DNA of 64,000 bases from Somniosus microcephalus. Lineage: Eukaryota. The stretch lies in contig CM126222.1 in the NCBI GenBank assembly GCA_052327205.1, positions 53,506,001 to 53,570,000 of the forward strand, given 5' to 3'. The notes under the pieces are model-generated. The model saw only the letters and a program-made list of their open reading frames with translations. It made no database searches and had not been told where the DNA came from. Positions 1-64,000 of this stretch are shown one piece after another. Numbering within the stretch: position 1 is the first letter of the stretch; every line of letters starts with the position of its first letter. The position numbers and the translations under genes were made by a program.

Positions 1-577
1 TGTGCACCAGTCGCTGAAGGTAAGCATGCAGGTGCAGCAGGCGGTTAAGAAGGCAAATGGTATGTTGGTCTTCGTAGCAAGAGGGTTCGAGTACAGGAAC
101 AAGGATGTCTTGCTGCAGTTGTACAGGGCCTTGGTGAGACCGCACCTTGAGTATTGTGTGCAGTTTTGGTTGCCTTATCTGAGGAAGGATGTTCTTGCCA
201 TGGAAGGAGTTCAGCGAAGATTCACCAGGCTGATACCTGGGATGGCAGGAATGACGTATGAGGAGAGATTGTGTCGATTGGGCTTATACTCACTGGAGTT
301 TAGAAGATTGAGAGGGGATCTCATCGAAACATATAAAATTCTGACAGGCCTGGACAGACTAGATGCAGGAAGGATGTTCCCGATGGCCGGGGAGTCCAGA
401 ACCAGGGGTCATCGTCTAAGGATAAGGGGTAAGCCATTTAGGACTGAGATGAGGAGGAATTTCTTCACCCAGAGAGTGGTGAACCTGTGGAATTCTCTGC
501 CACAGAGGGCGGTGGAGGCCAGTTCATTAAATATATTCAAGAAGGAGTTGGATATATTTCTTAAGGCTAAAGGGATC
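1..577 (+). mobile_element. CR1 LINE, 3' part of ORF2 (RT C-terminal region), interrupted by another CR1
   Basis: ORF 2..589 has CR1 motifs LYRALVRPHLEYCVQFW, LEFRRLRGDLIE, TRGH, RNFFTQRVVNLWNSLP. Sequence breaks at AAAGGGATC (~577) and resumes at 2551 (ATCAAGGGATATGGGGAG). Confidence 0.92.
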
Positions 578-2550
578 ATCAGAACATAAGAACATTAGAA
601 ATAGGAGCAGGAGTAGGCCAATCGGCCCCTCGAGCCTGCTCCACCATTCAATAAGATCATGGCTGATCTGATCCTAACCTCAAATCTTCTATCACTCTGC
701 ATCCACCCGAACCCATGTGATCTCCCGGGAGAGGCGAAAAACCAAATAATGACCCAATGGCCAATTTGGGAGAAAAAAATCTGGGAAATTCCTCTCCGAC
801 CCATCTAGGCGATCGAAATTCTTCCAGGAGATCACTCTGTCCCTATATTTTCTACAGTACTTACCTTCTGTAAAGGCGATCTCCACCCCAGCCAGGAACA
901 GGAATAAAACCATCTCCTGAAATCTAACACAGAATTAGAACACAGTAGGAGCAGAACCAGGCTACACGGCCCCTGGGCCCACTCCACTACCCACAGGGCC
1001 ATGACCATTCCGAACCTAGACTCATGTCCAATTTCCTGCCCGCTCCCCGTAACCCTTAATTCCCTTTACTTCTAGGAAACTATCTATTTCTGTTTTAAAT
1101 TTATTTAATGATGTAGCTTCCACAGCTTTCTGGGGCAGCAAATTCCACAAACCTACCACCCTCTGAGTGAAGAAGTTTCTCCTCATCTCAGTTTTGAAAG
1201 AGCAGCCCCTTATTCTAAGATTATGCCCCCAGTTCTAGTTTCACCCTTCATTGGGAACATCCTCACCGCATCCACCCGATCAAGCCCCTTCACAATCTTA
1301 TATGTTTCAATAAGATCCCTCTCATTCTTCTGAACTCCAATGAGTAGAGTCCCAATCTACTCAACCTCTCCTCATATGACCACCCCCTCATCCCCGGGAT
1401 TAACCGAGTGAACCTTCTTTGTACTGAATCGAGAGCAAGTATGTCTTTTCTTAAGTATGGACACCAAAACTGTATGCAGTATTCCAGGTGCGGTCTCACC
1501 AATACCTTGTTCAACTGCAGCAATACCTCCCTGTTTTTATATTCCATCCCCCTAGCAATAAAAGCCAACATTCCATTGGCCTTCTTGATCACTTGCTGCA
1601 CCTGCATACTAACTTTTTGAGTTTCGTGCACCAGGACCCCCAGATCCCTTTGTACTCCAGTACTTTCCAGTTTCTTGCCATTAAGATAATAACTTGCTCT
1701 ATGATTTTTCCTGCCAAAGTGCATAACCTCACACTTTCCAGTATTGTATTCCATCTGCCAAATCTCTGCCCACTTACTTAGCCTGTCTATGTCCCTTTGC
1801 AGGTTTTTTATGTCCTCCTCACTCACTACTTTCTGTCCCATCTTTGTATCATCTGCAAACTTTGATATGTTACACTCGGTCCCCTCCTCCAAATCGTTAA
1901 TATAGATTGTAAAGAGTTGGGGACCCAGCACTGACCCCTGCGGAACACCACTAGTTACTGGTTGCCAATCTGAGAACGAACCATTTATCCCAACTCTCTG
2001 CTTTCTGTTAGAGAGCCAATCCTCCACCCACGCCAGAATATTACCCCAATCCCGTGATTTTTTATCTTGAGCAATAATCTTTTGTGTGGCACCTTGTCAA
2101 ATGCCTTTTGGAAGTCTAAATACACTACGTCCACTGGTTCCCCTTTATCCACCCTGTATGTTACATCCTCAAAAAACTCAAGCAAATTTGTCAAACGTGA
2201 CTTCCCCTTCATGAAACCATGCTGAGTTTGTCCTAATAAATTATGTTTATCCAAATGTCCCGTTACTGTCTCCTTAATAATGGACTCTAACATTTTACCA
2301 ACCACAGATGTTAGGCTAACAGGTCTATAGTTTCCAGCCTTCTGCCTACTACCCTTTTTAAATAAGGGTGTTACATTAGCAGTTTTCCAATCTGCCGGGA
2401 CCTTTGCTGAGTCCAGTGAGTTTTGGAAAATTATTACCAATGCATCCACAATCCCTACCGCCACTTCCCTCAAGACCCTAGGATGCAAGCCATCAGGTCC
2501 AGGGGATTTATCCGCCTTGAGTCCCATTATTTTACCAAGTACCACTTCAT
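578..2550 (-). mobile_element. 5'-truncated CR1 LINE (frameshifted RT) with an unusually long, double-tailed 3' UTR
   Basis: ORFs 1985..2545 (NYRPVSLTS, YLDFQKAFDKV) and 1290..2027 (GVPQGSVLGP, KFADDT). The 3' microsatellite tail AGAACATAAGAACATT is at ~581. It sits inside the + strand CR1. Confidence 0.92.
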
Positions 2551-2681
2551 ATCAAGGGATATGGGGAGAAGGCAGGGACAGGGTACTGAATTTGGATGAT
2601 CAGCCATGATCTCATTGAATGGCGGAGCAGGCTCGAGGGGCCGAATGGCCTACTCCTGCTCCTATCTTCTATGTTTCTATG
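2551..2681 (+). mobile_element. 3' tail of the CR1 that begins at position 1
   Basis: GATCAGCCATGATC...AATGGCGGAGCAGGCTCGAGGGGCCGAATGGCCTACTCCTGCTCCT followed by TTCTATGTTTCTATG repeats. Confidence 0.85.
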
Positions 2682-3082
2682 AAATGTGATCTTTTTGAAA
2701 CATATAAGATTCTGAGGGGGTTGGACGAGGTAGATGCTGAAAGGATGTTTCCCCTCGTGGGGGAATCTAGTACTAGAGGGCATAGTTTCAGAATAAGGGG
2801 TCGCCCAATTAAGTCAGAGATGAGGGGGAATTTCTTCTTTCAGAGGGTCGTGAATCTTTGGAATTCTCTACCCCAGAGCGCTGTGGAGACAGTCATTGAA
2901 TATATTCAAGGCGGAGATTGACAGATTTTTGAACTACAGGGCAGTCAAGGGTTATGGGGAACAGGCAGAAAAGTGGAATTGAGGCCAAGATCAGATCAGC
3001 CATGATATTATTGAATGGTGGAGCAGGCTCGAGGGGCCGAATGGCCTACTCCTGCACCTATTTCTAATTTTCTTATATCCTT
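2682..3082 (+). mobile_element. CR1 LINE 3' fragment
   Basis: Encodes DLFETYKILRGLD...TRGHSFRI...FFQRVVNLWNSLP and ends in the same CR1 3' hairpin/tail. Confidence 0.88.
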
Positions 3083-4124
3083 AAATGATGTTTTACACTG
3101 AATCCAATTGGTGTGTTCTCAGCAAATTCAAGCCAAAAACACAATTTCATTTTTTAGAATGACAAAGGTTCAGAATGACAAAGATCTGGGGTTAATCCAA
3201 TTCTCTTTCCTGAAAAACATAAGACATTTATTTTCATCTTCACAGTTGTTAAGATGTTTAAGTAAATTTTAAAATGCATGTTATTGATATATCTTCATGT
3301 TACATGGGGAGCAGGAGTTACACAATTATGGCACCTCAAACAAGCCATATAATGATCAGTGCCAATATTGCTTTGGAAAATTGATCCATGTTGAAGACGG
3401 TCATGCTTTCTGTGTCCACTTCATAGTTCTCAAGCTGCAGTATATGCTGCAAAAGCACAAGCTACACTTTGTAAAATAGTGCAAAAATCAGAGAAAGCAA
3501 ATGGAAACTGGGCCCAACATATCAGGGCAGCGAATTGGCAAAATTATTTGATAGAAACAAGGTGGTGAAGTACCCATTGGAGATTAGAATACATTTCATC
3601 TCCGAGTTCAAATCCAGCCCAAACTGATGGGCTGAAAGTTTCCTCCTCCGTTTACTGGCTGGAAGTGCCCTGTGTGAAATGAGTTTGAGCAGTCTGAATC
3701 CAATTCCTCGTGCGCATGACTCTGCAGCACAAAACGGCTCCTAATTTGTTCCTACTTAGTGATATACCTATCAATTCATCCAATGAAAAGCGACGAGTTA
3801 AGATAGTAACTATAGGTTTTTATTGGCTAAATAACAGAGCCCACCCTCGTGGGTGATCGGGTCCAACAAGGAGGAATACCAGCCAGTTGACCACCTTTAT
3901 ACCTGGGCAAGCAGGCGGAGTCATGGGCGGAGTCAGCTGTGGTCAGCCCAGGTATAACAGCGTGACAAGAGGTGACCTTGTGTGGTGATACAACAGTGTA
4001 AACAGTGATAACCATAGTGTAACGATATAAACAGTGATAACCATAGTGTAACGATAGTGAACGATAAAAGTGGTTTACCACATTCGCCCCTTGTTTAGAT
4101 TTGAGTCCGGCGGGGTGAAGTGTA

Positions 4125-7100
4125 CTACCAGTTCGGGTATGTCAGTCTGTCCGGAGGCCTCGTAAGTCTCTCTGATCGGCGCAGCAGCGGCGGCGGTGAT
4201 GCAGTATCCGATGTTAATGCTGGTGTCTGCGTGGTCGGCGAAGGCTCGTGGGGTTCCGGCATGCCGTCTACCTGGGGTGGATTTGGGGGGGTGGTAGGGG
4301 GTAACGGTGGTGTCTCAGGGGTGCCCGAGGGTGCAAGGTCTCGTAAGGAGACTGTGTCCTCCCGCCCGTCTGGGTATGCCACATAGGCGTACTGGGGGTT
4401 GGCGTGCAGGAGGTCCACCCTCTCGACCAGGGGGTCCGTTTTATGGGCCCTCACGTGCTTTCGCAGCAAGACGGGCTCCGGAGAAGTCAGCCATGTTGGT
4501 AGCGAGGTTCCCGTAGTCGACTTCCTGGGGAAAACAAACATTCGTTCATGGGGGGTGGCGTTAATGGCCGTGCAAAGCAGTGACCGGATGGAATGCAGCG
4601 CTGCCGGGAGGACTTCCTGCCAGCGAGAGGTTGGCAGGCCCTTAGACTTCAGGGCTAAGAGAACGGCCTTCCAGACAGTCGCGTTCTCTCTTTCCACCTG
4701 GCCGTTCCCTCGGGGGTTGTAGCTGGTGGTCCTGCTTGCAGCAATGCCTCTCGCTAGTAGGAACTGGCGAAGTTCCTCGCTCATGAAGGATGAGCCCCGG
4801 TCGCTATGTATATAGTTCGGGAACCCGAACAAGGCGAAGAGGTCGTTCAGGCATTTGATGACCGTGGTACTGGTCATGTCTGGGCAGGGGAAGGCAAAGG
4901 GGAAACGGGAGTACTCATCAATGATGTTGAGGAAGTACACATTACGGTCAGAGGACGGGAGGGGCCCCTTAAAATCGATGCTCAAGCGCTCGAAGGGGCG
5001 GGTGGCCTTGATCAGGCTTGCTCTGTCCGGCCTAAAGAAATGCGGTTTGCATTCGGCGCAGGTTTGGCAGTTCCTGGTCATGGTCCTGACCTCCTCGATG
5101 GAGTAGGGCAGGTTGCGGGCGTTAATGAAGTGGTAAAGTCTGGTGACCCCGGGGTGGCAGAGGTCATTGTGGAGGGTCTGCAGTCTATCAATTTGCGCGT
5201 TGGCGCATGTACTTTGTGATAGAGCATCTGGGGGTTCGTTCAGTTTACCAGGCCGGTACAAGATATCATAATCATAGGTGGAGAGCTCGATTCTCCACCT
5301 CAAGATCTTGTCGTTCTTGATTTTGCCCCTCAGCTTGTTATTAAACATAAAAGCGACCGAACGCTGGTCGGTGAGGAGGGTAAATCGTTTGCCTGCCAGG
5401 TAATGCCTCCAGCGTCGTACTGCCTCCACGATCGCCTGGGCCTCCTTCTCGACCGAAGAGTGTCGGATCTCAGGGCCCTGGAGGGTCCTTGAGAAGAAGG
5501 CCACAGGTCTCCCCGCCTGGTTAAGGGTTGCTGCTAGGGCAAAGTCGGATGCATCGCTCTCCACTTGGAAAGGGATAGACTCATCCACCGCGTGCATCGT
5601 GGCCTTAGCAATGTCTCCCTTTATGAGGGAGAAGGCTGCGCACGCTTCTGCCGTCAGGGGGAAGGAGGTGGACTTCATGAGGGGTCTGGCTTTGTCCGCA
5701 TCATTCGGCACCCATTGGGCATAGTAGGCGAAGAGCCCCAGGGTTCTCTTCAGCGCCTTTGGACAGTGGGGGAGGGGTAGCTCCATGAGGGGGCGCATTC
5801 TTTCGGGGTCGGGGCCGATGACCCCGTTCTCTACTACGCAGCCGAGGATGGTGAGACGCGAGGTGTTAAACACACATTTCTCCTTATTGTAAGTGAGGTT
5901 CAGCCGTTCGGCCGTACGGAGGAATTTCTCCAGATTAACATCGTGGTCCTGCCGGTCGCGGCCGCAGATGGTGACGTTATCTAGATAAGGGAACGTGGCC
6001 TGCAGCCCGTTCTGGTCAACCATCCGGTCCATCTCCCTTTGGAAGACCGAAACCCCGTTGGTGACGCCGAAGGGAACCCTAAGGAAGTGGTAGAGGCGGC
6101 CATTCACCTCGAAGGCGGTATACTGGCGGTCCTCAGGGCGGATAGGGAGTTGGTGATAGGCCGACTTAAGGTCGATGGTGGAGAATACCCGGTACTGTGC
6201 AATCTGATTGACCATATCAGATATGCGGGGAAGGGGGTATGCGTCCAGCTGGGTGTACCGGTTTATGGTTTGGCTGTAGTCGATGACCAGGCGGTTTTTA
6301 TTGCCGGTCTTAACGACTACGACCTGGGCACGCCAGGGGCTGTTGCTCCTCTCGATGATGCCCTCCTTCAGGAGACGCTGCACCTCAGAGCTAATAAGAG
6401 CTCTGTCCCCGGCGCTGTACCGCCTGCTCTTGGTGGCGATGGGTTTACAGTCGCGGGTGAGGTTAGCGAACAGGGAGGGGGGCGGGACCTTGAGGGTGGA
6501 TAGGCCGCAGGTGGTATGTGGTGGGCGGTTTAAAGGCTGCTGGTTGTCGACTGTGAGTGGGGGGAGGGGTCCACCGTATGCCAAAGTGACACTTTGAAGG
6601 TGGGATTGGAAGTCCAGCCCTAGTAGGATGGCAGCGCAGAGCTGGGGCAGGACGAGGAGTTTAAAATTTTTATACTCCGTGCCCCTAACCGACAGGGTCA
6701 CAACACAGTAGCCGCTGATGTCTGTAGAATGGGACCTCGACGCCATCGAGATCCGGTTGCGCGTTGGCCGGACAGTGAGGGAGTAGTGGCTCACCGTGTC
6801 TGGATGGATGAAACTCTCCGTGCTTCCGCTGTCGAACAGGCAGGTCATGGCATGGCCGTTTACTTTGATGTCCATCATGGACTTGGACAGGTGATGCGGG
6901 CGAGCTTGGTCCAGTGTGACGGAGGCTAGTGTATGGCTGAGCGAGCTGCTGTAGTCTGCGGGTGAGGCGGTGGTCGGGTCTGGAGACAAGGTGGCGGTCG
7001 AGTGTGGTGGACAAAATGGCGGCGCCCACGAGGTTGAATAAAATGGCGGAGGAGATGGCCGCCCCCACAACTCACATGAGGCACTGCTGGCATCGGTGGC

Positions 7101-7184
7101 CTTGATCAAAGATGGCCGCCCCCACGACTCACACGAGGGGATACTGGCATCTGTGGCCTTGATGAAAGATGGCCGCCCCCACAA
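4125..7184 (-). CDS. Gypsy Pol polyprotein (aspartic protease, RT, RNase H, integrase)
   Basis: LFDSGS protease site; IDLKSAYHQL and YLDN RT motifs; SDAS and LTDQ RNase H motifs; H-x3-CH...C-x2-C zinc finger; DFKGP/SDRG/GNGQVER integrase DDE. The 1019-aa frame is open and extends upstream into the Gag zinc knuckles (CFFC..H..C, CSDC..GH..C). Confidence 0.95.
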   Translation of the reverse strand: MWGRPSFIKATDASIPSCESWGRPSLIKATDASSASCELWGRPSPPPFYSTSWAPPFCPPHSTATLSPDPTTASPADYSSSLSHTLASVTLDQARPHHLSKSMMDIKVNGHAMTCLFDSGSTESFIHPDTVSHYSLTVRPTRNRISMASRSHSTDISGYCVVTLSVRGTEYKNFKLLVLPQLCAAILLGLDFQSHLQSVTLAYGGPLPPLTVDNQQPLNRPPHTTCGLSTLKVPPPSLFANLTRDCKPIATKSRRYSAGDRALISSEVQRLLKEGIIERSNSPWRAQVVVVKTGNKNRLVIDYSQTINRYTQLDAYPLPRISDMVNQIAQYRVFSTIDLKSAYHQLPIRPEDRQYTAFEVNGRLYHFLRVPFGVTNGVSVFQREMDRMVDQNGLQATFPYLDNVTICGRDRQDHDVNLEKFLRTAERLNLTYNKEKCVFNTSRLTILGCVVENGVIGPDPERMRPLMELPLPHCPKALKRTLGLFAYYAQWVPNDADKARPLMKSTSFPLTAEACAAFSLIKGDIAKATMHAVDESIPFQVESDASDFALAATLNQAGRPVAFFSRTLQGPEIRHSSVEKEAQAIVEAVRRWRHYLAGKRFTLLTDQRSVAFMFNNKLRGKIKNDKILRWRIELSTYDYDILYRPGKLNEPPDALSQSTCANAQIDRLQTLHNDLCHPGVTRLYHFINARNLPYSIEEVRTMTRNCQTCAECKPHFFRPDRASLIKATRPFERLSIDFKGPLPSSDRNVYFLNIIDEYSRFPFAFPCPDMTSTTVIKCLNDLFALFGFPNYIHSDRGSSFMSEELRQFLLARGIAASRTTSYNPRGNGQVERENATVWKAVLLALKSKGLPTSRWQEVLPAALHSIRSLLCTAINATPHERMFVFPRKSTTGTSLPTWLTSPEPVLLRKHVRAHKTDPLVERVDLLHANPQYAYVAYPDGREDTVSLRDLAPSGTPETPPLPPTTPPNPPQVDGMPEPHEPSPTTQTPALTSDTASPPPLLRRSERLTRPPDRLTYPNW

Positions 7185-8083
7185 CTCGCATGAGGCACTG
7201 CTGGCATCTGTGGCTCTCCCCCTGCAGGCCTTAGCGAAGTGGCCTTTCTTGTGGCAATCGGAGCAAGTCGCGTTTCTTGCAGGGCAGCGTGTCCTCGGGT
7301 GTTTCGCCTGGCCACAGAAGAAGCAGCCGGCGGCCGATCGCGGGGCTCCGATGTTGCAGCCGGTACCGGGGGTGGCGGTCCCGATCGGTTCTGGGACGCC
7401 GACGCTGAGGTAGGTCCCAGAGGCGGCGGTGCGAGGGGTATTGCGGCTGGGGTCGGGCCAGAGTCCCAGGGTCGCGCAGCACAGTACCTGGAATACGCCT
7501 CGAGGTCCCGATGGGCCACTTCCAGAGAGCGAGCGAGGGCTGCAGTTGTATTCAGGTCGAGGTCCTTTGATTCGAGCAGTCTTTGCCGTGAGTAGTCGGA
7601 CCGAAGGCCTTTCACGAAGGCATCGCGGATATTCCTTTCAGTATTTTCTGCAGCCGTTACAGCTTTAAAGTCACAGTCCCTGCCGAGTGTTTGTAGCGCC
7701 CGTAAAAATTCATCTACAGACTCTCCTGGCTGTTGCGAGCGGGATCTTAGGAGATGTCTGGCATACATAGAGTTTACCGGGCTCCGGTACTGCTCTTTCA
7801 GCAGGTTGAGGGCGTCCTCATATGTAGTAAGGTCCTGGATGAGTGCAAACACTTTAGGGCTCACTTGGGCGGTCAGAACTCTTAGTTTGGATCCCGGAGG
7901 CACGCCGGATTCTCCCAGGTAGGATTCGAAACAGCTCAGCCAGTGTTTGAAGTCGAGGGCTGAGTTCGCTGCCTGTGGGTTTAGATCCAGGTACGGCGGT
8001 CGGAGGGCTCACAGCCAGGCCGGCTGCTGTGGCTGTTGTAGCTGGCCGTTTGGCTGGTCGTTTGGCTGCTCCGATCCACTCAT
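7185..8083 (-). pseudogene. Gypsy gag, disrupted
   Basis: ATG at 8083 reads MSGSEQP...AWL*ALRPPYLDLNP..FKHWLSCFESYL, with an in-frame TGA at 8009-8011 (probably CGA>TGA). Contains QQPGESVDEF and RDAFVKGL motifs. A frameshift near 7350 precedes the zinc knuckles. Confidence 0.8.
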
Positions 8084-8907
8084 TTCAAAATTTAGCCAAT
8101 AAAATTGATATACCTATCAATTCATCCAATGAAAAGCGACGAGTTAAGATAGTAACTATAGGTTTTTATTGGCTAAATAACAGAGCCCACCCTCGTGGGT
8201 GATCGGGTCCAACAAGGAGGAATACCAGCCAGTCGACCACCTTTATACCTGGGCAAGCAGGCGGAGTCAGCTGTGGTCAGCCCAGGTATAACAGCGTGAC
8301 AAGAGGTGACCTTGTGTGGTGATACAACAGTGTAAACAGTGATAACCATAGTGTAACGATATAAACAGTGATAACCATAGTGTAACGATAGTGAACGATA
8401 AAAGTGGTTTACCACACTTAGCAATTTTATTCAAAGGCCACAGGATGATTGGTGTGGAATTAAATTTTAAAATGCTACATCGACACTGTAGCTAGTGTGC
8501 TTCTGAGGCTGGGACACATTTTGGTGGCAGAATAGAGGGAGCTGGCTCTGATATGCTTCATCAGGGAGGACAATGGGTTTGGAAGCTAGCTGGAGATGGT
8601 GTTTCAGGCAGGGAGACCAAGAAAGAATAACTTAGGAGATAAAATACACTCTGATTTAAAATATACATACATAATTGGGGATTTTCTAACATTCATCCAT
8701 CTTCAGGAATCCAATCCCTCCACCTGTCTTTTGCAAACCTTAGGAATCCTTCAAACAGGCCTTGCATTGCCAGGCCGTTTGTCTTCTTACAATCATCAGT
8801 TCCCAATCATTTATACTGGGGAGGTCAGGAAGTCCTCCAACCTACAACATCCATTCAGCACTGAGGAATTTTTATTCAACAATTCTGTGTTTTTCTTAGT
8901 AACCAAG

Positions 8908-9136
8908 TGACGTAAGAAAACTACTAGGCACTTGGTCTGAGTATTAAACAAGGCTTTAATCAACTGTTTTTCAACATGGAGATCTAGTTGTGTCCTTCAC
9001 TGGTTCCTGTTAAAGAATGTCCTGAGCAAGCTGGGCCCATGCCCGAGTATTTATACTCTCCCTGGACAGCGCCACCAGCAGGCCAGCCAGTATTATTTCA
9101 TAAGTCATTTCCACATGAATGACAAGATTCATGTCA
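8908..9136 (-). mobile_element. Solo LTR, family S1 copy 1
   Basis: TGAC...GTCA ends, 5-bp TSD CCAAG, TATA box (GAGTATAAATA on the - strand). Homologous to three other copies in the window. Confidence 0.9.
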
Positions 9137-10189
9137 CCAAGTTTTATTTTCATCTTGAGGTTGACATGACACTGTTCTATCCATTGCAAGTATGTTTGTT
9201 AAAGTACCTGAGGAATGTTGCAGTATTGATGAATTAAGAACGTTCTCAGATGTAACTTGAAAATTCATCAGCTATGCAGCTCTGATATATTGACATATGA
9301 CTTGCGTGAACATAAATGACTTAGACATTTGAATCCATTTTCTATTGACTTCATCAAGGTCAACAAATGCCATCAAACTAGGTTAGCACCATAGCCACTG
9401 ACATTAAATTTAACCTTCATGCAAATACCGTCTGACAAAGAATTAACAAGATTCCGGAAAACTAAAAAACTTCAACAAATATAATAGCACTTGGCTGGTC
9501 CTGAAATAATGACATTTCCATTACATTACCAGAGACACCAAAGTTTCCAACATAGCCTGAATGAGAAGCGTGTTTTTATACATTCATTTTGTCATCTTTG
9601 CACTTAGTAAGTGTGACAAGCCCATCTAGTCAAGTATAATTGCATGAAATAAAAGATCAAGTTGCCTACACATGAGCTCATCATGCTTTCAGAAGGATCT
9701 TCCAGACGGCACTATTATAACATTTTCATTTGTTACACTTTCTATTCTTAAGGACTCTCAGCAGTACTACTTAATTTCTGTTATGGATTACATCCATGAG
9801 GGACTGGATTGGGCCTGCCCACTCATTTAGATTATTAGGTAATCCACATTTCCATATAATTTTGCTGTCTTCATGAAAAATTATTACTTTAAATGTAGTA
9901 ATTTCTTCATTGAACTAGAAAACAAAGAAATTACATGTGAACGTGTGAAATATTCATCCACTAATTTCATTAACAGTAATTTGGAGATTTTATTTTCTAC
10001 AAGCACACCACATAATGATGGAAAAATCTTCAAAATGCAGCAGTTTATCATGTGCATCCAATGTCATCATGATAAAAATGGTCTTCTGGCGCTTGTACCT
10101 TTGGCAAAGAAGGCAGTGCACCTTTAATTATAATTTAGGTTATTATTCCAAAAACTTGGCACAGAATTTAAATTATAATATGTATATAT

Positions 10190-10689
10190 TTTTTTTATTC
10201 ATTCATGGGATCTGGGCAATGCCAGCATTTATTGCCCATCACTAATTGCCCTTGAGAAGGTGAGCCGCCTTCTTGAACCGCTGCAGTCCGTGTGGTGAAG
10301 GTACTCCCACAGTGCTGTTAGGGAGGGAGTTCCAGGATTTTGGCCCAGTGACAATGAAGGAACAGCGATATATTTCCAAGTCAGGGTGGTGTGTGACTTG
10401 GAAGGGAACTTGCAGGTGGTGCTGTTCCCATGCGCCTGCTGCCCTTGTCCTTCTAGGTGGTAGAGGTCGTGTGTTTGGAACGTGCTACCGAAGAAGCCTT
10501 GGCGAGTTGCTACAGTGCATCTTGTAGATGGTACACACTGCAGCCGCGGTACGCCAGTGGTGGGAGGGAGTGAATGTTTAAGGTGGTGGATGGGGTGCCA
10601 ATCAAGCAGGCTGCTTTGTCCTGGATGGTTTCGAGCTTCTTGAGTGTTGTTGGAACTGCACTCATCCAGGCAAGTGGAGAGTATTCCAT
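10190..10689 (-). mobile_element. LINE 3' fragment (CR1/L2-group family distinct from the HER1-like CR1)
   Basis: Same sequence as 16180-17025 and 21255-21938 (MEYSPLAWMSAAPTTLKKL..IQDKAA), with a GAAT/A-rich tail. Confidence 0.8.
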
Positions 10690-11207
10690 TTATTATTCTG
10701 CGAAATGCATGTCAGGCTGGCCAATAAAATAATGACAACAAAGCTTGAGTGCTTTGGTTGTCCAGACTATTTTCTATTCTCCACCGTGGTACAAGCACAA
10801 ATCAACATTGTTGACGGGTTATGCTATAAGGATAAAACACAAACAGGAGTGTTCCATTTGTCATTGAAATTACCAGAAAGCCATCCAGATTACACACAAG
10901 TATAAAGCAACGATTAAAAGTCTAACATTTTCACCATTAACTACTGGCAAGTAAATTGTATTAGTGGTTCATAAGATGCATACTTTAATGCAGCTTGTGT
11001 CAGAGGTCAAAGGGAGAACTGTGGAAACTAGTCTTGAAAAGGATGTGAGAGAGAGAGATGGAGATTCATAATCAAAACACTGAAATCTGCATATCTGTCA
11101 AGGTTTATTGTTGTGATTGAGAGATGTTTTAATGAGTTAAGATTTACAAGTGTCTATTCATATCAGATATTTCCAAGTATCCATGTAGCTTTTGGGATAG
11201 AGGCGAG

Positions 11208-12209
11208 TGTTATGTTCATTAATAACTAGTCGTTTTTATTAAGAACAGCTAGCTTTTGCTAGACACTTTATTGAGCACATGTGGACTAGGTACAGTATCT
11301 GTAGAGGCCTCCATCTTGACTGCTGCCTTGTGGGTAGCCTAGTGCATCGTGGGTAGCCCACTCTTATATACATACAGCACCACCTAGTGTACCATTCCAG
11401 AATGACAGGTTACTGATCATTACATCCCCCTTTCTTTGAGGTTAAACAAAATCAGTATCAATCAATATCAATCAATAACAACATAAACATCTTCAACAGT
11501 CAATACATTTTCAATGTAGTTTTCTTTGTACTCAAAGATTAAGTCTATCAGGCTTTTTTACTTCACGTGTGGATCTTCTCAGCACAGGTAAGTCTGATGT
11601 GTTTTCATGAGAGCCTGTATGTGTATTTGTGTTAGATTGTTCTGGTGGTGAGTGACAAGATTCAGTTGCGGCATTGTCATCGATTTGCTCTTCGATAGTC
11701 TCTTGTGTTTTTAGGAGGGAACGGCGGTTCCTCCTGAGAATCTGTCCTTCCTCAGTTCTAACAGTGTATGACCTTGGTCCTACTTCTTCAAGAACTGTAG
11801 CTTTCCTGTTCCATGCATCTGGATCCTCAATCCTGACAACATCATCCCTTGTCAATGGTTTCAGAGTTTTGGATGACTTGTCATAGTATGATTTCTGTTT
11901 CAGCTTTAACAGTTGAAGTCTCTGTCTCAGTTCCTTACTCTGCTTTTCTTTTGCACAGCAGGGTAGCGTGGTATGCAACTTGTGACCCATTAGGAGTTCA
12001 GCAGGTGAAGAACCAGAGTCTAAAGGTGAGGCTCGGTAGCTCAGCAGGGCGAGATAAGGATCAGACTTGCTTTCTGTCTAACGGGTAACCTGTCATTCTG
12101 GAATGGTACACTAGGTGGTGCTGTATGTATATAAGAGTGGGCTACCCACGATGCACTAGGCTACCCACAAGGCAGCAGTCAAGATGGAGGCCTCTACAGA
12201 TACTGTACC
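11208..12209 (-). mobile_element. Truncated, rearranged Gypsy: 3' LTR, PPT, integrase C-terminus and an inverted LTR segment
   Basis: LTR 11208-11424 (TGTT...TACA) is followed by a PPT (TCCCCCTTTCTTT on +). ORF 11532..11990 has GPRSYTV..RRNRR and RRSTR..KKPDRLNL. 12085-12209 is the reverse complement of 11289-11413. Confidence 0.88.
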
Positions 12210-13114
12210 AGAGTTATCTGTCAAACTTTTGTCGTCGAGACTTGATGTGTACCTTTTCATTTTTGGAACAGTATCAAAGTTTTTTTTTAAATCAAGCAAC
12301 ATTTGCTCAAAACTAGTTCCCGAGGGCTTTTCTGACTTGTATCCAATACAAATCATTTATATGTTAATAAAGCTATCGAAAGAATGTGCCCCTAGTTTTA
12401 TCTAGACCCACTGTGGTTAAACCAACTAGCCACAAAGGAAGCATGCCATTTATAACAAAATACCTAAAAGGGTCAGCTGTATGTCATACTTGATTTTAAA
12501 AAGATATCAAGTATCAGCCAGTGGATACGGAAAGTGGAACCTACCTCTTGTATAGAGACTTGGGTCCTGGTGCCTCCATGTCAAGAGGAGCAGTGAATCA
12601 TCTAATGGTTGCTAATGGTGTAAAACATGACCTGCCTGCATTCACTGATGATATTGTGATAATCCAGCTCTATATGTTTCTCTATGTTTTATTTATTTGT
12701 TAGTTGTTCACACTGATTGATTGATTTTAGGTACATAAAATTTGTCAGGAGAAATGAGCGTATTTCATATGCGTAGAGGGGCAGAATTACTGTTGGTTAT
12801 TACAGAATTACAAGCTGTTGTCAGTCTATTTTTAGTGGCAAGGTTCAAGTGAAATGATTTCTTCCTTCAGCTTGTTTCATCTCTTCCCTTGCAGAATACC
12901 AAATCTAACGTCCTTTTATTTTAGTTTTGCCATTCACCTGAACAGGAAGATAGGAAATCTGTTTAAATGTCACATCTAATGGATAGATTATTAGAGGAGA
13001 CCGTCTCCACAGATGTATGCTACAAAAATTACAGAAAAAAAGCACAGTTCCATTAAACTCAATTATTGGTAGCTGAACTGTGTTTTCCTGTTTCTACCCT
13101 AGAAGTGTACCAAA

Positions 13115-14746
13115 GGCCCAGATTTTGCGGTCAGCGGCGAACGAACGGCGCTCAGCGCTCATTACGCTTACGGCTGCCCACAGACTTTTAGGGGGCTTTT
13201 GCACAGCAACATATGGTTATCGGGAGTCTGAAACAGCGCAGCGCCCTCTACAGGGGATCTGGGACCTGTGTGAACAGGGCAAGCAACAGCGTGTGTCTTC
13301 CTCCAATCAGATTGAAGAATCCTTACTGAGACATGGGGCTGGATTTTCCAAGCCCCGAGGAGGCAGGCATGGAGGCGGGACTGCCGGTAAAGTAGCAGAA
13401 AGTGGGGGCAGATGGCAAACCCACCCCCATCCCGCCTCCGTGCCTTTTTCCAGGAGATGGGAAGATGTGCTGCTTCGGGTCCCATCTCCTGGAGACGGGA
13501 AAGGCATTAAATACTTTTAACTGCCTGTTAACAGGTAGTTAACAGGCAGAAAAATGGATTAGTGCCATTTTACCTTCACAGGTGAAGGCTTCCCGACCTC
13601 GGAGAACCCAGTTGGGTTGGAGGAGACGTGAAGGAGGTCTGCGGCGGTCGGAGACACCTGGAAGTAAGATGTAGAGGTGAGTGATGAGTGCAAGTGTGGA
13701 GTGGTAAGTATGTAAGGTGAGTGATAAGTGTAAAAAAATGTCCACTTACCTTGTTTTCTTCCTACAGCCTTCATCCTCTCTGGATCAGGAGACCCGACAT
13801 CCTCGTTGTTGATTTCACAGACTGGCTGTTGGATCCTCCGAACCAACAGCCATCTGAAATCGACAAAGTTGAAAGGTTTGATGAGTCCTGAACACAAGGA
13901 CTCATCAAGCTACAGAGAATGTCAGTTTTTGACAGCTTCACAGAGCTGTCAAACACTGACATTTCTTCTTCCAAGATGTCTTGACAGATAGCACGTCTGA
14001 CATTGATGTGCTCTGTCAGTGACTTCCTCCCTAATTGGCCTGCTGAGCCCACGAGGCGGGCTTAACAAGGTCAATCAGGGGGAAATCCCTCTGGTTGGTC
14101 AGATGAGGATGGAGGCGGGACATTGACACAATAAGCAGCAGTCCCACCTTCAACTGGTCTCCACTGAGAAAATCCAGCCCATGCAGAGTGTAAACCAGGA
14201 AGTGTAAGTTAGAATATTTAATTCAATCTAAAATCATGCACAGAAAGTGAAATAAAGAGAGGGAAAGAAAGACTGGATTAAGAGAGAGGGTTAAAAGAGA
14301 CAGAAAGGAAAAGTAAAAAAACAAATTTTATTTTAATTTAAAAAAAATCTCCAACAATAATTAAAATCTGAAGGAATGAGATCCACACTTGTAAAAGTAA
14401 TTTTTCAGTGCCAGAGAGGTTGTTTGGCAGTAATTAAAACTTATCACGCTGTTAAAAATCCACTTACACTTGAATGGACAAGCTCTAACTTTTTCTGTCA
14501 TGTTTAGTGGGTATCTCGTGGGTAAGTACCGCAACTTCACGCCCTTCATGTATTTGGATGCCGAGTCTATCGCCGAGGTACCAGTGTAGGGAAGCTTGTG
14601 CAGCAGCAGGTCAACTTGGATAGCAACTCCTTGATTTCCGCATTTAACAGCACATGTGTGGACAATGGAGTTTGCTGTCCGATTTACTCCTTAATAACGG
14701 TGAGTGCCGATAGCCTCACCATTGTTCCTACTGCAAAATCTGAGCC
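13115..14746. mobile_element. Non-autonomous Harbinger-like TIR element (MITE) containing a nested MITE
   Basis: TIRs GGCCCAGATTTTGCGGT / ACTGCAAAATCTGAGCC. Absent from the equivalent site in duplicates B (~15498) and C (~19861). Confidence 0.8.
13336..14180. mobile_element. Nested MITE (family M2) with internal hairpins
   Basis: TIR GGGCTGGATTTTC / GAAAATCCAGCCC and 3-bp TSD ATG. Reverse-orientation homologue at 21244-22775. Confidence 0.85.
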
Positions 14747-16179
14747 ATTGTGTTGCCTGTGTCAGAGGTCAGTAGGGGGGGCCAAGGAAGAGAGAAAGAA
14801 AAGGTTTACAAGCAATTAGAAACATTATTATGTCATTCTTGTTGAAATTAAGAGATATGTAGACATTAGCATTGGTCCACAGGCTTCTCTTCTTCCTGTA
14901 GATATTTCCTAGTGTCAACAGTAGGAGTCAATATCAAAGTATAAACTTCCAAGAACCTTCATCATAGTTTTATCTGGAATAAATACAATGGCCTAGACAT
15001 ATGTTGACACCACACCTGTTTTACAGGCATAAAATGGGGGCCTAAGCACACAATATGGCGGGTGGCATGCGAGTGCACATTCTGCACCAAAAGTGCGTCA
15101 CCTACCATATTGTTAAAGGCTGAAGTGTAGGAGTCCAGGGCCTCTGCCTATCGTCTATTTCAGGATCCCTCCTCAACATTGGGCTGTTGGTTAATACAGA
15201 ATTACAGACTGTTGTCACAGTCTATTTTTAATTGAATAGGTTCAAATGAAATGATTTCTTCCTTCAGCTTGTTTGATCTCGTCCCTTGCAGAATACCAAA
15301 CCTAAAGTCTTTTTATTTTAGCTTTGCGAACAAGAAGATAGGAAATCTGTTTAAATGTCACATCCAATGGACAGATTATCAGAGGAGATTGTCTCCATAG
15401 AGATATACTACAAAAATTACAGAAATAGCACAGTTCCATTAAACTCAATTATTGGTAGCTGAACTGTATTGTCCTGATTCTATCCTAGAAGTGTACTATA
15501 GTGTTGCCTGTGTCAGAGGTCAGTAGGGAGCACCGAGGAGGAGAGGGAGAGGTTTACAAGCAATTTGGAACATCAGTAAGTCATTCTTGTTGGAATAAAG
15601 AGATATATATGTGTTGGTTCAGAAGCTTCTCTTCTTTCTGTTGATATTTTCTAGTGCCAACAGTAGGAGACAATATCAAAGCGTAAACTTCCAAGAACCT
15701 TCATCATAGTTTTATCTGGAATAAATACAATGACCTAGATATTTGCTGACACCACATCAGTTTCAGGCATAAAACAGGCGCCTAAGCACCCAATATGGTG
15801 GGTGGCACATTCTGCACCAGAAGTGCGTCACCTATTATATTGTTAAAGGCTGAAGTGTAGGAGTCCAGGACCTGTGCCTGAATAGGCCTATCGTCTATTT
15901 CAGGACCCCTCCTCAACATTGGGCTGCCTTGAACACAGCTGGCACCTGGGCTCCTGCGTTCAGGATGACCACGTCTACATGCAGCCTAACCAGTGGTCCC
16001 TAAAGTTTAACAAAATACTTACCTGAATGTGGAGCCAGGAGGAGCAGGAGCTTTGAAACTGATATACATCAGTGCTCACAGTTGAAATGGGGAGATGTCT
16101 CACACCACATATAGTACAGGGAGACTAAATGGATGGGAGACAAGAGGCAAGACTGAGGACAGAGATCATGGATCAAGAT

Positions 16180-17025
16180 GTTGTTTTTTTTATTAGTTCG
16201 TCGGATATGGGCATCGCTGGCAAGGCCAGCATTTATTGCCCATTCCTAATTGCCCTTGAGAAGGTAGTGGTGGTGAGCAGTCTTCTTGAACCACTGCAGT
16301 CTGTGCGGTGAAGGTACTCCCACAGTGCTGTTAGGGAGGGAGTTCCAGGATTTTGACCCAGCAGCGATATACTTCCAGGTCAGGATGGTGTGTGACTTGG
16401 AGGGGAATTTGGAGGTGTTCCCATGCACCTGCTGCCCTTGTCCTTCTAGGTGGTAGTGGTCACGGGTTTGGGAGGTGCTGCCGAAGAAGCCTTGGTGAGT
16501 TGCTGCAGTGCATCTTGTAGATGGTACACACTGCAGCCACGGTACGCCGGTGGTTGAGGGAATGGATGTTTAAGGTGGTGGATGTGGTGCCAATCAAACG
16601 GGCTGCTTTGTCCTGAATGGTGTCAAGCTTCTTGAGTGTTGTTGGAGCTGCACTCATCCAGGCAAGTGGAGAGTATTCCATCACACTCCTTACTTGTACC
16701 TTGTAGATGGTGGAAAGAATTTGGGGAGTCAGCAGGTGAGACACTCGCCACAGAACACCTAGCCTCTGACCTGCTCTTGTTGCCACAGTATTTATGTGGT
16801 TGGTCCAGTTAAGTGTCTGGTCAATGGTGACCCCCAGGATGTTTTTGGTGGGAGGATTCGGCGATGGTAATGCAGTTGAATGTCAAGGGCCGGTGGTTGG
16901 ACTCTCGCTTATTGGAGATAGTCACTGCCTGGCACTTCTGTGGTGCGAATGTTACCTGTCACTTATCAGGCCAAGCCTGAATGTCATCCAGGTCTTGTTG
17001 CATGCGGGCATGGACTGCTTCATTA
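16180..17025 (-). mobile_element. LINE 3' fragment (CR1/L2-group)
   Basis: ORF 16460..16786 RAGQRLGVL..IYKVQVRSVMEYSPLAW, a typical non-LTR ORF2 C-terminal region. Confidence 0.85.
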
Positions 17026-17454
17026 TCTTTAAGGCTGTACTGCAGAAATGTCACTCAACCAAGAGGAATTTGAAATTATAGGAGGTTTTGGCTAAGTAAA
17101 CTGGCAAAATATATTACAACAGTGACTGCACTTGAAAAGTACTTCATTGATTTGAAAGCACTTTGGGACATCCTGAGGTTGTGAAAAGTGCTATATAAAT
17201 CCAGGTTCTTTCTTCTTTTTCCTTTATTGGATCAAAAATGGCGCTGAGAAATATTGTACACGAATTTCCCCCCCGCCATACCCCTGCTTCTTATTGGGAA
17301 ATCCATTTCCATGGCTTACTTCTCTCAGGTGGTCTCCATCACTCTTTTTTCTGGTTAAATACCTAAAAGGGTCAGCTGTACATCATATTTGATTTTAAAA
17401 AGATAATGAGTATCAGCCACTGGACACAGAAAGTGTAACCTACTTGTAGAGAGA

Positions 17455-19120
17455 AATAAAAACAGAAAATGCTGGAAATACTCAGCGGGTCAGGCAGCAT
17501 CTGTGGAGAGAGAAACACATTTACGGTTTCAGTTCGATGACCTTTCATCAGCACAGGAAAAAGTTAGAGATGTAACAGATTTTAAGCAAGTACAGAAGCA
17601 GGGAAAGGAGAAGGAGGGGAGGAATGAACAAAAGTTAAGGTCTGTGATAGGGTGGAAGGCAGGAGATATTAAAAGACAAAAGCGATGAAGGTGTAAAGCA
17701 AAAACGGATGGTAATGGGACAAGTAAAGAAACAAAAGATGTGCCTGGAGGAGGTGTAAATGGCAACAGCAGGATCATCAACAGCTGCTGTCCAAAAGAAA
17801 GGAACGGTGGCTATGGTCTGAAATTGTTAAACTCAGTGTTGAGTCAAGGAGGCTGTAAAGTGCCTAATCGATAGATGAGCTGCTATGCCTTCAGCTTCAT
17901 TGGATCAGTGTAGGAGGCCCGAGGACAGAGAGGTCAGAGTGCAAGTGGTCCAGAGAATTAAAATGACAGGCAACCAGAACATCTGCGGAACACCTCCGTT
18001 CAGTCCATAACCAGGGTCATGGTTATGGACTGAACGGGGGTGTTCCGCAGAGCGATCACCCAATCTGTGTTTGGTCTCCCAATGTAGAGGAGACCGCATC
18101 GTGAGCAGTGAATGCAGTATACTAAATTGCAAGAAGTACAAGTAAATCACTGTTTCACTTGGAAGGAGTGTTTGGGGCCCTGGATGGTGGGAAGGGAGGA
18201 GGTAAAAGGGCAGGTGTTGTATCTCCTGCGCTTGCATGGGAAGGTGCCGTTGGAAGGGGAGGGAGTGTTGGGGGTGATAGAGGAGTGGACCAGGGTGTTG
18301 CGGAGGGAGCGGTTCTTTCGGAATGCTGAAAGGGGAGGGGAAGATGTGTTTGGCGGTGGAATCACGCTGGAGGTGGCAGAAATGGCGGAGGATGATCCGT
18401 TGAATGTGCAGGCTGCTGGGGTGGAAGGTGAGGACAAGGGGAACCCTATCGTGTTTCTGGGAGGGAGGAGAAGGGGTGAGAGCAGAAGTGTGAGAATTGG
18501 GATGGGCACGGCCGAGGGCTGTGTCAACCACAGTGATGGGGAACCCTCGGCTGAGGAAAAAGGAAGACACATCGGAAGCACTGGTATGGAAGGTGGCATC
18601 GTCAGAACAGATGCGACAGAAACAGAGAAACTGGGAGAATGGATTAGAATCCTTACAGGAAGCAGGGTGGGAGGAAGTGTAGTCATGGTATTTTGGGGAA
18701 TCGTTGGGCTTATAGTAGATATTGGCCGACAGCCTATCCCCAGAAATGGCGATAGAGAAGTCGAGGAAGGTTAGGGCAGAGTTGAAGATGGACCACGTGA
18801 AGGCGAGGGAAGGGTGGAAATTGGAAGCTAAGTTGATGAAATTTTCCAGTTTGGGGCAAGAGCAGGAAATGCACCAACACAATCATCAATGTACTAGATA
18901 AAGAGATGAGGAATAGGACATGAGTATAGAATCATAGAAATTGACGGCACAGGAGGAGGCCATTTGACCCATCGTGTCTGTGCCGGCTGAGTAGGACTGG
19001 AATAAAAAATGTTCCACATATCCCATGAAAAGGCGGCATAGCTAGGACCTATACAGGTTCCCATAGCAACAATTTTTATTTGGAGGAAGTGAGAGGAGTT
19101 AAAGTAGAATTTGTTCAATA
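17455..19120 (-). mobile_element. Penelope-like element, 5'-truncated and degraded (RT C-terminus, GIY-YIG region, pseudo-LTR)
   Basis: AMGTCIGPSYA, YIDD (~18885), FLDFSI, IYYKP..Y..Y.SSHP..CK.S.PFSQFL..RICSD, RVPLVLTFHP and ETK.RLGDR.AEH motifs. Absent from duplicate A (~12555). Confidence 0.88.
17505..17560 (-). ncRNA. Minimal hammerhead ribozyme motif in the Penelope pseudo-LTR
   Basis: The - strand reads CTGATGA-AAGGTCATCGAACT-GAAAC-CGTAAATGT-GTTTC: CUGANGA box, stem II, GAAA, stem III and UH site. Penelope pLTR hammerheads are established. Stems are imperfect in this copy. Confidence 0.7.
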
Positions 19121-20769
19121 TAAGAGATTTGAATCCTGGTGCCTCCATGTCAAGAGGAGCAGTGAATCATCTAATGGTAGTTAATGATGTAAAACATGAC
19201 CTGCTTGCATTCACTGATGATACTGTGATAATCCAGCTCAGCTTCATTATTGTATAACACCACCCGGCCATCCTGTAAAGTTTCAGATTGTTGAATTCTC
19301 CGTAAGACAATCTCTTCACAAAAGGACAATCTCTTCACAAAAGGACATTTACATTGAGATCATTTAAGGACTGTTACTTAATATCTCTGAGTGTTCTGTT
19401 GGATAAAGAGATGAGGGATAGGACATGAGTATATGTTTCTTGATGCTTTGTTTATTTGTTAGTTGTTCACATCGAATGATTTATTTTAGGTGCATAAAAT
19501 GTCAGGAGAAATGAGTGTATTTCATATGCGTAGAGAGGGAGAATTACTGTTGGTTAATACAGAATTACAGATTATTGTCTCAGTCTATTTTTAATTGAAT
19601 AGGTTCAAGTGAAATGATTTCTTCCTTCAGCTTGTTTGATCTCGTCCCTTGTAGAATACCAAACCTAAAGTCTTTTTATTTTAGCTTTGCGAACAAGAAG
19701 ATAGGAAATCTGTTTAAATGTCACATCCAATGGACAGATTATCAGAGGAGATTGTCTCCATAGAGATATACTACAAAAATTACAGAAATAGCACAGTTCC
19801 ATTAAACTCAATTACTGGTAGCTGAACTGTGTTTTCCTGATTCTATCCTAGAAGTGTACAATAGTGTTGCCTGTGTCAGAGGTCAGTAGGGAGCACCGAG
19901 GAGGAGAGGGAGAGGTTTACAAGCAATTTGGAACATCAGTAAGTCATTCTTGTTGGAATAAAGAGATATGTATGTGTTGGTTCACAAGCTTCTCTTCTTT
20001 CTGTTGATATTTTCTAGTGCCAACAGTAAGAGACAATATCAAAGCGTAAACTTCCAAGAACCTTCATCATAGTTTTATCTGGAATAAATACAATGGCCTA
20101 GACATTTGCTGACACCACACCAGTTTCAGGCGTAAAACAGGCACCTAAGCACCCAATATGGTGGGTGGCACATTCTGCACCGGAAGTGCGTCACCTATTA
20201 TATTGTTAAAGGCTGAAGTGTAGGAGTCCAGGACCTGTGCCTGAATAGGCCTATCGTCTATTTCAGGACCCCTCCTCAACATTGGGCTGCCTTGAACACA
20301 GCTGTCACCTGGGCTCCTGCGTTCAGGATGACCACGTCTACAGGCAGCCTAACCAGTGGTCCCTAAAGTTTAACAAAATACTTACCTGAATGTGGAGCCA
20401 GGAGGAGCAGGAGTTTTGAGGCTGATATACATCCGTGCTCACATTTGAAATGGGGCGGTGTCTCACGCCACATATAATACAGGGAGGCTGAATGGATGGG
20501 AGACAGGGGGTAAGGCGGAGGACAGCGATCAAAGTGTAACAAATAGTGCCAAAACTAGCACCAAAGATACAGCTAGCTCTAACCAAATCAATTATTTATG
20601 TGTTCAACTGTAGAATCTGCTGCCTTAGGAAACAAAACATTGACAAATCTTGGAAAAATCTGGAATTTCTGAAAGGAATGATGCTAAACTCTACCATTAC
20701 AAGTCAGAACATTTGGCAAATATTAACACATCAAATCAGTGGTGTTGCTCATGCCAGAAAGTCAAAAAG

Positions 20770-21005
20770 CACTTCTTCACACAAAGGGAAATCTGAAATT
20801 TTCTTCCCCAAAAAGCTGTTGAGGCTGGGGGTCAATTGAAAATGTCAAAACTGAGATGGATAAACTTTTGTTAGGCAAGAGTATTAAAGGCTGTGGAACT
20901 AAGGCAGGGAAATGGAGTTAAGATACAGATCAGCCATTATCTAACTAATGGCGGAGCCGTGCCAAAGGGGCTGAATGATTTACTCCTGTTCTTATGTTCC
21001 TTCCT
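20770..21005 (+). mobile_element. Degraded CR1 3' end
   Basis: GATCAGCCATTATCTAACTAATGGCGGAGC..AAGGGGCTGAATG..TACTCCTGTTCTTATGTTCC tail. Confidence 0.7.
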
Positions 21006-21243
21006 ATGTAAATATGAAAATGGAACAGTGAAGGGAAAAGCACAATACACTCAAGATGGTTATGTTATGAAAGCAGCATTACAGTATGTACCAGAATGCT
21101 GATCAGGCGTTCTTGGGTGCCACCTTAAAAACCGCAGGCCTAGAAATTAGTCTCAGGTGGTGGCGGCCAAGCGGGCGGTATCAGATCGGCCGCCCGTTAT
21201 ACGCAGTGCCTGATATTCTGTTCCACTGACTGCAATAGACTGA

Positions 21244-22775
21244 GGGGGCGATTTTTTTTTTTTATTCATTGATGGGATGTGGGCGTCGCTGGCTGGCTAG
21301 GCCTGCATTTAGTGCCCATCCCTAATTGCACTTGAGAAGATGGTGGTGAGCCGCCTTCTTGAACCGCTGCAGTCCATATGGTGTAGGTACACCCACAATG
21401 CTGTTAGGAAGGGAGTTCCAGGATTTTGGCCCAGCGACAGTGAAGGAACAGCGATACAGGTCCAAGTCAGGATGGTGTGTGTGGCTTGGAGGGGAACTTG
21501 TAGGTGGTGATGTTCCCATGCGTCTGCTGCACTTGTCCTTCTAAGTGGTAGAGGTCGCGGGTTTGGAAGGTGCTGTTGAAGGAGCTTTGGCGAGTTGCTG
21601 CAGTGCATCTTGTAGATGGTACACACTGCAGCCACAGTGCGCCGGTGGTGGAGGGAGTGAATGTTAAAGGTGGTGGATGGAGTGCCAATCAAGCGGGCTG
21701 CTTTATCCTGAATGGTGTCGAGCTTCTTGAGTGTTGTTGGAGCTGCACTCATCCAGGCAAGTGGAGAGTATTCCATCACACTCCTGACTTGTGCCTTGTA
21801 GATGGTGGAAAGGCTTTGGGGAGTCAGGAGGTGAGACACTCGCCGCAGAATTCCCAGCCTCTGGCCTGCTCTTGTAGCCACAGTATTTATATGGCTGGTC
21901 CAGTTCAGTTTCTGACCAATGGTAACCCCCAGGATGTTGATTTTGTCAATGGGGGCGCGTTGGAGGCGGGACTGCTGCTTGTTGGGTTTCAGTCCCGCCT
22001 CCATCGACTTGCGGCCAACCCATGCTATTTTCCATTGTTTGACCTTGGTAAGCTCGCAGCGGGCTTAGGAGGACAATTAAGGGGAAGCCGGTTACAGAGA
22101 ACGTCAGCGTTTGACGTTTCATCTGTCAAAAAATTTTGACAGATGAATTGTCATCGTTTGACAGCTCTGTGAAGCTGTCAAACACTGACATTCTCTGTTG
22201 TTTGATGAGTTCTTGTATTTAAGACTCATCAAACCTACTTTTTGAGCAGAAATTAGATGGTTGTTGCATCAGAGAATGAAGCAGCCATCTGTCATCTCTG
22301 CCGGTGAGATGCGAGACTCTCCACATCCCCAACTGTTGAAGCCTGCAGGAAGAAACAAAGGGAAGTAAACATTTTCTATCACTTTCCACTCACCTCACAT
22401 ACTCGCCTCTCCACACTTGCACCCATCACTCACCTCCACAGCGCACTTTTGCACCCCGCAGACACCCGCAGACCCACTGCTCACCTCACTGACCCTGGCG
22501 GGGTTTCCCAACGTCGGGATGCCCGCGCCTCAGGTGGAAAAATGGGAATAATCCTCTTAACTGCTTGTTAACTACCTGTTAACAGGCAGTTAAGTGGCTG
22601 TAATCCCCTTCCCGCCTCCAGGAGATGAGACCTGGCGCGGGTCGGCTACCCACCTCCTGGGAAGATGGCACAGAGGCAGGTTGGGGGCAGGATGGGTACC
22701 CACCCCCAGATTCTGCCATTTTCCCGGCAATCCCGCCTCCAAACCTACCTCCCCAGGGCTGGTAAGATCGCGCCC
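21244..22775. mobile_element. Nested MITE (family M2)
   Basis: TIR GGGGGCGATTTT / AAGATCGCGCCC and TSD TGA. Internal hairpins TTTGACAGCTCTGTGAAGCTGTCAAA and TTTGATGAGT..ACTCATCAAA are shared with 13336-14180. Confidence 0.8.
21255..21938 (-). mobile_element. LINE 3' fragment inserted at the MITE TIR
   Basis: ORF 21309..22004 ILGVTIGQKLNWTSHI..IYKAQVRSVMEYSPLAW. GATTTT flanks both sides. Confidence 0.88.
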
Positions 22776-23379
22776 TGAGTATCAGCCGTTGCATATAACG
22801 GGCGGCCGAACCTACACTGCCCACTTTGCACCACCACCCGAGACAAATTTCATGGCCGCATTGTGCGCACTCAATGTTGGACAAAACAACAACCAACAGA
22901 ATGAGTTAACTTGAGGCAACAAGCTAATTTTCACTTTATATGAGACAGCCGCCTTCGTAAACCCAAAGGTCGGATTTATGAGCTTAAGCACCAAATAATA
23001 TGACAGATGGGATGAGAGAATAATGATATCATTAATTGCAAGCAAAGCTAAACAAGATAACTGAAGCAATGCAATGGTGAATGAGATGACTGAGCAAGGA
23101 ATTACAAATGATAGATAACTGAACACATTCAGTAGCACGCAATGGGACTGATGAGATAATAGGATAGATTTTCTAGTCCTGGTAAAATTTGGTACAGAAT
23201 GGCTAGGTGCTAGTGCACAGCTTGCGAAAAGTGCAGCGAACTGATTGCACAGAAATTGTAGTCAGTTTATTTGCATAATTAATCAAAGCACTTTGTGGAG
23301 CTGTGGCCTCATGCAGAGAGATAATAGAATCGAAAACTTCCACTTTAGATCAAATTGAAAACAATGCAACCACATAAAG

Positions 23380-23843
23380 AAAAAGAAAAGACTTACATTT
23401 ATACAGTGCCTTTCAAGACCCGAGGACATCCCAAAGCGCTTTACAGCCAATGAAGTACTTTTGAAGAATCACTGTTGTAATGTAGAAAACGCGGCAGCCA
23501 AATGTGCACAGCAAGCTCCCACAGACAGCAATGTGATAATGACCAGATAATCTGTTTTGGTGATGTTGATTAAGGAATAAATATTGGCCAGGACTCCGGG
23601 GATAACTCCCCTGCTCTTCTTCAAAATAGTGCCATGGGATCTTTTCCGTCCACCTGAGAGAGCAGACGGGGCCTCGGCTTAATATCTCATCCGAAAGATG
23701 GCACCTCCAACAGTGCAGCACTCCCTCAGCACTGCATTGGAGTGTCAGGCTAGCTTTATGGGTTCAAGCCCCCAGAGTGGGACTTGAACCCACAACCTTC
23801 TGACTCAGAGGCAAGTGTGCTACCAACTGAGCCACAGGTGACA
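23380..23843 (-). mobile_element. tRNA-derived DeuSINE (SacSINE1/AmnSINE-like), full length
   Basis: A box TGGCTCAGTTGG, B box GGTTCAAGTCC, Deu-like core AAAAGATCCCATGGCACTATTT..GAAGAGCAGGGGAGTT..CCTGGCCAATATTT, and tail AAAGCGCTTTGGGATGTCC..TATAAATG. Confidence 0.85.
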
Positions 23844-24099
23844 CATAAGGGCAAGAAGTTGTGTGTGGGAGGTAAACATTCTTGGAGTTCATTAAGGGCA
23901 TTTCAACCCATTGGCAGCCTTTCCCAAGGTTGAAGGGAGAGAGGGGAATAAATGCCAGCAAAATAGAAGAAAAGGGAAACCCAATGTGGAGGCAATGTGA
24001 GTGCACCCAACCCCCATCTTGTTGCTGGTGAAGTGGATGCAAGGATACATGAGGTGGGTGCAAGGATACATGAGGTGGGTGCAAGGAGGGTTGGCATAT

Positions 24100-24290
24100 T
24101 TGGGAGCCCTGTTTGGCACACCTGGTAGCCTCCCCAGAGGTCCTAAAATGAGCAAGAGGCATCAGTTGAAGTGACCTTCACAGCCACTGCCAGCGCCATG
24201 CCTAGGGTGCAACTGCCCTGCAGGTCACAGTAGAGCATGTGCACAACTCTGCCAGCTCAATTAGAGTCCATGCACAGAGCACATTGGGCT
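24100..24290 (-). pseudogene. Fossil Harbinger transposase fragment
   Basis: The - strand reads ELAELC...DLQ...MALAVAVKVT with frameshifts, matching TEICHLLGSDLQ..SLSVAVKVTVTLN of the intact transposase at 26765. Confidence 0.5.
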
Positions 24291-24954
24291 AAACTAGGTA
24301 AGTGTACTTCTGCTTGTGTCTGCAGGTGGGAAGCTAACAACAGATGGATACAGTACTCCTGTGCTGCAACCTCCACTGCCTGGTAACACTGCGTTGCTCC
24401 TCTTCTCACTCCAGAAAGCACAAGTAAAGATGGATTCCCACGGGGAATGCCATGTTATCACTATGGCGCATGTAACAAAAAATGTCAGTAATTGACACAG
24501 GGAGTCCTGACCGTCTAAGTGCAAACAGGAAACAAACAAAACTAAAGATAAAAAGGCTGAGAAATACCGTTAAAATCTTCTTATTGGACTTTTAATATCC
24601 ACTTCCATCAGGAGCACAGCCCCTTACAACCCTGGATGTCCATTTATATGGGCAGGTAAGTGGGGTAAATACTGGGAAATTATACGCACCACGAATCAAT
24701 GCCATTTTGGTTTCATTTGCACAGATCCGCCAGCAAACTGCTTCTGGCACCATTGACAAACTGAAGTATTGGAAGGGACGCTAAAAAAAGCAGAAATCCA
24801 GCAAAATGGATCTCCACCTCATTTCCAAATTTGCACCTACTTTATGCCTGCTTATCAGTGCTAATCACTGATTAGGAAATGTACCCTAATCAAATGGTTG
24901 ATGAAAAATAATAATTGATGGGATTCCAAGGAAATGATGAGATATGATGAGTAA

Positions 24955-25185
24955 TGATATTTTCACACACAGGGTAGTGGAAATCTGGAACTCTCCCCCA
25001 AATGCTGGTCAATTAGAGCTTTCAAGGCTGAGATCGATACATTTTTGTTCAGTAAAGACATCGTGGAATATAGAGTAAATGTGGATAAATGGAGTTAAGT
25101 TAAAGTTACTGAGCAGACATGATCTAATTGAATGGTGGAACAGGCTTGAGGGGCTGAAAGGTCTACATCTGGTCCTATATTACTC
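24955..25185 (+). mobile_element. Degraded CR1 3' end
   Basis: TTTTCACACACAGGGTAGTGGAAATCTGGAACTCTC...AATGGTGGAACAGGCTTGAGGGGCTGAA. Confidence 0.75.
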
Positions 25186-25404
25186 TGACATGGCTGAGAA
25201 GGAGAATAAAGTTTGAGAAATTTAACAAAAAGTGATGAAACACAACTCAGCTGCAGATAAGGCTTGATGTGGGGAGGACGTGTAAGGGGAGTAAATAACT
25301 TACAAGAAAGAAAGGGATTACACCTTCACAAAAACATACTTCACAAGACACTAGTAAACTAATATAAAAACATACAGTACACATCATTAACCCAATATAG
25401 ATGA

Positions 25405-25605
25405 ATAAAAAAATCAACATCACTAAAACAGATCATCTAGTCATTATCACATTGCTGTTTGAGAGAGCTTGCTGTGCGCAAATTGGCTGCCACATTTCTT
25501 ATATTGCAACAGTGACTACACTTCAAAAGTACTTCATTGGCTGTAAAGTGCTTTGGGACGTCCAGTGGTCATGAAAGGCGCTATATAAATGCAAGTCTTT
25601 CTTTT
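25405..25605 (+). repeat. DeuSINE 3' half (further partial copies at ~17110-17215 and ~48225-48385)
   Basis: TCATTATCACATTGCTGTTT..GCTTGCTGTGCGCAAATTGGCTG..AAAGTACTTCATTGGCTGTAAAG..CTATATAAATGCAAGTCTTTC. Confidence 0.8.
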
Positions 25606-26764
25606 TAGAATTTGAATATATTAACCAAATTTGGCCTAGTTCAGATATTTGAGATTGGATGTGCGTGACCCTATGTCTCTCTGTATTTGTATGACCTTAG
25701 ATATATTCTGACATTTCCACATACATCGACCCTAAGTATATGCAAGTGCCCGAAGTTCTGATAAAAACATGACTCTTTTGGTTAAGTCCTTGAATGCCCG
25801 CTGACCCATTCTAATATGTATATGCGAGTGCTGTTTGACCTTTTGTGTAGCATGATTCACCCAGATTTGTACACCTTGCCGATTACATCAAATCCAAAAT
25901 GAATGGTATCACATATGAAACAATACAAACAATATCCTTAAGCATCCATCGGACAACCGTTTACATATTCTGGCAGGAGCTCCTGTGCAGCACATATGTT
26001 GCTGCGGAGCAATTAATGTCGGCCCTGTAGGTGGTGATGAAAAGAAAGTTGGCAAAATTTAAGACAAAATTCCTGAAAGTCTAGTGACCCGATACAGTAG
26101 TTGGTAAATATTATTCTAATCCCTGTGTCTTGTAACAATGAAAGTATATGCTCCCATGGTGGTGATGCACCTGGAAATTTAATCTGAGAGGATTATGCAA
26201 ACCCATATTGGCGAAATGTTAGGCTATTTCCCCATTAGGCTTGTGTAGAAGATTATGGCCTAGAAATTCAGTTGCTTGCGCCAGCCGGTAGCGCCTTAGG
26301 AGGAGGAGATGTTGGGCGCTAGGCGGCTAGCGGCTGGGCGCAGCGCGATCTGCGCCTCTCCCCAACTTCACTCAAGATTTAGCGGCGGCGCAAAGTCCTT
26401 GCGCGCGCTCAGCTGCGCGCGCAGATCCTGACGTCATTTCCTCGTGCAACGCCCTTTGTGCGCCCCAAACCGGAAATTCAGTGGCGACGCCCTATTGTGC
26501 GCCTGGCGCCCCTAGCGACTGGTAGAGGGGAACGGTTCTCAGTCGATGCGGGGCGCGGGGGGCGCAAATTAAAGGGCACACCTCCTGCAGTAGAAAAGGC
26601 TGCCATTTCGCAGCACTCCTTTTTGAGAGACGGATCTTTGCAGAGAGACAAAGGTAGAGAGCTTTCTGCTTTGGCTCAACACTCGGACAGGTACTTGTGG
26701 CTTCAGGCCACAGCTTTCCACTTGTCTTTGCCTTCAGTGTCATATCATTGTTTGCAAACATATA

Positions 26765-27919
26765 ATGGGGGCTGCAATGGGTGCAAACGCTGGCCTTCTC
26801 CATTGCATTCAAAGGGCTCACAGACGCCGTGAGAGAGTGGCAGTCATGGCCAGATGGAGAGGGGGCAACAGGCGTCGGGAAAGGAGGCCTTACCCACCCA
26901 GGGTATACCACCAGCAGTTCTCCTATCTGAACATGTCTGATGAGCAGTGTGTTCGGAGGCTGCGATTCCGAAGGGCGGTGGTCACTGAGATCTGCCACCT
27001 GCTTGGCAGTGATCTGCAGCCACATCTGAGGAGCAGGACGTCTCTGTCGGTGGCAGTGAAGGTGACGGTGACTCTCAACTTCTATGCCACCGGCTCCTTC
27101 CAATCCGCTACTGGGGACATTTCCAACATCTCCCAGTTCGCCGTGCATTGCTGCATCCGCCAGGTGACCAATGCCCTTTTCAGAAGGAGACGTCAGTTCA
27201 TCTCCTTCTTCATGGCCCTTGTCAAGCAGCAACAGCGTGCAATGGGCTTTGCGGCATTCGTGGGCTTCCCCATGGTGCAGGGCGCCATTGACTGCATGAA
27301 TGTGGCTTTGCGGGCACCTCTGGAGAATGCCGAGGATTACCGCAACCGGAAGGGCTACCATTCGCTCAACGTTCAGCTGGTGTGTGACCACAGGCAGCTC
27401 ATCCTAGCTGTCAATGCCTGCTTTCCAGGCAGCAGCCACAATGCCTTCATCCTGCGCCAGACTTCTGTGGCAGACATGTTCCAGGCCCAGCCTCACCCAC
27501 GAGGATGGCTTCTCGGGGACAAAGGCTATCCTTTGTGTACCTGGCTGATGACCCCGCTCCGTGCGCCCAGCACCCCTGCTGAAGAGGGATACAATGACAG
27601 CCATCAAGCAACCAGGAACATCATTGAGCAAACAATCGGCGTCCTGAAGCAACGGTTCCGCTGTCTGGATCGTTCCGGTGGAGCCCTACAATATTCGCCG
27701 GAGCGAGTCTCCCATTTCGTGGTCGTGTGCTGCATGCTGCACAACCTGGCTATCCGCAGGACTCAGCCACTGCCACCAGAGATTGGAGGACCACCTGAGG
27801 AGGAGGAGGAGGAGGAGGAGAAGGAGGAGGAGGAGGAGGAGGACCAGCACAGGAGGGAGGCAGAAAGTGCAAGGGCCGCCCGTCGGCAGGGAATGGCTTG
27901 TGCCAATGTCACCAGATGA
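26765..27919 (+). CDS. Harbinger DDE transposase (HARBI1-like, DDE_Tnp_4)
   Basis: LNFYATGSFQ, GFPMVQGAIDC, YRNRKGYHSLNVQLVCD, PGSSH, LLGDKGYP..WLMTP, RNIIEQTIGVLKQRFRCLD, CCMLHN and an acidic tail. Confidence 0.95.
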   Translation: MGAAMGANAGLLHCIQRAHRRRERVAVMARWRGGNRRRERRPYPPRVYHQQFSYLNMSDEQCVRRLRFRRAVVTEICHLLGSDLQPHLRSRTSLSVAVKVTVTLNFYATGSFQSATGDISNISQFAVHCCIRQVTNALFRRRRQFISFFMALVKQQQRAMGFAAFVGFPMVQGAIDCMNVALRAPLENAEDYRNRKGYHSLNVQLVCDHRQLILAVNACFPGSSHNAFILRQTSVADMFQAQPHPRGWLLGDKGYPLCTWLMTPLRAPSTPAEEGYNDSHQATRNIIEQTIGVLKQRFRCLDRSGGALQYSPERVSHFVVVCCMLHNLAIRRTQPLPPEIGGPPEEEEEEEEKEEEEEEDQHRREAESARAARRQGMACANVTR

Positions 27920-28217
27920 ATGTAGCCGCTCCACAAGCCCTCAGCCAAGCAGGGCAACCAGGACTTGCAAAATAAAGCATGGGCAGTGCGATTTAAGAAC
28001 ATTTATTACTTGGAAACCTCTGCCCTTCCCACATTACAAACTAATGGAGAGAAGCCCCCTCCAAAAACACAAAACGAACAGTCTCGGCCTTACAAAACAA
28101 AGAAATACACCAGTCTCGGCCTTACCAAAATAAGAAAGACACCAGTCTCGGCCTTACAAAAACACAACTACACCAGTCTCGGCCTTCCAACAAACACAAA
28201 GCATTTGGCCGGACCTT

Positions 28218-30185
28218 CTACCTTTTGCCCTGCGAGGGTGATGCCTTTCGCATCCATGACTGGCCCCTGCCTGCCCTGCAGCTCCTCCTCAATGGGACCC
28301 CAGTGGCTGCAGCAAGGCTGGGGGAAGGCTGCTGAGGGTCAGTTGGCGAGACGACAGATGCCCTTGGGGGTCGGCCTGCACCAGCTCTGGCCCTGGAGGG
28401 GCCGGCTGCTGACTGCTCCAACTCTGCTTGGGCGGCAGCAGTCTGTCCAGCGGCTGGTGGCAGCTGCAATGGCGGAGTGGCAGTGTCGGCTGCAGGAATG
28501 GTGCCAACCTGACAGATCGCAGGTACTCCCTGGTCGCCTGAGACATTGGCACTCGCACGGGCCAGCACTGCAGCATGCGCAGCAAACAGCTGAAGAACAG
28601 ACTGCTGGGCTGCTGCTGCGCGGCGAGTGCCCTGGCGATGCCTGGCCGATCCAGCGAGGGTGGCAGCAGTTAGTGCCCGTGTGGCCCTGGTCTGTGTCCG
28701 CATGACACCAGCCAGTGAATGAACGGCACGACTGAGCACTTGGCTAGAAGCCGCCTGTGCTGCCGCGAAGTCCTGCAGACTCCTGGCCTGTGCTGCACTG
28801 AATTGTTCCAGACTCCTGGCCTGTGCTGCAGTGAATTGTTGCAGACTCCTGGCCTGTGCTGCTCCGAATTCCTGCACACTCCTTGACAGAGACTCAATGG
28901 AGTCAGGCATCCTTGCCACTGCAGCCATGAGCTCAGTGTGCCTGCGCTCAGCCTGGACGGCCATTTCCTCCAGGAGCCGCACCTCCTCTGCGCTCACCGT
29001 CGCAGGACTGGAGGCCGCACTCACCCTCTGGGGAGAAGTCCTCCGAGCTTCCCCACCCCTCCCGCGTTGCTGCAGGCCGCTGGGCCCCGGAGCTTCACTC
29101 TCCTCCGACCCTACCCCCCGGATCCCCGCAAGGGAAGACGTGTCCCCTTCATCGCCATGGGCTGGCGCGGCTGAGGGTAGCACTGATGGGCCGGCTTCCT
29201 CTTCCTCCTCCTCGAATTCCGAATCGCTGACAGTGGCAGCTTGAGGGCCCGCCTCCTCACCTGGCGATTCACCATCTGAAAGCAGGGAGGCACAAGAGTT
29301 GCTTTAGAGTGAGGACAGGGCGGCAGCAAGGGAGGCATGATTGCTGCCATGCACTGCATTGGTCGGACAGTGGCAAAGGATGCTGATCTGAGGCGCAAGT
29401 GGAAAGAGAGAGGTCAAAAAGGTGATGCCCTTACCATTGGTGCCCAGGACAGGGTCGGCATCTCCACTGGCGACGGGGCCAATCAGCCGGCCTGCCATAA
29501 TGCGCTCCACACGCTGGTCGAGGTCGGAGAGCTCTTTGACGTCAGGCCGGCCTCCCCCGGTCTCACGTTGCTTCCTACGGTTGTGCGCCACCTTGGCCTG
29601 CAAGAGAAAGGACGGCCTCTAAGTACAGTGTGAAGCCCTGATCTTGTCTGCACTGCCTCCCATGGTGGACTAGCCCTGACAGTGTGAAGCCCTGATCTTG
29701 GCTGCACTGCCTCCCATGGTGGACTGGCCCTGACAGTGTGAAGCCCTGATCTTGGCTGCACTGCCTCCCATGGTGGAATAGCTTGTACAGTGTGTAAAGT
29801 GCTGAATGTGCAAGTGATTTTCATGACAGTCCCATAGCTGCTGGATGAGGGCTGGCCATTAGGGCTTTCAGGTCCCTTTGCCCATAAACTGAGGTGCACA
29901 TGCAGGGATGAGGAGGACACTGGAAAGGGTACTCACCCTGACAACCCGAGTGAGGTCGTTGAACTTTTTCCGGCATTGCACAGGAGTCCTGGCAACCACG
30001 CTGTTGGAAGTCACCCTGTTTGAGACCTCCCTCCAGGCTTTCCGGTAGGCGCTGGGCAGCGGCCTCCTGCCACCTTCAGGGAACAGAACATGGCGCCTGT
30101 GCTCCACTCCGCCAACCAGCACCCTCAGGTCGCCCTCGCTGAAGCGCTGCGCTCTCTCCCTGGCCTTCTCCATAGCCCTGGGCAT
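28218..30185 (-). CDS. Harbinger Myb/SANT-like DNA-binding protein, 3 exons (30185-29937, 29597-29435, 29275-28218), about 489 aa
   Basis: Exon 1 reads RAQRFSEGDL..AWREVS..RTPVQCRKKFNDL, then donor GTGAGT. Acceptor TTGCAG, exon 2 AKVAHNRRKQRETGGG, donor GTAAGG (phase 1). Acceptor TTTCAG joins in frame with ORF 28218..29183. Confidence 0.88.
29625..29797. repeat. 54-bp minisatellite (3 copies plus a partial) in intron 1 of the Myb gene
   Basis: ACAGTGTGAAGCCCTGATCTTG..CCCATGGTGGA starts at 29625, 29679 and 29733. Confidence 0.9.
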
Positions 30186-30835
30186 TGCACAGATGAAGCA
30201 GAAGTGGTCAGGCCTAGCTTGAGGGCTGCAGTGTGCAGGGCGTGGCAGGCAAACAAATCCACCCTCCCCCTTTAAGAGCTGACCGGCGCCAGAGTGTCTG
30301 CCGTCAATCAGCAACTCGCCGCACCTGCGCTGCGCCCGCCCTCGGGGGTATCGCCCCGGACCGCCGGCTTAGCGCCTAATGATATCGTGCATCGCCTGTT
30401 TTAGTGCAGCAGCAACCTCTTGGGGCGATGCGACTGAATATCGGCAAAGGTGGCGCGAACTTGCGCCGGGCGCAAACTTTAGCGGCCGCCCGACTTTAGC
30501 GCCCCGAACGTGGCTATACTGAATTTCTAGGCCTATAGGTTCTTATGATAGGGGTGTATCCATTCCCTTGCAGTTTATTGGTAGACTGTCCAGCAGATAC
30601 TGGGGCAATGATGTGCTCAAAGTCTTCCCAGTCAGTGGTTGAAGTACATCTTTGAATCCTAGCAGTTTCATGAGAGAATGGGAAGAATACTTCCAGCTTG
30701 CATTGTGTAGTGGCAAGTTTGCATTCAATCCCCGAGAGTCTACTGAAGGGGTCAGATCTGCACTCTCGGGAAATCTAATGGGTTGCATGAATTGCTATTG
30801 TGGAATAGTGGAGAGGGATAAATCCATGTGGGGAG

Positions 30836-31062
30836 TGTCATGAATCTTACCATTCATGTAGAAATGACTCATGTGATAACACTGGGCGGCCAGCTGGTGG
30901 CGCCGTCCAAGGAAAGTATAAATACTCGGGCGTGGGCCCAGCTTGCTCAGGACGTTTTTGTAACCAGGAACTAGTGATGTAACTAGAGCTCATGGTTGTG
31001 AAACAGTTGATTAAAGCCTTGTTTTATACTCAAACCAAGTGCTTAGTAGTTTTCTTACATCA
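30836..31062 (+). mobile_element. Solo LTR, family S1 copy 2
   Basis: TG...CA ends, TSD GGGAG, GTATAAATA, ATTAAA. Confidence 0.88.
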
Positions 31063-32439
31063 GGGAGCATGTATTTGCTGCCTGACAGTCTAGTGGAGGA
31101 AGCATATTTCAATTTTCCCCAGCATGTCAATAAAGGGATGTGATCCATGTTTCTTGGCAATCTGGTTGGGAACTTGAACACAACATTTAAAGTTAGGAGT
31201 TACGATGGCGATATTGCAAAAGAAGCACTGCAGGCACTTGCAGATTACTTGTTGAATTTTTGTTCGCCTGTATTATTTATAATATGGGCCATTTACAAAA
31301 TTGACAGCAAAAGGATAGATAGGCCCGTTATAAAATGGAAGTATTTTAAGCAAAAGAGGATATGATAAATATCACCACAAACAGGGCTGACAAGATAGAT
31401 GTTTCAGAGAGCTGGCCTCTTTCTGTGCTATGAAATTCTGAGAACCTGTAACCCATGACCAATAAGTGGGTTATTAATCATTTTATACCAGTAGTCATGA
31501 TATTTTCTGATAGTAACACCTGTAATGGGTTTTCAACTGAAAAATGTAACCTAAGAAAAAGAAATGAATCTGCTATACGGTGTCACATTTTCCTTTGTTA
31601 TTGTGTCATCGCATCAGTGAGAGTACGATTGGTGCCCTCACTATATTTATCTATATTAAATGTCTTAAAGTTAGGAATTTTAACAGTTTTAAACCACGGC
31701 ATGGTTAGATACAAAAGCAGATGAATATATCAAGGACTCTTCTTCTGCATAAACACTAATATATGCTCCACTTTCCATTCGGTATTGCATCTCAGTCCTC
31801 TTCCTGACATCTCGATTTGTCTCCGTCTGTCATACTCTGTAAGACTGTCAGCATCATCGATCATTTATTGATTGGTTTAAATAGGAGCAGTGTCAGTTTT
31901 GAGAGAGATATGCAGCAGAAGATGTAGCAATGGCAAATGCATAGCCAGGCCCTGCATATCATTAACATAATATTGTCAACTTAGAGTCATTCACTTCTTC
32001 TTTATCCAGGCCGAAAATAAAACTTTGTTCTTTCAAAGCTTCAATTGGCAACATTTATTCTTAAAGGGGAACTCAACCTTGACAAGCTTGTTCAAAATAC
32101 AAGACGATGCATTTTCTATGAATTCTAAAAGTTCCCCAAAGATGCTGTAAGATGAGTTCTGACAGTCAGAGTAGTCGTTCAATGTTAAAACATGAGTGGC
32201 TGGAGCAATTGGAACTCAATATGTTGTACTATAGATAGAAGGACACAGGGCCATATCTGCAATCATCTTTCTACATTTTCTCAGATAAGAGATCCCACAC
32301 AAAAACCTCCTGGTTCCTGGAGATGGGAGGGAAAGTTCAGAGGGGATAAATTTCCGCCATTACAAGGCTCTCCCCAATTTCCTTCACGCTTTTTGGCTCT
32401 TCCCATGCGCCACCTGCTGAGTCCAGACTGATCTCATTT

Positions 32440-33760
32440 ACTTATGTCAAATGAGGGTCAATGTCACTGTGAATCATCCGATGCCACATCCTCTTCAACA
32501 CTATCTGAATGCCCTTGGGTGAAAGCATCTGAGCTGGTGCCTGGGAGTGAGGAAACAAGTGCTGCAGGGGTTAAATTGGAAGGGGTTGGGGCCAGAGGAG
32601 CTCAGGGCAGGCTGGTGCTGCAGGGTCCCTTGTCCTCGTCATCCTCTTCATCATCGTCATCATCAGCGCCAATCACTCAGGAAGAACTCTATTTCCTGCT
32701 GCTTCTCCTCCTCCTCCTCTGCCCCCGTGGTAGATGCGCAGGAAAGGAATATACAAACTAAGGATAGGAATGGATGAGCCCCATTTGATATTACGAAGTC
32801 AGCAAAAGTGGTGGAAGACTGTTGGAATAAGGTGAAGAGTGTGCTGGTGCCCGGGATGGGCAAGAAAGAAAAGGAAGAATCATAGAATCTTACCTCACAG
32901 AAGGAGGCCATTTGGCCAGTCACGCCTGTGCCGGCTCTTTGAAAGAGCTGTCTAATTTAGTCCCACACTGCAGATTTTCCGCCATAACCCTGCAAATGAG
33001 TCCTCTTCAAGTACATGTCCAATTGCCTTTTAAAAGTTCCTATGGCATCTGATTCCATCGCCCTTTTGGGCAGTGCGTTCCAGATTATAACAACCTTCTA
33101 TCTGAAGAAATTTCTCCTGATTTCCCCTCCAGTTCTTTTGACAATTATTTTAAATCTATGACCTTTGGTTACCGACCCACTTGCCAGAGGAAATAGTTTC
33201 TCCCTACTTGCTCTATCAAAACCCCCCATAATTTTGAATACCTCTATTAGGTCTCCCCTTAACCTTCGCTGCTCTATGGAGAACAATCCCAGCTTCTCCA
33301 GTCTCTCCACATAACTGAACTCCCTCATCCCAGATATCATCCTGGTAAACCTCCTCTGTACCCTCTCCAGGTCCTCGACATCCTTCCTGAAGAGTGGTGC
33401 CCAGAATTGTACACAATACTCCAGCTGAGGCCTAACCAGAGATTTGTAAAGGTTTAGCATGATACCTTAATTTTGTATTCAATTCCCCAAAGTTTCTACA
33501 GTGGGAAAGAATATCCAGTGTGTTATCTTGCTGATGCAGTCATTGAACTTTTTCTGGCACTGCTTTGTAGTTTTGAGGGTGAGAGAGTTGGCACAGTGCC
33601 ACTGCTACCTGCCTCCAGGTGACACATTCTGGCAGGCTTGCTACCATGCACACCCAGGAGTCCTGCCTTCAAACTCTTCGAGGAGGACTTGGATGTCTGA
33701 ATCAATAGTGTTCTGTGTTCATTTCCTGTTTGGCACCATGCCCTGTTGCCCACTAGGTGT
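32440..33760 (-). pseudogene. Fossil Harbinger Myb/SANT gene interrupted by a CR1
   Basis: The - strand at 33520-33740 gives DSDIQVLLEE..WRQVA..KTTKQCQKKFND with frameshifts. An acidic low-complexity exon-like segment lies at 32440-32780. Confidence 0.55.
32878..33480 (-). mobile_element. CR1 LINE 3' fragment
   Basis: ORF 33098..33460 LYKSLVRPQLEYCVQFW..RRLRGDLIEVFKI, with an AGAATCATAGAATC tail. Confidence 0.9.
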
Positions 33761-34721
33761 ACTATTTTTCCTCCCTTCAGGCAGTCACTTCATCACTTGG
33801 CAATGAGCTCTTGCAAAATCACGGAAGGTTTATTTGACATACATTAACTTCACAACAAATTTGCAAAATGCATGTACTGAAACTTTTGGTAATGTGTTAC
33901 GTTGGACCTTTAAGAGACTGTGAGGTATGCAATTTAGCCATTGGTACACAGATGTTTGACTGTACGGCTTCCAATTTCAAACCGCATTCTTACAGCACCA
34001 TTTAGAATGCATTTCTGTCTTGGGGATTAATGTTCACTGGCCAGCCAGTCAGACTGTATAAAATTTATACTCTGGTATCAAATAATTTCACATGGACATT
34101 TTAACCTTTACTTTAAGAGCTGCATTCTTTCATAAATTGAAATTTAATTAAATGTTCAAAAGTGCTCACTACAATCAGTTAATCCTGAAAACTGTTTAGA
34201 AGATTTTCTTGCCGAAGTATTAACATTTAAACCTGCTATATGTATTTTTTTTTCAAAACCAGTAATTTTAGAAGACCAAATCTCTCTGCAAAGTGGAATA
34301 AAACTGATGGCTTTTTCAGGGCTAACGCATTACATTAGGTACAACTGAATTCCGTATTTTAATTTTGATTCATTGTGAAATACAGCAGCCTGCCAGTTTC
34401 GGAATGCACATCGATTTAGAATGTAATAATGAGGGCAGAATGACTTGTTTCTTGTGGGGGAGGATTTGCCTAATTAGTTACATTTATCACAATTGTTTCA
34501 TTCGCAATGCTGATTTCAATCTGAAAGACAGCTTTACAAGATAATCTGAACAATTTATAAAGCGACTGGTTCATAAACTTGCTGAGGAAAAGTAGAATGT
34601 AATGAAAAAAGGGTGAGGAAAAAATAGGTAAACAGTGAGCAGACATTTTATATTATCATTATAACTTTGTTTTAAAAGAAACATTATATACAGGAGAGGG
34701 AATATTGGCCGTTCACCTCTG

Positions 34722-35670
34722 GTTCATAGAATCACAGAATAGTACAACACAGAAGGAGGCCATTCAGCCCATCGAGTCTGCACCGGCTCTTTTGAAAGGC
34801 AACCCAGTTAGTCCCACTCCCCCGCTCTTACCCCATATCCCTGCATTTTTTTCTCCTTCAAGTATTTATCCAATTCCCTTTTGAAGGCTACTATTGAATC
34901 TGTTTCCACCACCCTATCAGGCAGTGCATTCCAAATCCTAACCACTCGTTGCGTAAAACATTTTTCCTCATGTCGCCTCCGGTTCTTTTGCCAATCACTT
35001 TAAATCTGTGCCCTCTCATTAACGACCCTTCAGCCATTGGAAACAGTTTCTCTTTATTTAGTGGTGTCAGCCAGTGGCTCAGTGGGTAGCACCCTCGCCT
35101 CTGACTCAGAAGGTTGTTGGTTCAAGTGCCACTCCAGAGACTTGAGCACAAAAATCTAGGCTGACACTCCAGTGCAGTGCTGAGTAAGTTGTTGCATCGT
35201 TGGAGGTGCCGTCTTTCTGATGAGACGTTAAACCGAGGCCCCGTCTGCTCTCTCAGGTGGACGTATAAGATCCCATGGCACTATTTCGAAGAAGAGCAGG
35301 GAAGTTATCCGTGGTGTCCTGGCCAATATTCATCTATCAATCAGCATCACTTAAAAAAACCAGATTATCTGGTCATTATCACATTGCTGTTTGTGGGAGC
35401 TTGCTGTGTGCAAATTGGCTGCCACGTTTCCTACATTAAAACAGTGACTCCACTTCAAAAATACTTCACTGGCTGTAAAGCGCTTTGGGATATCCAGAGG
35501 CTGTGAAAGGTGCTATAGAAATGCAAGTCTTTCTTTCTATTTACTCTATCTAAACCCTTCATGATTTTAAACACCTCTATCAAATCTCCTCTTAGCCTTC
35601 TCTGCTCCAAGGAAAACAACCCCAGCTTCTCTCGTCTATCCATGTAACTGTAATCCCTCATCCCTGGAAC
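34722..35670 (-). mobile_element. CR1 3' fragment interrupted by a DeuSINE
   Basis: CATAGAATCACAGAAT tail at ~34725. The ORF2 remnant LEQRRLRGDLIEVFKIMKGLDRVN resumes at ~35538. Confidence 0.82.
35064..35537 (+). mobile_element. tRNA-derived DeuSINE, full length
   Basis: A box TGGCTCAGTGGG, B box GGTTCAAGTGCC, Deu core and tail. Reverse complement of 23380-23843. Confidence 0.85.
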
Positions 35671-35910
35671 TGGGTTGTGGGTTCAAGTCCAACTCAGGCT
35701 GATGAGAAGAAAGCAAATCTGTTGGCTGTGAGAGTCCTATGTGAAGTGAGCTTAGACAGTCTCAGTCAAGTTCTTTGTGATCATGGGCCTATAGACAGGA
35801 GTACCCATCCCCCAATGGTCTTGGAAGAGACCCCCTTTCTCGGAGTTGCTTTTGCTCCCCTTTCCCAATTCACTTGCTTCTTTCTCAATTAAATAATGGA
35901 AAAAAAAGTC

Positions 35911-36139
35911 TGACATGAATCTTGTCATTCATGTGGAAATTACTTATGAAATGATACTGGGCGGCCTGCTGGTGGCACTGTCCAGGGAGAGTATAAATAC
36001 TCGGGCATGGGCCCAGCTTGTTCAGGACATTCTTTAACAGGAACTAGTGAAGGACACAACTAGATCTCCATGTTGAAAAACAGTTGATTAAAGCCTTATT
36101 TAATACTTAGACCAAGTGCCTAGTAGTTTTCTTACGTCA
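35911..36139 (+). mobile_element. Solo LTR, family S1 copy 3
   Basis: TGAC...GTCA ends, TSD AAGTC/AAGGC (one mismatch). Very similar to the reverse complement of 8908-9136. Confidence 0.88.
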
Positions 36140-36564
36140 AAGGCTTCCCCCCACCACCCTCTCAAGAGCTCATGGAAGAGTTGCTCTATCTTGTTACCCC
36201 CTTGTAGGAACCCCTGCCTACAAAATAAAATTGCCCCTTTTTCAGCACTAATTAGCAATATCAGGAAGAAAGTTTGGTACGGCAAATGGAAAATGCTACA
36301 TTGGTAGTGGGTATGGTTGGGCTAGAATGAAGGGAGCTTTGTTCTGCGCTATACCTGACCTGGGAATGCTTGCAATGGAAAGTGCTCCATTACCAGCACT
36401 AAGAGCTCATACCTCAATAAGCTCACAAACTTTATACAGATATATCCCCAGTAGAGTCAAATACATTATTCTCAGCACCTCAGAAAAATGAACATTTGGT
36501 ACTTTAGCTTCTCTAAAGAATTCTATTGCAAACCCTGTTTCAAATACAAAGAAAGACTCATCAA

Positions 36565-36790
36565 TAAAAACAGAATATGCTGGAAATACTCAGCAGGTCA
36601 GGTAGTATCTGTGGAGAGTAAAACAGAGTTAACGTACCAACCAGGTCGATGACTAGTTCTGACGAAAGGTCATCGAACTGAAAAGTTAACTCTGTTTCTC
36701 TCTCCACAGATGCTGCCTGACCGACTGAGCATTTCCAGCGTTATCTGTTTTATTTCAGATTTCCAGCATTCGTAATAGCTCGTTTTTGAA
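36565..36790 (+). mobile_element. Palindromic Penelope-derived mini-element with a hammerhead motif
   Basis: Two inverted pLTR halves. The + strand has CTGACGA-AAGGTCATCGAACT-GAAA-AGTTAACTCT-GTTTC at ~36659-36698, the same family as 17455-17560. Confidence 0.78.
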
Positions 36791-36844
36791 AAACTTGACA
36801 AATTGGCTCTTTCTTTGTTAGAACAAAGATTACGGGCCAATATG

Positions 36845-37680
36845 GGTGGGAGAGGGTAGATAGGAGCAGACTGTTTCCAGTAGTCCAAGGGTCAAGAATG
36901 AGGGGCCCCAGATACAGGATTAACGGTAAGAGATGTAGAACACAGGGAAGAAGCAACTTCTTCACACAGAGAGTCATGAGGCTGCGGAACTTACTAAGAC
37001 GGCTAGTGGTTGAGGCAGAAACTATAGGTGGGAAGCCGGGGGGGTGGGGGTGGGGGTCACATGGGCTGCCCACCCAGGAGTCTCCGTGGGAGGCCCAGTC
37101 GATATTCCTTGCAGGGCCTCATTTATATCCCATTAGCCAGCTAGCTGCCAGGTGAAGATGGGGCAGCCCAGAGGCCACTCACCGGCACTCAGGCAAGCTG
37201 CAGGGCGCTGGGGTACGGCAGGGTCTTGCAGGTGAGGGGGAGCCCGGGGCAGCAGAGGTCCAACCTTTCCTTGTTGAGGCTGGAGGAGCACCTGGTGCCA
37301 CAAAGAGGAGTTTAAAACTTACCTTGTAGGCCAACCCCACTCAGTACACCATTAAAATGGAATCGGGGTCCGACGTATGTCATAGCACCCCAAACAACAT
37401 TAATGAGGCTTCCACTGGAGTCAGGTGACCACCTCGCCACTGGCAAAACCAGCAGAGTTAAACCTACACCAGGGCGGAAGTGGAGCGGCAAATAGAACCA
37501 CTCGATTTTAACTTCCTTTCTGCCCAGTTCCTGTCAGGTGGGGGAGTTAAAATTTCCCCTTTTATCGACGCTCACAATTAGGTCAAGTAGATGGATGAAG
37601 GAAAAGGGTTTGAAGGGATATGGGAACAGGGTGGGTTAACGTGATAAGAGCCATTTGCTCTCGTGGAGGAGGTTGGGCCC
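36845..37680 (+). mobile_element. Degraded CR1 3' end interrupted by a decayed GC-rich MITE-like insert (~37027-37560)
   Basis: RSNFFTQRVMRL remnant. The insert ends with GGGGAGTTAAAATTTCCCC. The CR1 tail resumes at ~37575. Confidence 0.55.
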
Positions 37681-37964
37681 ATTTGATGACTCATGGCACT
37701 GCTAAGAGGTAGTTTACAGCGCGGTTTCTGATTTCTACCACTGCTCTGATTTCGCAGAACTCCTGTTTTGCTTCGAAGCAGCATCATGCTGTGTTCCTAA
37801 CTATGATACTGGATGTGCTCCCAAGTGGTTCCAGGAGTCTTCATCAAGGAAGTAAACTGATGAATATTCATGATGGATACCAACATCACAGAGGGGAGTT
37901 ATACTCTACTCCCTGCCAAGTACAAGCAGTACGAGCTAAGTTCCTTATTTTGAATTCATTATCA

Positions 37965-38228
37965 GAATTTAGGCATCGCTGGAAAGGCCAGCATTTTTTG
38001 CCCATCCCCAGTTGCCCTGAGAAGGTGGTGGTGGACATTCTTTTGGTACAACTGAGTGGCTACCTAGGCCACATCAGAGGACAGTTAACAGTCAAAGACG
38101 TTGGTGTGGCACTAGAGTTACATATAGGCCACACTGGCTAAGGACGGCAGGTTTCCTCCCCTAAAGAACATTTGTGATCCAGCTGGATTTTTACCACAAC
38201 CCGACAGCTTCGCGATCACTTTTACTGA
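37965..38228 (-). repeat. SINE-like fragment sharing its 3' tail with the 10190/16180/21255 LINE family
   Basis: GGCATCGCTGG..GGCCAGCATTT..GCCCATCCC..TTGCCCTGAGAAGGTGGTGGTG, followed by an unrelated body. Confidence 0.5.
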
Positions 38229-40898
38229 AGTGGAGGTGTTGTTGCATGACATCGGTGTGAGGAGGGTAGTCCGGCCTCACACTCAGAGGACAGCAGTGCA
38301 GCCCGACAGAAAATGGTGATGAGGGTCAACCACTACCTGCAGACCAGAGAACAGATGTAGAAGTAACACACCTTAAGAAAGCTGCTAAAGTACCATTTAC
38401 TAGGCAGATGGCCCAAGTATACAAAGTATTACCTGTCAGCCTGTTGCACATTTAGAGCTGTTTCGTTTCAAGCCCTCCTACAACCTTATAGTTATTTTTA
38501 CAATAATCTACAGTTCTTTTGTCACTTATCATGTATACTGAAATACATCTTCAAAGTTTTTCACACATAAAATCATTGTTATAGGACATAGCTGCACAGT
38601 GCATAGCCACCTATTCAGAACCAGAATGGACTGCAGGTTAGGTGTATGTCTGTCATTGTGCATGTGCTCATTCGACTTACCATATGGCTTGACTACTGCC
38701 TCCACCACAAGATAATAAAAAGGGAACAGACATGAACTGGTGGAGGTCTCAGAAATGAAAATCGGCGACTCCCTTGGGGGAGGCTACCGTGAGCATCTTT
38801 GTAAAGAAGACCATTGATGGAGCAGAGGAAGGTGAGGCCATGGACCTTCCCCAAATGTGCCTTCTTTGACCTTGTACTGCTCGGCAACCAGGAAATACTG
38901 TATCTGTGGGGCTTTAAAACCAACCTCCATCATTAAATTTAATTGAATTGCTGACCACTATGAGATGCCCTTGCACTTGTGACTCCCTGACCACAACTGA
39001 AAGTTCAGCCTGCGAGAGCATGACCTTTTATTAACAAAACTCTTCCTGTCTGGAAGTCTTGTAGATGCTTCAATTGCAGTTAACTTTCCAATAAATTAGC
39101 AAACAATATTCAGTTCTTTTTCATTTACAAAAAACTTCCCCAACTGTTCTGAGAAAAAGGAAATCTCAAAATAAATTTTAAAAATGCAAAATCAGAATCA
39201 GAAAAAAATACATGAAATAAAAAGATCAAAATCGGTACTAGAAAACTGAAAATTCAGGTGTGATTGCAAAAAGTTTAAGTGATGTGTGTTTTAAAAGTGA
39301 ATCAACATTTTGAGGCTAATATTTTCTTGGACAACATGAAGCAAGGTGGGAGGAGGCTCATGTGGGGCACAAATACCAGCATAGACCAGCTGGGCCGAAT
39401 GGCCTGTTGCTGTGCTATATAATTCTATGTAACTTCATTTCACAAAGAGCTTCCCTTAGGCCCACTTCAGATGAACAAAGGAAGAACACGGTGTGATCTG
39501 TTCTAAACGGATGGAGAATCATCCTGCACTTAATTAAGATACATTTGAATACATAATGATATTGAAATGAATATCATTTCATGTGAGAGCACTTTAGGAT
39601 GGAGAGGCCAGAGGACAGCACACAGCACACGATGGTAGTGATCTCAGCCCAATTTCCCAGCCTATCGCTGGTTTTATTTTGCTGCCACCAGCCATGCCAG
39701 CTGAAAAATCTCCCCGGCTTTTCCTCAGGTTTTTTGTTTCCTACTTGACTGATTTTTTGGCTTGGTCGTCTCTTATTTTATTCCTCCATAATTACTTTAT
39801 TCTTCAATTTTACTTGATTTCAACAGAACTCTTCAGTTTTTGATACAATGATGTACATTTTTGAGCCAGCATCCAGCTTCTGTTACAAAAGCCAGTGGGA
39901 AAATTTCTGTACAGGATCTGGAAGTCACAGTGACAAACGGAATGTGGATATTTGGGTTTAGTTTGGAGGGGAAGGGGAAAGGGGGCTTTATTTACATCAG
40001 ATTGCTTGCTCTTGGTTTTTCCCAATAAGGTTCTCCATTAATTTTAAATCTCCTCTCCTGTGAACGTTTTGCAGTGTGACATTAGGCTTTGCAATAGTCC
40101 CAGTCCTCTATAATTGAATGGTGAGGGAAATTGCCATTTCCGCCAACTATACAATTAGTAAATACTGTTTTGTTAAGCAGTAAAGTAAATAGGCAATTAA
40201 GCCAGTTATTAAGGGATGAGATGGCTTGAAAGGCACCCGGGAACTATTTTCCGTCACTAAAGTAAACCTTAATTAGGGATGGTATTGAGGTATTTTTGAA
40301 CTAGGATTTAAGTACCTGAACTCTATTCGAAACTTGCTTACAACAAATCTGCAATGAGGCTCCTGCAGCACATCATTGAACTATTTTGTTACAGAAAATC
40401 ATTCCAAATTACTGTTAGGTGACAAGTGGGGAACTACCAAGTTTGTAAGCAAATTAAGAATTAAATAAAATTGCCCCAGCTTAAAAAGTATTTATGTTTG
40501 TAATTGGAACAATAACCAATATTTCATTGAAGTAAATGGCACTCTTTCAAATTCAGTAAGAGTCAAGATCATTTGGTAGGAGAAATGAGAAGGCCACATA
40601 CTCCTTGGAAAATAAAAGTCTAAATGGGATAGAGGAGCAAAGGGATCCAGGGGTGCAGATACATAAATCACTAAAAGTTGCAGGTTAATAAGGCCATAAT
40701 AAAAACAAACTGGGGTTCATTTCTAGAGGAATAGAATTGAAAAGCAGAGAAATTATGTTAAACTTGTATAGGACCTTGGTTAGACCACACGTGGAGTACT
40801 GTGCACAGCTCTGGTCTCCATATTATAAAAAGGATATAGAGGCACTGGAGATGGTGCAAAATAGAATTACAAGGATGATACCATAACTGAGAGGTTAT

Positions 40899-43800
40899 TG
40901 TTGTGTATGTACCTTTAAGAGAGAACTGCTTTTATACTGTAGTACCGGCAGTGACCACACCTGTATATAAAGCCATAGCAGGCTTCTGTACTTTCAGTTC
41001 CAGCATACCCTCTGTTCAGTAAACACCTGTTATTACCGTTCTCCTGCAGTCCGCGTGTTATTGATACGTGGACACTACAGTGGCGACGAGCAGGTTCGAA
41101 CTCACCTGCAGTACTGCATCACCTCACGGGGATCCATCCCTGAAAAGAAGCTTCTTGGAGGTCGAAGCCAGAGCAACGGGCGTCGACCATGGGCAACCGC
41201 CCAGTGATCCATCGGAGTTCAGTGAATCGCAGGGGAAGCTGTGGAGAGCTGGGCTTGGCTCCCCAGTCAAGGTGTTCCAGCAAATCGTGCTGGTAGCAGG
41301 TAGTGCGCTGACCCTTCCGGACTGCGGCGGGCTTGAGCTCGATCGAGCGGCTCTGCAAGGGGGCCGTGCAGCGTCGTCGGGAAGGAAAAGAGAGAGAGAG
41401 GGTGGCGCACACAGGGCGCGGTCGGTGCTCAAGAGCCGGGCAGCGTTAGAGAAAATAAAAAGAGGGGAAGGAAAAGAGACACGCAGTGGACAGCGTCGAA
41501 GAAAAATAAAACTATGGAATTTAACTAACAAAAGAGACGCGCCGAAGCCGCGGGGCGCCGCCATTACTATTTAGAACGCTAGGAGCAGCATTGGCAGCAA
41601 GGGGAAGAATGAAAAGCGCGGGAGGCGCTATTTTAATCCATTGGGGAAGAAGGAAAAGCGCGGGAGGCGCCATTTTAAACCACCCAAGATGCCGAAGAGT
41701 GGCAGTATCACTGCTTTCGACAACGAAATAGAAGACTGGACCACGTATGTGGAAAGAATTGAAGTGTACTGCAAGGCAAATGAGGTGGCCGATGAAAAGA
41801 AGGCGTCGGTATTATTAAATTTGATGGGCGCGAGAACGTACGGCCTATTGCGGAATTTAATTACCCCAGCTAAACCAATGGAGAAAAGCTTTGAAGAGAT
41901 TGTCAATATCTTACAGGAACATCTAAACCCTACACCGCTGCTGATAGCAGAAAGATTCAAGTTCCATAAAAGAAACCAGCACAAAGATGAGAGTAATGCT
42001 GACTATCTTACGGAACTACGCAAGTTATCGAAGCACTGCCAGTTCGGAGCAGGACTGGCAGATACCTTAAGGGATAAGTTTGTCTGCGGGCTCCAGAGTG
42101 AAGGAACCCAGAAACGACTACTTTCGGAAAAGGACCTTACGCTAGAAAAGGCTTTCAGCGTGGCAGTATCCTACGAAGCAGCAGCACGGGGAGCTGCGGA
42201 AATACAACAGAAACCGCAAGAATATAGCACCAACGAAATGGCATATGGAGCAGAAAAGTGCTATCGCTGCAGCAGAACAACCCATGACCAGAAGGACTGC
42301 TGGTTTAAGGACAAAGTATGCAGGCAATGTGGAAAAGCGGGACACATAGCACGAGTCTGCAGGTCGGGAAAGAAAACCAACACTAAAAGAACTACTAAGG
42401 AAAAGTACAAGAAAGTAAAAAAAATGACAGACAATAGTTCAGAAGATCAGGAGAGTGATAATGACTCTGGGAGCAGGAGCCTAAGTTGTCTAAAGTTACA
42501 CAACGTGATTGCAAAGGAGGATCACCGAACCATTTGGGTCACCCTCATGATAGCAGGGTCCCAAGTAAAGATGGAATTGGACACAGGATCAGCCCTAATG
42601 GTCAAGAATCGACGAGACTATGAGCGGCTATTCTCACACATACCTTTGAAGGACACGTCCATTGTATTGAAGACATATACGGGGCAAAAAGTCTACCCCA
42701 GAGGAAAAATAAGGGTGCCCGTTAAATACAACGGCAAGGAAACACAGAAACTGTATCTATATATACTACAAGATGGAGGACCACCATTATTGGGACGTGA
42801 ATGGATCCGAAAAATACAATTGGATTGGCATTCCATTCAGGCGCTAACTGTGGCTGACAAAAAGGATGACGACGTCACACCTGGACGACTGTCAAAAATC
42901 CTAACTGACGCGAAAGAGGTGTTCCAGCAAGGACTTGGGACTCTAAAAGGAGTAACGGCAATGATAAAAATTGAAGATAACGCAAACCCAAAATTTTTTA
43001 AGGCCAGACCGGTACAATACGCAATCGGCCCAGCCGTCGAAGCAGAGCTGGAGAGTCTGGAGCGTTCAGGTGTACTGTCCAAGGTGGACTGGAGCGAGTG
43101 GGCCACACCCATCATTCCTGTAATGAAGAAATCATTGAGCAGCACGCCTGGGGAGCCGAAGAAGGTTCGCATCTGTGGGGACTTTAAGGTAACTGTGAAG
43201 CCAGTCCTGCACACAGTACAATATCCACTTCCACGGATAGAAGATATTTTCGCCTCACTATCTGGAGGGAAATGCTTTACGAAGATTGATCTGGCCCAAG
43301 CGTATCTACAAATGGAGGTAGAAGAAGCATCTAGAAAATAAATCACGATAAACACTCACAAAGGTCTATACCAGTACAACCGACTGGTATTCAGGGTAGC
43401 ATCAGCTCCAGCTATTTGGCAGAGGGCGATGGAACAAGTCCTGCAAGGGATCCCGGGGACCCAGTGTTATTTGGACGACATCCTGGTTACGGGCGAAAAT
43501 GACAGTGAACACCTTGCCAACCTGGAGCAGGTGCTCACTAGATTACAAGAATATGGGCTACGAGCCAACTGCCACAAATGCGAGTTTTTCAGGAAACAAA
43601 TCTCGTATTGTGGCCACATGATTGATGAAGAGGGGTTACATAAGTCCCCAGGCAGTAGTCAAGGCTCCAGCACCGGAAAATGTGTCGCAACTGAGGTCGT
43701 TCCTCGGGTTGGTGAACTACTACCATAAGTTCTTGCCAAATTTATCTACAATTCTGCACCCACTGAATGCCCTGCTGCAAACTGGAGCAGCATGGAAATG

Positions 43801-45899
43801 GAGTGATGAGTGTAAGCGTGCCTTTCAGAAATGTAAATGCCTAATCACTACAATCCAACACTACCGATTCGGTTGGCATGTGATGCGTCTCCCTACGGCA
43901 TTGGAGCAGTGCTGTCACACAAATTCCTTGACGGTTCAGAGAGGCCAATAGCCTTTGCGTCGTGCTCGTTAACCTCAGCCGAGCGTAACTACACCCAGAT
44001 TGACAGGGAGGCCCTCAGCCTGGTGTGGGGGGTGAAGAAGTTCAATCACTATCTGCACGGGCAGAAATTCACCCTACTGACTGATCACCAGCCTCTTGTC
44101 TCCATTTTTAACCCAAAGAAGGGCATTCCGGTGATGACGGCGCAACGGTTGCAAAGATGGTCCCTTTTTCTAGGGGCACATCAATACGACATAGAGTACA
44201 AGGGTACGAAACAGCATGGAAACGCTGATGGGCTGTCGCGCCTGCCGTTGCCTACGGTGGAGGAAGCACCTGCAGTGGACCCTGTTGAGATATTCCATTT
44301 GACCATAGTCGAATGTCTACCTGTTACAAACTCAAGTATAGAGAAGGAAACCCAAAATGACCCGACACTCTCTCGGGTCTATGATTTGACGGTGAAGGGA
44401 TGGCCAGCACATGGCGACTCACTGTTGCCAGCATTCTCGCCAAGGAGAGAACAGCTGTCAGTGTGCCGGGGGACCTTGATGTGTGGATCCCGAGTGGTAA
44501 TTCCACCCAAGTTGAGAGATAGAGTGCTCAATGAGCTTCATGAGGGTCATCTGGGAGGGGTAAAAATGAAGAGCCTAGCCAGGGCGTTTGTGTGGTGGCT
44601 GGGAATTGATAAAAAAATCGAGGATATGACCAAGAGATGCACAGGATGCCAGAAAGTCCAAAACGCTCCACCACAAGCCCCGCTACACCCATGGGAGTGG
44701 CCCTCATCTCCATGGCAACGGGTACACATTGATTTTGCTGGTCCATTTATGGACTCAATGTTTTTAATCGCCGTGGATGCACATTCAAAATGGCCAGAGG
44801 TCATCAAAATGTCCTCCACCACCACGGAGAAAACTATTGCAGTCCTACAGACCATCTTCACCAGGAATGGCTTGCCAGAACAGATTTGCTCCGACAATGG
44901 ACCACAGTTTGTGTCCGAGGATTTCCGGAGGTTTTTGAGGAATAATGGGGTAAAACATTACACATCTGCCCCATATCATCCAGCCACAAATGGATTGGCT
45001 GAGAGGTTTGTTCAGACCTTTAAAAAAGCAATAAAGGCGATGTATAACGACAACATACCACTACAACACAAGGTGGGTAATTTCTTGTTTGCTTACCAGA
45101 ATGCGACACATGCAGTCACCAACCAAGCTCCAGCCATAATGTTCTTTAACCGAAGGTTAAGATGTCACCTGGATTTGCTCAAACCAAACATAAGACGAGA
45201 TGTTGAGGATAAGCAATTCCAGCACATCAATGAGAAGCCAACCAGGAGCTTCAAGATAGGGCAACCAGTCTTGGCCCGCGACTACCGAACAGAAAAATGG
45301 CAGCCAGGAACGATATGCACACAGCAGGGACCACTAATGTACACAGTGGACGTTGGAGAGAGCATTGTGAGACGCCATGCTGACCAGATTCTAGAGTCAC
45401 AGGAACAAGTCAAACCCATACCACGAGCATGCGCACCTGGTGATGAACCTGAAGTACAGATTGCGTCTACCTCAGAATCAGTGGTATTGGAAGCTGACAA
45501 ACCAACCAATGACAATGAGCCAGAATCGACTCCGCCGCAAGAACAGGATACTCGAGAAAGGCGCTATCCAGACAGGATCAGGAAGCCTCCTCAAAGACTG
45601 AATTTATAAATGATTACTTCAGTTGATGTATATAGTACAGAGAAAATTGTAATTGTAATTAGTTATTATTTAATTGTTAAATGAATGTTATGTACTGTTT
45701 ATCTAAAAGGGGAGGAATTGTTGTGTATGTACCTTTAAGAGAGAACTGCTTTTATACTGTAGTACCGGCAGTGACCACACCTGTATATAAAGCCATAGCA
45801 GGCTTCTGTACTTTCAGTTCCAGCATAGCCTCTGTTCAGTAAACACCTGTTATTACCATTCTCCTGCAGTCTGTGTGTTATTGATACGCGGACACTACA
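40899..45899 (+). mobile_element. Complete Gypsy (Mag-like) LTR retrotransposon G2
   Basis: 181-bp LTRs at 40899-41079 and 45719-45899 (5 differences by eye, 4 at CpG). TSD GTTAT. PBS TGGCGACGAG at 41081. PPT AAAAGGGGAGGAA at ~45705. Confidence 0.97.
41689..45609 (+). pseudogene. G2 gag-pol, disrupted
   Basis: Gag WTTYVER, ERFKF and twin CCHC; ELDTGS protease; IDLAQAY and YLDD RT; CDAS RNase H; HEGH..C..C, DFAGP, SDNG and NGLAER integrase. Stop at 43339-43341 and frameshifts near 43650 and 43845. Confidence 0.93.
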
Positions 45900-46478
45900 G
45901 TTATAACTATCAGGAAAGATTGAACAGGTGGTGGCTCTTTTCTCTAGAAAAGAGAAGGGTGACCTGATCAAGGTCTTTAAGATTATGAAAGGGGTTGATA
46001 GGGTAGATGTAGAGAAGATGTTTCCCCTTGTGGGGCAGACCATAACTATAAGATAGTCACTAATAAATCCAATAGGTAATTCAGGAGAAATTTCTTCACC
46101 CAGAGATTGGTTGGAATGTGGAACTCGCTACCGCAAGGTGTAGTTGAGGCAAATAGCATAGCTGTGCTTAAGGGGAAGCTATATAAACGAATGAGGGAGA
46201 AAGGAATATAAGGTTATGCTGACAGGGTTCGATGAAGAGGGGTGGGAGGAAGCTCGTGTGGAGCATAAACACCAGCATAAACTAGTTGGACCAAATGGCC
46301 TGTTTCTGTGCTGTACATGCTATGTAATTCTATGCAATTATGCAGCTGGCCAGAGCCAGTCTGTATTTCTTATTTTACAATTTCAGGGTCAAATGTTTGT
46401 TGGGCACTCTCTTCCAACTATCTCGGGGTAATGGGGTGGCTGAAGGGGGGAATGTGCATTAGCAGGTGCAGTGGTAGA

Positions 46479-46614
46479 TGTAATATATGTGGGTAGAACA
46501 AATGAAGGACAGAGACGCGATGAGTTGCTAGTCAAGGTGCTTGTTTACTAGGCCAGGGCGAACTGAACATGCTCGCACTAAACCATGTGACAAACCATGT
46601 GATAATACATTACA
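46479..46614. mobile_element. Very short (136-bp) solo LTR
   Basis: TGTAAT...ATTACA inverted ends flanked by the 5-bp TSD GTAGA. Confidence 0.75.
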
Positions 46615-48571
46615 GTAGATATAGTTATGACAGTTAAAATTTTAATTTAAATATGGGCCATTTGGTGGTGGCATTTAGGGACTTGTAAGAGACAAACATC
46701 ATAAATTAACAATTGAGTTGATGCACAGAGTGATCTGATTAAAAATGTATTGTTATATGGGAAAAGATCCCAAGGAACCATACACTCAATTTTTTGTAAA
46801 AATGTTGATTTTAACACTATTTGACTTAATAAAAGAACAGAGACTAATTCCTTTTCCTTGGTACTATGAGAATCTTTGCACGGTTAATAAAAAGGGGCTT
46901 AATTTCAATGATCTAGCATAGACCCTATTTGTAGGACTATCTCAGTACATTTTGATTTAGTTTTTTGAATAGATTTAGCTACTCTATTATCCACAAAGTG
47001 ATTTGTTCACTCTTGTTTACCATACAACTCATTCCCTAAATTCGGAAAATGTACCATGAGCAGAAAGAACTTTCCATTGAAATTTCTGCTAAATAAGACA
47101 TTTTTTCAACCACTTAAAAAGCTCCTTGTATTGCTAATTGTATACTGTGTAAACTAACACATCATTCTGATTCCTTTTCTGTCATCTAATTAAACACTTC
47201 ATTTTGGTGCAATATCACATTATGGCACCCAATTTTCTAATTTTAGCAAGTAGCTAATAAATAATCTACTCAGTCCTATGACATTAAAAAAAAACAATAC
47301 AAGGTCAGCAGAAATTTGGTTGACAGGCAAATTAGCTCCTGTTCCGCCTAAATAGGACAATGCTTAAAAGATCCCAACATGTGCATGAAGAACAAGCTTG
47401 AAGGGCCGTACGCCCTACTCCTGCTCTTAATTCTGTGTAATTCTCTACAATGCTGTAACGTCCAGTATTAGGATAATACGTCAACTCCAGCATCAGTCAC
47501 TTTCTTTCATGCACTAACGGGAGAAAAATCGGCGGAAAGCAAGAGGAAAAAGGTTAAAAGGAAAGTATATCACAAGTTTTCAAATCAATGGTAGGTAATA
47601 GAAAACCCTCATATCCCATATCTGTGTTACATCCATCACATCCTTTGAAAGAGGTAACAATAGATATAGCTTAAGGTTTAAACAACAAACTAGTATCTTC
47701 AATCATTTTTAGATGCCGTGACACTGAAAGAGCTTGAATGCAAGAAGACTACTTCAGTTACTGTTCTTTCTTCTTTAAGGATTACACCGCCTCCTTCTCC
47801 TTCATAAATTATTGTCGCTCTGCAATTACTGTTCACTTTGCAGAATAGGCCTCTACGGAGAACTTTCTTTCACCCTTAATTGTTCTGCCAGCACGACTCA
47901 CAGAAGCACTAGGGTGTCTGCAAAGTAAATAAATATGATGCTGTTTCAGGGTTTTGTGCTTTCAACAACACAAGAGTGACCTGCCCATATAAAGTTGAAA
48001 AGAGGTCTGATAAAAGACCGATTATTTTCCCTTTATCTTACATTTTGGTGCAGTTTTTCTGTGAATTCCTTTGTGCAGCATCTCAGCTGAAAGTATTTGG
48101 GTACAACTAAGCCCTGGACCTCGACATGTTTCAGCCCATTGTGTGTAATTGTTGTAACATTTGTTAGCGTTTGGCCCCAGAGCGGAGGTGGCCTCGTGTG
48201 AAATACGGTACGAATTTTATTCTAAAGCAACACCATCAAAACAGATCAATTGGTAATTGGTCCCATTGCTGTTTCTTGGACCTTGCTGTGTGCAAATTGG
48301 TTGCTGCCATTTATGTACAAAATGTACACAGTGACCACTTCAAGAGCCATTCATTGGCTGCGAAGCACTTTGCGATATCCCGAAGACCGCACTCCCAGCC
48401 ATTTGTGTATGGCAGCTGGGAGAACATCAAGATACCAGGGTGAACTATCAGGCTGCCATCAGCTGCTGGCAGTATTAAAGCTGTACCTGTATGTTTTTTT
48501 AATTTTAAATGGCTTGGGGCAGATACACCTGATTTCCAGATCAGCGATTGGAGGCCATACAGAAGAAGGTC

Positions 48572-48799
48572 TGACGTAATAAAACTCACTACGCACTTAG
48601 TTTGAGTATAAAGCAAGGCTTTAATCAACTTGTTTCAGAACATGGAGGTCTAGTTGTACTTCACTAGTTCCTGTCTTACAAAATGTCCCTGGGCAAGCTG
48701 GCCCACGCCCGAGTATTTATACTCCTCGGATGGCGCCACCAGCTGGCCATCCAGTGTTAATTCATGAGTAGTTTCTTAATGATGATGAGATTTATAACA
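48572..48799 (-). mobile_element. Solo LTR, family S1 copy 4
   Basis: TGAC...AACA ends and TSD AGGTC. Confidence 0.88.
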
Positions 48800-48993
48800 A
48801 GGTCCTGCATCAAAGAATGGATCTATGTGGAGGAAAGGGCCACCCAGCAATAAATAGTGGGATTTTCCTGGAGACCCCCCCCCCACCCCCCGACGTGAAT
48901 TGCCCCTTTCAAATGGGCGCTGAATGTCTGGAGTGTTTTTCGGGTTCTCCAGGCACATTATGGGGCTTTCCACTCATTTGTATTAAATTTGAG

Positions 48994-49682
48994 GGCCTAG
49001 AAATTCAGTTGGCGCCGCGCCAGGGCTTTAGCGCCGGAAAGTTAGCGCCGGCGCTAAGTCCCCCTGCGCGCGCCAAAAATTCAGTAGCGCCGCGCCCAAA
49101 CGGCTGCCGGCGCTACTGAAGGGTGTTTGCGCCTGAAAACTGGCGCTACGCGCCGCATTGCGGCGCTATGGCGCCCGATGCGGTGCGGCAGGCTCGGGAA
49201 GTGCAGGCCTCCTCCTTCAGTTAAGGAGGAGCTGCCTGCACCCGCCCGCTGGCCGGTAAAATCGCCACAAAAATGAGCCCGGCACCTCGGGGAAGTGCCG
49301 GGCTCGCAGCCGAGAAGCATCTGTTCCGCGGGGGGGGGGGTGGGGGAGTCCGGGGAGGGAGGTGCGGGCAGGCGGCCGGCGGGAAAGCGGCCGGCCGCCG
49401 CTCCACCTTTATGCGCCGGCGCAAAATCGTGTAAGACTCTGTTGCCAGAGTCTTAGTTGCGGCTGCCACGGGCGAGGCGGCCGCAACTGAATTTCGGCGC
49501 TGGGGCCCGTCGGCATGGCAACCGGGACGCTGCGCACACCGATGACATCATCGGTGCCGGCGCAGCGCTACCGGTCTACCGCCGATTCCAGGGCCCCAGG
49601 GAATTTTTAAACTGGCCATAACTCCGGCGCTAGGCCCTCCAGCGCCCCAAATGGGGCGCTAGGCCTACTGAATTTCTAGGCC
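48994..49682. mobile_element. Harbinger MITE with TIRs identical to the autonomous element
   Basis: GGCCTAGAAATTCAGT / ACTGAATTTCTAGGCC, TSD GAG, CpG-rich, many AGCGCC/GGCGCT motifs. Confidence 0.93.
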
Positions 49683-50169
49683 GAGGTCTTTATGAGTCTT
49701 GCTTACAATCCGTGTGCAGGCTTTAAGCACGTCTGGCCAACACAGTCATGTGGAGTGCGCATGGGGCACACAGTAGGCCTCAGGCCTCTGTGTAGAATAA
49801 CACAGGACTCCCCTGCCTGAAGCATGGTGCTTTCCATCGCATTAGACGCCCCTGTACATCATTTATGAGGTTATATACCAATGGTTTATATAGCAGAGTT
49901 GAATTTTGTGTAGTCCTCATTAACTTCACCAGCACATGCCTCACCTCACATCCTCAATTTATATACACAATTAATTTGCTGAAGGCTTGGTAGCAGTGCA
50001 GAAGCAAGAGTGTTGCAGCTGGAGTCAGAGCATGGTAAGTTAACAACCTTCAATACACAGATGTCTGTTGGACAGCCGTGTAGAAGGGCACCAAAGATTA
50101 ATGAGGAAGAAAGGACAAAGCAGTTGTGGGGAAACAGCACAATGTCACAGAGACCAAAGACAGGGAGGA

Positions 50170-50720
50170 GAAAATCAAGTCAATGAACATGTTGAATATT
50201 TAGGATTGGGCAAGACAAAAGATGGTGAATGTAGCATAGAGGTAAAAAAAGAGTTGGCGCGCCAAGGAGTGGAACAACTGAGCTGAGAGTCAGTTAGAAA
50301 GACTAATCGGTGAGTAATGCCACCAGGCGGCAATTGAAGAAGATGCTGGATTTGTTCATTTGCATGGATCCAAACCACAAACTTCAAAATAAACTGGCAT
50401 CAACTTTCTTTGGGGTCTCAAATGTAGAGTTAGAGATGGAGCTACTAAAGAAATTTGGTCTGAATTGAGGACACAGCATAAAAGAGTTGTGTGTGGAAAG
50501 ACTTATGAAGGAATGGGAAAAGTAAAACATGAATACTTTGATCAGGCAGAAGAAGAAAGTGATAATGAATTATTAAATATGTTGCTTAAAAGGTATGATG
50601 AAAGGGAAAAGAAGAATAGGTAATCCAAGGAGAAGATCGAGTGATAACATCAACAGTTGAAGAGGCGCAGGCTTGTCAACATCAAATAGGCTCAAGACGG
50701 TGATTTTGGAGAAGAAAGTT
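50170..50720 (+). mobile_element. Ancient RTE-like LINE 3' remnant
   Basis: EYLG..TKDGECSIEVKKELA resembles the RTE (F)xYLGSxIxxDGxCxxEIKRRIA motif. A later GNPRRR.SDNI-like remnant is present. Confidence 0.5.
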
Positions 50721-51251
50721 CCATAAAATGAGTATTGCAGTCCCCAAATTATTTAAGCACATTACATTAAAGATGAGAGAGAAACGTTGATAAAGAGGAA
50801 GTACAGATGACAGTCTTTTTCATGCTTTGTACACATCTCTTAAGAGACCTTGTGTGTCTATATACATTGATGAAAGCAAAGTCTTCCGAGTGCAGTTTTC
50901 TTCCTGATTATTATTGATCCTGCTACGTTCCTGCCACAATGCAAACTGAACAAACAAAATTATATGAACAAGGTTGGATTTATTGTTGTGTGTCGGGTAG
51001 GATGTAACTGTAAAAATGTGACCATCAAACCCTTTATTTTTCACTGCATTTTGCAATAAAATCCTTCACAGTGCATTGTGAAATGTCATAATAACTGGTT
51101 CTTGATAAAGGCAGGGGTACAGCACAGTTTAAATAAAATGAAACTCCACTATTTAGAACTGTCACAATGTCAGTTAACTTTCTTGAAATATAGTGTTATT
51201 ACTGTACATGAATTATTGTAATGTTACAAAAAGGTTATCCAAATTGGTTTA

Positions 51252-54200
51252 TGTTATGTCCGTGTATCTTAATGTTGTGTCCTTCAATAATCAGACAACA
51301 GACTGCAGGGAACGATTCAACAGGTGTTTACTGAATGAGGATTACTCTAGAACTAACTCTACAGATCACTACTCAGGGTTTATATACAGGTGTGGTCACT
51401 GCCGGTACTACAGTATACAGGAGCTGTAAAAAGTAGTTCTCTCCCTTAAGGTATATATACATTACATACATTACAATTCCTCCCCTTTTAGATTAACAGT
51501 ACCATAATACTCATTTTACAATTAACATTTTTAATATACAATGTTATATGAAAATAGTCCATTCATATATTCAGTCTCTGGGGAGGCTTCCTGATTCTTT
51601 CTGGATAATGCCTTTCCCGAGTGTCTCGCTCTTGGTGTGGAGGCGATTCTAGCATCCTGTCGTCAGTTGATTCATCAGCTTCCAATGCTATTGTTTCTGA
51701 GGTAGATGCGACCTGTACGTCGGGTTCCTCACCAGGTACGTATGGCCGAGACATGGGGTTGACTCGTTCCTGTGAGTCTAGGATCTGGTCAGCATGGCGT
51801 CTCACAATTTTCTCCCCAACATCCACTGTGTACTTTAGTGGCCCCTGCCGTGTGCATATCGTTCCTGGTTGCCATTTCTCTGTTCGGTAGTCGCGGGCCA
51901 AGACTGGTTGCCCTACATTGAAGCTCCTTGTCAGCTTCTCATTGATGTGCTGGAATTGCTTACTCTCAACATCTCTTCGTACATTTGGTCTGAGCAAATC
52001 CAGACGAGATCTCAACCTTCGGTTAAAGAACATCATGGCTGGGGCCTGGTTGGTGACTGCATGTGTCGCATTTCTGTAGGCTAACAGGAAATTGTCCACC
52101 TTATGCTGCAGTGGAATGTCGTCATCGCACATGGCCCTTACTGCTTTTTTAAAGGTTTGTACGAACCTCTCAGCCAATCCATTTGTGGCTGGATGATACG
52201 GGGCGGATGTGTAATGCCTTACCCCATTCCTTTTCATAAATCTTCGAAACTCTTCGGACGCAAACTGTGGTCCGTTATCAGAGCAAATCTGCTCTGGCAA
52301 GCCGTTCCTGGCAAAAATGGTCCGTAGGACTGCAATAGTTTTCTCCGTGGTGGTGGAGGACATTTTGATCACCTCAGGCCATTTCGAGTGCGCATCCACG
52401 GCTATTAAAAACATTGAGTCCATGAATGGACCAGCAAAATCAATAGGCACCCGTTGCCATGGAGATGAGGGCCACTCCCATGGGTGTAGAGGGGCATGTG
52501 GTGGTGCATTTTGGACCTTCTGGCATCCTGAGCAGCTCTTTGTCAGGTCCTCAATTTGCTGATCGATCCCCGGCCACCACACATAAGCCCTAGCAAGGCT
52601 TTTCATTTTCACCCCTCCCAGATGACCTTCGTGAAGCCCATTGAGCACTCTCTCCCTTAACTTGGGTGGAATTACCACTCAGGATCCACACATCAAGGTC
52701 CCCTGGCATACTGACAGCTGTTCTCTTCTGGATGAGAATGCTGGCAACAGTGAGTCGGCATGTGCTGGCCATCCCTTCACCATCAAATCATATACCCGAG
52801 ACAGTGTCGGGTCATTTCGGGTCTCCTCTATACCAGCGTTAGTTACTGGCAAGCATTCAATTATAGTCGAATGAAATATTTCGACAGGATCCACTGCTGG
52901 TGCTTCCTCCGCAGTAGGCAGTGGCAGGCATGATAGCCCATCAGCGTTTCCATGCTGTTTCGTGCCCTTATACTCGATTTCATATTGGTGCGCCCCTAGA
53001 AAAAAGGACCAACTTTGTAGCCGTTGCGCAGTCATCACCGGAACGCCCTTCTTTGGATTAAAGATGGAGACAAGTGGTTGGTGGTCAGTCAGCAAGGTGA
53101 ACTTCTGCCCGTGCAGATAGTGATTGAACTTTTTCACTCCCCACACTAGGCTGAGGGCCTCCCTGTCAATCTGGGCGTAGTTACGCTTGGCTGAGGTTAG
53201 TGACCGAGACGCCAAGGCTACTGGCCTCTCCGAGCCATCCGGGAATTTGTGCGACAGCACCGCTCCAATGCCATAGGGTGATGCATCACACACCAACTGA
53301 ATTGGTAGTGCAGGGTTGAAATGAGCCAACACCTCTTTTGATGTGATCAATTCTTTGCACTTCTGGAAAGCTCGTTTACATTCTTCATTCCACTTCCATG
53401 GTACCCCCGTTTGCAGTAGGGTGTTCAGTGGGTGTAGTACGGTAGACAAATTCGGCAAGAACTTATGGTAGTAGTTCACCAGCCCGAGGAACGACCTCAG
53501 TTGTGACACATTTTCCGGTGCTGGAGCCTTGACTACTGCCTCAATCTTTTCAGGGGACTTATGTAACACCTCTTCATCAATAACGTGGCCACAATACGAG
53601 ATCTGCTTCTGGAAAAACTCGCATTTGTGGCGATTAGCTCGGAGCCCATATTCCTTCAATCTAGTGAGCACCTGCTCCAGGTTGGCGAGGTGATCACTGT
53701 TATTTCCGCCCATGACCAGGATGTCGTCCAAATAACACTGGGTCCCTGGAATCCCTTGCAGGTCTTGTTCCATTGCCCTTTGCCAAATAGCCGGAGCTGA
53801 TGCTACCCCGAACACCAGCCGGTTATATTGGTAGAGACCTTTATGAGTGTTGATCGTGAGGTACTGTTTCAAGGCTTCTTCTACCTCCATTTGCAGGTAC
53901 GCCTGGGCCAGATCAATCTTAGTGAAGCGTTTCCCTCCAGATAGCGAGGCGAAAATATCTTCAATCCGCGGAAGCGGATATTGTACCGTGTGAAGGACTG
54001 GGTTCACTGTCACCTTAAAGTCCCCACAGATGCGAACCTTCTTTGGTTCCCCAGGCGTATTACTCAACGACCTCTTCATTACAGGAATGATGGGTGTAGC
54101 CCACTTGCTCCAGTCCACTTTGGACAGTACTCCTGAACGTTCCAAACCTTCCAGCTCTGCTTCGACGGCTGGGCGGATCGCATAAGGTGGCCTTAAAAAA

Positions 54201-56434
54201 CTTTGGGCTTGCATTTTCCTCTATTTTGATCGTCGCTGTTATGCCTTTTAGTGTTCCGAGTCCCTGCTGGAACACTTCTTGTGCGTCAGTTAGCATTTTT
54301 GACAGTTGTCCAGGTGTGACGTCGTCATCCTTTTTGGCATCTACAGTCAGTGCTTGTATGGAATGCCAATCTAGCTGTATCTTCCGGATCCATTCACGTC
54401 CTAGTAGTGGTGGTCCTCCATCTGGCAATACATATAGGTCCATTTTTGGTGTTTCCTTGCCGTTATATATAACGTTCGCCCTTATTTTTCCTTTGGGGTA
54501 GACTTTTTGCCCCGTGTACGTCTTCAAGACAATCTTTGTATCTCTCAAGGGTATATGTGAGAATAGCCGCTTGTAGTCCCTTCGGTTTATGACTGTTAGG
54601 GCTGATCCTGTGTCCAATTCCATTTTCACTTGGACTCCTGCTATCTTGAGCGTGACCCAGATAGTTTGGTGATCCTCCGTTTTGATCACATTATGTAGTT
54701 TCAGACAACCCAGCTCGTTGCTTCCGGAGTCTGCATCACTCTTCTGTTCGTCTGAACTACTCTCCGTCACCTCGTGTACCTTCTTGTACTTCTCCTGTGG
54801 AAATTTCTTGCTGCTGGTTTTCTTTCCCGACCTGCAGACTCTTGCTATGTGTCCTACTTTTCCACACTGTCTGCACACTTTGTCCTTGAACCAGCAATCA
54901 TTATGGTCGTGTGTTGTTCTGCCGCAGCGATAGCACTTCACTGTTCCGTGTGACATTTCATTTGTGCCATATTCTTGCGGTCTCCGTTGTATCTCTGCAG
55001 CGCCCCATGCTGCTGCTTCGTGTGATACTGCAATGCTGAAAGCCTTGTCCAGCGTAAGATCCTTTTCTGATAGAAGCCGTTTCTGGGTTCCTTCACTTTG
55101 AAGCCCACACACAAACTTGTCCCTTAAAGTATCTGCTAGTCCCGTTCCAAACTGGCAGTGTTTCGATAGCTTGCGCAGTTCCGTTAAATACTCAGCATTA
55201 CTTTCATCTTTATGCTGGTTCCTTTTGTGAAACTTAAATCTTTCTGCTATCAGCAGCGGTGTGGGGTTTAAATGGTCCTGTAGGATTGACACTATGTTTT
55301 CAAAATCCTTTTCTACTGGCTTCTCTGGGGTTACTAGGTTTTGTAGTAAGCCCTACGTTTTTGCACCCATTGAATTCAACAATACCAGCGCTTTCTTGTC
55401 ATCTGGCACTTCATTCGCCTTGCAGTATACTTCTATGCGTTTGACATATGTCATCCAATCTTCGACTTCATTGTCGAACGCTGTGATACTGCCACTCTTC
55501 GGCATTTTTGGGTGTGGTTAGACTGGCTTAAAATGGCGTCTCCCATGCTTTCCTTTCTTCCCCGCTGCGGCTTAAAATGGCGTCTCCCGTGCTGTCCTTT
55601 CTTCCCCGCTGCGGCTTAAAATGGCGTCTCCCGCGCTGCTGCCAACGCCGCTCTCGGCGGTCCTCGTGGCAAATGGCGACGCCCTGTGGGTTTCGTGCGC
55701 TGCTCCTGCGCTGCTGCCAATGCCGCTCTCTGCGGTCCTTGTGGCAATGGTAGCGCCTCGCGTTTTCCTGCGCGCCTCTCTCCCCCGTTGACGCTGCTCA
55801 GCCCTTGACCACCGGCTGCGCTCTGCTCTCTCTCACCTCTCTCCCCCGTTGACGCCGCTCGGTCCTGAACACCGGCTGCGTCCTGTGCGCTCTGCCCTCT
55901 CTCTCTCCCCCGTCGACGCTGCTCGGCCTTTTTCTGTGCCGCTCGGTCGGGCTCTAGCCTGCCGCCGTCCGGGAAGGGTCTGCGCAGTACCTGTTGCCAG
56001 CCCGTTTCGCTGGACCACCGTGACTGGAAAGCCAAGCCTGGCTCTCGACAGCCTCCCCTGCGATGCTCAAATCTCTGCTGGATGACTGGGCGGTTGCCCG
56101 TGGTCGACGCCGGTGCTTCTGGACTCGACCTCCTTCCACTGTTCTCCAGGAGTGAACCTCTGGGAGGTGATGCAGAGTTGCAGGTAGGTTCGAATCTGCG
56201 TCGTCGCCAATGTTATGTCCGTGTATCTTAATGTTGTGTCCTTCAATAATCAGACAACAGACTGCAGGGAACGATTCAACAGGTGTTTACTGAATGAGGG
56301 TTACTCTGGAACTAAATGTACAGATCACTACTCAGGGTTTATATACAGGTGTGGTCACTGCCGGTACTACAGTATACAGGAGCTGTAAAAAGTAGTTCTC
56401 TCCCTTAAGGTATATATACATTACATACATTACA
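51252..56434 (-). mobile_element. Complete Gypsy (Mag-like) LTR retrotransposon G3, same family as G2
   Basis: 224-bp LTRs at 51252-51475 and 56211-56434 (4 differences by eye). TSD GTTTA. PBS TGGCGACGAC ending at 56209 (- strand). PPT adjacent to 51475. Confidence 0.97.
51563..55505 (-). pseudogene. G3 gag-pol, disrupted
   Basis: ATG at 55505 (MPKSGSITAFDNE). ORF pieces 54060..55292, 52679..54214 and 51563..52678 carry Gag/PR, RT/RH and IN motifs, separated by frameshifts and a stop. Confidence 0.93.
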
Positions 56435-56915
56435 GTTTACTGTAAATAAAAGTCAATGTAGGAAACTTTACCTTCGCTGCAAACTCATCAGTGCACTTGT
56501 GCTCACATAGGAGGGTGAGGAAAGTGAATGGAAGTAGGAGAAGTTACTACACTGTATCCAGCGACAGCGTCAGCGTCACATGCTCACAGTAGTGGTATAG
56601 CCCAGGTATCATAGGTCTTCCCTACTTTAACCCATCAATATATCTCAGCTTCGAACTCAATCTCAACCTCATACGGTTGGCCATATTCACACAAAATGAT
56701 GATGTTCCTCAAATCCCACCCCACTTTTTCCAGTTCAACCTATTTCAGGGGCAGCTACTCACTTGCTCACTCATAGTGTAGGGTTTCCTAAATCCAGGCA
56801 ACAATACCTCAGGGTGAACATAAGAACATAAGAACATAAGAAGTAGGAGCAGGAGTAGGCCAGATGGCCCCTCGGGCCTGCTCCACCATTCAATAGGATC
56901 ATGGCTGATCCGAAT

Positions 56916-59900
56916 CTAGACTGACGTCCACTTCCCTGCCCGCTCCCCGTAACCCCTAATTCCCTTATCTGCTAGGAAACTGTCTATCTCCGTTTTAAAT
57001 TTATTTAATGTTGCAGCTTCCACAGCTCTCTGGGGTAGCAAATTCCATAGATTTACTACCCTCTGAGTGAAGAAGTTTCTCCTCATCTCAGTTTTGAAAG
57101 GGCAGCCCTTTATTCTAAGATTATGCCCCTTAGTTCTAGTCTCACCCATCAGTGGAAACATCCTCACCGCATCCACCCAATCAAGCCCCCTCACAATCTT
57201 ATATGTTTCGATAAGATTGCCTCTCATTCTTCTGAACTCCAATGAGTAGAGGCCCAACCTACTCAACCTTTCCTCATACGTCAACCCCCTCATCTCCGGA
57301 ATCAACCGAGTGAACCTTCTCTGAACCGCCTCGAGAGCAAGTATATCTTTTTTTAAATATGGAAACCAAAACTGCACGCAGTATTCCAGGTGTGGCCTCA
57401 CCAATGCCCTGTATAACTGCAGCAAGACTTCCCTGTTTTTATACTCCATCCCCCTTGCAATAAAAGCCAAGATTCCATTGGCCTTCCTGATCACCTGCTG
57501 CACCTGCATACTAACTTTTTGAGTTTCATGCACCAGGACCCCCAGATCCCTTTGTAATGTAGCACTTTGCAGTTTCTCTCCATTTAGATAATAACTTGCT
57601 CTTTGATTTTTTCTGCCAAAGTGCATAACCTCACACTTTCCAATATTATATTCCATCTGCCAAATCTCTGCCCACTCACTTAACCTGTCTATGACCTTTT
57701 GCAGGTTTTTAATGTCCTCCTCACTCACTGCTTTCCCTCCCATCTTTGTATCGTCGGCAAACTTGGATATGTTGCACTTGGTCCCTTCCTCCAAATCGTT
57801 AATATAGATTGTAAAGAGTTGGGGTCCCAGCACTGACCGCTGCGGAACACCACTAGTTACTGATTGCCAGCCCGAGAACGAACCATTTATCCCAACTCTT
57901 TGTTTTCTGTTAGATCGCCAATCTTCCACCCATGCCAGTATATTACCCCCAATCCCATGATTTTTTTATCTTGATCAGTAATCTTTTGTGTGGAACCTTG
58001 TCAAATGCCTTTTGGAAGTCCAAATACACTACATCCACTGGTTCCCCTTTATCCACCCTGTATGTTACGTCCTCAAAGAATTCGAGCAAATTTGTCAAAC
58101 ATGACATCCCCTTCATAAAACCATGCTGACTCTGTCCTATTAAATTATGTTTATCCAAATGCTCTGTTATTGTTTCCTTAATAATGGACTCCAACATTTT
58201 GCCAACCACAGATGTTAGGCTAACTGGTCTATAGTTTCCAGCTTTTTGTCTACTTCCCTTCTTAAATAAGGGCGTTACATTAGCAGTTTTCCAATCTGCC
58301 GGGACCTTTCCTGAGTCCAGGGAGTTTTGGAAAATAATCACCAATGCATCCACAATCCCTACCGCCACTTCTCTCAAGACCCTAGGATGTAGGCCATCAG
58401 GTCCGGGGGATTTATCCGCCTTAAGTCCCATTTTTTTACCGAGTACCATCTCCTTAGTGATTTTAATCGTGTTTAACTCCTCCGCCGCCGCCCCGCCCCC
58501 CCCCCCCCCCGCCATTGCCCCCTGTTTGTCCAGTGTTGGGATATTTTTAGTGTCCTCTACTGTAAAGACTGATACAAAATATTTGTTCAGTGTCTTTGCC
58601 ATCTCCATGTTCCCCACCACTAGTTTCCCGGTCTCATCCTCTAAGGGACCAACATTCACTTTAGCCACCCTTTTTCTTTTTATATAGCTGTAGAAACTCT
58701 TGCTATCTGTTTTTATATTTTTTGCTAGTTTACTTTCATAATCTATCTTCCCTTTCTTAATTAATCTTTTAGTTATTGTTTGCTGGCTTTTAAATGCTTC
58801 CCAATCTTCTATCCTCCCACTAGATTTGGTTACTTTATATGCCCTTGTTTTCAGTCGGATACTATCCTTTATTACTTTACTAAGCCACGGATGGCTGTCT
58901 TTTCTCTTACTCCCCTTTTTCCTCAGTGGAATATATTTCTCTTGAAAGATGTGAAATATCTCCTTGAATGTAGACCACTGCTCTTGTACCGTCTTACACT
59001 TTAATCTGTTTTCCCAGTCCACTTTAGTCAATTCTACTCTCATACCTTCATAGTCTCCTTTATTTAAGCTCAGTTCGCTGGTTTGAGATCCAACTCTCTC
59101 ACCCTCAAACTGAATTTGGAATTCAACCATATTATGAGCACTCATTCCAAGGGGATCCTTTACTAGGACATTTTTTATTAATCCTGTCTCATTACACAGG
59201 ACCAGATCTAAGATTGCCTGCCCCTGGTTGGTTCAGTTACATACTTCTCAAGGAACCTGTCCCTAATACACTCTATGAACTCTTCCTCAAGGCTGCCATG
59301 CCCAATTTGATTAGTCCAGTCAATATGAAAGTTAAAATCCCCCATGATTATAGCTGTTCCCAACTATTTCCTGATTTATACTCCGACCAACAGAGTTGCA
59401 ACTGTTAGGAGGCCTATAGACTACGCCCACTAGTGACTTTTTCCCCTTATTATTCCTTATCTCCACCCAAACTGTTTCACTATCCTGATCCTTTGACCCA
59501 ATATCATTTCTGACTATTGCAGTGATTCCATCCTTGATTAACATAGCAACCCCACCTCCCTTTCCTTCCTGTCTGTCCTTCCTAATTGTCAAATACCCTT
59601 GTATGTTTAGTTCCCAGTCATGATCATCTTGCAGCCATGTTTCTGTAATGGCCACCAGATCATACCCATGTGTAGTTATTTGTACCGTCAACTCGTCTAT
59701 TTTGTTACGAATGCAGCGTGCATTCAGATAAAGAACTTTCAAATATGTTTTCTGACAATTTATTCCTGCTTTTACCCCTTTTACTACTTTACCTTTATCA
59801 TTATACATTCTGTCCCTTCCTGACACGCTCTGGTTTTTAATTCCCCCACTGCTACCTTGCTCTATTGCCTTCTCCGCTGTCATTTTTATTTTTCGCTCTC

Positions 59901-59919
59901 TTAAAACCTCCCCCCCCAC
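56916..59919 (-). pseudogene. CR1 ORF2 (AP endonuclease + RT), frameshifted
   Basis: YLNAR, AITETWL, GGGVA and VVYRPP (APE); YLDFQKAFD, GVPQ.SVLGP and FADD (RT). Split into ORFs 59332..59919, 57943..59145 and 56916..57929. Confidence 0.93.
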
Positions 59920-59922
59920 TAA

Positions 59923-60864
59923 TTAGTTTAAAGCCCTCTCTACAGCCCTGGTTATTCGATTCGCCAGGATTCTAGTCCCAGCACTGGCCAAGTGAAGTCC
60001 GTCCCAACGGAACAGCTCTCTCCTGTCCCAGTACTGATGCCAGTGTCCCAAGAAGCAAAACCCATTTCTCCCACACCAGTCTTTGAGCCACGCATTTAAC
60101 TCTCTAATTTTATTTACCCTAGCCAAATTTGCACGTGGCTCAGGTAGTATGCCAGAGATTATTACCCTTGTGGTTCTGCTTTTTAATTTGGCCCCTAGCT
60201 GCTCAAACTCCCTCAGCAGAACCTCTTTCCTTGTCCTATCTATGTCGTTGGTACCAACATGGACCACGACAACTGGATCCTCCCCCTCCCACTCCAAGTT
60301 TCTCTCCAGCCCAGAGGAGATGTCCTTAACCCTGGCACCGGGCAGGCCACACAGCCTTCGGCTGCAAAGAACCCTATCTATCCCCCTAACGATACTATCC
60401 CCTACCACTACAACATTTCTTTTAACTCCCCCCACTTGAATGGCCCCCCGCTCTACGGTGCTGTGGCCAGGTTGCTCATCCTCCCCGCAGTCCCCGCTCC
60501 CATCCTCACAGGGCATAAGAGCCTCAAACCTGTTGGACAAGAGCAAGGGCTGCGGCTCCTCCAACACTACCTCCTGGATCCCCGTACCTGCCTCACTTCT
60601 AGTCACACCATCCTGTCCCTGGCCACGGACTACATCTGAATTAATGAATCTAATTGGTGTGACTACCTCCTGAAACACAGAGTCCAGGTAACTCTCCCCC
60701 TCCCTGATGTGTCTCAGTGTTTGAAGCTCGGACTCCAGCTCTTCAACACGGAGCCGGAATTCCTCGAGCAGCCAACACTTACTGCAAATGTGATCACCGT
60801 GTGCATCAATGGTGTCCACCAGCTCCCACATATTGCAGCAGCAACACATCACCTGCTCTCCCAT
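59923..60864 (-). CDS. CR1 ORF1p: zinc finger/leucine zipper plus SGNH esterase
   Basis: N-terminal C..C...HICSKC, then a coiled coil (LEEFRLRVEELESELQTL). Esterase blocks GDS, PGA, HVGTND and DGLHL. Confidence 0.92.
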   Translation of the reverse strand: MGEQVMCCCCNMWELVDTIDAHGDHICSKCWLLEEFRLRVEELESELQTLRHIREGESYLDSVFQEVVTPIRFINSDVVRGQGQDGVTRSEAGTGIQEVVLEEPQPLLLSNRFEALMPCEDGSGDCGEDEQPGHSTVERGAIQVGGVKRNVVVVGDSIVRGIDRVLCSRRLCGLPGARVKDISSGLERNLEWEGEDPVVVVHVGTNDIDRTRKEVLLREFEQLGAKLKSRTTRVIISGILPEPRANLARVNKIRELNAWLKDWCGRNGFCFLGHWHQYWDRRELFRWDGLHLASAGTRILANRITRAVERALN

Positions 60865-61084
60865 TCTATGTAATTAATTAAATTTATTAATATTATTTTT
60901 AAATGCCCTCTGCCCCGATTCTAGATGATGAATATCACACCTTAGAAACTATAAACCACAGAGTTTAAGTTTAAAAAGAGAGAAATACTCACCAACCAAT
61001 CACTTACCTGCTTTCTGGTGATGTCACACTTCGATTATTTTTTACCTCTCTCCTTCCCTCTGAGTTCCGAGTTCGGAGACTGGT

Positions 61085-61351
61085 AGGCCTTACCTGGTCT
61101 CTGGAGCCTTTTATAGCCCCGCTGCTGCCGCTGAAATTCCCGCCAACGCTCTGAGGCCTTACCTGGTCTCTGGAGCCTTTTATAGCCCCGCTGCTGCCGC
61201 TGAAATTCCCGCCAACGCTCTGAGGCCTTACCTGGTCTCTGGAGCCTTTTATAGCCCCGCTGCTGCCGCTGAAATTCCCGCCAACGCTCTGAGGCCTTAC
61301 CTGGTCTCTGGAGCCTTTTATAGCCCCGCTGCTGCCGCTGAATTCCCGCCG
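61085..61351 (-). promoter_or_regulatory. 69-bp tandem monomer array (about 3.9 copies) at the CR1 5' end
   Basis: Units start at 61085, 61154, 61223 and 61292. Each has GGCTATAAAAGG and CAG|GTAAGG on the - strand. Confidence 0.8.
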
Positions 61352-61914
61352 ATGCTGTGCAACCATGTCCATACTTCCTGGTGATCCAGTAGTGAGTGTG
61401 CTTTCAGTTCCTGGCTGTATTTGTTTCCTTAGAATTAGCAGCTACGGCAATACAGTTCCCAAGGAATTTTTCTGGAAAGGTCAAAATTAAAGTCCAAATA
61501 AACCCAAATATGCATCTCTATTCACCATCAATGCCATACAATGATCTGCTGCCTGACGATGTACTTTTGTAGCATGACTACTCCTGGTAACTACTTTTCT
61601 TTGACAGTTAAAACTGGTATTTCCACTTAGGTTATCTCAATTATAATCAGACTTACTAAAATTAGCCTCTCACCCACATTATAATTATTTTTTTAAATTC
61701 CAGCATACAGAAATAAGGAGCAAAGTTGCATCTGAAAAATAGTGTTCAAAATCATTTTGTTGAAGATCCAATTAGCAACTATACTGTAGTAAATATCTAT
61801 AATCTTGCATGAAATTGGTTTCCACTTACGTAAAGGTAAATCAGTGTGCTACAATGTCAATGTGGCAAATATTTCAAGATTATACCAGTGAACATTCATG
61901 AACCCCTTTTTGAG

Positions 61915-62109
61915 CAGGCCATTTAGCCCCTCAAGCCTGTTCCGCCATTCAGTTAGATCATGGCTGATCTGTACCTTAACTCCATTTACCCATCTTTTCT
62001 CCATATCGTTTGATACCCTTACCTAACAAAAACCAATCGATCTCAGTCTTGAAATTTCAATTGACCGAGCAACCATAGGCTTTTGGGGAAGAGTTTCCCA
62101 GATTGCCAC
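61915..62109 (-). mobile_element. CR1 3' end, cut by Gypsy G4
   Basis: AGGCCATTTAGCCCCTCAAGCCTGTTCCGCCATTCAGTTAGATCATGGCTGATC. Confidence 0.8.
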
Positions 62110-64000
62110 TGTTAGATCCGTGTATCTTGATGTTGTGTGTCCTTCAATAACTAGACAAGAGACTGCAGGGAACAATCAACAGGTGTTTACTGGATGAGGG
62201 TTACTCTAAAACTAAACTGTACAGATCCCTACTCAGGGTTTATATACAGGTGTGGTCACTGCCGGTACTACAGTATACAGGAGCTGTAAAAAGTAGTTCT
62301 CCCCTTAAAGGTACATACACTACAATTCCTCCCCTTTTAGATTAACAGTACCATAACATTCATTTAACAATTAACACTTTTAACATGCAACAATAACTGA
62401 AAATAGTCCATTTATAAATTCAGTCTTGGGGCGGCTTCCTGATCCTTTCTGGATAGCGCCTTTCCTGAGTGTCTTGCTCTTGGTGCGGAGGCGATTCTGG
62501 CCCCCTGTCGTCGGTTGGTTCATCAGCTTCTGATGCTACTGTTTCTGGGGTAGATGCTACCTGTATGTCGGGTTCATTACCAGGTACGCGAGACATGGGG
62601 TTGACTCGTTCCTGTGACTCTAGGATCTGGTCGACATGGCATCTCACAATGTTCTCCCCAACATCCACTGTGTACATTAGTGGCCCCTGCCGTGTGCATG
62701 TCGTTCCTGGTTGCCATTTCTCTGTTCGGTAGTCGCGGGCCAAGACTGGTTGCCCTATATTGAAGCTCCTTGTCGGCTTCTCATTGATGTGCTGGAATTG
62801 CTTATTCTCAACATCTCTTCGTACATTTGGTCTGAGCAAATCCAGACGAGATCTCAACCTTCGGTTAAAGAACATCATGGCCGGGGTCTGGTTGGTGACT
62901 GCATGTGTCGCATTTCTGTAGGCGAACAGGAAATTGTCCACCTTATGCTGCAGTGGAATGTCGTCATCGCACATGGCCCTTACTGCTTTTTTAAAGGTTT
63001 GTACGAACCTCTCAGCCAATCCATTTGTGGCTGGATGATACGGGGCGGATGTGTAATGCCTTACCCCATTCCTTTTCATGCATCTTCGAAACTCTTCGGA
63101 CACAAACTGTGGTCCGTTATCAGAGCAAATCTGCTCTGGCAAGCCGTTCCTGGCAAATATGGTCCGTAGGACTGCAATAGTTTTCTCCGTGGTGGTGGGG
63201 GACATTTTGATGACCTCAGGCCATTTTGAGTGTGCATCCACGGCTATTAAAAACATTGAGTCCATGAATGGACCAGCAAAATCTATATGCACCCGTTGCC
63301 ATGGAGATGAGGGCCAATCCCATGGGTGTAGAGGGGCATGTGGTGGTGCATTTTGGACCTTCTGGCATCCTGAGCAGCTCTTTGTCAGGTCCTCGATTTG
63401 CTGATCCCCGGCCATCACACATAAGCCCTAGCAAGGCTTTCCATTTTCACCCCTCCCAGATGGCCTTCGTGAAGCTCATTGAGCACTCTCTCCCTTAACT
63501 TGGGTGGAATTACCACTCGGGATCCACACATCAAGGTCCCCTGGCATACTGACAGCTGTTCTCTTCTGGGTGAGAATGCTGGCAACAGTGAGTCGCCATG
63601 TGTTGGCCATCCCTTCACCGTCAAGTCATATACCCGAGACAGTGTCGGGTCATTTCGGGCCTCCTTCTCTATATCAGCGTTAGTTACTGGCAAGCGTTCA
63701 ATTATAGTCGAATGAAATATTTCGACAGGGTCCACTGCTGGTGCTTCCTCCACAGTAGGCAGTGGCAGGCGTGATAGCCCATCAGCGTTTCCATGCTGTT
63801 TCGTGCCCTTATACTCGATTTCATATTGGTTCGCCCCTAGAAAAAGGGACCATCTTTGTAGCCGTTGCGCAGTCATCACCGGAACGCCCTTCTTTGGATT
63901 AAAGATGGAGACAAGTGGTTGGTGGTCAGTCAGCAAGGTGAACTTCTGCCCGTGCAGATAGTGGTTGAACGTTTTCACTCCCCACAATAGGCTGAGGGCC
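62110..64000 (-). mobile_element. Gypsy G4 (G2/G3 family): 3' LTR, PPT, RNase H and integrase; continues beyond the window
   Basis: LTR at 62110-62324 followed by a PPT. ORFs 63415..63987 and 62420..63418 are frameshifted relative to each other and nearly identical to G3. Confidence 0.95.

What the first reader, a model, noticed from the sequence alone, without database searches (positions are those of the whole stretch)
688..930. Structured RNA cassette carried in a CR1 3' UTR
Seen: on the LINE sense (-) strand, 717-835 reads GUGAUCUCCUG...GAUCGCCUAGAUGGGUC-GGAGAGG-AAUUU...AAAUU-GG...GGUUUUUCG-CCUCUCC-CGGGAGAUCAC. This gives an 11-bp closing stem (its U-G wobble forms only on the sense strand), a 7-bp GGAGAGG/CCUCUCC helix, an AAUUU/AAAUU helix and a side hairpin, i.e. 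a multi-way junction. A consensus splice donor (AAG|GTAAGT, ~859-867) lies just upstream. The close relative at 56817 lacks the cassette. From unverified memory, a similar GGAAGGAATTTT...AATTGG...GGTTTTTCGCCTTCC motif occurs in amphibian and reptile CR1 3' UTRs. Inference: a mobile, conserved RNA module of unknown function (stability, export, translation or ribozyme) shuttled between LINE families.
Basis: partly seen in the sequence, partly recalled or inferred. Interest (0 to 1): 0.75.

Follow-up and report, generated by a model that had tools for sequence, protein, structure and literature searches.

The report
Ancient folded RNA passed between retrotransposons
A 120-base predicted RNA fold in the tail of a shark-type jumping gene was taken from an older jumping-gene lineage, has a same-shaped counterpart in DNA that is likely from a land vertebrate, and likely shields its RNA from decay by gripping the poly(A) tail, although a younger and more numerous offshoot has deleted it.

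Summary
717-835(-) is the 3' UTR core of an old CR1 lineage (696 tail matches). A HER1-type CR1 captured that lineage's ORF2 end plus cassette behind its own tail and gained a new tail (9,930 matches). AAG|GTAAGT is the donor's last codon and stop codon. The supported fold is a three-way junction: closing stem, side hairpin and a rod with U-rich internal loops; the AAUUU/AAAUU helix has probability 0.00. A model built from shark copies alone ranks 5 of 6 vertebrate-host metagenome loci above 22 motif-matched controls only when structure is scored. A third, non-coding carrier keeps the cassette far better than its flanks, 110-130 nt before AATAAA. Best reading: an ENE-like poly(A) triple-helix stabiliser (about 0.45, untested). 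Against: the youngest offshoot deleted it and has 21,367 matches, only three U's sit on one loop strand, and the LINE has no poly(A) signal behind it. No Rfam match; no description found in 9 literature searches.

The parts
579..2550 (-). 5'-truncated HER1-type CR1 LINE copy that carries the cassette; nested in another CR1 on the + strand, with a 4-bp duplication ATCA at 575-578 and 2551-2554
   Evidence: RVT_1 in both ORF2 frames; reads continue from 578 into the host element (loose ends). 'HER1-type CR1' is my recall of tail and ORF2 motifs; the name HER1 as shark LINE is in a table of PMC3747384
1022..2550 (-). ORF2 3' part (reverse transcriptase), frameshifted in this copy; stop TGA at 1024-1022
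929..1021 (-). first, decayed copy of the host LINE's own 3' tail
   Evidence: aligns with the single intact tail of the 56817 relative and of 15 of 15 parent-family loci
836..928 (-). remnant of the donor CR1's ORF2 C-terminus, its stop codon and 26 nt of UTR; 7-nt microhomology with tail 1 at 928-922; about 65 nt of the longer form deleted between 903 and 902
859..867 (-). AAG|GTAAGT: end of the donor ORF2 plus stop codon (TAA at 863-861; TAG in 10 of 17 old-donor matches), also a consensus 5' splice-site 9-mer
   Evidence: no joint or depth step here in RNA reads
717..835 (-). structured cassette: P1 835-824/728-717; P2 815-811/801-797; P3 796-791/734-729; U-rich 6x7 internal loop 790-785/741-735; P4 784-779/747-742; second U-rich loop 778-771/752-748; P5 770-766/757-753; apical loop 765-758
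693..716 (-). remaining donor 3' UTR spacer up to the right junction
579..692 (-). second, intact HER1-type 3' tail ending in the microsatellite; the functional 3' end of all sampled copies
56817..56940 (-). 3' end of the cassette-less parent family (single tail)
   Evidence: 3,801 exact matches of its junction motif

Best explanation
The cassette is the 3' UTR core of an old CR1 lineage, captured by a younger HER1-type CR1, and it is predicted to fold into a three-way junction whose U-lined internal loop likely grips the poly(A) tail as a U-A-U triple helix and would thereby slow decay of the intronless RNA, as ENE elements do. Shown: donor origin, capture of ORF2 end plus cassette between two tails, conservation of the fold with changed sequence, transcription, later erosion and deletion. 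Inferred: the junctions arose by microhomology-guided insertion or template switching; shark copies would act as a double-domain element (two U loops split by a 6-bp helix), the putative amniote copies as single-domain; the poly(A) would come from a signal in flanking DNA. Untested: triple-helix formation and any effect on RNA level. In this HER1 family the element is dispensable and seems to have lost constraint.
For: Both strands of the P3/P4 loop are U tracts between G-C pairs, with the same 6x7 size in shark and putative amniote copies while the flanking pairs change on both sides (2 of 6 in P3, 5 of 6 in P4; alignments). Second loop U5-6 by U5-6 in the long form (3' strand UUUUUU in 22 of 24 parsed of 29). 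In the amniote-type loci a tandem copy about 170 nt downstream keeps only the U-loop hairpin, with about 7 and 5-6 U's, and its stems are more alike (88%, 92%) than its apex (79%) or the spacer (80%). The third carrier keeps the cassette at 105 of 111 letters against 82 of 107 in flanks (p 1.6e-4) while dead donor copies show no such contrast (15.6% vs 12.2% mismatch), and has AATAAA 110-130 nt downstream followed by a GU-rich stretch in 29 of 29 distinct copies (copies of one duplication, not independent). Long chimera vs donor: 106 of 112 in cassette, 156 of 184 in flanks (p 0.013). ENE definition and double-domain form: PMC7583470 passages; ENE raises retrotransposon RNA and mobility in a plant: PMC12501189 passages.
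Against: A derivative lacking the whole cassette is nested in the cassette clade, is the least diverged group (1.0% vs 1.5-2.1%) and has 21,367 motif matches against 9,930 (different motifs, so only a rough ratio). The conserved loop's 5' strand begins AA and has only 3 U's in sharks, 4 in the amniote-type loci. The short form has UCUUU in the upper loop (12 of 22, 19 of 27) and its contrast to flanks is not significant (p 0.16). No AATAAA within 220 nt downstream in 23 of 23 donor and 55 of 56 chimera copies, none close in the six amniote-type loci, and the LINE ends in a microsatellite, not poly(A). The side hairpin with its bulged G and the AUUGGC apical loop are conserved and not explained by an ENE. 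Covariation rests on essentially two lineages and a structure-fitted alignment.
Confidence: 0.45

Rival explanations
1. The fold is a protein-binding or compact tertiary element (export, localisation or translation signal, like retroelement transport elements). The U loop is a hinge, and the conserved GCC of the side hairpin may pair with GGC of the apical loop.
For: Side hairpin and apical loop are conserved in sequence in both lineages; 3 to 5 base pairs are possible between them by inspection; location about 26 nt after the donor stop codon.
Against: The tandem amniote-type copy drops both features and keeps the U-loop hairpin; no Rfam family at E up to 10 or 1; the loop-loop pairing shows no double-sided change in my set.
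Confidence: 0.25
2. The fold is part of the template-recognition signal of the donor lineage's own ORF2 protein and has been a passenger in every other carrier.
For: It lies 60-90 nt upstream of the donor tail; CR1 3' UTRs are proposed RT recognition sites (PMC4316615 passage); deletion is tolerated once a HER1 tail is present.
Against: It is selectively preserved in the third carrier while the donor spacer and tail decay, and it is kept and duplicated in loci with no detectable ORF2 remnant (tblastn).
Confidence: 0.15
3. The cassette has no present function in any shark carrier; it is a once-functional or merely GC/U-biased segment hitchhiking on successful master copies.
For: Erosion then loss along long, short and deleted subfamilies; cassette depth is a few per cent of tail depth in RNA reads.
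Against: Shape kept with changed sequence across distant vertebrates; two contrasts to flanks with a neutral control.
Confidence: 0.1
4. The cassette is a self-cleaving ribozyme.
For: Three-way junction of ribozyme size; ribozymes occur in other non-LTR elements (search listing).
Against: No Rfam ribozyme match; no hammerhead or HDV core seen by inspection (cores recalled); no pile-up of read ends (fragmented libraries, weak test); cleavage here would cut off the tail needed for reverse transcription.
Confidence: 0.05

Closest known systems
ENE stability elements: KSHV PAN ENE and the single- and double-domain ENEs of plant, fungal, slime-mould and stickleback retroviral elements (as summarised in PMC7583470 and PMC13541005; Tycowski 2016 itself not held)
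   Same: U-rich internal loop between G-C helices; 3' UTR of an intronless mobile-element RNA; two loops split by a short helix in sharks; lower loop with a bulge-interrupted stem
   Different: Host is a vertebrate non-LTR element without a poly(A) end; embedded in a three-way junction with a conserved side hairpin and apical loop; only 3-4 U's on one strand of the conserved loop; no activity shown
MALAT1/MEN-beta triple helix
   Same: GGAAGG-type lower stem with U tracts on both loop strands (MALAT1 sequence likeness is recall)
   Different: No encoded A-rich tract and no tRNA-like element downstream (ARAGORN 0 of 6 loci); no Rfam match
Evade (Copia93) ENE of Arabidopsis (PMC12501189)
   Same: U-loop fold between ORF and 3' end of a retrotransposon, proposed to raise RNA level and mobility
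   Different: LTR element in a plant; there deletion lowers mobility, whereas here a deleted offshoot amplified more
CR1/HER1 3'-terminal hairpin plus microsatellite (PMC4316615, PMC3747384)
   Same: Structured 3' UTR signal of CR1 elements
   Different: The cassette is a separate, upstream, 120-nt domain; Suh et al. cut this boundary region out of their alignment
Conserved SINE bodies and LINE-derived SINE middles (V, Deu, UCON3, Ceph; PMC7245038, PMC5786205)
   Same: Conserved module exchanged between retroelements by chimera formation
   Different: Comes from a CR1 3' UTR, has no tRNA head, and is not mentioned in the passages read

Membership tests
ENE (poly(A) triple-helix element) | Stem-loop with U-rich internal loop, U's on both strands | tested here: met
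   Predicted fold and covariation; 3+5 U's (shark lower loop), 4+6 (amniote-type), 5-6+5-6 (shark upper loop), about 7+5-6 (tandem copy)
ENE (poly(A) triple-helix element) | G-C pairs next to the loop for A-minor contacts | tested here: met
   GG/CC below and CC/GG above the lower loop in both lineages; upper shark loop has A-U then G-C below
ENE (poly(A) triple-helix element) | Close to the poly(A) site of the transcript | tested here: inconclusive
   AATAAA 110-130 nt downstream in 29 of 29 third-carrier copies; 0 of 23 donor, 1 of 56 chimera copies; transcript ends not mapped
ENE (poly(A) triple-helix element) | Forms U-A-U triples with poly(A) | not testable with these tools
   needs melting, gel shift, probing or structure
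ENE (poly(A) triple-helix element) | Stabilises an intronless reporter RNA | not testable with these tools
   needs reporter assay
MALAT1/MEN-beta type element | Encoded A-rich tract and tRNA-like element downstream | tested here: not met
   No A tract directly after the cassette in shark or amniote-type loci; no tRNA in 6 of 6 amniote-type loci; no Rfam hit
Independent SINE/MITE insertion | Own target-site duplication, tRNA head or terminal inverted repeats, free copies | tested here: not met
   Flanks are contiguous donor CR1 ORF2 and UTR; 30 of 30 top loci lie inside the LINE
Known self-cleaving ribozymes | Match to an Rfam ribozyme model | tested here: not met
CR1-clade non-LTR element (host and donor) | RT-bearing ORF2, 5' truncation, 3' hairpin and microsatellite | tested here: met
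   RVT_1; variable 5' ends; ORF2 C-terminal motifs like those in the Suh supplement. No RT tree against reference clades was built
Functional 5' splice site | Spliced reads leaving at 865/864 | tested here: inconclusive
   None among listed joints or loose ends, no depth step; 55 joints and 1485 loose ends were not shown

The most novel reading that the evidence does not exclude
A poly(A)-gripping triple-helix element arose in CR1 LINEs before sharks and tetrapods split, has been passed between LINE lineages by 3'-end capture, and has been co-opted, even duplicated in tandem, as an RNA stabiliser by non-coding multicopy units in sharks and amniotes: the first ENE family of animal LINEs.
Probability: 0.35. 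Interest if true: 0.8.

Novelty: new variant of a known kind. Interest (0 to 1): 0.6.

Why it matters
ENEs in mobile elements are reported from plants, fungi, a slime mould and stickleback retroviruses (PMC7583470); none from animal LINEs turned up in my searches. CR1 is the dominant LINE of many vertebrates and ends without poly(A), so how its RNA is kept stable is open. A 120-nt fold kept between sharks and tetrapods is directly testable, and this genome holds a natural series (no cassette, intact, eroded, deleted) plus a separate carrier next to a poly(A) signal. Whatever its function, it is a conserved RNA structure absent from Rfam 15. The loss in the most successful offshoot caps the claim: it is not needed for CR1 mobility.

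Tried and rejected
Rfam: window 400-1300 at E up to 10, four chance hits outside the cassette; five loci at E up to 1, one chance hit. Viral contigs: 0 matches with three patterns. First metagenome pattern: 0; the looser one gave 22 loci, 6 true and 16 judged chance. Prokaryote genomes: 6 matches, none above 14.2 bits with the structure model. Tetrapod-type motif patterns in this genome: 0. The metagenome contigs could not be extended, so the carrier there is unidentified; tblastn found no ORF2 remnant in them. Literature: nine searches gave no description of this motif; Tycowski 2016 is not held; file 1 of the Suh supplement could not be searched; Repbase and Dfam were not available and probably hold the sequence unannotated. 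Four look-ups in earlier scan findings returned nothing. Rejected: AAUUU/AAAUU helix; independent SINE/MITE; tail 1 as a working tail (followed by further element sequence in 19 of 20 loci); U1 shielding of the AATAAA near 1105 as the reason for capture (the deleted offshoot lacks the site and thrives). Strand of transcription could not be fixed: the two RNA runs lean opposite ways and the protocol is unknown. Top-hit sets are biased to similar copies, so the 'long' age is a lower bound.

Full report
Setting. The window lies in a 6.4-Gb vertebrate assembly. Its repeats have the tails and ORF2 motifs I recall for the shark CR1 family HER1; the name is in a table of PMC3747384 (passages). The finding sits in a 5'-truncated LINE copy at 579-2550 on the - strand, with RVT_1 in both ORF2 frames, inserted in another CR1 with a 4-bp duplication.

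Observation. The quoted letters, the 11-bp closing stem, the GGAGAGG/CCUCUCC complement, a side hairpin and AAG|GTAAGT at 867-859 are there, and the relative at 56817 lacks the insert. The region folds better than 200 of 200 shuffles. The AAUUU/AAAUU helix has probability 0.00 in 8 of 8 sequences evaluated and costs 5-17 kcal/mol in 7 of 8. Typical family members fold as a three-way junction: closing stem P1, side hairpin P2, and a rod P3 - 6x7 U-rich loop - P4 - second U-rich loop - P5 with an AUUGGC apical loop. The window's copy is a weakened variant in which this rod is 2 kcal/mol above an alternative fold.

Origin. All 30 loci fetched from the 40 scored matches hold the cassette inside the same LINE 3' end. 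A gapped motif has 9,930 matches against 0 for the control. A longer form of the insert reads, across frameshifts, as the C-terminus of a second CR1 ORF2 ending in a stop at the 'splice donor'. That donor lineage exists as old copies with their own tail (696 matches; 20 of 30 fetched reach the cassette; ORF2 end visible in L151, L155, L157; 13-16% diverged). Aligning 51 short, 28 long and 17 donor copies shows contiguous donor sequence from about 928 to 693, a 7-nt microhomology at the left junction, and a fresh HER1 tail at the right. The first tail then decayed. So the cassette came in as part of a CR1 3' fragment, with no duplication or head of its own. The 9-mer is AAGGTAGGT in 10 of 17 donor matches and AAGGTAAGT in 50 of 55 chimera matches; RNA reads show no listed joint or depth step there.

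Fate in this family. The parent without insert has 3,801 motif matches. The decayed-tail motif has 20,686, more than the cassette, so I fetched 20 of its loci chosen from those not listed: 18 had lost the whole cassette and most of the remnant, 1 was the long form, 1 was interrupted. This deletion junction has 21,367 matches. A FastTree tree of 67 ORF2 ends rooted on the parent orders long, short, deleted, with the deleted clade (support 0.97) nested in cassette-bearing copies and least diverged (1.0%, n 25, vs 1.5-2.1%; no formal clade test). The upper U tract went from UUUUUU (22 of 24 parsed long copies) to mostly UCUUU in the short form, and the predicted P3 probability fell from 0.97 to 0.45 to 0.03. 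The cassette is therefore dispensable here and seems to have eroded before it was lost. Earlier constraint is suggested by long versus donor: 106 of 112 identical in the cassette, 156 of 184 in flanks (p 0.013); short versus donor is not significant (p 0.16).

Third carrier. A dispersed and clustered unit of at least 11.5 kb without a long ORF of its own near the cassette (most of 167 matches) holds an old donor fragment. Its cassette is 105 of 111 identical to the donor majority against 82 of 107 in flanks (p 1.6e-4; 12 and 18 copies), keeps 2-4 of 4 CpGs (4 in 7 of 12) where dead donor copies mostly keep 0-2, and dead donor copies show no slower change in the cassette (15.6% vs 12.2%). AATAAA with a GU-rich stretch follows 110-130 nt downstream in 29 of 29 distinct copies, and 28 of 29 fold with P3 closed and the U loop open. 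These copies share one origin; use of the signal was not tested.

Other species. Contigs of coded organism A show high depth over the cassette and the new tail but almost none over 888-945, and B shows donor-like copies at low depth: the cassette is amplified in another arrangement in at least one other species. A metagenome scan gave 22 loci; 6, from two assemblies, are 72-81% alike over up to 1 kb and are vertebrate host DNA (L201 begins with a CR1 3' end that I recall as amniote or bird type). They share P1-P4 and the apical loop with largely different stem letters, and a 12-bp GC rod replaces the shark P4-P5. A covariance model built from 11 shark copies with the rod structure scores 5 of the 6 at 20-32 bits, above all 22 motif-matched controls (at most 15.4; the sixth, L198, 14.6); the same alignment without structure gives them 5-10 bits, no better than controls (up to 12). 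On the fitted alignment of 16 copies, 90% of cells pair and 15 of 32 pairs have a double-sided change; this reflects mainly one shark-amniote contrast and is no significance test. About 170 nt downstream these loci repeat only the U-loop hairpin (5 of 6; L217 is cut off), with stems more conserved than apex and spacer. No ORF2 remnant is detectable in them, so their link to CR1 rests on homology. In the supplement of PMC4316615 (file 2 searched, part 41 read) the trimmed CR1-2_XT of Xenopus retains a 15-nt piece matching the cassette's 3' strand; the authors excluded the ORF2/3' UTR boundary.

Expression. In two RNA runs of a species that holds the stretch, the cassette has summed depth of about 330-450 and 600-1,040, a few per cent of the shared tail; no start or end pile-ups; strand undetermined. 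Reads may come from copies embedded in other transcripts.

Mechanism. What is kept is the helix pattern, a 6x7 loop lined with U's on both strands between G-C pairs, the bulged-G side hairpin and the apical loop. The first two are the defining anatomy of ENEs, which bind poly(A) as U-A-U triples with A-minor contacts and occur as single or double domains in mobile elements of plants, fungi, slime mould and stickleback retroviruses (PMC7583470 passages; PMC13541005 passages); in Arabidopsis Evade such an element raises RNA stability and mobility (PMC12501189 passages). The second U loop in sharks, the tandem U-loop-only copy in the amniote-type loci, and selective retention next to a poly(A) signal in the third carrier all fit. 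I put this at 0.45. It leaves the side hairpin and apical loop unexplained, has few U's on one strand, lacks a nearby poly(A) signal in the LINEs, and gives no visible advantage in this family. Rivals: protein-binding or tertiary element (0.25), donor-specific template signal (0.15), no present function (0.10), ribozyme (0.05).

Known or new. No Rfam 15 match. Nine searches of the held library and passages of PMC7245038 and PMC5786205 gave no description; the library lacks most subscription papers, Tycowski 2016 could not be read, and Repbase/Dfam were not available. LINE chimeras and tail swaps are well known; the new part is the conserved fold, its moves and its possible ENE role. I file it as a new variant of a known kind, ENE membership unproven. 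Interest 0.6.

Noticed in passing
G000:C3:107674690-107686200 (L162+L163), also L164-L167, L093-L150: A dispersed and tandem-clustered unit of at least 11.5 kb, about 95% alike between three loci, many copies near contig ends, with no long ORF of its own near the cassette; could be a multicopy non-coding gene or a large non-autonomous element.
   Followed up: partly
L198, L201, L203, L206, L217, L219: GC-rich multicopy vertebrate-host element over 1 kb long with the full cassette followed by two or three progressively decayed tandem units of about 170 nt; identity unknown.
   Followed up: partly
window 810-808 and 762-760 (- strand): GCC of the side hairpin is complementary to GGC of the apical loop; 3 bp in sharks, up to 5-6 bp in the amniote-type loci; possible loop-loop contact or switch.
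   Followed up: no
window 1100-1109 (- strand): Overlapping ATTAAA/AATAAA inside the ORF2 end of the host LINE, also in the parent family; if used it would cut off the tail.
   Followed up: partly
L245, L246: Deleted-type copies with 4 to about 9 tandem repeats of a 26-nt piece of the tail hairpin, suggesting slippage early in reverse transcription; RNA reads also show back-jumps in the tail.
   Followed up: no
L064, L071, L072, L074, L077; L003, L014, L022, L026; window 575-2554: CR1 copies are often inserted in other HER1-type CR1 copies, several of the long form at what looks like the same site; may be site preference or segmental duplication.
   Followed up: no
run X1 (organism A): One contig joint links 818 to 1032, and depth is high over cassette and tail but not over tail 1, hinting at a related chimera with the cassette close behind ORF2.
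   Followed up: no
L081: A short inverted-repeat element is inserted in the cassette's 3' U tract with a duplicated flank.
   Followed up: no
L181: An old donor copy with the whole cassette and spacer deleted between ORF2 end and tail (single copy seen).
   Followed up: no
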